Positions 1-46,822 are shown, numbered from the stretch's first letter. The stretch: 46,822 nucleotides of DNA from Candidatus Limnocylindria bacterium (GCA_046261895.1 JBHENV010000116.1:1-46822), one strand, 5' to 3'. A program made the numbers and translations. Notes: generated by a model from the sequence alone, not told the origin.

Positions 1-156
1 CAACCGATCGACGGGGCGCGCCGGATCGCGTCGGTCTCCGACAACCCGCAGTTCCGCGAGCTGGTCGGACGGTGGGAGGCCGATGCCGACCGCCGGGACG
101 CCATCAACGAAGAGATCAAGCACGCTGCCGTCGAGCTGTTCGGCGAGGAGGAGTGA
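1..156 (+). CDS. 3' end of an upstream CDS cut by the window edge; product not identifiable
   Basis: Frame 1 is open from base 1 with G/C-rich third codon positions. It ends ...HAAVELFGEEE then TGA 154-156. The stop overlaps the ATG at 156 of the next gene (TGATG), suggesting translational coupling. Confidence 0.45.
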   Translation, partial: QPIDGARRIASVSDNPQFRELVGRWEADADRRDAINEEIKHAAVELFGEEE

Positions 157-1136
157 TGCCGACGCACGAGATCCGATACGGAAAGGCGAATGTCAAGGTG
201 TATCGCACGCATGCCGAGCCGCTGACCGGCATCACGCCGATCCCCGAATCGCCGTTCACCGGCCGCGACAACACGCTGATCGCCGCGGAGATCGAGGTGG
301 TCGTCCGCGGTGAAGCCTTCCTGGACGCCTACACCAAGGGCGACAACCGGCTGGTGGTCGCCACCGACACAATGAAGAACTTCATCCATGCGGTCTCGCT
401 GCGCGCCCGCGCGCGCACGCTCGAGGAGTGGCTGCTCGAGGTCGGCACGGCATTCCTGGACACCTACCCGCACATGGAGCGCCTCACCATGCTCGGCCGG
501 GACCTGCCCTTTCCGGCTGCCCTGGTTCCCGGCACAGATGGCTTCGAGGCCTCGGACCGCCTCTTCAGCCGGGACCGGTGCGATTACGGGACAGCCATCC
601 TTGACCTTGCTCGGGCCGACGACGGATCGGTCCAGATCACCGATCACGAGTCAGGTCGGCGCGAGCTCCAGCTCATCAAGATCACGGGCTCCGCCTTCGC
701 CGACTTCGCGCGGGACGAGCACACCACGCTTCCCGAGCGCCCCGACCGTCCGCTCTACATCTGGTGCGATATCGGCTGGCGCTATGCCGATTCGGCACAC
801 GCCGTGCTGGCCGACCCCCGGCGCTACATCGCCGCCGAGCAGGTCGCGGACCTTGCCAACGCCATCTACCACGAGTTCCTCAGCCTCTCGATTCAGCACC
901 TTGTCAACGAGATCGGCATGCGCATGCTCGATCGATGGCCGCAGCTGGCGGAGGTCAGCTTCGATACCCAGAACCGCCTCTGGGATCTCGTGGCGAAGTC
1001 GGAAGAGGACCCGAGGGTGAAGACCTACTCCGATCCGCGCCCGCCGTTCGGGCACATCGGCCTCGTGCTCAAGCGGGACCGAGCACAGAAGACGGCCCCG
1101 GCGCCTGTCAGCACCGGGGCCGCAGAGAGCAGCTAG
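156..1136 (+). CDS. urate oxidase (uricase)
   Basis: 326 aa from ATG 156: MPTHEIRYGKANVKVYRTH..., VVATDTMKNFIH, typical uricase N-terminus and length. The ORF-track start at 72 adds an Arg-rich extension that overlaps the upstream CDS, so it was rejected. Confidence 0.88.
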   Translation: MPTHEIRYGKANVKVYRTHAEPLTGITPIPESPFTGRDNTLIAAEIEVVVRGEAFLDAYTKGDNRLVVATDTMKNFIHAVSLRARARTLEEWLLEVGTAFLDTYPHMERLTMLGRDLPFPAALVPGTDGFEASDRLFSRDRCDYGTAILDLARADDGSVQITDHESGRRELQLIKITGSAFADFARDEHTTLPERPDRPLYIWCDIGWRYADSAHAVLADPRRYIAAEQVADLANAIYHEFLSLSIQHLVNEIGMRMLDRWPQLAEVSFDTQNRLWDLVAKSEEDPRVKTYSDPRPPFGHIGLVLKRDRAQKTAPAPVSTGAAESS

Positions 1137-1588
1137 TCGCCCAGCTGTCCCCGGATAGCGCCGCCGGGGTACGTGGCGTTGTGCACGTTCACGTAGTACT
1201 CGGTCGGATTTGCACGGATATCGGCGGCAACATCCTCGGCCGCATTGGCGCAGTAGGTCAGCCGGTTGCCCTGCCGCGTGGCCAGGTCGATCCGAAGATC
1301 AACGACGACGCCACCGGCCACCCCAGCCGGTGCCTCATGGATGTGCGCCGCGGTCGGCGCCTCGATGCCCTGGACCTTGAGCGAATAGCAGACGAGCCCG
1401 GCGTTGTAGACGTCCAGGCTGACGAAGCCCTTGCCGTTCGGGTCGCCGGGGCCCGGTGCTTCCTCGGCGCCGCTCAACGAGGTCGTGAACGAGCCGAAGT
1501 GATTGGCCGAGACGGTGCCGACGACGAGCAGGATGCCCAGCGAGGCGACGAGGATGGCGAGCGAGAGGGTGCTGAAACGACGTGCCAT
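1133..1588 (-). CDS. secreted CHRD domain-containing protein
   Basis: N-terminal signal/anchor MARRFSTLSLAILVASLGILLVVG. CHRD-like pattern LSGAEEAP...GKGFVSLDV...PTAAHIHEAPAGVAGGVVVDL...YYVNVHN..YPGGAIRGQL. Its stop shares the tetranucleotide CTAG (1133-1136) with the uricase stop. Confidence 0.8.
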   Translation of the reverse strand: MARRFSTLSLAILVASLGILLVVGTVSANHFGSFTTSLSGAEEAPGPGDPNGKGFVSLDVYNAGLVCYSLKVQGIEAPTAAHIHEAPAGVAGGVVVDLRIDLATRQGNRLTYCANAAEDVAADIRANPTEYYVNVHNATYPGGAIRGQLGD

Positions 1589-1694
1589 TGATGCTCCTCA
1601 GTGGTGGCTAGCGGAGCCGTCCAGAACGGTCCGACCTAATGGAGCAGGTACGACGGATCGGGGGTCCGCGCATCAATGAGTCCCGGATGGATGC

Positions 1695-2141
1695 TCACGC
1701 ACCCTGAACTCCGATCATCGCCGGGTGGTCGATCGCCGGGCAGCGGTTCATGACGACCTGGAGGCCGGCATCGACCGCAAGCTGCGCGGCCTCCTCGTTC
1801 CACACCTCGAGCTGCATCCAGACCGCCTTCGCGCCAATGGCGATCGCCTCCTCGACGTGCGGGAGGACGAGCTCGGAGCGTCGGAAGATGTCGACCACCT
1901 CGATCGGCGCCCCAGGGTCGGTCGGCACGGAGCGCAGATCCGGGTACGCGAGCTTGCCGTGGATCAACGTCTCGTTCGGGTTGACCGGGACGACGCCGTA
2001 GCCCTGGCTGAGCAGGTAGCGCGAGACGCCATGCGACGCGCGCCACGGATGCGACGAGCAGCCGACCACCGCCCAGACGCGGTACGAGCGCAGGATGTGC
2101 TCGGCGACCGTCGGATCGGTCCAGTTTCGGGCCGGGCTCAT
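1695..2141 (-). CDS. CoA-binding domain protein (YccU/YneT-like)
   Basis: 148 aa: ILRSYRVWAVVGCSSHPWRASHGVSRYLLSQGYGVVPVNP...IEVVDIFRR...AIGAKAVWMQLEV. Its ATG overlaps the ruvA stop (ATGA at 2138-2141). Confidence 0.8.
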   Translation of the reverse strand: MSPARNWTDPTVAEHILRSYRVWAVVGCSSHPWRASHGVSRYLLSQGYGVVPVNPNETLIHGKLAYPDLRSVPTDPGAPIEVVDIFRRSELVLPHVEEAIAIGAKAVWMQLEVWNEEAAQLAVDAGLQVVMNRCPAIDHPAMIGVQGA

Positions 2142-2713
2142 CGCGACCGAGCGAGCTCCTGCAGCGCTGCCTTGATGCGCACGTCGAGCTCTCCGGCCGT
2201 CCCGGCCACCGCCCCCGCCGCGCGGCGCGCCTCCGCAGCGGAGTAACCGAGCGACTCCAGCGCCGCGACCACGTCGGAATCGGTCGATGTTGCACCCCCG
2301 GCCGCGATGCCAGCCGCGTGCACCTTCTCCTTCAGCTCGAGGATGATGCGCTGTGCCGTCTTGCGGCCGACCCCGGACACGCTGGTGAACAGGTCGGCGT
2401 CGTCGGTGACGACGGCGAGCTGGAGCTTCCTCACCGCATGCGCCGCCGTGATCGCCAGCGCCAGACGTGGCCCGACCTGCGAGACGGTGATCAGCAGCTC
2501 GAAGAAGACGAGCTCCTCGGTCGTCGCGAAGCCGAAGAGCGTCTCCTGGTCCTCGCGCACGAGGTGGTGTGTATGGACCGATGCCTCGCGTCCCACCCGC
2601 AGCTTCGCGAGCAACGCCGCCCCGGCAACGACGCGGTAGCCGATCCCGGCCACCTCGACGAGGGCGAAGTCCGGGCCGATGTGCGTAACCGGACCCCGAA
2701 TCGAGCCGATCAA
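2138..2713 (-). CDS. ruvA: Holliday junction branch migration complex subunit RuvA
   Basis: 191 aa: MIGSIRGPV...[12 protein letters not shown]...[12 protein letters not shown]....[22 protein letters not shown]...[18 protein letters not shown]. Classic RuvA OB plus HhH motifs. Confidence 0.95.
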
Positions 2714-3203
2714 CCGATCACCCCTTTCGGCGCGGACACCGCGCGGTACGCACAGCCGATGGCGATCGCGAGCGCATCGGTGGCGTCGTCCGGCACGCCG
2801 GCCAGCGACACGCCGAGCAGGCGCTGGACCATGGACGCCACCTGGGCCTTGTCCGCGGACCCGTTGCCACAGATCGTCTGCTTCACCTCGTTGGGAGCCG
2901 GCTCGTCGATCGGCACGTCGGCCTCGGCGGCGGCCAGCAGGGCGACGCCCCGGGCCTGCCGACCGCCATTGCCGTCTGCACGTTGCGCTGAAAGAAGAGC
3001 CGCTCGATGCCGACGCGCTCCGGGCGATGCTCGGCGATCAGCGTCCGGAGCGCCCCGAGCAGCTGGCGGAGGCGCTCGGCGTCGGTTGCCTGGGATGGCG
3101 TGCGGATACAACCGGCGTCGATCATTCGGACGGTGCCGTCCCGAAGCTCGACCACCCCGAATCCGCAGACGGCGGTCCCAGGGTCGATGCCGAGCGTGAT
3201 CAT
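2710..3203 (-). pseudogene. ruvC: crossover junction endodeoxyribonuclease RuvC, reading frame broken by an apparent single-base deletion
   Basis: The N-terminal part ([19 protein letters not shown]...[20 protein letters not shown]) is in one frame. The C-terminal part ([47 protein letters not shown]...[13 protein letters not shown]) is in another. The junction is at about 2957-2960, where minus-strand gtcggcaggcccgg would read GQARG if it were gtcggcCaggcccgg. Confidence 0.85.
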
Positions 3204-3253
3204 GGTGGTCGCATGGTAGCGGCAGGTTGCGGAAGGAAGCGTCCTCTAGTGAC

Positions 3254-3282
3254 TTGACACTGATCTATGGATCTCGTACGAT
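3254..3282 (+). promoter_or_regulatory. sigma-70-type promoter candidate: TTGACA - 17 nt - TACGAT
   Basis: TTGACA at 3254-3259, a 17-nt spacer, TACGAT at 3277-3282. It lies in a locally lower-GC stretch upstream of the small ORF and the ArsR-type gene. Confidence 0.5.
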
Positions 3283-3346
3283 GCCTCTCGGGTTCGATGA
3301 TCATCGGACAGATATGGAAATCTCGGACGAAGGGACGGATAGAACA

Positions 3347-3556
3347 ATGATGCTCCTGCCCAGCCCTGGCGTCCTCGACTTACTGATTCGGGATCGCCAG
3401 ACCACCCTGCGGACCTCGCCATCGAGAGCCGGCACCGTAACGGTCGCCGGCCTGCGTGTCCGCCTCGGGCATGCACTGATCGTGGCCGGAACGTCGCTGA
3501 GCGGCGAGCGGGTCGAGCAGCCCGCTCGCCCTGCGGCGCTCCAGCGCGCCGCCTGA
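3347..3556 (+). CDS. small hypothetical protein (69 aa), weakly supported
   Basis: ATG 3347 is preceded by a purine-rich gaagggacggatagaaca. Sequence: MMLLPSPGVLDLLIRDRQTTL...LRVRLGHALIVAGTSLSGER... Earlier ATGs in the same ORF overlap the putative promoter. No recognisable family. Confidence 0.3.
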   Translation: MMLLPSPGVLDLLIRDRQTTLRTSPSRAGTVTVAGLRVRLGHALIVAGTSLSGERVEQPARPAALQRAA

Positions 3557-3582
3557 CCGTCCGTTCGAACTAGGTACGACGA

Positions 3583-4719
3583 TTGGCTCCCACGCGTCGT
3601 CCCGACAGCGCGCCAGCGGTGACCATCGAGGTCTCCCCCGCGTATGAGCTGCTCGAGTCCCTTGTCACGTGCTTCAACGAGGACGAGTCGGACACGTACG
3701 AGATCGGTGTCGAGTGGATCGCCGAGGCCCGCCGCCGTGCCGGCGACGATCTCCTCGCGCGGATCAGGGCCGTATCACACGGCAACCCGGACACGTTCAT
3801 CCATCTCGCTGGACTCGCATACGACACGCCTGCCCCGCGCGACCTTCCCGCGTTCTTCGCTCACCTGCGCAGCACGGCTGCGGACGAGATCCGCCTTCAC
3901 CTCGTCCAGTTCTACGCGCGCGACATCCGCCGCCTGACGCCACCTGACGTCATCCGTGCCGCCGTCGGCGGCGATGCGGGGGCGACGGCCGAATTCCTCC
4001 GAACCTCGCATCCCGACTGGGAGCCATGGACCGATTACCTGCGCAGCATCCTCGACGCCGACGGCGAGGAGCTGAAGACCGAGCTGATCGATGTCCTCGA
4101 GGGATCGGCCGATCGCGTCTTCAAGCCCGAGTCGCTGACGATCATGCCGATCATCGAGCGTGACGCCGAGGCGAAGCGCGACCTCGCGCGCGACCTGCCG
4201 CTGGACCAGTTCATCACCGCCGCCACGAACGGCGTCGAGTTCACGCCGCGCACCGGGGTCGACCGCGTCGTCATGGTCCCGAGCTTCGTGAACCGACCGC
4301 TCGTCTCGTCCCTCGAGGTCAGCGAGGTGATGCTGATCCTCTACCCGGTCGCCGACGAGAGCATCTCCGCCGACAGCGACACCCCCCCGCTGCGCCTGGT
4401 GCGGCTCTCGAAGGCGCTCGGGGACGAGAAGCGGCTACGCATCCTGCGGGCCCTGGCCGACGGCGAGAAGTCGCTCATGGAGCTAGCTGACGCGTTCGGC
4501 GTGGCGAAGACGACCATGCACCACCACATGATCACCCTGCGCTCGGCGGGCCTCATCTCGGTCGTCGTCGGCTCGAAGCGCTATCGCCTGCGGCACGAGA
4601 CGGTCCCGGACGTCGGCGCATTACTGAGCGGGTACCTGGGCGCCGTGACAGGTCCCTCCATCTCGACCGGGCCACCCGCACGTCGCCGACGGCGCGCCAC
4701 CACCGGAACCGAGGGCTGA
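3583..4719 (+). CDS. ArsR/SmtB-family winged-helix regulator with a long N-terminal domain (DUF5937-like architecture)
   Basis: C-terminal LRLVRLSKALGDEKRLRILRALADGEKSLMELADAFGVAKTTMHHHMITLRSAGLI is an ArsR HTH. About 280 aa of N-terminal domain precede it. The start is uncertain (TTG 3583 or GTG 3619). Confidence 0.8.
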   Translation: MAPTRRPDSAPAVTIEVSPAYELLESLVTCFNEDESDTYEIGVEWIAEARRRAGDDLLARIRAVSHGNPDTFIHLAGLAYDTPAPRDLPAFFAHLRSTAADEIRLHLVQFYARDIRRLTPPDVIRAAVGGDAGATAEFLRTSHPDWEPWTDYLRSILDADGEELKTELIDVLEGSADRVFKPESLTIMPIIERDAEAKRDLARDLPLDQFITAATNGVEFTPRTGVDRVVMVPSFVNRPLVSSLEVSEVMLILYPVADESISADSDTPPLRLVRLSKALGDEKRLRILRALADGEKSLMELADAFGVAKTTMHHHMITLRSAGLISVVVGSKRYRLRHETVPDVGALLSGYLGAVTGPSISTGPPARRRRRATTGTEG

Positions 4720-4766
4720 GCGCCTCGAGCTCGTTGCCTGGGGCCGCCTATTCATCCTTCTGCATT

Positions 4767-4783
4767 CGCCAACCAGGTTGGCG
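4767..4783. repeat. 17-bp perfect palindrome CGCCAACCAGGTTGGCG in a convergent intergenic region
   Basis: Read directly from the sequence. It lies between the ArsR-type gene stop (4719) and the yebC stop (4936). It could be an operator or a short hairpin. Confidence 0.4.
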
Positions 4784-4935
4784 CTAACCAAGCGCGATTC
4801 GCTCACGTTCCCACGTGGGTGGTGATACGGGAACCTGCCACCGCCACTGAGCGTGGGCCGACGCCGAGAGAGCCCGTTGTCCTGGATAGCGGCAATACGG
4901 TTGGCGTATGCGAGAACCCCTCCGGCCAGGCACGC

Positions 4936-5694
4936 TTACGCGACCTGGGCCTCGAGCCGCTCCATGAGGGCGTCGGGAATGTCGAAGTTGGCGTACACGT
5001 TCTGGACGTCATCGAGATCCTCGAGCCGCTCCATGAACTGAAGCACCTGCCTGGCGGTCTTCTCGTCGCCGATCTCCACCCTCGTCGTCGGCTCCATCGA
5101 GAGCTCGGCCGTGGCGGCCTCCAGCCCGCCCTGGGCCAGCGTGCGACGCACCGACTCGAGATCGGCCGGTTCGGTCGTCACGATGATCGCGCCTGCGTTC
5201 GGCGAGCCCACGTCCGACGCGCCGGCGTCAATCGCCGCCATGGTCACGTCGTCGGGATCGCTGCCGTTGAGGGGAAGGCTGATCAGGCCCCTCTGCTCGA
5301 ACTGCCAGGCCACGGTGGAGAGAGCGCCGCCCGACTTGCTGAACACGCTCCGGATCTCGGATGCGGTCCGATTCCGGTTATCGGTCATGGCTGCCACGAT
5401 CACCGCCACGTTTCCAGGACCGAGGCCCTCGTAGGTGACCTCCTCGTACTGCTCGGCGTCGGCCCCGCTGCCGGTCGCGCGCTCGACGGCTCGCTTGATG
5501 TTCTCCGCCGGCATCGAGTTGGCCTTGGCCTTGTCTACCGCCATCCGAAGCCGATAGTTGGCGTCCTGGTCAGGCCCACCCTGTCGTGCCGCGGTGATGA
5601 TCTCGCGTGCCAGCTTCGTGAAGAGCGCGCCGCGCTTCGCGTCGTTCGCGCCCTTCTGCCGCTTGATCTGGGACCACTTGCTGTGGCCTGACAT
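4936..5694 (-). CDS. yebC: YebC/PmpR family DNA-binding transcriptional regulator
   Basis: 252 aa from ATG 5694: MSGHSKWSQIKRQKGANDAKRGALFTKLAREIITAAR.GGPD...N.RLR.AVDKAKANSMP.ENI.RAV. Hallmark YebC N-terminus. Confidence 0.95.
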   Translation of the reverse strand: MSGHSKWSQIKRQKGANDAKRGALFTKLAREIITAARQGGPDQDANYRLRMAVDKAKANSMPAENIKRAVERATGSGADAEQYEEVTYEGLGPGNVAVIVAAMTDNRNRTASEIRSVFSKSGGALSTVAWQFEQRGLISLPLNGSDPDDVTMAAIDAGASDVGSPNAGAIIVTTEPADLESVRRTLAQGGLEAATAELSMEPTTRVEIGDEKTARQVLQFMERLEDLDDVQNVYANFDIPDALMERLEAQVA

Positions 5695-5764
5695 CGACCC
5701 TCCTGCCGCGCCCCATGCGGGCGACTCGTGCTCAATTGTGAGCCCCGATTCTACTCTCGAGCAT

Positions 5765-6751
5765 TCAATCCCGGCGGAAGCGCTCCCCCAGCGGCGCCAG
5801 GACGGCTCGGTCGAGGCTCCAGCGCCCACCGCCGAGGATGACGAGCATCGAAGAGAGACCGAAGAGGCCGACGTGCGCGATGACGGGGTCATCGGGCAGG
5901 GCGAACAACGCCAGAGTCAGCACGGCGAACCCGACGATGGCGCTGAAGCGGGTCAGCACGCCGAGGATGATGGCAACCCCCAGCGTGGTCTCGATCAGGA
6001 TCGCGCCGAGCACCCAAAGCTCCGGCGCCACCGGAACGATTGAGGAAAGCTGGTACCGGTCGACGGCGGCCAGCGCCTGGTCGTAGATGAGGAGCTTGTC
6101 CACGATCCCCGACGCGGCGAAGGCGCCCCCCAGGCCGAGCCGGACAAGGAGCGGCACCGTATCGTCGTACTGGCCGGCCGCGAAGTTCGCCGTGGCCGCG
6201 CGCGCGCCCGGACCGCCCGGGAAGGCGGCGCGCAGCAGGTCGTCCAGGCTGGGCCGTCCAGGTCCGAGGATCGCGGCCACCCCCAGGGCACCGGCCACAT
6301 CAAGCATCATCACGAGGTCCGAATGGGCGATGAACGTGACGAGATAGGCGCCGAGCGCGACGAGCGCCGCCGGCCGCACGGCCAGCCCCAGCAGCAGAAG
6401 GAAGCCGGTGCCGGTCAGAAGCACGGCGAACAGTCCGCCGGCGTCGAGCGTGGGAAGGAACCGCACCCGCGAGAGCCCGGAGCCAATCAGGACGAGCCCC
6501 ACCGACAGCCGGACGATCCACGGCAGGTATTCGCGGTAGCCGAGGGCCCGTTCGATGAAGCGTGCGCGCGCCCCCTCCATCGGCCGCCATCGGGCCCAGG
6601 CGAGGAGGGCGATGACCACAACGAGCAGTCCGATTGCGAGCAGCAGGAGCGAACCGGGCTGAGCGATCGCGTCGAGCAGGAAGCCGATTGGGTCGGATGA
6701 ACCGCCCGGGTCGGTGACGTAGTCGACGTGGGCGCTGGAGAGTCGGTCCAT
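5765..6751 (-). CDS. polytopic membrane protein, DoxX-like
   Basis: 328 aa with many hydrophobic helices (LLLLAIGLLVVVIALLAW, LSVGLVLIGSGLSRV, VRLGLGGAFAASGIVDKL, VGLFGLSSMLVILGGG). The pattern resembles tandem DoxX-type domains. The family call is tentative. Confidence 0.5.
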   Translation of the reverse strand: MDRLSSAHVDYVTDPGGSSDPIGFLLDAIAQPGSLLLLAIGLLVVVIALLAWARWRPMEGARARFIERALGYREYLPWIVRLSVGLVLIGSGLSRVRFLPTLDAGGLFAVLLTGTGFLLLLGLAVRPAALVALGAYLVTFIAHSDLVMMLDVAGALGVAAILGPGRPSLDDLLRAAFPGGPGARAATANFAAGQYDDTVPLLVRLGLGGAFAASGIVDKLLIYDQALAAVDRYQLSSIVPVAPELWVLGAILIETTLGVAIILGVLTRFSAIVGFAVLTLALFALPDDPVIAHVGLFGLSSMLVILGGGRWSLDRAVLAPLGERFRRD

Positions 6752-6923
6752 CTCGACCCATTGTCCCGCATCCGGCGTGCGGACTGGCTTGCCACCAATG
6801 ACCGGCAGCGATCGAATGACCGCGGCCGCCTCCTATAATGGCGCTCCACTCCCGGCCTCCGACCGCTCGAGGCGGACTCCATCGGCCTCGGCGACTCCGG
6901 CACTGCACGCGCAAGGAGCACCG

Positions 6924-9002
6924 ATGAAGCCGACCAGCCCCGAGAAGATCCGGAACGTCGCTCTCATCTCCCACGGTGGCGCCGGCAAGACGAGCCTCGC
7001 CGAGGCGATGCTCTTCGATGCCGGCGCCATCTCGCGGCTCGGGACGGTCGAGGCCGGCACGACCGCCTTCGATTGGGATCCCGACGAGCACAAACGCAAC
7101 CAGAGTATCAACCTCGCCATCGGCTCGATCGAGCATGACGGGGTACGGATCACCATCGTCGACACGCCCGGCTACGCCGACTTCCAGGCCGATGTCGTGG
7201 AGGCCCTCGCCGCCGTCGACGCCGCGATCGTGGTCATCGACGCTTCGGCCGGCGTCGAGGTCGGAACGGAGGAGGTCTGGAAGCTTGCCGACGCGCGGAA
7301 TCTGCCGCGCATGATCTTCATCAACAAGATGGACCGCGAGAACGCCAACTACGACGCGACGCTGGACGCCCTGAAGGCGCGGTTCGGTCCCAAGATCGCG
7401 CCGGTCTATCTGCCGATCGGCTCCGCTGACTCGTTCCGCGGCTACGTCGACGTCATCGAGGAGCATGCCAACGTCTACGAGGACGGCACGCCAAAGGAGG
7501 CGCCGATCCCGCCCGAGCTGGAGGGGATCGAGCACTCGCGGCGGGATTCGCTCGTCGAGGCGGCGGCAGAGGCGAGCGACGAGCTGATGGAGAAGTACCT
7601 CGAGGGCGAGGCGTTCAGCGACGCCGAGATCGAGGCTGCCCTCCATAAGGGAACGCGCGAGGGCAGCGTGGTGCCGGTCTTCGTCGGCTCGGCGACCCGG
7701 AACATCGGCGTTCGCGAGCTGATCACCATGATCGCCAAGCACGTTCCGTCCCCGGCGGAGGTCGGCAGCCGCTCGACCGTCGACGGCACGCCGGTCGCAC
7801 CGGACCCGAACGGTCCGTTCGTGGCGCAGGTGTTCAAGGCCACCGCGGACCCGTTCGTCGGGCGGCTCACCTACTTCCGCGTGATCTCGGGGACCCTGAA
7901 CGGGCAGGGGCATGTCTACAACGCGTCGCGGAAGGAGGATGAGCGCATCGGCAACCTGCTCTCCGTGCAGGGCAAGGAGACCGATCCCCTGTCGAACATC
8001 GGTCCGGGAGATATCGCTGCCGTCGCCAAGCTCACCTCCACCTCCGCAGGCGACACGCTGGTGGCGGACAAGGCACATGCGGTCGAGCTGGCGCCGCTCG
8101 CCTTCCCGACACCGTCACTGCAGGTGGCCATCGAGCCGGAGTCGAAGGCCGATCTCGACAAGCTGGGTCAGGCTCTGCATCGGCTCGTCGAGGAGGAGCC
8201 GGCGATCCAGATCCGCCGCGAGGACGGCACCGGCGAAACGATTCTGACTGCGATGGGTGACGCGCACGTCGACGTCATCGTCGATCGCCTGAAGCGCAAG
8301 TTCGGTGCGTCGGTCAGGACCGCCACGCCCCGCGTCCCGTATCGAGAGACGATCCGGCAGGCCGCCCGCATCGACAATCGGTACAAGCGCCAGACCGGTG
8401 GGCACGGCCAATACGGGCACGTCGTGATCGAGTTCGCGCCAGCCGAGATGGGGACCGGCTTCGAGTTCGGCAACCGGATCGTGGGCGGCGTCGTGCCGAA
8501 GCAGTACATCCCCGCCGTGGAGAAGGGCCTCCGGGAGGCGATGGCCGAGGGTGTCCTGGCCGGCTATCCCGTGGTCGACCTCACCGCCACCCTGGTGGAT
8601 GGCTCGTACCATACCGTCGACAGCTCCGAGATGGCGTTCAAGGTCGCCGCATCGCAGGCGCTGAAGAAGGCGTTCGACGCGGCCTCACCGGCCCTTCTCG
8701 AGCCGATTCTCGAGGTCGACGTGGTCGTCCCCGACGAGTTCATGGGCGATGTGATGGGCCAGATCACGTCCAAGCGCGGACACGTGCTTGGCATGGACTC
8801 CGCCGACGGCCTCCAGCACCTCAAGGCGCAGGTCCCGCAGGCGGAGATGTTCCACTACGCCACCGAGCTGCGCTCGGTCACCCAGGGTCGCGGCCGCTTC
8901 AGCTGGAAGGTCGACCACTACGCGGAGGTGCCGCACAACATTGCCGACAAGGTGGTGGCCGAGGCAGCGAGCAATGGGCACGGCCCGGAGCGAGGCCACT
9001 GA
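6924..9002 (+). CDS. elongation factor G paralogue (EF-G-like / EF-G2 type translational GTPase)
   Basis: ATG 6924 with AAGGAG at 6913-6918. G1 is SHGGAGKTS, G3 is DTPGYADF, G4 is NKMD. EF-G domains II-V are recognisable (VFKATADPFVGRLTYFRV, RVPYRETI, GGHGQYGHV, EPILEV). 692 aa. Confidence 0.9.
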   Translation: MKPTSPEKIRNVALISHGGAGKTSLAEAMLFDAGAISRLGTVEAGTTAFDWDPDEHKRNQSINLAIGSIEHDGVRITIVDTPGYADFQADVVEALAAVDAAIVVIDASAGVEVGTEEVWKLADARNLPRMIFINKMDRENANYDATLDALKARFGPKIAPVYLPIGSADSFRGYVDVIEEHANVYEDGTPKEAPIPPELEGIEHSRRDSLVEAAAEASDELMEKYLEGEAFSDAEIEAALHKGTREGSVVPVFVGSATRNIGVRELITMIAKHVPSPAEVGSRSTVDGTPVAPDPNGPFVAQVFKATADPFVGRLTYFRVISGTLNGQGHVYNASRKEDERIGNLLSVQGKETDPLSNIGPGDIAAVAKLTSTSAGDTLVADKAHAVELAPLAFPTPSLQVAIEPESKADLDKLGQALHRLVEEEPAIQIRREDGTGETILTAMGDAHVDVIVDRLKRKFGASVRTATPRVPYRETIRQAARIDNRYKRQTGGHGQYGHVVIEFAPAEMGTGFEFGNRIVGGVVPKQYIPAVEKGLREAMAEGVLAGYPVVDLTATLVDGSYHTVDSSEMAFKVAASQALKKAFDAASPALLEPILEVDVVVPDEFMGDVMGQITSKRGHVLGMDSADGLQHLKAQVPQAEMFHYATELRSVTQGRGRFSWKVDHYAEVPHNIADKVVAEAASNGHGPERGH

Positions 9003-9099
9003 CCACCAGAAAGCGCGGTCGTTGGCAATTGGTTCGAACTACGCCGCAAACCAGTCTAGGCCGGCACTGATTGGTAAGCGGCAGGCGACAGTGACAGCG

Positions 9100-9345
9100 T
9101 CAGTCGCGGTAGGCCCACGGTTCGCCAGTCGCGCGCTTGCGGCCGAGCGTCCGCCGGTGAGCGATTCCCTCGGCGACGTAGGTGCCCAATGCCACCAGCG
9201 CGGCAACCCCGCTCACCAGCCACGGCGCCACCGACCACGGGCCGGAGGAACCGACGATCAGCGTGGCGATCCATATCAGGAGAGCCGTCAGTCCGGCGGC
9301 GGTGAATCCCGACGCGACCGCGCCAGTAAGGAAGGCGAGCACCAT
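9100..9345 (-). CDS. small membrane protein (81 aa), hypothetical
   Basis: Two to three hydrophobic helices (LTGAVASGFTAAGLTALLIWIATLIV, WLVSGVAALVALGTYV). Its ATG overlaps the tyrS stop (TGATG), suggesting coupling. Confidence 0.4.
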   Translation of the reverse strand: MVLAFLTGAVASGFTAAGLTALLIWIATLIVGSSGPWSVAPWLVSGVAALVALGTYVAEGIAHRRTLGRKRATGEPWAYRD

Positions 9346-10634
9346 CAGGCGATGACCTCGGCCACTGCGAGGTTGCGCTTCCCACGCCGCAGCAGGAGCC
9401 AGCGGCCGGCGAGCAGCTCCGAGCGGTCCGGGACCGCAGCCGGATCGGCAACACGCACGTTGTTCACGTAGCCGCCCCCGTCGCTGAGCACTCGGCGCGC
9501 GGCGCCGCGGCTCTCCGACAGGCCGGACTCGACGAACAGGTCGAGCACCGGCGGCAGGCCATTCCGGCTCGCAAGGGTCGCGCGCGGGAGGTCCGCGAAG
9601 GCGGCCTCGAGGGTCGCCGGGTCGATGCCATGCAGGCTGCCGCCGCCGAACAACGCCGCCGACGCCGCGATGGCCGCGCGCGTCGCGTCGGCGCCGTGGA
9701 CCAGTTCGGTCACCTCGGCTGCCAGCGCGCGCTGAGCGGCGCGCGCCTCCGGGCGTGAGGTCGCCTCAGCCTCGAGAGCCTCGATCTCCGCATGCGAGCG
9801 GAAGCTGAAGACGCGCAGGTAGGTGTCGACGACGGCGTCATCGGTATTGAGGAACCACTGGTAGAACGCGAACGGCGACGTGAGCTCGGGATCCAGCAAC
9901 AGAGTCGAACCGGTGCTCTTGCCGAACTTCTCCCCATCGGGCCGCGTAATGAGGGGCGTGGCGAGGGCATGCACCACCGACCCCTCGACGCGCCGGATCA
10001 GATCCACGCCGGCGGTCAGGTTGCCCCACTGGTCGCTGCCGCCGAGCTGGAGCGTGCACCCGTGCCGCCGAAACAGCTCGAGGAAGTCGACCGCCTGCAT
10101 GACCTGGTAGCTGAACTCGGTGTAGCTGATGCCACCCGTCTCCAGCCGAGCGCTGACAGCCTCCTTGGCAAGCATGCGGCTGACGCTGAAGTGCTTGCCG
10201 ATGTCCCGCAGCCAGTCGATGGCCGACATCTGTGCCGTCCAGTCCAGGTTGTTGACGATGATGGCCGCGTTGGTCCCCTCGAACGAGAGGTAGCGCTCCA
10301 CCTGCGAGCGGATGCGCTCCACCCAGCCGGCGATGACATCCGGATCATTGAGCGTGCGCTCGCTGCTGCGGCCGCTCGGATCGCCCACCAGGCCGGTGGC
10401 GCCTCCAACGAGGCCGATCGGCCGATGTCCGGCCAGTTGCAGGCGACGCATCGTGATCAGGAGCACGAGGTTGCCGAAGTGCAGGCTGGGCGCGGTCTGA
10501 TCGAACCCGCCGTAGAAGGTGAGCGATCCCGCGGCCATCGCCGAGCGCAGCGCCCCCAGATCGGTATGATCCGCGACCATCCCGCGCCATTCGAGATCAT
10601 CGACCACGGTGGTGCGCTCGGCATTCGTCTCCAT
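9345..10634 (-). CDS. tyrS: tyrosine--tRNA ligase
   Basis: 429 aa from ATG 10634: [60 protein letters not shown] (the KMSKS equivalent), and a C-terminal S4-like domain ([16 protein letters not shown]). Confidence 0.95.
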
Positions 10635-10681
10635 CGGGCGATGAGTATACGCACCGGACATCCGTGCTACCCTGCCGCCCG

Positions 10682-13429
10682 ATGACCCGACGAGCACCGC
10701 CGCCGGGCCGGCGGCCCGCCCCCCGCCGTGGGTCCGCGAGCGTCAAGCGGCGCCGACCACCTGGCTCCACCGCCCTTCCGCGAATCATTCTGGCCGCGTT
10801 CGGGCTCGCGGCGATCGGCCTGTTCGCGCTCATTCTGAGCGTCTATGGCTCGTTCACCGGGGACCTGCCCGACGTGGCCGATATCGAGACCTTCGACCTC
10901 GTCGAGGGATCGAGCGTCGTCTCCGCCGACGGCACCGAGCTGGCGACGTTCGCGGTGGAGGACCGCCGTGAGATCAGCTTCGAGCAGATGCCGGAGCTGA
11001 TGGTCGAGGCGCAGGTCGCCGCAGAGGACCAGACCTTCTGGACCAACCCATGCGTCGACTTCCGCAGCATCGTTCGAGCCGTCCTTCAGAATTTCCAGGC
11101 CGGCGCGACGATCTCGGGCGCCTCGACCATCTGCCAGCAGCTGGTCCGCATGCGCCTGTTCGACGCGGAGTTCATGGCCGATTCGGATCGCCAGGTCGAG
11201 CGCAAGATCAAGGAGGCGATCCTGGCCCTGCGTCTCGACGACCGCTATCCCGGTACCGATGGCAAGCAGCGGATCATCGAGATGTACCTCAACCAGGTCT
11301 ACTACGGCAACAACGCTTATGGCATCTGGGCCGCGGCGAACGCCTACTTCGGCAAGGACCTGACCTCCGACGCACCCGAGCAGCAGCTCACGGTGAGCGA
11401 GGCGGCCCTGCTGGCCAGCCTGGTGCGGGCACCGTCTCGACTGGACCCGTCGACCCAGGCGGTCCAGCAGGAAATCGAGGGCGAGGTCGCGTACGTGGTG
11501 CCCGAGACGGCGGGCGCCATCAGCTCTCGCAACATCGTCCTCGACCAGATGCTGGAGTCGGAGTTCATCACCCGGCCTGAGTACGAGGCCGCGATCGCGG
11601 AGCAGGTCGTTCTGACCGCGCCCGATGACAATGCCTTTCGGGCGCCGCACTTCGTGTATGCCGTGCGCCGGGAGGCCGGCGAGCTGCTGGAGGGCGAGGA
11701 TCTGCTCGACACCGGGGGCCTTCGCATCGTCACCACCCTCGAGTACGAGGGCTACCAGACCGCCGCCGAGAAATGGGCCCAGGTCGCCTACGACATGGAC
11801 CGCATGGCCGAGGGCGAGCTCGTCGCGAAATACGGCGAAGGGGCGCTCGCCTGGATCGGCCAGCTCCAGGGACGCAACATCAACAACGATGCGATCGCGA
11901 CCGTGAACTATCGGACCGGCGCCGTGCTGGCCTACGTCGGAAGCGCCAGCTTCTTCGGCGAGTCGACGCCGGAGCACCAGGCGAACTTCGACGTGCTCGG
12001 CCAGGCGTACCGCCAGTCCGGCTCGGCCTTCAAGCCGATCACCTATGCCGCCGGCTTCGAGTCCGGGGTGATCACGCCATCCACGATGTTCATGGACGTC
12101 GAGGGCGACATCGTCGACGGCTACAGCGTCCCGAATGCCGACAACCGCGAGCGGGGTCCCGTTCGCGTGCGGGACGCGCTGAAGTACTCACTCAACATCC
12201 CGGTCACCAAGGCACAGCAGCTGATCGGCACCGACAACGTCGTGAACCTCGGCGAACGGCTCGGCCTCGAGTGGGATCCGCGGCAGGAGGAGGAGGTCGC
12301 CGTCCCGTCCCTCACGCTCGGCACCATCGGCGTCCACTTCCTGGACCTGGTGGGAGCCTACGGGGGGATCGCCAACGGCGGCCGATTCCAGCCTCCCTAC
12401 CTGATCGAGCGCATCGAGGACTCGTCAGGCACCGTGATCTACGACCACGCCACCGACGCCGACGAGCCCGAGCAGATCATCTCGGCCGCATCGGCGCACC
12501 TCGTCACCGACATCCTGGCGGACAACACCGATCCCGCCACCAATCCGCTGTGGGGGCCACGCTTCCAGCTCCAGACCGATGCCGGCCGCCGTCCGGCAAC
12601 GCTGAAGACCGGCACCACCAACGACTTCCGCGACCTCCAGGCGGTCGGCTACCTTGCTCCCGATCCAAATCCGGAGGTCACCGACGGCGCCATCGTGACC
12701 GGGGTCTGGGTCGGCAACAGCGACTTCTCGCAGATCGAGGACGTCTTCGCGGCCGATGGACCGACCTTCGTCTGGCACGACTACATGGCCGAGGTGGCGG
12801 CGCTCAACGACCTGCCGGTCCATGACTTCGAGCGCCCGGATGGGATCGCCGAGGTCACCGTCGACGCGATCAGCGGCATGCTGCCGAACGAGCTGACCGA
12901 AACGACCGTGACGGAGGTCTTCCGTGCGGATCGGCAACCGACGCAGGAGGATACGACGCATCGGGAGCTGCGCATCGAGGTCGAGACCGGCAGGATCTGG
13001 CAGGAGGGTTGCGGCGACTTCGCCACGGTGGCGCCCTCCGGCTCACCGGATCCATCGGCCGATCCGCCGCCACGCGAGCCCCAGGAACGGCTCTATCTCG
13101 ACCTCAACGGCTGGGAGGAAGACCGCCCGACGTGGGAGGAGGCGAATGCCGCCTGGATCGAGAGGTGGCGCGGGATCGAGCGAGAACTGAACTCGACTGT
13201 TCGATCGCCGTACCCCGGACCGATCGACGCGCCCCTCGCCCCCGCCGAGGAGTGCACGCCCGGTGAGATTCCGACCTCCTCGCCCACGCCGACACCGAGC
13301 CCGACGCCATCTCCCAGCCCGACACCGAGCCCGACCTCCTCGCCGACACCCAGCCCCGCCCCGACGCCCACGCCCACGCCGACCCCGACGCCGAGCTCGA
13401 CGCCGTCCCCGACGCCAGCGGCGCCCTAG
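10682..13429 (+). CDS. class A penicillin-binding protein (bifunctional glycosyltransferase GT51 / transpeptidase)
   Basis: GT51 motifs [19 protein letters not shown] and [11 protein letters not shown]. Transpeptidase motifs SGSAFKP (SxxK) and [10 protein letters not shown] (KTG). N-terminal TM anchor and a C-terminal Pro/Thr/Ser-rich tail. An alternative GTG start exists at 10664. Confidence 0.95.
13270..13420 (+). repeat. low-complexity coding repeat encoding a (P-T/S)n tail of the PBP
   Basis: Translated tail: [49 protein letters not shown]. At the DNA level it is reiterated ccgac/ccgag/ccc units. Confidence 0.8.
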
Positions 13430-15843
13430 AGCTCGGCGACCGTCGCGCCGTCGCCGCCCTCGTCGCGTCGACCGCCGCGAACGTCGCGAACTCGGGGGTG
13501 CTCGGCCAGCACCTCGCGCACGGCACGGCGCAATGCCCCGGTCCCGATGCCGTGCACGATGACAACGTTGTCGAGCCCCGCGAGCAGCGCATCGTCGAGA
13601 TAGGCGTGGAGACGCTCGAGCGCCGCCTCGACCCGCTCCCCATGCAGGTCGAGCGTCGGCGACACTCGCGCGGCGGCGCGAAGGCGCATCTCCTCCGCCG
13701 CGAGGTCGCGCGGTGTCGGTCCGCTGATCGGCTCTGGCACCACGTCGACATCGTCGGCCGGGATGACGAGCCTCGCTCCGTCCGTCTCGAGCGTCACGCG
13801 TCCGGTGCGACCGCTGATCTCCAGGATCCGTCCGGTGCTGCCCAGGGTCCGCGAGCGGGCCCACAACCCGACGCGGGGCTGGGGAGTCCCCTTGTTGACC
13901 TCGTCGTCCTCGGGCTCGGTGACCGCCGGCGCCTCGGCCGTCTCGCTCCGCACCCGTCGGGCGCGCTTCGTCAGGTCCTCGAAGGCCTCGGTGCCACGCG
14001 GGGCCCTCCCGGCTCCGAGGTTCCGCTGGCGCGTCAGCTCGCGGCGGACGTCGGCCACCTCGCGCTCGGCGCGCGCGAGCATGTCGTCGGTCGCGCGTCG
14101 CGTGTCGGCCAGCAGCTCCCCCGCCTCACGCCGGGCGCGAGCAACGCCTGACCGGGCTCGCTCCCGCTCCTTGGCGGCCGCCGCGCGCTCGGCAACAGCG
14201 GCGTCGAGCGCAGCCTGCTGGGCCTCCTGTGCGCGGGCGATCGCCGCCAGCGTCTCCTCCATGCTCGCGTGCTCGGTCGAGATGCGGTCGCGGGCATCGG
14301 CCAGAATCTCTGTCGGCAGGCCAAGGCGCTCCGCGATGGCGAACGCCTGGCTCTTGCCCGGCAGTCCGATCGAGAGCCGATAGGTCGGCCGCAGGGTGGA
14401 TACGTCGAACTCGACCGATGCGTTCGTCACCGACGCGTGCTCGCTCGCGAACGCCTTCAGCTCCGAGTAGTGGGTGGTTGCCGCCACCATCGCCCCGGCA
14501 TCGAGCAGCGTGGTGACGATCGCCATGGCCAGGGCCGAGCCCTCGGTCGGATCGGTACCGGCGCCGACCTCGTCGAGCAGGACCAACGTGGCCGGGCCTG
14601 CGGCCTCGACGAATCGCACCACGTTGCGCAGGTGGCTCGAGAACGTGGAGAGCGACTGGGCGATGCTCTGCTCGTCGCCGATATCGGCCATGACGCGTCG
14701 GAAGATCGGCAGTCGCGCACCGTCCGACGCCGGCACGCGGAGTCCGGCCTGGTGCATGAGGGCGAGCAGCCCCAGCGTCTTCAGGGAAACGGTCTTGCCG
14801 CCGGTGTTCGGACCGGTAACCACGAGCGCGCGGTAGCCGAAGCGGTCGCCGAGCCGCAGGTCGATCGGCACCGCTCCACCGCCCAGCAACGGATGGCGCG
14901 CCGACAGCAACTCCGCCGCGTCCTCCGCGAGCGTCGGGCGCACGCCGCCCATGCGCGTGCCGAGACGCGCACGAGCCATCCAGAGGTCGGCGCCGGCCAA
15001 CGCCGCCAGGCTGTCGCGCAACGACTCGCTGCGCTCTTCGACGGAGGCCGACAGTTCGTCGAGGATACGCTCCTCTTCCCGCTTCTCGCCAAGCGTCGCC
15101 TCGGTCCAGGCGTTGTTGAGCTCCACCACCGTCAACGGCTCGATGAACAGCGTCGCGCCGGACGCGCTCTGGTCGTGGACGATTCCCTTGACGCGCCCCT
15201 TGGCCTCCGCGCGGATCGGGATCACGTAGCGGCCAGAGCGGACGGTGACGATCGGCTCGCCGATGAGCCCGGCCAGCTGCGTGGAACGCAGCATCGTGTT
15301 CAGCCGCTCGCGCACCCGGTCCTGCGACGTCCTCAGTCGCCTGCGGATGGCCGCCAGGTCGGACGAGGCGGAGTCCAGGATCTCGCCACTCTCGTCCACG
15401 CTTCGGCCGATCCGCTGCGCGAGCTCCGGCGCGGGATCCAGCTCGTCGCGCAGGCCGGCGAGGTGAGGTTCCCGCCAGCCGACCAGGCGGTCCCGGAAGC
15501 GAGTGGTGGCCTCGAGCGTGTCGGCGATCTCGAGCAGCTCGCCCGGCGTCAGACGGCCACCGCGCGCCGCTCGCTGGAGCGAGCCGCGGATGTCGCGCGC
15601 GCCACCGATGCTGGCCTGGGCCTGCTCGTCGAGCAGCTGCCCTGCCTCGTCGGTCTGGTCCTGCAGCAGGCGGACGAGGGACGGATCGGGACTGGGCTGC
15701 ATTGCCAGGGCGAGATCGCGGGATGGCTCGAACGAGGTCAGCTCGGCCAGCTGATCGACGATGGCGGCGAACTCGAGCGCTCTCAGGGTTCCCTCGTCGG
15801 CCGCGATGGGCGCGCGGTCAGCGGCGGGAGACGTGCGGGTCAT
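13426..15843 (-). CDS. mutS2: endonuclease MutS2 (MutS-family ATPase with C-terminal Smr domain)
   Basis: Walker A is [19 protein letters not shown], followed by STFSSHL and [14 protein letters not shown]-terminal Smr is [45 protein letters not shown]. Start chosen at ATG 15843 (MTRTSPAAD...TLRALEF). Confidence 0.95.
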
Positions 15844-16429
15844 CGCTGATCCAGAAGCGCATGGAGCGTGCCGCCCAGGGTCCCGCATAGTCGACGCCGA
15901 TGCGCGGCCCCATCGCGATCGATGGGGCCGGACCGGAACGAGGCTCGACCAGCATCCTGTCACCGGGCACCAGGTCGATCCCGTTCAGCGTGCGATCGAC
16001 GCCCAGCGCGCGCCCGACGTTCCCGGGCCCGGACGCCAGGCGCGTGTCGCTCGGCCGGGCGCCGCGCCTCGTCCGGGCAACATCCATCCCCTCGTCGATC
16101 TGGACCGCACGGACGAGGACCGCCTCCGGCTTGCCGCCCGGCCCGGCCACCACGTTCAGGCAGTGGTGGAGGCCATAGACGAGGTAGACGTACAGATGAC
16201 CGGGGCGTCCGAACATGACCGTGTTTCGGGCGGTCGGGCCACGTGACGAGTGCGCCGCCAGGTCCTCGGGGCCGGCGTAGGCCTCCACCTCGACGATCCG
16301 CCCGCCGACCGTTCCTTCCGGCGCACGGTGCACCAGGCGCGCTCCGATCAGGTCGCGGGCCAGGTCGAGCGACGGCCGGTCGAACCATGCCCGCGACAGG
16401 GTGGCAGACTCGGTGGTGCCGGAGATCAC
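15818..16429 (-). CDS. mpg: DNA-3-methyladenine glycosylase (Mpg/AAG family)
   Basis: 203 aa: FDRPSLDLARDLIGARLV...GRIVEVEAYAGPEDLAAHS.RG.TARN.VMFG.PGHLYVY..YG.H.CLNVV...AVLVRAV...GPGN. It overlaps the mutS2 start by 26 nt. Confidence 0.9.
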   Translation of the reverse strand: MISGTTESATLSRAWFDRPSLDLARDLIGARLVHRAPEGTVGGRIVEVEAYAGPEDLAAHSSRGPTARNTVMFGRPGHLYVYLVYGLHHCLNVVAGPGGKPEAVLVRAVQIDEGMDVARTRRGARPSDTRLASGPGNVGRALGVDRTLNGIDLVPGDRMLVEPRSGPAPSIAMGPRIGVDYAGPWAARSMRFWISDDPHVSRR

Positions 16430-16980
16430 GGGACGAGGAGGTCGGCGATCTCCTCCGGGACGAAGGGACGAGCCAGGAAGCCGGCGGTGGGAATCAGGGT
16501 CTCTCGGAAGAACTGGATGATGAGCGAGTCATTGAGGATCTCGTACCACGCCGCCACCCAGCCGCCGGTCTCGCCCCCGGCGCGGAAGAAGCTGTCGAAG
16601 ACGAGAAGCTGGAAGGTCAGCACCAGCGCGGCGAAGATGAGTCCGAAGATTGCGCCGCCGATCTCGTCGAGCTGGCGAAGGATCGGCAGCCGCGTTCGGT
16701 GGTAGAGCGCGCGAATCGCGAAGAAGCCGGCGATCACGAAGCCGAAGAAGAGGAGGACGAAGACGAGAAGCTCCCGGCCCTCCAACGTGAATGCGCGCCA
16801 GAAGCCGAACAGGTCGACGACGGGGCCCTTCAGCTGCGCAGCCAGGATGAACGCGACGATCACGGCAAGCGCGTTCAGGACGTATCGGATCATGCCATGG
16901 GTGAAGCCGGCAAAGACGCCCGCCGCCAGGATGCCGATGATCACCAGGTCGAACCAGCTCAGCCGCGCGAGCACCTCCAC
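16426..16980 (-). CDS. cvpA: CvpA family membrane protein
   Basis: GTG 16980 is preceded by ggaggagagg. Sequence: SWFDLVIIGILAAGVFAGFTHGMIRYVLNALAVIVAFILA..., with four hydrophobic helices. The ORF-track extension to 17310 overlaps pheT and is Arg/Ser-rich. Confidence 0.8.
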   Translation of the reverse strand: MEVLARLSWFDLVIIGILAAGVFAGFTHGMIRYVLNALAVIVAFILAAQLKGPVVDLFGFWRAFTLEGRELLVFVLLFFGFVIAGFFAIRALYHRTRLPILRQLDEIGGAIFGLIFAALVLTFQLLVFDSFFRAGGETGGWVAAWYEILNDSLIIQFFRETLIPTAGFLARPFVPEEIADLLVP

Positions 16981-17086
16981 GCTTGCCTCTCCTCCGTACG
17001 CCGTTGACGCCGAGCGCGGACGATTCCGGCTCGGGCGGCCGCAAGGGTACCAGCCGCCCGCGACGGGCGACAAGGCACCGATACTC

Positions 17087-19531
17087 CTATCGAAGCTCGG
17101 CGCCCAGGTGGTGCCGAAGTGAGCCCCGGACCTTGTTGAGCGCCTTCTCGACGCTCTTGACGTCACCGCTCTCCGCCGGCTGGAAGCGCAGCGCCAGCGC
17201 GTAGCTGACTCGGTCCGGCCCGATCTGAGGACCGCGGTACACGTCGAACAGGCGGAGCTCGCGGAGCGCCGGCCCCGCGCTCGCGCGTGCCACGCGCAGG
17301 AGCTCGCCAACCGGCGTCGTCTCGTCCAGGATCACCGCGAGGTCGCGGTCGATCGGCTGCGCGTCGACGACCGGGCGTACCCGGCGATCGCTCGGGACGA
17401 GGGCCAGCAGCCGCGCGAGGTCGATCGAGGCATCGATCGGCCGCCCCGAGAGGCCCCATGCCTTCACGACCAGTGGGTGGATCTCGCCGAGCGACCCGTA
17501 CGCTCGGCCCGAGGCATCGCAGACGAGGCCTGATCGTCCGGGGTGGCGGTGCGGATGGCGCCCCTCCGCTTCCTCCGCGCGGTAGCTCGGCCTTGCGGCG
17601 CCCAGGGCGTCATGGAGCGCATCGACGATGCCCTTCAGGTCGGCCAGGTCCACCTCCCGCTGGGGATCACCCGGAAAGCCGGCCGCGCCACCGCCGGCCA
17701 TGATCAGTCCGACCTCCCACGACTCGTAGCGGCCGGTGCCGGCCGACTCCGCGCGCCGCTCGCCCTCGGTCGGCGGGCCGGCGTGATGCCAGTACACCTT
17801 GCCGACGTCGAAGAGCCGAACGTCGGGGTGACGCCAGCGGACGTTTTCGGCGACTCCGTTCAGGAGGGAGGGGCCGAGGGTGGGCCGCAGGATGGCGTGG
17901 TCCTCGCTGAGCGGGTTGTAGAGCCGAATCAGCTCCGGGCCGTCGGCGTCGTGGCCCGTGCGTTCCAGGTCGGCGCGTCCGATGAGCGCATGGCTCACCA
18001 TCTCGTCCAGGCCGAGCCCGGCCAGGATGCGGCGCACCCGGTGGCGTGGCTCGCTGGGATCGGGGCGATAGGGTGCCACCGCGGCGCTCGGCAACCGGCC
18101 GGCAATCCGCTCGTAACCATGCGCACGCCCGATCTCCTCGGCGAGATCCGCGTCTGAGGTCACGTCGAGCCGGTGCGGTGGCACGACAGCAACAAACTCG
18201 TCGGGACCGCCGCCCACCTCGAACCCGAGCGGCCGGAGGAGCTCGACCACCCGCTGCGCAGTCAGGTCGATGCCGAGCAGGCGCGAGACGCGGTCGACGC
18301 TCATGCTGACCCGGGCGCGCTCCGGCGGCTCCGGGTCGTTGTCGACGATGCCCCGGCCGGCTCGCGCACCGGTGAGCTCCGAGATGAGCCCGGCCGCCCG
18401 ATCGAGAGCGAACCGAGGCAGGTCGCTGCCGATCCCCTTCTCGTGGCGCATGCTGGCCTCCGACCGCAATCCGAGCCGCCGAGCCGTGTTGCGCACCGTG
18501 GGGCCATGGAAGATGGCCGACTCGAGGATGACGTTGGTCGTCTCGACGCCGACCTCGGTGGAGGCACCGCCCATGATGCCGGCCAGGCCGATCGCGCCCT
18601 CCCGATCGGCGATCACCAGCATGCGCTCGTCCAGGAGCCGCTCGACGTGATCGATCGTGGTCAGCCGCTCGCCTGGATGGGCACGGCGAACGACGATCCG
18701 GCCCGCCGGAACCGCGCCGGCGTCATAGGCATGCATCGGCTGTCCCAGCTCGTGCATCACGTAGTTGGTGACGTCCACGACGGCGCTGATCGGCCGCACC
18801 CCGACGGCCAGCAGGCGCTGCTGCATCCATGCGGGCGACGGTCCGTTGCTCACGCCACCCAACCAGCGCGCAGCGAAGCGCGGATTCAGCTCGGGCGCCT
18901 CGATGCGGACCGAGACGTGGCCGTCCGTCGGCTCGTCTGCCTCGGGCACGGTGGCGGGCGGCAGCGTCAGCGCTCCGCCCGTGAAGGCGGCGATCTCGCG
19001 GGCGAGGCCAACCATCGACAGCGCATCGCCGCGGTTCGGCTTGACGTCAACGTCGAGCACCGTCTCGCCGACACGATCAGCCAATGGCGTCCCGAGTGCG
19101 ATCTCGTCTCCGTGGCCGAGGATATGGATGCCGTCGGCATCGGTTCCCAATCCGAGCTCGATGGCGCTGCACAGCATCCCGTTGCTGACGACGCCGCGGA
19201 TCTTGCTGCGCTCGATCGTCCGATCGCCCGGCAGCACGGCGCCGACGAGCGCCGCGGGCACCAGCTGGCCGACCTCCAGGTTCTGAGCTCCGCACACGAT
19301 CTCCAGCTCACCGCCGGCCGCGCCCACGTCCACCCTGGCCAGCCAGAGCGTGTCGGCGTTCGGATGACGGTTCACCTCCATCACGCGGCCGACGACGACA
19401 TCGGTCCAGTCGGTTCCGACCGTCTCGATGCTGCTGACCTCCATGCCCCGCATCGTCAGCTCGTCGGCAAGGTCGCGCGGCGCCAGATCGACCGCGACGT
19501 ACTCGCGCAGCCAGGAGAGGGGGACGCGCAC
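17087..19531 (-). CDS. pheT: phenylalanine--tRNA ligase beta subunit
   Basis: GTG 19531 lies 1 nt after the pheS stop. Sequence: VRVPLSWLREYV...tRNA-binding domain VVGRVMEVNRHPNADTLWLARVDVG, then B3/4, B5 and FDX-ACB domains (ALRFQPAE..D..VEKALNKV). Confidence 0.95.
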   Translation of the reverse strand: MRVPLSWLREYVAVDLAPRDLADELTMRGMEVSSIETVGTDWTDVVVGRVMEVNRHPNADTLWLARVDVGAAGGELEIVCGAQNLEVGQLVPAALVGAVLPGDRTIERSKIRGVVSNGMLCSAIELGLGTDADGIHILGHGDEIALGTPLADRVGETVLDVDVKPNRGDALSMVGLAREIAAFTGGALTLPPATVPEADEPTDGHVSVRIEAPELNPRFAARWLGGVSNGPSPAWMQQRLLAVGVRPISAVVDVTNYVMHELGQPMHAYDAGAVPAGRIVVRRAHPGERLTTIDHVERLLDERMLVIADREGAIGLAGIMGGASTEVGVETTNVILESAIFHGPTVRNTARRLGLRSEASMRHEKGIGSDLPRFALDRAAGLISELTGARAGRGIVDNDPEPPERARVSMSVDRVSRLLGIDLTAQRVVELLRPLGFEVGGGPDEFVAVVPPHRLDVTSDADLAEEIGRAHGYERIAGRLPSAAVAPYRPDPSEPRHRVRRILAGLGLDEMVSHALIGRADLERTGHDADGPELIRLYNPLSEDHAILRPTLGPSLLNGVAENVRWRHPDVRLFDVGKVYWHHAGPPTEGERRAESAGTGRYESWEVGLIMAGGGAAGFPGDPQREVDLADLKGIVDALHDALGAARPSYRAEEAEGRHPHRHPGRSGLVCDASGRAYGSLGEIHPLVVKAWGLSGRPIDASIDLARLLALVPSDRRVRPVVDAQPIDRDLAVILDETTPVGELLRVARASAGPALRELRLFDVYRGPQIGPDRVSYALALRFQPAESGDVKSVEKALNKVRGSLRHHLGAELR

Positions 19532-19532
19532 C

Positions 19533-20612
19533 TCAGCGGCCCTCCGCGAACTGGGTCGCGAACCGGGCGTCCGCACTGAAGAAGAGCCGGATGTCCCCGA
19601 TGCCGTGACGGAGCATCGTCATCCGGTCGGGGCCCATGCCGAATGCGTAGCCCTGGAACACGGCAGGATCGAAGCCGCCGTCGCGCAGCACCGTCGGGTG
19701 GACCATCCCGCCGCCGAGGATCGTCATCCATCCCGAACGCTTGCAGGCCGGGCAGCCGGCGCCACCGCAGACGAGGCAGCCGATGTCGAACGCGACGCTC
19801 GGCTCGGTGAACGGATAGTAGCCGGGGCGGAATCGCGTGCGGACCTCGCGGCCATAGAGGGCGCGAGCGATCTCCTCGAGCATCCCCTTTAGGTCCGCCA
19901 GGCTCGTGTCGTGGTCGATGACGAGCCCCTCGACCTGGAAGAATTCGAATGCGTGGCTGGCGTCCACCGCCTCGTAGCGGAAGCAGCGGCCCGGCGTCAG
20001 CACCCGGATCGGCGCTTCGAGCGCCTGCATCGCGCGCACCTGGACCGGGCTCGTATGCGTCCGCAGGATCGTGCCGTCCCTTGCCGGCTCCGGCCGTCCC
20101 GCCTCGACGCTACCCGGCTCGGCGACATAGAGCGTGTCCCACAGGTCCCGGGCGGGATGGTCGGGCGGAATGTTGAGGAGCTCGAAGTTGTACTCCTCCG
20201 TCTCGACCTCGGGTCCCTCGAAGACCTCAAAACCGAAGGCATGGAGGATCTCGCGCAGGTCGCGCATGAGCGCTTGCACCGGGTGCAGGTGACCAACCTG
20301 CACCGGGCGTCCCGGCGCGCTCATGTCGATCACCTCCGATGCCAGGCGTCGTTCCACGTCGCCGCGCCGGAGCTCCTCCAGCCGATCACCAATGGCGGAT
20401 TCGAGCTCGCGTCTCACCTCGTTTGCGCGCTGGCCGATGGCCGGGCGCTCCCCTGCCGGCACCGTTCCCAGCTGGCGGAGGAGGGCCGTCAACGTCCCGG
20501 ACCGACCCAGCAGCTCGTGTCGGAGCCGATCGACCGCATCGGCGTCAGCAGCCGCTGCCAGGGCTTCCCGGGCCTCCGCGCCGATGTGCTCGAGGTCGTC
20601 CGAGATCGTCAT
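19533..20612 (-). CDS. pheS: phenylalanine--tRNA ligase alpha subunit
   Basis: 359 aa: HPV......L..I....GF.V..GPEVE.E.YNFE.LN.P.DHPARD..DT, LRTHTSPVQVR, RCFR.E..DA.H...FHQ.EG, and GGGMVHP.VL. Class II motifs. Confidence 0.95.
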   Translation of the reverse strand: MTISDDLEHIGAEAREALAAAADADAVDRLRHELLGRSGTLTALLRQLGTVPAGERPAIGQRANEVRRELESAIGDRLEELRRGDVERRLASEVIDMSAPGRPVQVGHLHPVQALMRDLREILHAFGFEVFEGPEVETEEYNFELLNIPPDHPARDLWDTLYVAEPGSVEAGRPEPARDGTILRTHTSPVQVRAMQALEAPIRVLTPGRCFRYEAVDASHAFEFFQVEGLVIDHDTSLADLKGMLEEIARALYGREVRTRFRPGYYPFTEPSVAFDIGCLVCGGAGCPACKRSGWMTILGGGMVHPTVLRDGGFDPAVFQGYAFGMGPDRMTMLRHGIGDIRLFFSADARFATQFAEGR

Positions 20613-20760
20613 GACCGCCGTGGCCCGATGCCATCAGCGGTCCGTCGCGCAGCGAGAATGTCATGTGGTCGTGGAGTCGCGCTGCACGAATGATGTCTGA
20701 TGCACGCGTGGGTCACGAGGGTTGAAGAGTGGCTCATCGGTCCGTTATCCATCATCGGTG

Positions 20761-20825
20761 AAAACGAAGGACCCCGCCCCGAATCCGGGACAGGGTCGGC
20801 GGCGACCGGCGACGGGTGTCGCCGG
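20761..20825 (-). terminator. terminator-like hairpins immediately after rplT
   Basis: Minus strand: ccggcgac-accc-gtcgccgg (8-bp stem, 20806-20825) directly after the rplT stop. A second, imperfect GC hairpin follows, then cttcgtttt (the T-run corresponds to 20761-20766). Confidence 0.5.
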
Positions 20826-21185
20826 TCAGCTGGTAAAGGAGGCTTTCGCGGTCTGCACCATGGCCGCGAAGGCGGCCGGCTCGCGGACGGCCATGTCGGC
20901 CAGGATCTTCCGGTCGACCTCGACGCCGGCGGCCTTCAGCCCGGCGATGAACCTGCCATACGGCACGCCCTGCAGTCGAGCCGCGGCGTTGATGCGCTCG
21001 ATCCACAGGCGTCGCATGTCGCGCTTGCGGTTGCGGCGATCGCGATAGGCGTAGACGAGGGCATGGATGAGCGCCTCGCGTGCCGGGCGCACGAGTGTCG
21101 AGCGCGTGCCACGGCGGCCTTCCGCCCGGTCGAGCAACCGCTTGTGACGCCTGTGCGCGGCAACGCCGCGCTTCACTCGGCTCAT
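20826..21185 (-). CDS. rplT: 50S ribosomal protein L20
   Basis: [22 protein letters not shown]......R.A.EA...AL.YAYRDRR.RKRD.RRLWI.RINAAAR..G..Y..FI.GLK.AGVE.DRK.LAD.AV. Confidence 0.97.
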
Positions 21186-21188
21186 CGG

Positions 21189-21398
21189 CTACGTACCCTT
21201 GCCCGCGTACGGCATGAGGCGCTCGAGCTGCGCGGTGTGGGTCTTGGGGACCAAGGCAACGCCGTCATAGCGCCGCGTCCGGCGGCTCGATTTGATCTCG
21301 AGGTGGTGGCCACGCCAGGCCTTCGGACGGACCCACTTGCCGGATCCTGTCTTCCGATAGCGCTTGGCCGTTCCCTTGTGGGTCTTCATCTTCGGCAT
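21189..21398 (-). CDS. rpmI: 50S ribosomal protein L35
   Basis: 69 aa from ATG 21398: [43 protein letters not shown]. Confidence 0.97.
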
Positions 21399-21402
21399 GT
21401 GG

Positions 21403-22065
21403 TTACGATCCCTGATGTGCCGGTGCCTCGCTCGACGCCGGAGCGGCCGGCTCGCGCTGCGGAACCGGGCTCTTGGCGGCGATCGCGTCACCGATGGTGT
21501 CGCCGGCATCCGCGGAGCTGCCCGCCTCGCCGTTCTCGCTCTTCTTTTCCGCTCGCTTCTCGACCGGCGCCAAGACGATGTACATGCTGCGACCCTCGAG
21601 CAGAGGCTGCCGCTCGATGGTCCCGTGCTCTGACAGCACCTCGGCAGTCCGCATCAGCAGATCCCGTCCGAGATTGGAGTGGCTGATCTCGCGCCCGCGA
21701 AAGCGGACCGTGACCTTGACCCGATCCCCCTTGTCGAGGAATTCGGCCGCTCGTCGTGCCTTCGTCTTGAGGTCATGGACGTCGATCTTGACGGCCAGGC
21801 GAACCTCCTTGAAGGTCTGCGACTTCTGCTTCTTCTTCTGTTCGCGCTCGCGCTTCTGCAGCTCGTACTTGTATTGGCCGTAGTCGAGGATGCGGCAGAC
21901 CGGCGGGACCGCGGTGGGCGCCACCTCCACGAGGTCGAGCCCCTTCTCCTGTGCGAGTGCGAGCGCCTCTGCGGTGGGCATGACACCCAGCTGCTCACCC
22001 TCATCGTCGATGACCCGCACCTCTCGGATGCGAATCAGCTCATTGATGCGGAGGTCCCTTGCCAG
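21403..22065 (-). CDS. infC: translation initiation factor IF-3, probable non-AUG/GUG start
   Basis: The conserved N-terminus [23 protein letters not shown] extends upstream of the first GTG (22020). Between the in-frame stop (tga 22083-22081) and the GTG at 22020 the only candidate starts are CTG 22065, ATC 22047, ATT 22035 and ATC 22029. AAGGAGAG (22081-22074) sits about 10 nt before CTG 22065. The 5' end is uncertain within 22020-22065. Confidence 0.88.
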
Positions 22066-22081
22066 CTTCCGTGCTCTCCTT

Positions 22082-22175
22082 CAACAACAAGGCCACCTCA
22101 CCGCTCACGGACGGGTGGCCCTGCAACGTACGCGAAATGCCGGCGGATGATACACCGAAATCGAGGAGCGGTCAA
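22082..22175 (-). promoter_or_regulatory. infC operon promoter (TTGACC-17-TATCAT) and leader with terminator-like hairpin
   Basis: Minus strand: TTGACC (22175-22170), a 17-nt spacer, TATCAT (22152-22147). The leader hairpin GGCCACC...GGTGGCC (22120-22091) is followed by TTGTTGTTG (22090-22082), directly abutting the Shine-Dalgarno. Confidence 0.5.
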
Positions 22176-22537
22176 CGCGGATAGTCGTAGAAGATCGCGA
22201 CCTGGCGACCGTCCGGATCCGCGACGCGGAAGCTGCGGCTCCCCTCCCAGCGGTCACCCGACGGCGGCGCGATGAGCGCGAAGCCACGCCGGGCTAGCTC
22301 CTGCGCCCAGGCGTCCACCTCCGAGGCGGTGTCCACCTTGAACCCGATCTGGAGCCCGTCGCGCGTCGGCTTCTCGCCCTGCCGGAAGCTCAGCTCGAAG
22401 CCGCCGGACTCGAGATCGACCGCGCCCTCGGCGGACGCGATGCGCCGAAAGCCGAAGGCCGCTTCGTAGAACTCGGCAACGCGCGTCGGATTGGTGGAGA
22501 GGAGCGCCAGCTGGCCGACGCCGCGCATCTTCCTCAT
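22172..22537 (-). CDS. VOC (glyoxalase/bleomycin-resistance/dioxygenase) family protein
   Basis: 121 aa: GVGQLALLSTNPTRVAEFYEAAFGF..., FELSF..., GLQIGFKVD...VDAWAQELARRGF....P......GSRSFRV.DPDGR.V. Confidence 0.8.
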   Translation of the reverse strand: MRKMRGVGQLALLSTNPTRVAEFYEAAFGFRRIASAEGAVDLESGGFELSFRQGEKPTRDGLQIGFKVDTASEVDAWAQELARRGFALIAPPSGDRWEGSRSFRVADPDGRQVAIFYDYPR

Positions 22538-22608
22538 CGCCTATGTCTCGACCGGTCGTAGATCCGTCTGCATAGCGTCAACCAGGTTCGCGGATGAGGG
22601 GACCAGGC

Positions 22609-24417
<1,809 letters not shown>

Positions 24418-24444
24418 GCGCCGAAGGGTAGCGCATGCCGGGCG

Positions 24445-24651
24445 TCAGGTCCGCGGGTCGTCGTCCGATGGGTGCGGTGGCGGGCCGCCCGGCATGCCGG
24501 TCTCGGGGACCGGATCGTCCATGTCGCCCGTCGGTGGCGTCACGCCGCTCCCGCCGGGATAGGCGTCGTCACCGATCGGGTCCCCGGCATCGCGGTCCGG
24601 TCGATCGTGCGGGCCCTGCCCGGGCCCCTGGAGATCGGGTGTTCGTTCCAT
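24445..24651 (-). CDS. small Asp/Pro/Gly-rich hypothetical protein (68 aa), weakly supported
   Basis: MERTPDLQGPGQGPHDRPDRDAGDPIGDDAYPGG...PPPHPSDDDPRT. Third positions are G/C-rich, and the competing plus-strand ORFs are Arg-rich shadows. It ends 27 nt upstream of the thrS start. Confidence 0.3.
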   Translation of the reverse strand: MERTPDLQGPGQGPHDRPDRDAGDPIGDDAYPGGSGVTPPTGDMDDPVPETGMPGGPPPHPSDDDPRT

Positions 24652-24773
24652 GCCACTCTCTGTGCAAGTCGCAATCCACCGCTACCGCTCGACGATCGGG
24701 CGTACCTCGATCACGTGCTGGTGGGTGGGTTCGCGCCTGCGACGAACCGTGACTGGCCGGATCGACATCCCCC

Positions 24774-25295
24774 TCAGACGCGCTTCATCTGCTCGAACGG
24801 CTGACGGCAGTCGGCGCAGTGGTAGATGGCGCGGCAGAGGGTGGGGCCGAACGGGTTCTCGAGCGCGGTGTTGCGCGAGCCGCAGTACGGGCATTCGGCG
24901 ATCGGCAGCACCGCCAGCTCGTCCAGCCCCGAAGCGGCCTCCGGGATGGCAGGACCCACCGGTGGGGGCGCGAATCCGGAGAGGCGAAGCCGCTCGCGGC
25001 CGGCGGGCGTGATCCGCTCGCTCGTCCACGGGGGGCGGAAGGTCACGGCGACGTCGACCGCATCCACCAGCTCCAGCGCGCCGACCCGTTCCTCGATCCG
25101 CTGCCGCATGACCTCCACGGCGGGGCAGCCGATGAAGGTGGGCAGAAGCTCGATTCGAGCCAGCCCCTCACGGACCGACACGGAGCCGATCACGCCGAGG
25201 TCGACCAGGCTGATGGCCGGGATCTCGGGATCGGAGATGCGCGCCAGCTCAGCCCAGATCGGCGCCGCGCGGAGGTCGCCTGCCTGGGTCACCAC
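24774..25295 (-). CDS. paaD: 1,2-phenylacetyl-CoA epoxidase subunit PaaD
   Basis: ISDPEIPAISLVDLGVI....V.......IEL.PTF.GCPA.E.M...I, and a C-terminal Cys cluster CPYCGS.NT...N.FG.T.CRAIYHC..C.QPFE..K. Confidence 0.9.
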   Translation of the reverse strand: MVTQAGDLRAAPIWAELARISDPEIPAISLVDLGVIGSVSVREGLARIELLPTFIGCPAVEVMRQRIEERVGALELVDAVDVAVTFRPPWTSERITPAGRERLRLSGFAPPPVGPAIPEAASGLDELAVLPIAECPYCGSRNTALENPFGPTLCRAIYHCADCRQPFEQMKRV

Positions 25296-26089
25296 CGGGC
25301 CTCCCGGTCGGCGGCCCCGACCATCGTGAGCTCGCCGTGCAGCCAGCCGAAGTCATCGGTCCTGGTGGCCCGGCCGTCGGGAGATGGAGCGGCATCGGGC
25401 AGCGCGCCGACGATCGGCTCGAGTACCGGACGGACTACGCCCAGCCACTCGGCGTGCAGCGCGGACATCCGTTGCGGAAGGATGCCTGCCCGCATGAGGG
25501 TCTCCTCACCGCCGAGCGGCGCGAACACCTGCTGTGCGTCGGGCCAGAGCCGGCCCAGCGCCTCCGCGAGCCGCTGACGAACGTCGTGGTCGCCACCGGC
25601 AAGGCGGCTCAGCCAGGCATCGGCATGCATGCGGTGATAGGTCTCCTCGCGCCGCATCTTGCCGGCCAGCACCGCGAGCGGCTCGCACGTGCTGGTGGCG
25701 AGGGCCGCCAGCCGGACCGCATCGGCGGTCTCGTAGAGCCAACGCCTGGCGACGCTGAAGGCCCAGTCGCCACGTCGATGATTGAGCAGCGCCGCGTGGC
25801 GGTAGGCATCGGCCTCGCGACCGTAGGCGATGCGGTCCGCATCGTCGCCGGTGAGGGTGGCGAGCAGCTCGTAGATGGCACGGGCGTGGCCGATCTCGTC
25901 CTGGGCGATCGAGCTCGTCGCCACGTCCTCCTCGAGCATCGGCGCGATCCCGGTCCATTCCGAGTCCCACGAGCCGATCACGAACTCGTCATCCGCAACA
26001 CTGAGCAGTAGCTCGGCAAGGGCGTCGCGGGCGGCGACGTCGAGCTCGCGCATGACCTGGCCGGTCCCGTCCGCCTGCGGTCCGGTCAT
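25289..26089 (-). CDS. paaC: 1,2-phenylacetyl-CoA epoxidase subunit PaaC
   Basis: 266 aa from ATG 26089: LLSVADDEFVIGSWDSEWTGIAPMLEEDVATSSIAQDEIGHARAIYELL..., RREETYHRMHADAWL.RL. The start is uncertain (an alternative ATG lies 12 codons downstream). A 154-nt gap separates it from paaB. Confidence 0.85.
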   Translation of the reverse strand: MTGPQADGTGQVMRELDVAARDALAELLLSVADDEFVIGSWDSEWTGIAPMLEEDVATSSIAQDEIGHARAIYELLATLTGDDADRIAYGREADAYRHAALLNHRRGDWAFSVARRWLYETADAVRLAALATSTCEPLAVLAGKMRREETYHRMHADAWLSRLAGGDHDVRQRLAEALGRLWPDAQQVFAPLGGEETLMRAGILPQRMSALHAEWLGVVRPVLEPIVGALPDAAPSPDGRATRTDDFGWLHGELTMVGAADREARW

Positions 26090-26243
26090 CCACCGGCCCC
26101 ATGGGCGCGAGGCGGGCCAATCAGCACCGACCTCGTCGGATACCAGTGGGAGCGATGCCAGAGGGACGTTTGGCGAAGTCGCCCCATTCGGCGCGGCCGG
26201 GCACCGCCGCGATCGGTACCTGGCGAAGTTGCGTCCACCGGAG

Positions 26244-26540
26244 TCATTTGGGGTCTCCACCGGCGCGGGCCCTGGCCGCATCCAGCTTGTGCTTGATGAG
26301 GTAGCCCCCCGGCTTCTTGTGCGACCGATCGAAGGGCGGCTTCAGGAGATCCGGGTCGTCGAGCTCCGTGATCCGGTCGCGTGCCACGATCCAGAGACGG
26401 TGCGACTCGCCACGCCGGCCGTAGAACTCTCGGGCGTAGTGCATCGCGAGCTCCTCGTCCGGCGCGTTTACGTTGCCGGCGTGCACCATCGGATCACCCT
26501 CGTCCTCCTGGCGGAAGACCTCCCAGATGCGTTCCGTCAC
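26244..26540 (-). CDS. paaB: 1,2-phenylacetyl-CoA epoxidase subunit PaaB
   Basis: 98 aa: WEVF.Q......MVHAG.V.APD.E.A...ARE.Y.RR.E...LWIV.R..I. Confidence 0.9.
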   Translation of the reverse strand: MTERIWEVFRQEDEGDPMVHAGNVNAPDEELAMHYAREFYGRRGESHRLWIVARDRITELDDPDLLKPPFDRSHKKPGGYLIKHKLDAARARAGGDPK

Positions 26541-26552
26541 GTGGTCACCGCC

Positions 26553-27512
26553 TCAGGCGGCGGCCGTCGCCGCTCCCAGGAGGGCGTCGCGGACCCATTG
26601 CGTCTCCGCGTAGTTGACGCGGCGGAACTCGAGCCGCTCCTGCGACGCGGGTCCGTGACCGGTGACCACCGACTTGAGCTCCGCCCAGTCCGGCTCGGTG
26701 TACTGCCAGCGCCCGGCGGCTTCGTCGTACAGCAGATTCGGGTCGGGGATCTGCAAGCCCAGCTCACGGATGCGCGGCACGTAGATCGACAGGAATTCCT
26801 GCCGCAGCTGCTCGTTGTTCTTGGCCTTGATGCCCCAGTGCAGGTCCTTGTCCTTGGCCGGGTCGGTCGGCGGACCGTGCATCTGCATGAGCGGACCCCA
26901 CCATCGGTCGAGCGCCTCCTGGACCATGGCGCGCTGCTGCTCGGTGCCGTTCATCAGCGTCAGCACGACATCGCGCCCGTGCATGATGTGGACGGACTCC
27001 TCCCAGCAGATCTTTTTCATCGTGCGCGCGTAGGGCGCGTAAGAGGAATCACGCAGGGCCTGCTGGCTGACGATCGCTGCCGCGTCCACCAGCCAGGCGA
27101 TGATTCCCACGTCCGCCCACGAACGCGTCGGGTAGTGGAAGACGTTGTGGAACTTCGTCTTGCCGGCCAGCAGGTCGGCCAGCATCTCGAAGCGCGGCTT
27201 GCCGAGATCCTCCGCGACCCGATAGAGCAGCTGCGCGTGCCCGACCTCGTCCTGGATCTTGCTCGTCAGCGCCAGCTTGCGGCGCAGGTTTGGCGCTCGC
27301 ATGATCCAATCGCGCTCTGGCAGCACCCCCATGAGCTCCGAGTTGGCGTGCATCTCGACGAACTTGAGCACCGCTGCCCGGTACTCGTCGGGGAGCCAAT
27401 CGCCGGCCTCCACCTTGCCGCCCGCACCGACATGCGCATAGAAAGCGTCGGCGTCGCCGGCGGCATACGGCGGACGTCCGTTCAGTGGCTGGATCGTATC
27501 GGCGTCGTTCAT
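26553..27512 (-). CDS. paaA: 1,2-phenylacetyl-CoA epoxidase catalytic subunit PaaA
   Basis: 319 aa from ATG 27512: di-iron ligand regions NSELMG...QDEVGHAQLLY and EESVHIMHG. Also KIQDEVGH and PYARTMKKICWEE. Confidence 0.9.
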   Translation of the reverse strand: MNDADTIQPLNGRPPYAAGDADAFYAHVGAGGKVEAGDWLPDEYRAAVLKFVEMHANSELMGVLPERDWIMRAPNLRRKLALTSKIQDEVGHAQLLYRVAEDLGKPRFEMLADLLAGKTKFHNVFHYPTRSWADVGIIAWLVDAAAIVSQQALRDSSYAPYARTMKKICWEESVHIMHGRDVVLTLMNGTEQQRAMVQEALDRWWGPLMQMHGPPTDPAKDKDLHWGIKAKNNEQLRQEFLSIYVPRIRELGLQIPDPNLLYDEAAGRWQYTEPDWAELKSVVTGHGPASQERLEFRRVNYAETQWVRDALLGAATAAA

Positions 27513-27550
27513 GACGGTCCAAGGGTACTGCAAGACCGATACGCGGGCGC

Positions 27551-27936
27551 TCACGCGGGATGCAGCTCGAGCGTCGTTTCGAGAACCTCCTCGCGCACCA
27601 TGGCCGGCGTCGCCGGATCGCCGGCGTACTTGCGTTTGAGCTCGGCGCTGCACGCGGCCACGCGATCGGGGTCGGTGGCAGGCCCGAGCCGAACGGCGAT
27701 CGACGTGCCGGCCATCACGAGGTTCGCCCTGCCGGCGGCAACCGCTTCGCGGTACCAGCGTGCCCGGCCCCGCGGTAAGAGCGAATCAGGACCCGCTCAG
27801 AGGCGTCGACCACGACCCAGATGATCGTGCGTTGCACGTTTCCTTCCGCGTTGAAAGTCTCGATCCGCACCTCCAGCTCGTTCCGCAGGCGCGCGAGCGT
27901 TTCGGGAGCGAAGGCGGGTTCAGTCATGCGGCGCAC
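27551..27936 (-). pseudogene. DUF2255-like protein interrupted by an apparent 1-nt frameshift
   Basis: The first frame reads MRRMTEPAF...ELEVRIETFN.EGN.QRTIIWVVVDASERVLIRSYRG. It continues in another frame as GRARWYREAVAAGRANLVMAGTSIAVRL...KRKYAGDP...TTLELHPA*. The shift is at the minus-strand G-run (plus 27768-27771). Confidence 0.6.
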
Positions 27937-28162
27937 GCTTGAGGGGCCGGTGCCATCGCTCGTATGCCTGACTGCGTGAGCCGTCCACCAGCAGGCCGTC
28001 CGGCGCGACGGTCACCTCCGGACGAGGGACGTACAGATCGATCGGCATCAGGGCGGCCGTCCGCACCAGCAGGTAGTCGGCGAAGACCGCGTCCACCGTG
28101 CCGATGCGAACGTTCGCCGTGCCGACGACGCGTGCGCCGGGCTTGATCGGTTCCTCATCCAC
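27920..28162 (-). CDS. small hypothetical protein, PRC-barrel/DUF2171-like
   Basis: 80 aa: IKPGARVVGTANVRIGTVDAVFADYLLVR... resembles DUF2171-type small proteins. It overlaps the next ORF by 17 nt. The family call is tentative. Confidence 0.45.
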   Translation of the reverse strand: MDEEPIKPGARVVGTANVRIGTVDAVFADYLLVRTAALMPIDLYVPRPEVTVAPDGLLVDGSRSQAYERWHRPLKRAPHD

Positions 28163-28393
28163 GCCGCCAAGCGTAGCGGGATTGCGGCGATCGAGGCGTC
28201 AATGCCGTCGATGAATGGAGTCGGTGAGACGCCGCCAGCTGGTGCCGTACGGACGCGACGCAGCGCGCGTTCCGCCATGCGGTGGAGCGTGCCATCCAGT
28301 ACGCCCGCAGCCAGGGTGTGGCGCCGGTCGCCGCGCTCGGCAACTCGGATCATGGATCTGGCGCATCCGGTGGATGACACCGGCCAGCCGGTC

Positions 28394-28872
28394 AGCAACG
28401 GGTGCGAGGTCGTGCCGGCCGAGACGCAGGGCGTCGTCGGGACGATGGCGCTCGGCCGTCACTCCGAGAAGGCCGGCTAACGAACTCCGGCTCCGGCATG
28501 ACCGTTGTCGCCGCCCCGGGTGGCAACGGGACGACCGCCGACTGCACGACGACGATTCTCTCGACGCTCCCGGCCGGCGCCTACGGATGCATCAAGGGGA
28601 CGAGCATGGCCTCGCCGCACGCGGCGGGGGTCGCCGCTCTCATCGCCAGCCAGCACGGCAGGCTGGGCTCCGACGGTGACGTGAAGCTGTCACCCACCAA
28701 GGTGAAATCGCTCCTCCAGGGCACCGCCATCGACATCGGCCTTCCGGGCTACGACGATTGCTTCAGCAACGGTCGCAGCCGTCGGTCACTGGCTCGCGAG
28801 GTTATCGCCCGTTACCGCGCGCAGGGCGTCGATAACCCCGTGCCCCGAGTACGCGGAATGGCGACCACCTGA
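28394..28872 (+). pseudogene. 3' remnant of a subtilisin-like (S8) serine peptidase gene
   Basis: The catalytic-Ser region is TNSGSGMTVVAAPGG....ILSTLP.G.YGCIKGTSMASPHAAGVAALIASQHG...VKSLL.GTA.D.G.PGYDD.F.NGR. An upstream piece (VVGTMALGRHSEKAG) is in a different frame. No Asp/His catalytic regions are present, because the space upstream is occupied by minus-strand genes. Confidence 0.7.
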
Positions 28873-28973
28873 GCCGGTGGCGCCTCCCTACCGAGGGCGT
28901 ACCGGCACCTCGAGCGACCTGCCCCCGAAGGCGGAGCCCGCCCGATTCGCGTCGAGACGGCGCCCGCGCTACC

Positions 28974-29822
28974 GTGATCGGCATGGATGGGTGGCTCATC
29001 TCGATCGCTCGGGTCATCGGCGCGATGGCGGGCGCCTTCGCCGGGATCGTGGCCGTGCAGCTCATGCGCATGCGGCGCATGGACTTTCTGCCCGGCTGGC
29101 CCGGATTCTGGATCAACCATGTCGTTCACCCGCGGCACGGCGCCCCGCGCACGCCCCGGCTGCGGCTCGCGGTCCTTGGTGACTCGACCACGGTCGGGGT
29201 GGGGGTTGATCATCCCGAGCACGCGCTCCCCTACCTCATCGCCCAGCGCATCGCCGACGCGGAGTCGCGCGACGTCCATGTCGTGAGCTACGGCTGGGCC
29301 GGTGCACGGGTGGCCGACCTCGTCCGTTCGCAGCTCCCGAGGGCCCTCGAGCCGCTGCGCGCCTCCGAGACCGAGCCGTTCCTGCCGGGCGCCGACTACG
29401 TGGCAGTGGTGATCGGCGCAAATGACGCCACGCACAACACGCCGCGGGGACGTTTCCGCGCAGACCTCCGGACGACCCTCGCCGGCGTCCGTCACGCGGC
29501 ACCCACCGCCCGGGTCGTGCTGGCCGGAATTCCCGCATTCCGCGGGGCGCTGCCCGGGCTCGAGCCGCTGATCTTCCTCGCGGACCAGTACGCGCGGCTG
29601 CTGCGACCGATCAGCCGTGCCGAAGCAGCGCAGGTCGGTGTGGCCTACGCAGATCTGCAATCCAACGTCGGGCGCCTGGTCGAGGGACGCCAGGATGTGC
29701 TCTCCAGCGACAGGTTCCACCCATCGGTGGTGGGGTACGACGCGTGGGCCGAGGTCATCTTCGAGGCCCTCCAATCGAACGCCGCCAGCGCCGACGCATC
29801 GGTGACCGCGGCAGGCGCCTGA
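28974..29822 (+). CDS. SGNH/GDSL-family hydrolase with N-terminal membrane anchor
   Basis: Block I is LAVLGDSTTVGVG, block III is VVIGANDA, block V is SSDRFHPS. N-terminal hydrophobic segment: ISIARVIGAMAGAFAGIVAV. Confidence 0.8.
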   Translation: MIGMDGWLISIARVIGAMAGAFAGIVAVQLMRMRRMDFLPGWPGFWINHVVHPRHGAPRTPRLRLAVLGDSTTVGVGVDHPEHALPYLIAQRIADAESRDVHVVSYGWAGARVADLVRSQLPRALEPLRASETEPFLPGADYVAVVIGANDATHNTPRGRFRADLRTTLAGVRHAAPTARVVLAGIPAFRGALPGLEPLIFLADQYARLLRPISRAEAAQVGVAYADLQSNVGRLVEGRQDVLSSDRFHPSVVGYDAWAEVIFEALQSNAASADASVTAAGA

Positions 29823-29904
29823 GGCAGCGCCCTTCACCACTTGCCGGCACGGCCACTTTGGTGCGATATTCCGCACCGGAGCGTTTCCGAGCTATCAGAC
29901 CCTT

Positions 29905-31140
29905 GTGCCCACGGGGGGGAGCGTGCGTCCGGTCCTGGTCATCGTCAGTGCCCTGGCCATTCTTGTTGCCAGTCTTGGCGTCGCCGCGCCCGCGGCCGCC
30001 GCGACGCCGGTTCGGGTGGCGATCATCGTCGGTCCCGTCGGCGAGGAGTTGACGCCCGTCTACCTCGGCCTGGCCGAGGCGGCAGCCATGGCGGCCGAGA
30101 CCCGTGGCGCCATGGTGGCGCGCGCATATTCCCCGAACGCCGGTGCCGAGCAGGTCCTGGCCGCCGTGGATGGTGCCAACATCGTGGTCTATCTCGGACA
30201 CGGTATCGGCACCCCGAACCCGTACTCCGCCACCCCGAACGCCGCCACCACGAACGGCTGGGGGCTGAACGGGCCGAATGCGGTCGGCACCCACGCCGAC
30301 TCGTGGGCCGACGGCACGCTGGCCTACTACGGCGAGGCCTGGATCACGGCACACGCCAGGCCGGCTCCCGGCTGGGTCATGATCTACTCCAACGCGTGCT
30401 ACGCCCCCGGTGCCTCCGAGGGCTTCGACACGCCGGCGGATGAGGCGACCGCCGCCAACCGGGTGGCCGCCTACTCGCGCGGACCCCTGGCCGAACTTGC
30501 CGCGAGCGCCTACTTCGCGACCGACTTCTACGAGGGGGCTGCTCACCTGGTCGGCACGCTCCTCGACCGCCCGGAGCTGCCGTATGGCGAGGTGTTCGCA
30601 TCCGAGCCTCGCTTCGTGGCCGATGGGCTCACCCGCGTCCCGCACGGCTTGGTCGCTGGCTCGGAGACGTGGCTGCACCGCTCGGCGTACTTCGAGGGCA
30701 AGGTGGATTACTGGTACGCGTTCGCGGGCAATCCCGGCGCCAGCCTGCTGCGCGGCGCCGGCAATTCGAGCGCCCCCGGAGCAGCTCCCCGCTCGCCGGC
30801 GGCTCCCCCGCTGGTCGCCATCGACGGCACGGCGACCGGCATCGCATCCAGCTACGGCGAGAGCATCGGCTGGGAGGGGCAGCCCACCGTCGCCCTACCG
30901 ACCGAACTCGGCGGCGCCATCCCGGACGGCGAACCGACCTCGGTGCTGGTGTGCGCCGATCGCTGCGCGAGCCTGCCGGTGGTGGACTCGTGCCCGTGCT
31001 ACGTCGGCAGTGCAGACCAGCGGGTGGCAAACCTGTCACATGCGGCGTGGCGTCTGATCAGCGACCTTCCCCTCGCGCAGGGCCTGGTTCCGGTCGTGGT
31101 CCACTTGGCGCCGGTCTCGGCAGGCCCCGGGGACATCTAG
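29905..31140 (+). CDS. secreted two-domain protein: clan-CD-like His-Gly / Ala-Cys N-domain plus C-terminal RlpA-like double-psi beta-barrel
   Basis: The signal peptide is VRPVLVIVSALAILVASLGVAAPAAAA. NIVVYLGHG and WVMIYSNACY are hydrophobic strands followed by HG and AC. The C-terminus reads GIASSYGES...VLVCADRCASLPVVDSCPCY...RVANLSHAAWRLI. The domain calls are inference. Confidence 0.6.
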   Translation: MPTGGSVRPVLVIVSALAILVASLGVAAPAAAATPVRVAIIVGPVGEELTPVYLGLAEAAAMAAETRGAMVARAYSPNAGAEQVLAAVDGANIVVYLGHGIGTPNPYSATPNAATTNGWGLNGPNAVGTHADSWADGTLAYYGEAWITAHARPAPGWVMIYSNACYAPGASEGFDTPADEATAANRVAAYSRGPLAELAASAYFATDFYEGAAHLVGTLLDRPELPYGEVFASEPRFVADGLTRVPHGLVAGSETWLHRSAYFEGKVDYWYAFAGNPGASLLRGAGNSSAPGAAPRSPAAPPLVAIDGTATGIASSYGESIGWEGQPTVALPTELGGAIPDGEPTSVLVCADRCASLPVVDSCPCYVGSADQRVANLSHAAWRLISDLPLAQGLVPVVVHLAPVSAGPGDI

Positions 31141-31283
31141 TGTCGCGCGCCGCAATGGTCTCGACGCTTCCGCGTCGGCGTATATACGCATTTACGCCGA
31201 CATCCTGTGAAGCGATCTAACCGAGTGCAGCGATTCGAGCGCAATCGGGGAACACACAGCAGTATTGCGGCGCGCGACACTAG
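31137..31283. repeat. 147-bp element bounded by perfect 20-bp inverted repeats (MITE-like or long stem-loop) between convergent stop codons
   Basis: CTAGTGTCGCGCGCCGCAAT (31137-31156) is the exact reverse complement of ATTGCGGCGCGCGACACTAG (31264-31283). The interior has visibly lower GC. It holds two hairpins: cgacgc-ttcc-gcgtcg (31162-31177) and gtcggcgta-N10-tacgccgac (31174-31201). The outer CTAG tetranucleotides contain the two gene stops. Confidence 0.9.
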
Positions 31284-33241
31284 CCGGGAACGGGCACCAC
31301 CGGACCTTCGGCTTCGATCCGCGCCCGCGACTGGAATCGGTACGAGAGCGACCCGATCTCCCGACGGAGGAGCTCGCTCCAGGCATGCCGTTCCACGCCG
31401 GCGACCGCGTACCGACCGACGAAGACGGCGTGCGCCAGCACCCCCTTGGCCGGGTACTGGCCCGGCTCGAACTCGAAGGCATAGTGGTGCTCTCCGCTAG
31501 CCGCGCGGCTGGACGACCGGATGCGGGCCCAGAGCGAGGTTGTTCGATCGGCAAGCTCGAAGCTGAGCAGGTGCGTCTCCCGCTCCACGAGCGGCTCGCG
31601 GGTCGCGATCAGGGCCCCACCGACCGACACGTCCTGCACGGAGGCGACCGAGCCGTCGACCGCGCCGGGGATGTCGACGGCGAACCGGACGGCGTTGCGG
31701 CGCTCGGCCGCGAACCGGATCGACCGGATGCGGCGCATCGCGACCCAGACCAGGCCGGCGTTGACGCCCAGCCAGGAGAAGGCTCCGGCGGCCGCCCATT
31801 CCGCTGCGTACCCGATGGTGATGATGCCCAACAGATGGCCGAGATACACCGCGGCGCCGATGAACGATGCGCCGAGCGTCGCGCGCAGAAGCACCGGCGC
31901 CTGGATCCGCCCTCGGTTGGTTGCGATGCGGCCCTTCGGGGTGACACGGAAGGCGGGGGCGCGAGAGGTGAAGAGCGTGATGGTGGCGAGCAAATTGGAT
32001 GACATCCTGACGACGTCGAACACGATCGACATGAGCGGCCGATACGCCCCGCGGCCGAGCAGGTAGAGCGCCGCCTGCTGCAGGCCGTACGTCACCCCGA
32101 AGGCGACCGCGAAGATCATGCCGTCGGCGAGAATCGGGATCTGGCCGGTGACGAGCACGAGCGGCGGCAGGACGAGGAAACCGAGCGTCCGCCATGAGTC
32201 GAACCATCCGAGCAGCGTGGCTGCATAGCCGAGCCTCTGGCCGATCGTCAGCCCCGGCACGGTCAGTGGATTCTCGACGCGCAGCACCTGCATCGCTCCG
32301 GTCCCCCACCGGTTGCGCTGGAGCTGGTACTGGGCAGCGTCATCGGCCGCCAGGCCGCGTGCCAGGACCTCGTTGTGGTAGACGGTCCGCCAACCGGCAC
32401 GGTGGAGCCGGATGGTTGTATGGATGTCCTCGGTGATCGTCTCGGTCGCGGCGCCGCCGACCGCGCGCAGCGCCGTGGCGCGCACGAGCGCGTTGGTGCC
32501 GCACCAGAAGGCGGCGTTCCATCGGTTCTTGCCGGGCTGAAGCAGCCGATAAAAGAGCGTCTGCTCATGGAATGGCTCGCCGTAGGCGATGCCGCTGCCG
32601 TGCTCGAAGCTGGTGACGTTGTAGAAGTCCTGCGGCGTCTGGACGAGGGCCACCCTGGGATCGGCAAAGTAGCCGAGCGTGGCGCGCAGAAACTCGGGCG
32701 CGGCGACGTGATCGGCATCGAGGACGGCGAGGATTTCGGCCTCGACGATCCCGAGCGCATGGTTCACGTTGCCCGCCTTGGCATGCTCGTGCGACGTCCG
32801 AGCCAGGTAGAGCGCGCCCAGCGATGCCGCCAGCTCCGCCACCTCCGGCCGCTCGCCGTCATCGAGCACCCATGTCTCGTGTGCTGGCTGCAGGGCCACG
32901 GCAGCGGCAATGGTCGGCACCAGGATCTCCGGGCCCTCGTTGTAGGTCGGGATCAGGACCGCCACGGTCGGTACGTGGTCGAGCGCGCGCCTGCGCGGTC
33001 GAACGTCGACGTCCCACAGGCTGAAGGTGAAGAGGCCCAGCCCGATCGCGGCGTGCACCTCGAGGACCAGCATCGGGACGGAGAGGTACCAGGCCGCGAC
33101 GTTCATGGTTTCGGTGGCTCGCCACGCCAGGTACGTCGCCGTGGCGGCGAGCGCGAGGACGGCCACGACGCGAATGACGACGAGGCGGACGGGCGAGTCG
33201 GGCGGCGGCAGGTGGCCCCGCCGGCGCGAAAGGGTGGTCAT
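31280..33241 (-). CDS. BcsA-like family-2 processive glycosyltransferase with C-terminal PilZ domain
   Basis: Motifs VAVLIPTYNE, VLDDG, AKAGN.N, VLDADH, QTPQ.F, TEDIHTTIRLH..GW and QLQRNRWGTG (QxxRW), flanked by TM helices. C-terminal PilZ motifs are RRNAVR and DVSVGG. Confidence 0.9.
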   Translation of the reverse strand: MTTLSRRRGHLPPPDSPVRLVVIRVVAVLALAATATYLAWRATETMNVAAWYLSVPMLVLEVHAAIGLGLFTFSLWDVDVRPRRRALDHVPTVAVLIPTYNEGPEILVPTIAAAVALQPAHETWVLDDGERPEVAELAASLGALYLARTSHEHAKAGNVNHALGIVEAEILAVLDADHVAAPEFLRATLGYFADPRVALVQTPQDFYNVTSFEHGSGIAYGEPFHEQTLFYRLLQPGKNRWNAAFWCGTNALVRATALRAVGGAATETITEDIHTTIRLHRAGWRTVYHNEVLARGLAADDAAQYQLQRNRWGTGAMQVLRVENPLTVPGLTIGQRLGYAATLLGWFDSWRTLGFLVLPPLVLVTGQIPILADGMIFAVAFGVTYGLQQAALYLLGRGAYRPLMSIVFDVVRMSSNLLATITLFTSRAPAFRVTPKGRIATNRGRIQAPVLLRATLGASFIGAAVYLGHLLGIITIGYAAEWAAAGAFSWLGVNAGLVWVAMRRIRSIRFAAERRNAVRFAVDIPGAVDGSVASVQDVSVGGALIATREPLVERETHLLSFELADRTTSLWARIRSSSRAASGEHHYAFEFEPGQYPAKGVLAHAVFVGRYAVAGVERHAWSELLRREIGSLSYRFQSRARIEAEGPVVPVPG

Positions 33242-33307
33242 CCCCCACAGAACATCATCCCCGGGACCATCGGGCCATGCACCGATCGTCCCGTGCGCGG
33301 GCGTACC

Positions 33308-34864
33308 CTAGGTGACGGTCACCCGAATCGTGTGGTGTCCCCGCGCACCATCGGGCGGGGGTGGCGTCTTCTGATCGGTCTGGATGTCACCGTTGCCGTC
33401 GACGGCACGGACCCGGACGAGGTGCTCGCCCGGTGTGGCGTCCCATCGGCGCACGAATTGGACCCAGGTAGCGTCCGATATGGCGGCGCTGAGCTCGGCG
33501 GGCTCCCAGCCGCTCTCGTCGATCTGCACCTCCACGCCCTCGATCCCGCGATCCGGCGCCCACGCAACGCCGGCGACGGCGACCGTGCCTGCCTCCACGC
33601 GAGCGCCGTCACGCGGCACGTCGATGCGCGACTGGGTGAGGATCGGCGCCTCCTTGTCCCAGCCGAGCGGGACCCAGTAGCCATCGAAGGCATCGAGCGT
33701 CGTCAGCTCGATCTCCGCGAGCCACTTGGTGGCGCTCACGTAGCCGTACAGCCCCGGTACGATGAGCCGCGCCGGGAACCCGTGGTTCGGTGGCAGCGGC
33801 TCACCGTTCATCGCCACCGCCACCAGCGCCTCTCGCTCATCGGCGAGCGCCCATGCCGTGGGGAAGCCGGCCGTGAATCCGTCGACCGAGCGACCGACGA
33901 TCTGCGTCGCGGCGGGGTCGGCACCGGCGCGCTCCAGCAGCTCCTTGAGGCGCACGCCGCTCCACAGAGCGTTGCCGACGAGATCGCCGCCGACCTCGTT
34001 GCTGACGCAGGCGATCGTCACGTACTGCTCGTGCAGCGGCATCGCGACCAGCTCGTCATAGGTCAGCTCGAAGGGCCGCTCGACCATGCCAGTCAGCCCC
34101 AGCCTCCAGGTCGCGAGATCCGGACGCGGGACCAGCAGGGCGGTGTCGATCCGGTAGAAATCCCGGTTCGGCGTGACGATGGGGCTCAGCTGCGGCACGT
34201 CCAGCGACGCCGCGGCCGACGGCGGTGGAGCCGTCGCGGTCGGAGGCGGGATCGAGCCCATCTGCGCCGATGCGTTCAGTCGCCCGCGATCGAGCAGCAC
34301 GCGGCCGGCCACGCCGCTGACGGCCGCCACGCCCACGACGGCGATCGACGTTCCCAGGAACCGGCGCCGTTCCCAGTTCGGCATCTCCGCCAGCGGAGCG
34401 AGGTCTCGACGGGCGGCTAGCCGCAGCAGCAGCCCGAGAACGCCGACCGCGATGCCGACGGCGGCCGCCACGACCATCAGGGTCGTAATCGGCTCGGCGA
34501 GCGGGTCACGCAGGCCCGCGGCGAGGAGGAGGATCGCCCCGCCCCCGATGGCAATGCGGGCGGCACCCGGTTGGTGACGCGCGAGAAGGCCCAGCCCCGC
34601 CGCCATGACCATGGCCACGGCGACGATGAGCACGTTCAGGAGGAGCTTGTCGGCCTCGCCGAACAGGTCGACCACGAACTGTTTCGCGCCGGGCGGCTGA
34701 AGGGAGATCACGAGGTCGCCGACCGCGATGATCGGGCTCGCCGCCCCCGGCAGCAGGCCGGCCAGCAGCTCCGCGCCGCCGATCGCCGCGGCGCCCGCGG
34801 CCACACCTGCCACGGAGGCAGCGGGGCGCGACGGAGGGGACTCGGAGGTAGGTGGCATCGTCAT
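33308..34864 (-). CDS. membrane-anchored molybdopterin-dependent oxidoreductase (sulfite-oxidase family)
   Basis: N-terminal hydrophobic helices, then an internal twin-arginine-like ERRRFLGTSIAVVG. Moco domain: TPNRDFYRID, VTIACVSNEVGG, NGEPLPPNHGFPARLIVPGLYGYVSATKWL. The dimerisation/Ig-like domain contains GIEGVEVQIDESGW. Confidence 0.9.
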   Translation of the reverse strand: MTMPPTSESPPSRPAASVAGVAAGAAAIGGAELLAGLLPGAASPIIAVGDLVISLQPPGAKQFVVDLFGEADKLLLNVLIVAVAMVMAAGLGLLARHQPGAARIAIGGGAILLLAAGLRDPLAEPITTLMVVAAAVGIAVGVLGLLLRLAARRDLAPLAEMPNWERRRFLGTSIAVVGVAAVSGVAGRVLLDRGRLNASAQMGSIPPPTATAPPPSAAASLDVPQLSPIVTPNRDFYRIDTALLVPRPDLATWRLGLTGMVERPFELTYDELVAMPLHEQYVTIACVSNEVGGDLVGNALWSGVRLKELLERAGADPAATQIVGRSVDGFTAGFPTAWALADEREALVAVAMNGEPLPPNHGFPARLIVPGLYGYVSATKWLAEIELTTLDAFDGYWVPLGWDKEAPILTQSRIDVPRDGARVEAGTVAVAGVAWAPDRGIEGVEVQIDESGWEPAELSAAISDATWVQFVRRWDATPGEHLVRVRAVDGNGDIQTDQKTPPPPDGARGHHTIRVTVT

Positions 34865-34949
34865 CGGTTCTCATAGAGTACGCGTCGGCGTAACGATCGA
34901 ATGCATGCCGCCCCGCCCATCGGGCACCGGGCCCCGTGCCCGGGTCCCC

Positions 34950-34955
34950 TATCAT
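34950..34955 (+). promoter_or_regulatory. -10-like TATCAT 7 nt upstream of the ltaE ATG (possible leaderless transcript)
   Basis: TATCAT at 34950-34955, ATG at 34963, and no Shine-Dalgarno in between. The -35 is not convincing. Confidence 0.3.
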
Positions 34956-34962
34956 CCGGGCC

Positions 34963-36009
34963 ATGCCCGACCGCATCGATCTCCGCTCGGACACGGTCAC
35001 CCTTCCGACCGCCGCCATGCGTCGCGCCATGGCCGAGGCCGAGGTCGGCGACGACCAGTACGGCGAAGATCCGTCGGTCAATCGGCTTCAGGAGGAGGTC
35101 GCGGCGCTCCTCGGAACCGAGGCGGCGCTCTTCCTGCCGAGCGGCACCATGGCCAACCAGGTCGCGCTGCGCACGCTGACCCGTCCCGGCGACGACGTCC
35201 TCGTCCCCCGTGAGTCCCATCTCGTCCTCCACGAGACCGGCGCCGGCGGGGCCAACGCCGGGGTCCAGTTCAGTCCGATCGGCGTGGGCGGCCTCTTTGA
35301 CGCCCAGGCGGTTCACACCGCCATCAAGCCGATCGGTCACGTCGTCTATCCGCCGACCACGCTGCTGGTTGCCGAGAACACGCACAATCGAGCAGGGGGC
35401 ATCATCTTCCCGGCCGATGCGCTGCGCGGCGCCCTCGCCGCGGCGCGAGAGCACGGTCTGGCGACCTACCTCGATGGCGCGCGCATCCTCAACGCGTCGG
35501 TCGCCGGCCGGCGACCAGCCTCGGAGCTGGCAGCCGGCTTCGATCTGGTCGGGATGTCGCTCAGCAAGGGGCTCGGCGCGCCGGCCGGCTCGATGCTGGC
35601 GGGATCACGGGAGCTGGTGTCTCATGCCCACCGCTATCGACGCATGGCGGGCGGTGCGATGCGCCAGGCCGGCATCCTGGCGGCTGCCGGAAGCCACGCG
35701 CTGGCGCATCACGTCGGTCGGCTCGCCGACGACCACGCCAACGCCCGACTGCTCGCCGAGGAGCTGCTTCGTGGCGACGACGTGGCGCTCGACCTCGAGA
35801 GCGTGCAGACCAACATCGTCGTCTTCGACCTCGTCGAGCGACGCGGCGTCCCAGACGCCGCGACATTCGTGGAGCGCTGTCGCGAGCGAGGCGTGCTGCT
35901 CAACCCCTTCGGCCCGCGGACGGTGCGAGCGGTCACGCACCTGGATGTGAGCGGCGATGGATGTCGAGCGGCCGCCAGGGTGATGCGGACCGTCGCGGAC
36001 GGGCGGTAG
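34963..36009 (+). CDS. ltaE: low-specificity L-threonine aldolase (PLP-dependent, beta-eliminating lyase fold)
   Basis: Motifs [30 protein letters not shown]....[19 protein letters not shown], and the PLP lysine context SLSKGLGAP. Confidence 0.88.
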
Positions 36010-36014
36010 AGGGC

Positions 36015-36440
36015 CTACACCTGCTCCATCGGCTCGACGTCCTTCGGGTCGAGCGTGAGCGACGCGGAGTTGATGCAGTAGCGCAGCCCGGTGGGCTGGT
36101 CATGCGCATCGTCGAAGATGTGGCCAAGGTGCCCGCCACAGCGGGCGCAGTGCACCTCGGTCCGCTTCATGAAGAAGGCCCCGTCGGTCTCGGTCGCGAC
36201 CGCGTCGGCCCCCTTCGGCGCATAGAAAGACGGCCAGCCGGTGCCGGACTCGAACTTCGTGTTGGCGTCGAAGAGCTCCGCGCCGCAGCCGGCGCATCGA
36301 TAGACACCGTCGCCGTGCTCGTCCCACAGGGCGCCGGTGAACGGGGCCTCGGTCCCCTTCTGTCGCAGGACCCGGTACTGCTCGGGGGTGAGGGTGGCGC
36401 GCCATTCCGCGTCGGATCGGTTGGCTATCTCATTCGTCAT
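36015..36440 (-). CDS. msrB: peptide-methionine (R)-S-oxide reductase MsrB
   Basis: Motifs [31 protein letters not shown]...[23 protein letters not shown].....GLRYCINS. Confidence 0.97.
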
Positions 36441-36538
36441 GGCTACAGCCTACGCCGCACGCGCGGTCTGCGCACCTGGCGCCTCCGGGTCCCGCGGCAG
36501 GGCTGTGGGAGCTTCAGTGGGATCGCTATCCTTGGCCG

Positions 36539-37057
36539 ATGACGAAGCCGGGCATCATGCTCGCGCCGGGGGCGTCCGGCACCATCGAGCGTTTGCGCGA
36601 GCACGAGCGGGGGCTCGTTGCTCGCGGCATGGTGGTCACCCTGGTGGAGCTGCCGCGCGGTCGAGCGGAGCGGGCGCTGCCCGTCTACCGGCGAGCGATG
36701 GAGGCGATCGATCCCGTTCCCGTCATCGGCGGACAATCGTTCGGCGGCCGGGTCGCCTCGCTGCTCGCCGCCGAGCTCACCCCCGCGGCGCTCGTCCTGC
36801 TCTCGTATCCACTCCACGCGCCGGGTCGCCAGGGGGCATGGGAGGAGCGCACGGCGCACTGGGGGCGCATCGGTTGTCCGGTGCTGCTGCTCGCCGGCGA
36901 GTCGGACCCGTTCGCGGACGTCACGCTGCTGCGACGGGCCGCGGACCAGCTGCCGGACGCGACGCTCCTCTCGTACCCCCGAGTCGGCCACGGCCTGGGG
37001 CCCGTTCTGGACGAGGCGCTCGATCGCGTGGCCGCCTTCGTGGCGGAGCGAACCTGA
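36539..37057 (+). CDS. alpha/beta-hydrolase fold protein (short, KANL3/Tex30-like)
   Basis: 172 aa with nucleophile elbow GGQSFGG. Late acid/His candidates are GESDPF and PRVGHGL. Confidence 0.7.
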   Translation: MTKPGIMLAPGASGTIERLREHERGLVARGMVVTLVELPRGRAERALPVYRRAMEAIDPVPVIGGQSFGGRVASLLAAELTPAALVLLSYPLHAPGRQGAWEERTAHWGRIGCPVLLLAGESDPFADVTLLRRAADQLPDATLLSYPRVGHGLGPVLDEALDRVAAFVAERT

Positions 37058-37093
37058 CACAGGCCGGCAGGTATCGGCGCTATCCTCGCGCCG

Positions 37094-38062
37094 ATGCGCG
37101 CCTCACGACTCGTTCAGCTGCTCCTGTTCCTCCAGGCGCGCGGACGCACGACGGCGCTGGTCCTGGCTCGTGAGCTCGAGGTTTCCGAGCGGACGATCCA
37201 TCGTGACGTCGACGCGCTGAGCGCTGCCGGCGTACCGATCTACGCCGAGCGCGGACCGCATGGCGGCATCCAGCTCATCGACGGCTACCGCACCCGCCTG
37301 ACCGGCCTCACCGGGCCCGAGGCGGAGGCGCTCTTCCTCTCGGGCCTGCCGGGACCGGCGGCGGAGCTCGGGCTCGGCACAGTCATGGCGGCTGCCCGGC
37401 TCAAGGTGCTGGCCGCGCTCCCGGCCGAGCTGCGGGTGCGCGCCTCTCGGCTGGTGGAGCGCTTTCACCTCGACGTTGCCGGCTGGTTTCGCGTCAGCGA
37501 GGAGGTGCCGCAGCTCGCCACGCTCGCCGATGCGGTCTGGGAGTCGAGACGCCTCGCGATTACCTATCGCCGCGGGGATCGTGCCGTCGAACGCATCGTC
37601 GACCCGCTCGGCCTGGTCCTGAAGGCCGGCGTCTGGTACCTGGTGGCGGCCGCTGATAAGCAGATCCGAACGTATCGCGTCTCGCGCGTGGAGAGCGTGA
37701 CCTCGACCCCGGAACCGATGACGCGACCGCCCGACTTTGACCTCGCCGCCTACTGGGCCGATTCCATCAGCGCCTATGAGCGCGAGTCGCCGCGGATCAC
37801 GGTCACCATCCGGGTCGATCCGGCCGTCATCGGCGTCCTGGCCGATGCGATCGGCAGCCAGGCCGTCCGTGCGGCCGAGACGGTTCCCGCCGATGATGCG
37901 GACGGATGGCTCCACCTGCGGATCACGGCGGAGTGGCCCGACGAGGTCCCCGGGCGCCTCATCGGCCTGGGCGGCCGCGCCGAGATTCTGGAACCGCCGG
38001 AGATTCGCGAGCGGGCCATCAACATCGCGCGCCGCATGCTCGAGCGCCACGGCGCTCGCTAG
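37094..38062 (+). CDS. YafY-type transcriptional regulator (HTH + WYL + WCX domains)
   Basis: N-terminus MRASRLVQLLLFLQARGRTTALVLARELEVSERTIHRDVDALSAAGVPIYAERGPHGG. Central WYL-like region AITYRRGD....R.VDPLGLV.KAGVWYLVA. Confidence 0.85.
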   Translation: MRASRLVQLLLFLQARGRTTALVLARELEVSERTIHRDVDALSAAGVPIYAERGPHGGIQLIDGYRTRLTGLTGPEAEALFLSGLPGPAAELGLGTVMAAARLKVLAALPAELRVRASRLVERFHLDVAGWFRVSEEVPQLATLADAVWESRRLAITYRRGDRAVERIVDPLGLVLKAGVWYLVAAADKQIRTYRVSRVESVTSTPEPMTRPPDFDLAAYWADSISAYERESPRITVTIRVDPAVIGVLADAIGSQAVRAAETVPADDADGWLHLRITAEWPDEVPGRLIGLGGRAEILEPPEIRERAINIARRMLERHGAR

Positions 38063-38553
38063 AGCGCACCGGCCACGGCGGAGATCAGCGAGAACACGAA
38101 CCAGCCGAGGACGAAGACGATCGCCACGACGAGGCCGATCAGCGCCAGCAGGACGAACCATTCGCGAGCGGCCGATGTCTCGGGCTCCTCCACGTGACGG
38201 CGGATGAGCGCGAGATTTCGCGTGTTGGCCTTGAACCACAGGTCGAACGCATCGCCGATGAACGGGATGGCCCCGACCGTCAGGTCGATCGCCGAGTTGA
38301 CCAGCATCCGCGCCACGACCACCCGCGGCACCCCGAGCCGAGACCCGCGCCACACGACGTAGAGGCCGATCGCGCCGCTGGCCAGGTCGCCGACCACCGG
38401 CACGAAGCCGATCAGGGCGTCGATCCCGAAGCGACGCCCACCCGTTCCCGGCACGGGGATGCTGTTGTCGAGGAGCCAGGCGAGCGCCTCGACCTCACCG
38501 AGCGCCCGAGACCGATCCGCGCCGGCGCGCGGCACCCTGGTGACACGACTCAT
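38059..38553 (-). CDS. DUF4112 domain-containing membrane protein
   Basis: 164 aa from ATG 38553: LDNSIPVPGTGGRRFGIDALIGFVPVVGDLASGAIGLYVV..A..LGVP......RM..N...D...G.IPFIGD.FD..FKAN.RN. The rest of the 486-aa ORF-track entry is an Arg-rich shadow frame. Confidence 0.8.
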   Translation of the reverse strand: MSRVTRVPRAGADRSRALGEVEALAWLLDNSIPVPGTGGRRFGIDALIGFVPVVGDLASGAIGLYVVWRGSRLGVPRVVVARMLVNSAIDLTVGAIPFIGDAFDLWFKANTRNLALIRRHVEEPETSAAREWFVLLALIGLVVAIVFVLGWFVFSLISAVAGAL

Positions 38554-38664
38554 GCGCGCGGTGACTGCACATGAGGTGCCTCGTGGCGCATGGGACGGAT
38601 GACGTAGGCCCCGTCTGGCCATTCGTACCTCGCCGGGCGGCGGTCGAACGGGCACACTGCCGGC

Positions 38665-39087
38665 ATGAGCGCCATGTCTTCCGCCGCCCCCTCCCCGATC
38701 TCCCCCGCCACGCCACGTGTCATGGGCGTCGGCGTCCTGCGCGTCCTGCTGCTCCTGGAAGCTGCCCTCGGGCTCGCGCTCGCGATCGGGCTGAGCGTCC
38801 TGGCATCCGCGCAGACGGCGTCGGTGGAGGAGACGATCCGCTTCGCCGCGGGCTTCTCCTTCGTGCTGGCCATCCTGGCCGCGGTCGCGTCTCGTGGCGC
38901 GCGCCGTCGCCGATCGTGGGCCTGGACGCTCGCGGCGCTCATCCAGCTCGTCGTAGCGATCGGAACCGGGATCGCGGTCCTGACCGCCGACTGGCACCCG
39001 GCCTACCTGCTCGGCTTCGCGCTGGCCACCGTCGTGATGCTCGCGCTCTCCGCAGGATCGGTCCGCCGGGCGCTCGGCCAGGAGTGA
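38665..39087 (+). CDS. hypothetical membrane protein (4 predicted helices)
   Basis: 140 aa with helices [56 protein letters not shown] and LLGFALATVVMLAL. No family recognised. Confidence 0.5.
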   Translation: MSAMSSAAPSPISPATPRVMGVGVLRVLLLLEAALGLALAIGLSVLASAQTASVEETIRFAAGFSFVLAILAAVASRGARRRRSWAWTLAALIQLVVAIGTGIAVLTADWHPAYLLGFALATVVMLALSAGSVRRALGQE

Positions 39088-39168
39088 CCGCGGCCAGCCA
39101 GGCTGGCGGACTCGGACGCCACGCGGCTCGGACACGGGAGGAACCCGCGGATCCTGACAGCACTCGTC

Positions 39169-40209
39169 ATGAGCGCGTGTCACGCTGACATGGTGAGCGA
39201 CGGTAATCCGCACGATCCGGGTCCGGCGCTCGCGGGGGAGCGGGGTGAGGCGCATGCCACCGCACCGCGCGCGCCACTGTTCATCGGCGAGGCCAGCGTT
39301 CGCATCGGCACAGCGTCGTGGACCGACCCGACCATGACGGCGCCGGGCGTCTTCTATCCGCCCGATGCGGGCAGCGCTGAAGATCGTCTCGTCTACTACG
39401 CGAACCAGTTCCCGATCGTGGAGGTCGACGCCACCTACTACGCGCTGCCCGCCCGGCGGACCGGCGAGCTGTGGCTCGAGCGTACCCCTCGCGACTTCAC
39501 CTTCGACATCAAGGCCCATGCGCTCATGACCGGGCAGCCATCCGAGGTGAAACGATTGCCGAAGGACCTGCGCGAGGCGCTGCCGGCGGAGATCCTGGAG
39601 AAGAAGCGCGTCTACGCCCGCGATCTACCCGACGAGATCACCGGCGAGATCTGGGCCCGCTTCATGGACGGCATCGAGCCGCTGCGCAGTTCCGGCAAGC
39701 TCGGTGCGGTCTTTCTTCAGTATCCGCGCTGGTTCTTTCCCAGCAACGAGTCGCGCGACGAGATCGTGAAGACGTGCGAACGACTGGGCGACACCCCGTT
39801 CGCAGTGGAGCTGCGGCACGCCAGCTGGTTCAACGAGAAGAATGCCGATCGGACGATCAAGTTCCTGGCCCGGCACGAGATTCCCTTCGTCATGGTCGAT
39901 GCACCCCCCGGCACGAAGTCCTCGGTGCCGCCGATGACCGTCGTCACGTCGCCGAAGCTGGCCGTGGTTCGATTCCATGGGCGGCGGACCGAGACATGGG
40001 AGCAGTCCGGTATCCCGGTCGTCGAGCGCTTCCGCTACCTGTACGACGAGGGCGAGCTCCTCGAGTGGGTCCCGCGCATCCGGGAGACCGCGGAGCAGGT
40101 TCCGGAGATTCACGTGCTCATGAACAACTGCTACGCGAACTACGGGACGACGAACGCGCGCGAGATCGCCGATCTGCTGGCGGCCGAGGTGCCGCGCCTC
40201 GATCGCTGA
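39169..40209 (+). CDS. DUF72 (YecE-like) domain-containing protein
   Basis: Motifs IGTASWTD, YY...F..VEVDATYYALP......W...TP..F.F..KA, FLQYP.WF, AVE.RH.SW, and N.CY.NYG..NA. The start is uncertain (ATG 39169 or 39190). Confidence 0.88.
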   Translation: MSACHADMVSDGNPHDPGPALAGERGEAHATAPRAPLFIGEASVRIGTASWTDPTMTAPGVFYPPDAGSAEDRLVYYANQFPIVEVDATYYALPARRTGELWLERTPRDFTFDIKAHALMTGQPSEVKRLPKDLREALPAEILEKKRVYARDLPDEITGEIWARFMDGIEPLRSSGKLGAVFLQYPRWFFPSNESRDEIVKTCERLGDTPFAVELRHASWFNEKNADRTIKFLARHEIPFVMVDAPPGTKSSVPPMTVVTSPKLAVVRFHGRRTETWEQSGIPVVERFRYLYDEGELLEWVPRIRETAEQVPEIHVLMNNCYANYGTTNAREIADLLAAEVPRLDR

Positions 40210-40232
40210 GCCGCTACCCTGACGCCGTGGGG

Positions 40233-41018
40233 ATGCTGCGTGGGCCGATGGCCCTGCTCCTGGGCATGATGCTGGCGGCCTGCACGCTTCCGCCCCTCGA
40301 GACCAGGACGCCACTGCCCTCTGCGTCGCCGACAGCCAGGCCGACTCCGTCACCCACGACGGCGCCCACTCCATCGCCGAGCCCGGAGCCGACGGCCGCG
40401 GCTTCCATCCCGGACTTCGTGGCCGGCGAGATCATCGCCGCCGCGATCGATGGCCTGCGCGTCCGCAGCCTGCCCGGGGTCGAGCGTCCCATCATCACGG
40501 GGCTGCTCCCGCTCGGGTTCGAGGTGCGCGTGGTGCTGGGCCCCATCCTGGTCGACGAGCTCGGCTGGTACCTGGTGGCGGATGCGGACGAGCGCGAGCC
40601 GAACTTCGATGAAGGATGGGTCGCCGCCGGCACAGAGCCCGATGCACTCCTGACCGCGACCGGTCGCCTCGACGAGGAGTCGCCGTACCTCGCCTCCATG
40701 GATGGGACCGGTGACGCCGAGCAGGGACCGATCGAGATCGGCGACGGTGAGCATGCCATCCGCTGGGTCGCGACCGATCCGGAGCGGACGCGATGCACGT
40801 TCGCCGTCTCGTTCACACCGGCCGGCGGTGGAGAGCCGATCCCGGCCATCCGGGCCACGATCGGAACGGGAGTCGATCGAGGCACCCTTCAGCCGCAGTC
40901 GTTCGCCGCGCTGGGGCTCACGGGGCCGGTGTTCATCGGCGTCATGGCCGATTGCGGGTGGGCCCTCGTGATCCTCCGCGTCCCCCCGGAGCCGTCTCCG
41001 TCGCCGTCGCCGGACTAG
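40233..41018 (+). CDS. lipoprotein with Pro/Thr-rich linker and SH3-like segment, hypothetical
   Basis: MLRGPMALLLGMMLAAC carries a lipobox (LAAC). A linker PSASPTARPTPSPTTAPTPSPSPEPT follows, then GLRVRSLPG....I.G.L..G..V.V. The ORF-track entry 39471-41018 is an artefactual upstream extension in a shadow frame of DUF72. Confidence 0.7.
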   Translation: MLRGPMALLLGMMLAACTLPPLETRTPLPSASPTARPTPSPTTAPTPSPSPEPTAAASIPDFVAGEIIAAAIDGLRVRSLPGVERPIITGLLPLGFEVRVVLGPILVDELGWYLVADADEREPNFDEGWVAAGTEPDALLTATGRLDEESPYLASMDGTGDAEQGPIEIGDGEHAIRWVATDPERTRCTFAVSFTPAGGGEPIPAIRATIGTGVDRGTLQPQSFAALGLTGPVFIGVMADCGWALVILRVPPEPSPSPSPD

Positions 41019-41650
41019 CGAGCGGAACCGGCCAGCGATTCGGTCAGCGCGTCGTTCGCATCGTCGTACAGGACGCAGATGAACGAGCGGTCGCCCGCCG
41101 CCCAGGAATCTTCGGATGGGCTGATCATCGATGCCCCAATCGCAGACTCCTCCCACGCAGCGCCGACGTACGGCTCGAACTTTGGCTCGCAGACCTCGAA
41201 GAAGATCGGCTCAAGCTCGGCGTCGGAGGGAAAGGTGGCAGCGCCCTCGTGCGTGGCCAGCGCGAAGACCTCGTACTCGTGGGGCTCCGAGCACGGGACA
41301 CCGGCGACCTCGGTGATCTCCTCCTGCTCGCCGCCGTTGAAGCAGTCACCCTCGCGCAGCTCGTCGACGGAGACGCTGCCGGCAGATGCCAACGAGCCGG
41401 CGTCGTCACGCCGCGCCGACGTGAGGTATCCGACGGCCAGCGCGACGAGCAACGCGGGGATCCACCAGAACCGGATCCATCGTCGCCAGGCCGGCCGCTC
41501 GGCGACCACCACGGCCCCGCCATGCGCCTCCCAGGCCACCTGGTCTGATGGCGTCGACTCGGCACCTCGCGTCAGGCCACAGTTGCGGCAGGCCGCATCG
41601 GTCTCTTCGTTGTCCGCGAAGCAGCGCTTGCAGACCCATCGTTCGCTCAC
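41015..41650 (-). CDS. zinc-ribbon / TM / septum-formation-family domain protein
   Basis: N-terminus WVCKRCFADNEETDAACRNCG (a CxxC...CxxC ribbon). TM segment WIRFWWIPALLVALAVGYL. The C-domain with GDCF...VPCSEPHEYEVF...FICVL resembles the actinobacterial Septum_form family. Confidence 0.6.
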   Translation of the reverse strand: MSERWVCKRCFADNEETDAACRNCGLTRGAESTPSDQVAWEAHGGAVVVAERPAWRRWIRFWWIPALLVALAVGYLTSARRDDAGSLASAGSVSVDELREGDCFNGGEQEEITEVAGVPCSEPHEYEVFALATHEGAATFPSDAELEPIFFEVCEPKFEPYVGAAWEESAIGASMISPSEDSWAAGDRSFICVLYDDANDALTESLAGSAR

Positions 41651-42234
41651 GGCGAGACCTTAGCCGGTCCTGGGCGGCAGCCGATCCAGTACGTTCGGAC
41701 GAACTCCTGCTGGGACGGGGTCTCGACCGCAGTCGGATGACGGACATCCCTGACCCGGGCGATAGCCGCATCCGGGCCCCAGCCGGCGAGCACCAGCGCG
41801 CAGGCCGCCACGGTACCGGTCCGTCCGACCCCGCCCATGCACGCCACCGCGGCATTCGAGCAGGATCGAGCCGATGCCAGCGACCTGAGGATCGCATCCA
41901 TCGCGGCCGGACTGGCCGGCGGAGAGCCATCCGGCATCGGGTATCTCTCGATCCGGATGCCCGCCTCGGCCGCGCGCTCGACGATGGCTCCGTCACTCCA
42001 GCGGGCGAGCTCGTCGTCGTCCACTAGGAGCAGCAGACGGTCGACCCCCGCCAGACGCAGCGCACGCAGATCCGCCCCCAGGTCGGCCCGATACACGCGC
42101 CCGGGGTAGCGCTGCGACGCGCCATGCTTCCCGGGCAGCACGGTCATTCCGAGGCTGCCGGGACGCCCATCCGCGAAGTCGCTCGCCGGCACCCAATCGA
42201 TGCTCAGGGGTGGATCGTGAGCGGCAGCGCTCAC
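41647..42234 (-). CDS. protein-tyrosine/dual-specificity phosphatase-like protein
   Basis: The CX5R P-loop is VACMGGVGRTGT, with a preceding candidate general-acid region PMPDG. 195 aa. It starts 1 nt after the DUF3090 stop. Confidence 0.75.
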   Translation of the reverse strand: MSAAAHDPPLSIDWVPASDFADGRPGSLGMTVLPGKHGASQRYPGRVYRADLGADLRALRLAGVDRLLLLVDDDELARWSDGAIVERAAEAGIRIERYPMPDGSPPASPAAMDAILRSLASARSCSNAAVACMGGVGRTGTVAACALVLAGWGPDAAIARVRDVRHPTAVETPSQQEFVRTYWIGCRPGPAKVSP

Positions 42235-42235
42235 C

Positions 42236-42763
42236 CTAGTTCAGCTGGCCGTTGCCACGTGAGCAGAAGTGACCCTGCGGATCCAGCGGTTGCCCGCAGA
42301 ACGGACAGGCCGGGCGGCCGGCGGAGATCAGCGCCTCGGCACGCCGAATGAAGCCGCGCGCTGTGGGCGCATCGATGCGAACGCGAAGGAGATCCGGTCC
42401 TTCCTCCGCGTCGTCGGGAAGCTCGACGTAGTCGCCGTCCTCGGTCGGCGTCTGCGCCTCGATGACGACCGCTCCTGCACCGGCGTCCCACGCCAGTGCC
42501 ATGGCTCCCACCCGGAACAGTTCCACGACCGGCGCCTCGAGGGTGAGCTCGTCGGGCATCTCCTGCGTCGCCGGCGCATCGACGGCATCGAGCAGATCCT
42601 CCAGCCGCTGGGCGAGCGCTGCCACCTGGGCCTTCTCGAGGCCCACGCTGATCAGGGCGGCACCCTTTCGCGCCTGGAGGAAGAAGGCGCGATCGCCCGG
42701 CTCGCCGACCGTGCCGGCCAGAAACCGGTCGGGATTGTCGAACATGAAGAGCCGGCGTGTCAT
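42236..42763 (-). CDS. DUF3090 domain-containing protein
   Basis: 175 aa from ATG 42763: F.NPDRF.AGTVGEPG.R.FFLQAR.G....SV.LEK.QV..LA.RL..LL, and C-terminal AGRP.CPFCG.PLDP.GH.C.R.NG. Confidence 0.85.
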   Translation of the reverse strand: MTRRLFMFDNPDRFLAGTVGEPGDRAFFLQARKGAALISVGLEKAQVAALAQRLEDLLDAVDAPATQEMPDELTLEAPVVELFRVGAMALAWDAGAGAVVIEAQTPTEDGDYVELPDDAEEGPDLLRVRIDAPTARGFIRRAEALISAGRPACPFCGQPLDPQGHFCSRGNGQLN

Positions 42764-42845
42764 CGGCTCCATCCTAGCGTCCGCCGACCCGGTACAGTTC
42801 GGGGCGCAGATGAGCACCACGGCCGGCTCGAGAGCGACCTGACCG

Positions 42846-43439
42846 ATGCGAGAGCGTCTCCGACCCCTCCGCAGACGGCCCATGGCCCGTGGACCGGGCG
42901 ACGATGAGGCGTTCACACTCTCGCCACGGGCCAGGTGGATCGGTGGCTGGCTCGCCGCAGCCCTTCTTGTCCTGGCGATCGCGGTCGTCTTTCGCGTGCT
43001 CGGCGGCAACGGGGACGGAACCGTGGTGGCACCCTCGCCCTCCGGGTCGGGCACGCCATCCGCGACCGCGATCACGTTCGGGACGGCGCTCGACACCGCC
43101 ACCGGCGAGGTGGCGGCCGACGCTCGCGGCAACCGCTTCGACGATGGCGACACCTTCGCCTATTCCGTGCCGCCCGCCGGCACCGTGCCGCCCACGGTGT
43201 ACGTCGAAGTGCTGACCGCGGGTGCCGAGTCCGTCGAGACGCTCCAGGAGCCCGTCGGCCGCCAGCCGCTGTCGAATCCGGACGTCATCGCCTTCACGGT
43301 GCCCGCCGCGGACCTTCTGGCGGTCTTCGGCCCCGGCGAGTACCTGATGCGCATCTATGCGGACCCGGAGGGCGACCCGATTGCGGAGGGAAAGTTCGAG
43401 CTGGTCGGCGCCACGGTCAGTCCAGCCGCCACCCCTTAG
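42846..43439 (+). CDS. membrane-anchored hypothetical protein
   Basis: One TM segment (WIGGWLAAALLVLAIAVVF), then a soluble domain of about 140 aa. No family recognised. An alternative start is ATG 42882. Confidence 0.5.
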   Translation: MRERLRPLRRRPMARGPGDDEAFTLSPRARWIGGWLAAALLVLAIAVVFRVLGGNGDGTVVAPSPSGSGTPSATAITFGTALDTATGEVAADARGNRFDDGDTFAYSVPPAGTVPPTVYVEVLTAGAESVETLQEPVGRQPLSNPDVIAFTVPAADLLAVFGPGEYLMRIYADPEGDPIAEGKFELVGATVSPAATP

Positions 43440-43449
43440 ACGCGATTGA

Positions 43450-43480
43450 GGGATCGGAGACGTGCCCCATCTCCGATCCC
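43450..43480 (+). terminator. 11-bp-stem hairpin just after the stop of the preceding gene
   Basis: gggatcggaga-cgtgcccca-tctccgatccc is a perfect 11-bp stem with a 9-nt loop. No U-tail follows. Confidence 0.4.
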
Positions 43481-43553
43481 ATCGGGCAAGTCGGCGTGCC
43501 CATCCGACTCGTCTCCGGCCAGATTACGGTCCCTCGACCGCACCTGTCAACAC

Positions 43554-44852
43554 TCAATTGACCGATAGCGCCTCGCTGGTGAGCTCGTATGCTCCGCGAT
43601 GGTTTCCTGCTTCGGCACGCAGGTCGGCCCACTCGCGCAGCACCTCGCGGAGCCGGGTCGGAACCCGGCTTGATCGGGCAAGCCCCGCTGCCTCGGCGAA
43701 CCGCCGCTCGGCCTCCATCAACTGGCCGTCGACGCGCATGGCACGCGCCTCCGTGAGCATGGCAGCGAGGCTGGCAAGCTCGTTGCCGCTGCGCTCGGCA
43801 TAGGCGCGCGCGCTCGCCGCGAGGCGGAGCGCACCGGCGGTGTCGCCGGACGCCAGCGCGATCTGGGCTTCGGTGTCGGCGACGGCGGCGAGCCATCGCT
43901 CGTCTCCGGTGGCCTCGATCTGCTGACGTGCGTCCGTGGCCAGCTCGCGCGCACGCTCGACCTGGCCGGTCGCCAGGTAGGCCAGCGCCAGGTCGTTCTC
44001 GATCCGCGCGGACTCGAACATCGCGCCGGCAGCTCGGTAGAGCGCCATGCCCTGCGTGCCCGACCGGATGGCCGCCTCGAAGTCACCGATCTCCCGGTAG
44101 CTGATCGCCAGGTTGAAGAGGAAGGCCGCGCGACGGCGATCGTCGAGATCGGCGGCCAGACCGCGTGCCTCCTCGAGGTATGACAGAGCCCGCGGCGCCT
44201 GGCCGGCGCGTGACTCCACGGCGGCCAGCGAGGTGAGGAGGCGCATCTCGAAATCCGGCTCGACATTCAGACCGCCGCGGACCTGCACGAGCAGGGCGGT
44301 GAGGAGGCTGCGCGCATCCGGCTCGTTATCGGACTGGTACAGGCCGTACGCCAGCCAGTAGCGGGCCAGTGCAGCGTCGGCCTCGCGCGAGGCAAGGGTA
44401 TACAGGCGCGCGGACTCGGAGGCGGCCGCAACGGTCTCCTTGCCGAGATCGAGACGCGCCAACGCCTCGGCAAGGCCGCGCAACAGCTCGGCGCGCCCAC
44501 CGTCGTCGGTCACGTCCTCGAGCAGGGCGCGATAGCCGTCGGCCGCATCCTGCCAGTCCCCGGCGGCGAGCTTCATGTCGACCTCGAGCCGGGTCCAGGC
44601 GGGATGCGCCTGGTCGATGAAGTGGCTCGCCGGTAGATTAAGCCGCCCGGCGATGTGGTTGAGGGCGACCATCGAGGGGCGGGCGATGCCGGTCTCCAGT
44701 GCGCTCACGTACGCCTTGGTGTAGCGATCTCCGGCGAGCTGCTGCTGGGTGAGCCCGGCACGGTGACGAGCCTCCCGGATGCGGTGCCCGATACGCTGGG
44801 CCAGCTCCCGGTCGAGCTCTGTGGCGCGAGGACTCGTCTTTGTGCGTGGCAT
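43554..44852 (-). CDS. XRE-family HTH regulator fused to a tetratricopeptide-repeat (TPR) domain
   Basis: 432 aa from ATG 44852. N-terminus: LAQRIGHRIREARHRAGLTQQQLAGDRYTKAYVSALETGIARPSMVALNHIAGRLNL. At least 7 helical repeat units of TPR type follow (e.g. AFLFNLAISYREIGDFEAAIRSG and IENDLALAYLATGQVERARELA). Confidence 0.85.
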   Translation of the reverse strand: MPRTKTSPRATELDRELAQRIGHRIREARHRAGLTQQQLAGDRYTKAYVSALETGIARPSMVALNHIAGRLNLPASHFIDQAHPAWTRLEVDMKLAAGDWQDAADGYRALLEDVTDDGGRAELLRGLAEALARLDLGKETVAAASESARLYTLASREADAALARYWLAYGLYQSDNEPDARSLLTALLVQVRGGLNVEPDFEMRLLTSLAAVESRAGQAPRALSYLEEARGLAADLDDRRRAAFLFNLAISYREIGDFEAAIRSGTQGMALYRAAGAMFESARIENDLALAYLATGQVERARELATDARQQIEATGDERWLAAVADTEAQIALASGDTAGALRLAASARAYAERSGNELASLAAMLTEARAMRVDGQLMEAERRFAEAAGLARSSRVPTRLREVLREWADLRAEAGNHRGAYELTSEALSVN

Positions 44853-44859
44853 TGCCGCG

Positions 44860-44894
44860 AGTCTACACCCCCGTCGGCAAGCGTCAATTGACCG
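44860..44894. promoter_or_regulatory. divergent promoter core with 8-bp palindrome TCAATTGA
   Basis: Minus strand: TTGACG (44887-44882), 16 nt, TAGACT (44865-44860), then 7 nt to the regulator ATG, suggesting a leaderless transcript. Plus strand: TTGACC (44888-44893). The two -35-like hexamers overlap inside the palindrome at 44884-44891. Confidence 0.45.
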
Positions 44895-45032
44895 CGATCT
44901 ACCCCAATCGTACTCCGGTCCCCCGTCCGGCCGGGACCGACGGGCCATTGCTCACCGGTCCGATCGGGGTGACTGTGACCGCTGCGCGACGCCCCGAGGA
45001 CGGGGAGGGCGCTTTCAGTCAAGGAGAGACCC

Positions 45033-45164
45033 ATGCGAACCAAGCAACTTCTGCGCACCCTGGCGGTCGCCGGTACGGCGGCGGCGCTCAGCATCCTCAG
45101 CCTCGTTTCGACCGTCGCGGCCGTCACGGGAGGCGGCGACTTCCCCCGCTTCTGGATGCGCTGA
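45033..45164 (+). CDS. 43-codon ORF encoding a Sec-signal-peptide-like pre-peptide (not in the ORF track)
   Basis: AAGGAG at 45021-45026 lies 6 nt before ATG 45033. Sequence: MRTKQLLRTLAVAGTAAALSILSLVSTVAAVTGGGDFPRFWMR*. It has a basic n-region, a hydrophobic core, a small-residue VAA site, then a 13-residue tail. Third positions are mostly G/C. Confidence 0.5.
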   Translation: MRTKQLLRTLAVAGTAAALSILSLVSTVAAVTGGGDFPRFWMR

Positions 45165-45203
45165 CCGAGTCGGCGTCCAACGCGGCTCACTCCGCAACCG
45201 GGC

Positions 45204-45797
45204 TCAGTGCCCGTGCTGGTAGTACGGGTTCTGGCCTGCCTGGTGATCGGTGACGTCAACGATCGCGGTGACCGATGGGACGGCGTTCCGGATGGCCGTC
45301 TCCACGCCCTGGCGCAGCGTGACGTCCACGGCCGAGCAGCCCTGGCACCCGCCACCGAACCGCATGAACGCGGTGCCGTCCCTCACGTCGACCAGCGTCA
45401 CCTGCCCGCCGTGTGAGCCGACGCCCGGATTGATCTGCCGATCGATCACCTCCTGCACCGCACGGGCGACCGGGTCCTGCCACCCCTCGTTGGGATTCTC
45501 GATGCGCAGGCCACCCCCGGTCACCGCCTGGTCGAGCTCGATCGTCGCCCCGGCGAGGTCCGTGGCGCTGTCGGCGTCGACCACGATCGTCAGGCCTTCG
45601 GACTCGACCGCCAGGTCGCCGTCCCCCGCCTCGCGTGGATCCTCGAGGGCGATTTCGTAGCGGAACCGGGGTCCGTCCTTGGCCAGGACGCGCACGCGCA
45701 GAACGGCCTCCGGGAACTCGTTGAAGGTGCGGACGCCGTCGATCTTCGTCCGGGCGTCAGGGGTGATGGTGAGCAGCTGGTCGATCATCGGCGCCAT
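45204..45797 (-). CDS. NfuA-like Fe-S cluster carrier (degenerate A-type N-domain + Nfu C-domain)
   Basis: C-terminal INPGVGSHGGQVTLVDVRDGTAFMRFGGGCQGCSAVDVTLRQGVE carries the Nfu CxxC motif. The N-terminal HesB/IscA-like fold lacks the Cys ligands. Confidence 0.85.
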   Translation of the reverse strand: MAPMIDQLLTITPDARTKIDGVRTFNEFPEAVLRVRVLAKDGPRFRYEIALEDPREAGDGDLAVESEGLTIVVDADSATDLAGATIELDQAVTGGGLRIENPNEGWQDPVARAVQEVIDRQINPGVGSHGGQVTLVDVRDGTAFMRFGGGCQGCSAVDVTLRQGVETAIRNAVPSVTAIVDVTDHQAGQNPYYQHGH

Positions 45798-45807
45798 GGT
45801 ACCGCGT

Positions 45808-46758
45808 TCAGCCCAGGGGCGGCAGCTGCTGCGCGTCGGTCAGGACGGGAGCGAACGGATCTCCCCGCTCCGCGAGGCGAGCCGGAGCATCTCGAATGGT
45901 CCAGCGGTCCGGCCGCAGCTCCGCGTCCTCGAGCTCGCCCCACGCGATTGGCATGCTGACCGGCGCTCCGGGCGCGGGCCGCGGGCTGTAGGGCGCGACG
46001 AGCGTCTTGTTGATCGCGTTCTGGGTGTAGTCGAGCCGCGCCTTGCCCCTGCGGGCGCGCTTCGCCCATTCCCAGCTCACGAGATCCGGGACGGTCGCGC
46101 CGATCGCGCGCGAAAGGCCCTCGACCCAGGCGCTCGTGTCGGCGAACCCCGGTCCGGGCTGGATGCGGATCCAGACCTGGATCCCCCGCTTTCCGGTCAC
46201 CTTCGGATAGCCGCGCGTGCCCAGGTGATGCAGGGCAGTGCGATACAGGCGCGCCAGGGCAACGACCTCCTCCCAGGTGGTGTCGGGACCCGGATCGATG
46301 TCGATCAGCGCGTACGAGGGGCGATCCGGCGTCTCGGTCGGTGACGTCCAGGGATGGAGCTCGATCGCGGCCTCCTGGGCCAGCCAGAGCAGCGTGGCCG
46401 GCTCCTCGACGACCGGGTAGTCCTTCGGCCCCTCCTCGCGATGGTGATAGGTCCAGCGCCTGATCCACGCCGGCGTGTGCTTCGGCAGATCCTTCTGCCA
46501 GAAGCCCTTGGCCTCGATGCCGTTCGGAAATCGCTGGACGGTGAGACCGCGATCGGCGAGATACGGGACGAGGGCCGGCCCGATCGCGAGGTGGTAGCGC
46601 AGCAGGTCCCGCTTGGTGATCGGCCGCTCGCCGCCGCGGCCGGGGAAGAGCGTCTTGTCCAGGTTCGTGACCCGCACCTCGCGGCCGGCAGCTTCCCAGA
46701 CCCCTTCACGCTCGATCGACTCGAGCGCGGCCGCGGCGCCGCCGCCACCCTGTTTCAT
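45808..46758 (-). CDS. ligD: NHEJ DNA polymerase/primase domain protein (LigD polymerase domain)
   Basis: Motifs VRVTNLDK.LFP......TKRDLL.YH..I...L.PYL..R.LT..RFPNG, LIDIDPG, G..G.PK.TG.RG.Q.W, KARLDY.QN......VAPYS.R. The frame stays open upstream of ATG 46758 to the window edge, so it may be the C-terminal domain of a longer LigD. Confidence 0.88.
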   Translation of the reverse strand: MKQGGGGAAAALESIEREGVWEAAGREVRVTNLDKTLFPGRGGERPITKRDLLRYHLAIGPALVPYLADRGLTVQRFPNGIEAKGFWQKDLPKHTPAWIRRWTYHHREEGPKDYPVVEEPATLLWLAQEAAIELHPWTSPTETPDRPSYALIDIDPGPDTTWEEVVALARLYRTALHHLGTRGYPKVTGKRGIQVWIRIQPGPGFADTSAWVEGLSRAIGATVPDLVSWEWAKRARRGKARLDYTQNAINKTLVAPYSPRPAPGAPVSMPIAWGELEDAELRPDRWTIRDAPARLAERGDPFAPVLTDAQQLPPLG

Positions 46759-46822
46759 CGGCTCATCATGCAGGTCCGCTTCGGCGGCTGCCGTCGCTGT
46801 CGACGTGTCGATCGACCGCTCG

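Follow-up and report, generated by a model that had tools for sequence, protein, structure and literature searches.

Regulator and small gene at the locus

We analysed a stretch of 46,822 nucleotides from Candidatus Limnocylindria bacterium (GCA_046261895.1 JBHENV010000116.1:1-46822), hereafter the window, in which a regulator gene and a very small gene sit back-to-back, with 180 nt between their start codons (Table 1). The regulator's reading frame starts at the ATG at 44852 within an ORF that spans 43554..44948 (-), and all close homologues are, like it, 432 residues long. The encoded protein carries an XRE-type HTH at its N terminus, followed by TPR-like repeats, and shows no export signal. 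The small ORF on the other strand encodes MRTKQLLRTLAVAGTAAALSILSLVSTVAAVTGGGDFPRFWMR. The original prediction, which was made from the sequence alone, was therefore confirmed as an observation, although it described the ORF as unannotated, whereas its exact sequence is deposited as hypothetical protein ABR593_04990. The palindrome reported in the shared promoter region, which had been given as 8 bp, is also present but is 10 bp long.

Table 1. Features of the regulator and small-ORF locus; positions are counted from the first nucleotide of the window.
Position	Strand	Feature	Support
43554..44852	-	Regulator gene, 432 aa plus stop codon; XRE-type HTH followed by a TPR-like superhelix	ORF list; AlphaFold2 model, mean pLDDT 89
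44637..44792	-	HTH DNA-binding domain, residues 21-72	Pfam HTH_31, E 7.7e-8; best solved-structure sequence match is the PlcR HTH, E 5.8e-6 (single sequence) and 9.7e-9 (profile)
43563..44591	-	TPR-like repeat domain, residues 88-430; proposed ligand-binding part	18 helices, about nine TPR-like pairs, in the AlphaFold2 model; Pfam TPR_12 at residues 204-274, E 1.2e-10, plus weaker TPR hits
44860..44887	-	Predicted regulator promoter, TTGACG-16 nt-TAGACT; the ATG follows the -10 hexamer by 7 nt, so the mRNA is probably leaderless	Promoter scan found 1 site against 0.0 expected; TAnACT lies 7-8 nt before the ATG in all aligned orthologues
44876..44893	-	Conserved box GGTCAA-N5-GCTTGCC, candidate operator	GGTCAA and GCTTGCC invariant or nearly so across both peptide clades; only exact match in the window
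44883-44892		Window-specific palindrome GTCAATTGAC, within the box above	The base that would complete the palindrome varies among relatives
44888..44916	+	Candidate promoter of the small ORF (inferred), TTGACC-17 nt-TACTCC, weak -10	TTGACC and GTAC invariant in the alignments; 17-nt spacing also holds in loci L001 and L070, read from the alignments; not called by the consensus promoter scan
44934..44951	-	Conserved box (A/G)CAATG(A/G)CCC-N3-GGT(A/C)C in the presumed 5' untranslated region of the small ORF	CAAT, CC and GT invariant across 25 loci from both clades; single match in the window
44992..45005	+	Hairpin CCCCG-AGGA-CGGGG just upstream of the Shine-Dalgarno	Hairpins of differing sequence at the same position in related loci; mean z-score -1.22 against dinucleotide shuffles for 73 unique 52-nt segments
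45021..45026	+	Shine-Dalgarno AAGGAG, 6 nt before the ATG	GGAG-type motif kept in front of both long and short forms
45033..45164	+	Small gene, 43 aa plus stop codon; proposed pro-peptide	Conserved in 87 of 87 loci
45033..45122	+	Residues 1-30: basic N terminus (MRTKQLLR, +3), then a 22-residue hydrophobic stretch ending V-A-A; either a signal peptide or a membrane anchor	Heuristic features only; absent from the 12-codon forms
45126..45149	+	Residues 32-39, TGGGDFPR: conserved core of the peptide	Mean entropy 0.40 for residues 32-38, against 1.24 for the basic N terminus and 0.73 for the hydrophobic part
45150..45161	+	Residues 40-43, FWMR: C-terminal extension unique to this window	Orthologues end with 0, 1 or 3 residues after the Pro; only the window has 5
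45204-45797	-	Next gene, nfuA-like, convergent with the small gene

Conservation of the small gene

A 43-codon ORF alone means nothing in DNA of 69% G+C, and we found 60 ORFs of at least 30 aa in 5.8 kb of this region. We therefore asked whether the small ORF is retained next to related regulators, as the original prediction had required. It was present at the same divergent position in all 21 genome loci with upstream DNA and in all 87 regulator-peptide pairs compiled from genomes and metagenomes, that is, at every related locus with enough upstream DNA. It is also kept beside paralogous regulators of 50-60% identity in unrelated genomic contexts (six loci, L107, L108, and L110-L113). In five of these six the sources' own gene callers had annotated a 39-54-aa gene, while in L107 it was read from the sequence. 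Altogether the pair is found in at least five different genomic contexts, with a spacing of 171-215 bp in most loci and up to 423 bp in a few paralogues, and a product of 12-54 aa across the family. Roughly 2,600 members of the regulator family were seen in all.

The substitution pattern is that of a coding sequence, with an entropy of 0.92 at third codon positions against 0.33 at second positions and a median dN/dS of about 0.28. G+C by codon position is 0.65/0.58/0.86, like the other genes of the window, and the Shine-Dalgarno and start codon are conserved. These results rule out a chance ORF.

The most conserved part of the peptide is its C-terminal part, as had been supposed, but it is not the 13-residue aromatic/basic tail that the original prediction had singled out. 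Instead, it is the core T-G-G-G-(D)-[F/W]-P-x. The residues between GGG and the aromatic residue differ between regulator clades (D, T, P, TI, or none), and the peptide therefore diversifies together with its receptor, although independent F/W or D/T/P switches among close relatives were too few for a meaningful test of covariation with groove residues. Invariant residues of the regulator include N286, Y252/E254, and W166.

Long and short forms of the peptide

Twenty-seven of the 87 loci, all in one orthologous subclade, have only a 12-codon ORF (for example, MRSAHTGGGWPS) that encodes a hydrophilic peptide with no hydrophobic segment. The core survives even though 27 codons of N-terminal sequence are missing, with the related motif T/N-G-G/S-G-W/F-P kept with synonymous changes in 18 distinct sequences. 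In all 27 short-form loci exactly one residue follows the Pro before the stop. A long-form gene relocated elsewhere was not found within the flanking DNA of the short-form loci that was searched. One long-form locus, L088, is nested among the short forms, a placement that rests on the topology of a neighbor-joining tree and on pairwise identities of 80% to the short-form locus L069 and 73-76% to two other short forms compared. Sec export is therefore dispensable in that subclade and is not a constant of the system, so that a purely cell-to-cell reading is not secure.

The original prediction described the N-terminal part as a Sec-type signal peptide. Judged by heuristic features only, the net N-terminal charge is +3 or +4 in 51 of 55 unique long forms, and the long forms have a hydrophobic core and small residues at -3/-1. 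In the orthologous clade, however, the hydrophobic core is about 22 residues, which is nearer to a membrane anchor than to a typical Sec signal peptide. The paralogues have what look like canonical signal-peptide ends (ALA followed by DSGGGPFPR, VFA followed by GGGGTIFPR), one has a 23-residue pro-region ending in WPR, and one locus carries two tandem peptide genes. A Tat signal was rejected, since the RR pair is not conserved (KR, KQ, SR, and QR variants occur), and so was a lipoprotein, since a Cys at +1 occurs in only a few lineages.

Intergenic region and genomic setting

The original prediction proposed the palindrome as a possible operator. It is not conserved as a palindrome and coincides with two back-to-back -35-like hexamers, the regulator's own and an opposite-facing TTGACC, while only the GGTCAA and GCTTGCC elements are invariant. 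Searches of the window for further copies of the two conserved boxes, which might have defined a regulon, returned none beyond chance. We found no Rfam match of any weight in the intergenic region, and the whole 336-nt region is no more structured than shuffled sequences (z = -0.68). The hairpin upstream of the Shine-Dalgarno was seen by per-sequence folding, but RNAalifold on a MAFFT alignment did not recover it, giving five weak pairs and no covariation. No intrinsic terminator was found after the small ORF in the window.

The pair is a vertically inherited, single-copy feature of the core chromosome and not an accessory or mobile one. No relative was found among 2.9 million viral contigs, and the neighborhood is housekeeping (EF-G, aminoacyl-tRNA synthetases, IF3, L20, RuvA, MutS2, PBP1). 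No oligopeptide permease gene lies in the window. In the window and all orthologous loci the next gene downstream of the small ORF is convergent (nfuA-like or ligD-pol), whereas in some paralogues the ORF lies upstream of, and on the same strand as, comM-dprA, an exonuclease gene, or a histidine kinase gene.

Comparison with known receptors and peptides

The pair fits the published RRNPP signature (PMC10075063) for the size of the small product (10-100 aa), the size of the receptor (250-500 aa), the presence of TPRs, and the adjacency of the two genes (-60 to 400 bp). The signature also asks for export of the pro-peptide, by a Sec signal as called by SignalP or by the PptAB route for SHP/PrgQ types; here the long forms show signal-peptide-like heuristic features but an anchor-like core of about 22 residues, and 27 of 87 loci have no hydrophobic segment at all. 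Full-length sequence or structural homology to a validated receptor subfamily (Rap, Rgg, NprR, PlcR, PrgX, AimR, ComR, and others) was not found. Sequence matches to PlcR and, weakly, to ComR cover only the HTH, about 62 residues, and the repeat domain gave weak profile matches to RapH (about 90 residues, E 8.6e-5) and RapJ (0.015). The predicted TPR fold is generic and matches eukaryotic LGN/Pins and kinesin light chain better than PlcR or Rap. In a Foldseek search, LGN/Pins TPR domains ranked first, at TM 0.6-0.7, with PlcR at rank 25 (TM 0.36/0.53) and RapF at rank 50, and kinesin light chain TPRs were among the best profile matches. These best structural neighbors were solved in complex with partner proteins or peptides (LGN/Pins with Inscuteable, NuMA, and Frmpd). 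Both LGN/Pins and kinesin light chain bind short extended peptide motifs in the concave groove, Trp-acidic motifs in the case of kinesin light chain, but they are eukaryotic scaffold proteins with no HTH, and the resemblance reflects a shared canonical TPR_12-type geometry, not a shared function.

Among HTH-plus-TPR proteins the best structural hit was PlcR-PapR7-DNA (3u3w). As in PlcR-PapR of the Bacillus cereus group, the receptor here is an XRE-type HTH followed by TPRs, and the adjacent gene encodes a product with a basic, hydrophobic N terminus; in PapR the active part lies at the C terminus, where the conserved core lies here. However, PlcR has five TPRs in 285 aa against about nine in 432 aa here, papR lies downstream on the same strand, and the core here is Gly-rich and conserved across a whole class of Chloroflexota. 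In the Rgg-SHP and ComR-ComS systems of streptococci the two genes are divergent, and the precursors are very short and lack a Sec signal (PMC10075063). ComS can act inside the producing cell (PMC6211226), which parallels the 12-codon forms, and some paralogous pairs here lie upstream of comM-dprA, with no link to competence shown. SHP and XIP, in contrast, are hydrophobic and leave the cell through PptAB, whereas the 12-mers here are hydrophilic, and there is no detectable homology in the repeat domain. The NprR-NprX and Rap-Phr systems of Bacillus are comparable in repeat number (seven to nine TPRs) and receptor size, and their short, hydrophilic peptides derive from the C-terminal end of a Sec-exported pro-peptide of about 40 aa, as is inferred here for the long forms. 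Rap proteins lack an HTH, phr genes follow rap on the same strand, and those systems are accessory, fast-evolving, and often on mobile elements. Ribosome-arrest and leader peptides (SecM, TnaC, Erm/Cat leaders) share a short ORF with a conserved C-terminal motif that contains an essential Pro and an N-terminal part that is free to vary, but they control a gene downstream on the same transcript and have no dedicated TPR regulator partner.

Interpretation

The original prediction, a cognate receptor and pro-peptide pair of the RNPP/Rgg type in a GC-rich lineage, is partly supported. Our preferred explanation, which we hold at about even odds, is that the two genes form a cognate peptide-ligand/receptor module that works like the RRNPP systems of Firmicutes. 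In this view, the cytoplasmic regulator, probably made from a leaderless mRNA, would bind the shared 180-bp control region through its HTH, and the small gene would be transcribed divergently from a weak promoter. In the window's clade the product would be a 39-43-aa pro-peptide that is exported and cut after V-(A/M)-A, releasing a peptide of about 9-13 residues, VTGGGDFPR(FWMR). The core TGGGDFP would then be reimported and bind the concave face of the TPR superhelix, changing the regulator's activity on its own locus and on further genes. In the sister subclade the same core would be made as a 12-residue leaderless peptide that acts inside the producing cell or leaves by another route. Our analysis shows that both genes are real, that they are always linked in the loci examined, and that the conserved part of the peptide is its C-terminal core. 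The promoters and the leaderless start are inferred from sequence, as are export and cleavage, while DNA binding at the control region, reimport, peptide binding to the TPR domain, and the switching of the receptor, which in RRNPP systems goes with a response that depends on cell density, are likewise inferred. The class-wide conservation of the core, unlike the fast-diverging pherotypes of many Firmicute systems, also counts against this explanation, as do the short forms, in which secretion is not required for whatever is selected, the anchor-like length of the hydrophobic core, the generic TPR fold with sequence similarity to RRNPP receptors limited to the HTH, the lack of an oligopeptide permease gene and of a second operator-like site in the window, and the core-chromosomal setting of the pair with its absence from viral contigs.

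The strongest alternative, which we consider possible but unlikely, is a cell-autonomous partner: the peptide binds the regulator, or is needed for its control, without serving cell-to-cell communication, as a cytosolic micro-peptide closing a private feedback loop in the 12-codon clade and with the hydrophobic segment as an uncleaved membrane anchor in the window's clade. The conserved short forms, the nested L088, the length of the hydrophobic core, the class-wide core in a single-copy core-genome pair, and the intracellular signaling of ComS all fit this alternative. On the other hand, the positive-inside rule would put the conserved tail of an anchored long form outside the cell, away from a cytoplasmic regulator, and the paralogues have what look like textbook A-x-A cleavage sites, one with the long pro-region typical of exported pro-peptides. 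It is less likely still that the small gene is only a target of the regulator, encoding a secreted or membrane peptide with its own function while the TPR domain senses another protein or a small molecule. Divergent regulator-target pairs are common, TPR domains bind many kinds of partner, and nothing here shows binding, but the strict co-inheritance across paralogues and the clade-by-clade change of the core with the regulator speak against it, and a 12-residue hydrophilic peptide with a conserved 6-residue core has little scope for an independent function.

We regard a cis-acting mini-ORF, whose nascent chain would stall the ribosome as SecM, TnaC, or the antibiotic-sensing leader peptides do, as improbable. 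In that case translation of the ORF, not the free peptide, would be the regulated event. Conservation confined to the last 7-8 residues with an invariant Pro, an N-terminal part free to vary even in length, the single residue after the Pro in the short forms, and the same-strand downstream genes of some paralogues would fit, but in the window and all orthologues there is nothing downstream to control, the distance from the Pro to the stop varies (0, 1, 3, or 5 residues), no terminator or alternative structure was detected after the ORF, and the invariable TPR regulator partner is not explained. A RiPP-like precursor of a modified peptide or cofactor, with the regulator controlling its production, is very unlikely. 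A very short precursor with a conserved C-terminal core resembles those of the PqqA or MftA type, but the neighbors differ between contexts (ligD-pol, nfuA-like, DUF3090, comM, a histidine kinase, an exonuclease) and include no conserved modifying enzyme such as a radical-SAM or cyclodehydratase.

Genetically encoded peptide signals read by cytoplasmic HTH-TPR receptors are treated as a hallmark of Firmicutes and their mobile elements (PMC10075063), and no report of such a system in Chloroflexota was found in the literature searched. It is possible, though we put this somewhat below even odds, that the pair represents the first family of functionally RRNPP-like signaling outside Bacillota, vertically inherited across the class Limnocylindria and using the Gly-rich core TGGG(D)[F/W]P. 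Lineages appear to have switched from an exported pro-peptide to a 12-residue leaderless peptide, most likely more than once, which would be an evolutionary privatization of a communication signal caught in closely related genomes.

Limnocylindria are abundant, essentially uncultured soil and freshwater bacteria. If our reading is right, a class-wide, single-copy receptor-peptide module would give a concrete handle on their physiology, with a synthetic 8-12-mer to add and a 180-bp control region to read out, and would extend this signaling logic to a distant phylum. The coexistence of signal-peptide-like and leaderless versions of one peptide in sister lineages would be a natural experiment on how secreted signals become private, or the reverse. 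If the peptide turns out instead to be a cis-acting mini-ORF or only a target gene, the pair still defines a new conserved micro-protein family.

The regulator and the divergent small ORF

The long minus-strand ORF contains an internal ATG that gives a 432-aa protein. That start is the real one, since all of the 120 best homologues are 427-433 aa long, nearly all exactly 432, and align from residue 1, and since a sigma-70-like promoter, TTGACG-16 nt-TAGACT, places the ATG 7 nt after the -10 hexamer. The same TAnACT hexamer lies 7-8 nt before the ATG in every aligned orthologue. The regulator, which has no Shine-Dalgarno, is therefore probably translated from a leaderless mRNA. Pfam assigns HTH_31 to residues 21-72 and TPR_12 to residues 204-274, with weaker TPR hits in addition. 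An AlphaFold2 model, built on a 48-sequence alignment spanning 51-90 % identity, has a mean pLDDT of 89.2 and shows the HTH, a short linker, and then 18 helices from residue 88 to 430, forming about nine TPR-like pairs.

On the other strand, with its start 180 nt away, the small ORF encodes MRTKQLLRTLAVAGTAAALSILSLVSTVAAVTGGGDFPRFWMR, with AAGGAG 6 nt upstream of its ATG. The original prediction, an HTH/TPR regulator divergent from a 43-codon ORF behind a near-consensus Shine-Dalgarno, is thus accurate as a description of the locus. The exact sequence of the small protein is on record as hypothetical protein ABR593_04990 from Candidatus Limnocylindria bacterium, and the homologues found are named as Candidatus Limnocylindria or Chloroflexota MAGs.

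The window is core chromosome. It carries genes with EF-G, Tyr-, Phe- and Thr-tRNA synthetase, IF3, L20, RuvA, MutS2-type (MutS_V+Smr), class-A PBP-type (transglycosylase+transpeptidase) and phenylacetate-catabolism (PaaA/B/C/D) domains. The immediate neighbours are a LigD polymerase domain gene, an NfuA-like gene, a DUF3090 gene, a phosphatase gene and a septum-formation-domain gene. A 197-aa protein with one predicted N-terminal membrane span and no Pfam match lies convergent with the regulator and is kept at that position in most orthologous loci at 34-73 % identity, making it an uncharacterised lineage-specific neighbour. A PafC-like regulator gene, the DUF3090 gene and, immediately next to the latter, a dual-specificity-phosphatase-like gene also lie nearby, and these gene families are more familiar from Actinobacteria.

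Coordinates of the features in the window and in related loci (L numbers denote individual regulator-peptide loci)
Feature	Position	Strand	Remark
PafC-like regulator gene	37094-38062	+	HTH_11, WYL and WCX domains
Dual-specificity-phosphatase-like gene	41647-42234
DUF3090 gene	42236-42700	-
197-aa membrane protein gene	42846-43439	+	Convergent with the regulator
Regulator ORF	43554-44948	-	ATG at 44852; 432 aa
Regulator promoter and probable leaderless start	44850-44887	-	TTGACG-16 nt-TAGACT at 44887->44860
Conserved box	44876-44893		GGTCAA-N5-GCTTGCC
Palindrome	44883-44892		GTCAATTGAC
Conserved box	44934-44951		(A/G)CAATG(A/G)CCC-N3-GGT(A/C)C
Hairpin	44992-45005	+	Position conserved, sequence variable
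Small ORF	45033-45164	+	MRTKQLLRTLAVAGTAAALSILSLVSTVAAVTGGGDFPRFWMR
Paralogous pair, L107	2668-2790	-	Peptide gene upstream of comM-like gene, then dprA
Paralogous pair, L111	1619-1738	-	Peptide gene upstream of comM-like gene
Paralogous pair, L112	342-811	-	Two tandem peptide genes upstream of comM-like gene
Separate HTH gene, L110	1667-2047	+	126 aa; HTH_3/HTH_31

The small ORF is a conserved gene

Length alone proves nothing in DNA of 69 % G+C, but four lines of evidence show that the small ORF is a gene. All 21 species-representative genome loci with upstream DNA carry a 39-41-aa ORF at the same divergent position, with its start 172-193 nt from the regulator start (353 nt in locus L024) and preceded by a GGAG-type ribosome-binding site. 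Adding 80 metagenome loci and six loci recovered by exact protein look-up gives 87 regulator-peptide pairs, and no locus was seen that had a complete regulator and about 300 bp of upstream DNA but lacked the ORF. Many of the metagenome loci are close relatives, so that 87 of 87 overstates the number of independent observations, and because loci were found through the regulator, orphan peptides would be missed.

The substitution pattern is that of a coding sequence. Across 22 sequences, mean entropy at codon positions 1/2/3 is 0.50/0.33/0.92 and median pairwise dN/dS is 0.28, and G+C by codon position in the window's copy (0.65/0.58/0.86) matches that of the window's genes. Independent gene calls point the same way, since the sources' own gene callers annotated a small gene beside five of the six distant regulators looked up; in the sixth, L107, it was uncalled and was read from the sequence. 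Synteny is also kept, with the order LigD-pol / (NfuA-like) / small ORF / regulator / membrane protein / DUF3090 / phosphatase maintained across the class. The regulator is among the best conserved proteins of this block, at 88 % identity against 82-85 % for its neighbours in close relatives and 65-69 % against 51-67 % in distant ones. The pair is vertically inherited.

Conservation within the peptide

The last four residues of the 13-residue aromatic/basic tail named in the original prediction, FWMR, are unique to the window. Across the 87 pairs, 55 have one residue after the Pro (for example ...DFPR), 29 have three (for example ...DFPRLR), 2 have none, and only the window has five. Among 44 unique orthologous long forms, mean entropy is 1.24 for the basic N-terminus, 0.73 for the hydrophobic stretch and 0.40 for residues 32-38, TGGGDFP. 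In several lineages (the small ORFs of L001, L021, L048, L063 and L065) the residue right after the predicted cleavage site is Cys, as in ...TVMA-C-TGGGDFPR and ...TVAA-C-SNGAGWPS. This gives a lipobox-like V-x-A-C, and these variants might therefore be lipid-anchored rather than released.

Regulators that are only 50-60 % identical and sit in other genomic contexts keep the theme with clade-specific variations. With a slash at the inferred cleavage position, these are ...VVALA/DSGGGPFPR in L107, ...ALA/DSGGSPFPK and a second tandem copy ...ALA/DSGGSPFPAPG in L112, ...VVFA/GGGGTIFPR in L110, ...ALA/GSTGGPWPK in L113, and a 54-aa form, ...PVFA/EGLLDDSRAGATVDDLSTMPWPR, in L108/L109. The family signature is therefore Gly-rich, then 0-2 variable residues, then F or W, then Pro, then 0-5 residues.

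In the paralogous pairs of L107, L111 and L112, whose regulators are about 58-60 % identical, the peptide gene lies upstream of, and on the same strand as, a comM-like gene, which is followed by dprA in L107, the one locus long enough to show it. A response-regulator/ParA-like gene lies on the other side. The arrangement recalls ComRS control of competence, on gene order alone. In L110, a separate HTH gene is called immediately upstream of, and overlapping, the start of the HTH-TPR regulator, with the peptide gene 423 nt away, which may represent a duplicated HTH module.

A subclade with 12-codon ORFs

Unexpectedly, in 27 of the 87 loci, whose regulators are 64-70 % identical to the window's and sit in the same synteny, the divergent ORF starts at the same distance from the regulator (171-184 nt) and has a Shine-Dalgarno but is only 12 codons long. 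Examples are MRHASTGGGWPV, MRSAHTGGGWPS, MRDCSTGGGWPF, MQSITNGSGFPR and MRQVTNGSGFPQ. There is no hydrophobic segment and no in-frame upstream extension that could supply one, a stop codon often lies a few codons upstream, and no long form was found elsewhere within the flanking sequence examined. Codons 6-11 (T/N-G-G/S-G-W/F-P) are conserved, with synonymous changes at Gly7, Gly9 and Pro11, while residue 12 is free.

In a neighbour-joining tree of the regulators, the paralogues and the window's clade all have long forms, whereas the short forms fill one orthologous subclade, with the long forms L021 and L088 placed among them. L088 (MRT-QRILRSILVACSLAALSAMSFATAVLG-ASTGGNWP) is 80 % identical to the short-form L069 (MRT-ASCGGGWPR), against 73-76 % to the two other short forms compared, L072 and L098. 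The simplest reading is an in-frame loss of the roughly 27-codon hydrophobic part, probably more than once, although the number of losses is not firm since the tree was read without bootstrap values. Whatever selection preserves, it is the C-terminal core and its translation, not export as such.

The control region

Four elements are conserved in both clades, namely the regulator's -10 hexamer, GTAC(T)TT and the two boxes listed in the table. The window's palindrome, put forward in the original prediction as a possible operator, is not conserved as a palindrome. It is the juxtaposition of the regulator's -35 hexamer (TTGACG on the minus strand) and an opposite-facing TTGACC. That TTGACC, 17 nt on, meets a weak -10-like TACTCC, making a plausible activator-dependent promoter for the small ORF, but this assignment is inferred and a consensus promoter scan did not call it. 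No other copy of the boxes occurs in the window.

A hairpin of varying sequence but conserved position lies 15-35 nt upstream of the Shine-Dalgarno of the small ORF in most loci of both the long-form and the 12-codon clades (about 70 related loci). Over 73 unique segments, the mean z-score is -1.22 against dinucleotide shuffles. The stems differ between loci (CCCCG/CGGGG, GCGGCC/GGCCGC, GCGATC/GATCGC and CCTCACC/GGTGAGG), the hairpin is not followed by a T-run, and no Rfam family matches.

Comparison of the proposed receptor with known proteins

By sequence, the best solved structure is PlcR, but only over its HTH (E 5.8e-6 for the single sequence and 9.7e-9 for the profile), followed by ComR HTHs. 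The TPR part matches kinesin light chains (about 1e-7), RapH (8.6e-5) and RapJ (0.015). By fold, LGN/Pins TPR domains rank first, with TM scores of 0.6-0.7 normalised to the target, while PlcR-PapR7-DNA is at rank 25 and RapF at rank 50. The listed LGN/Pins entries are complexes with Inscuteable, NuMA and Frmpd proteins. These partners lie as extended peptides in the groove. The predicted domain is thus a canonical TPR superhelix of the kind that binds short linear peptides, whereas homology of the repeat domain to RRNPP receptors is not demonstrated.

The published operational signature of RRNPP systems comprises a small pro-peptide of 10-100 aa, its export, a receptor of 250-500 aa, TPRs and direct adjacency (PMC10075063). 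The pair satisfies the size, TPR and adjacency criteria. In the long forms, the hydrophobic core is about 22 residues and export is judged on sequence features alone, and the short forms lack any secretion signal. Full-length homology to a validated subfamily was not found. We therefore do not file the pair as an RRNPP member but propose that it works like one, and the original interpretation as a cognate receptor/pro-peptide pair is supported only in part. Two precedents are relevant here. Short precursors without a Sec signal exist in the Rgg/SHP and PrgX/PrgQ systems, which use PptAB export (PMC10075063), and ComS can activate ComR without leaving the cell (PMC6211226).

Proposed mechanism and alternatives

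In the reading that we favour, which we hold to be about as likely as not, the peptide core is the ligand of the TPR domain. In the window's clade it would be made as an exported pro-peptide, cut after V-A-A to VTGGGDFPR(FWMR) and re-imported, and it would modulate the regulator at the shared control region and at further targets. Our analysis establishes the pair as real and conserved, with selection centred on the C-terminal core, while export, cleavage, re-import, binding of the peptide to the TPR domain and the resulting regulation are all inferred. The same partnership could instead be cell-autonomous, with a cytosolic 12-mer or a membrane-anchored long form, which we regard as possible but unlikely.

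The remaining alternatives are weaker still. It is rather improbable that the small gene is only a target of the regulator, with the TPR domain sensing something else. A cis-acting arrest or leader ORF is attractive because conservation is limited to the C-terminal residues around an invariant Pro, but the downstream gene is convergent in all orthologues, the Pro-to-stop distance varies and the TPR partner is left unexplained, so that this reading is improbable. A precursor of a modified, RiPP-like peptide is very unlikely, as no conserved modifying enzyme lies nearby, and a phage or mobile origin is excluded as far as the data go.

Full-text searches found no report of RRNPP-type systems in Chloroflexota or Limnocylindria, although the literature covered was incomplete and this is absence of evidence only. 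The family sensu stricto is modest in size, with 118 clusters at 50 % identity and E <= 1e-30, and by the names available it is confined to this lineage. The pair is a real, conserved and previously uncharacterised regulator/mini-peptide module. With its function inferred and not shown, it is best described as a new form of cytoplasmic-receptor peptide signalling, with a striking dimorphism between forms with a putative signal peptide and leaderless forms.
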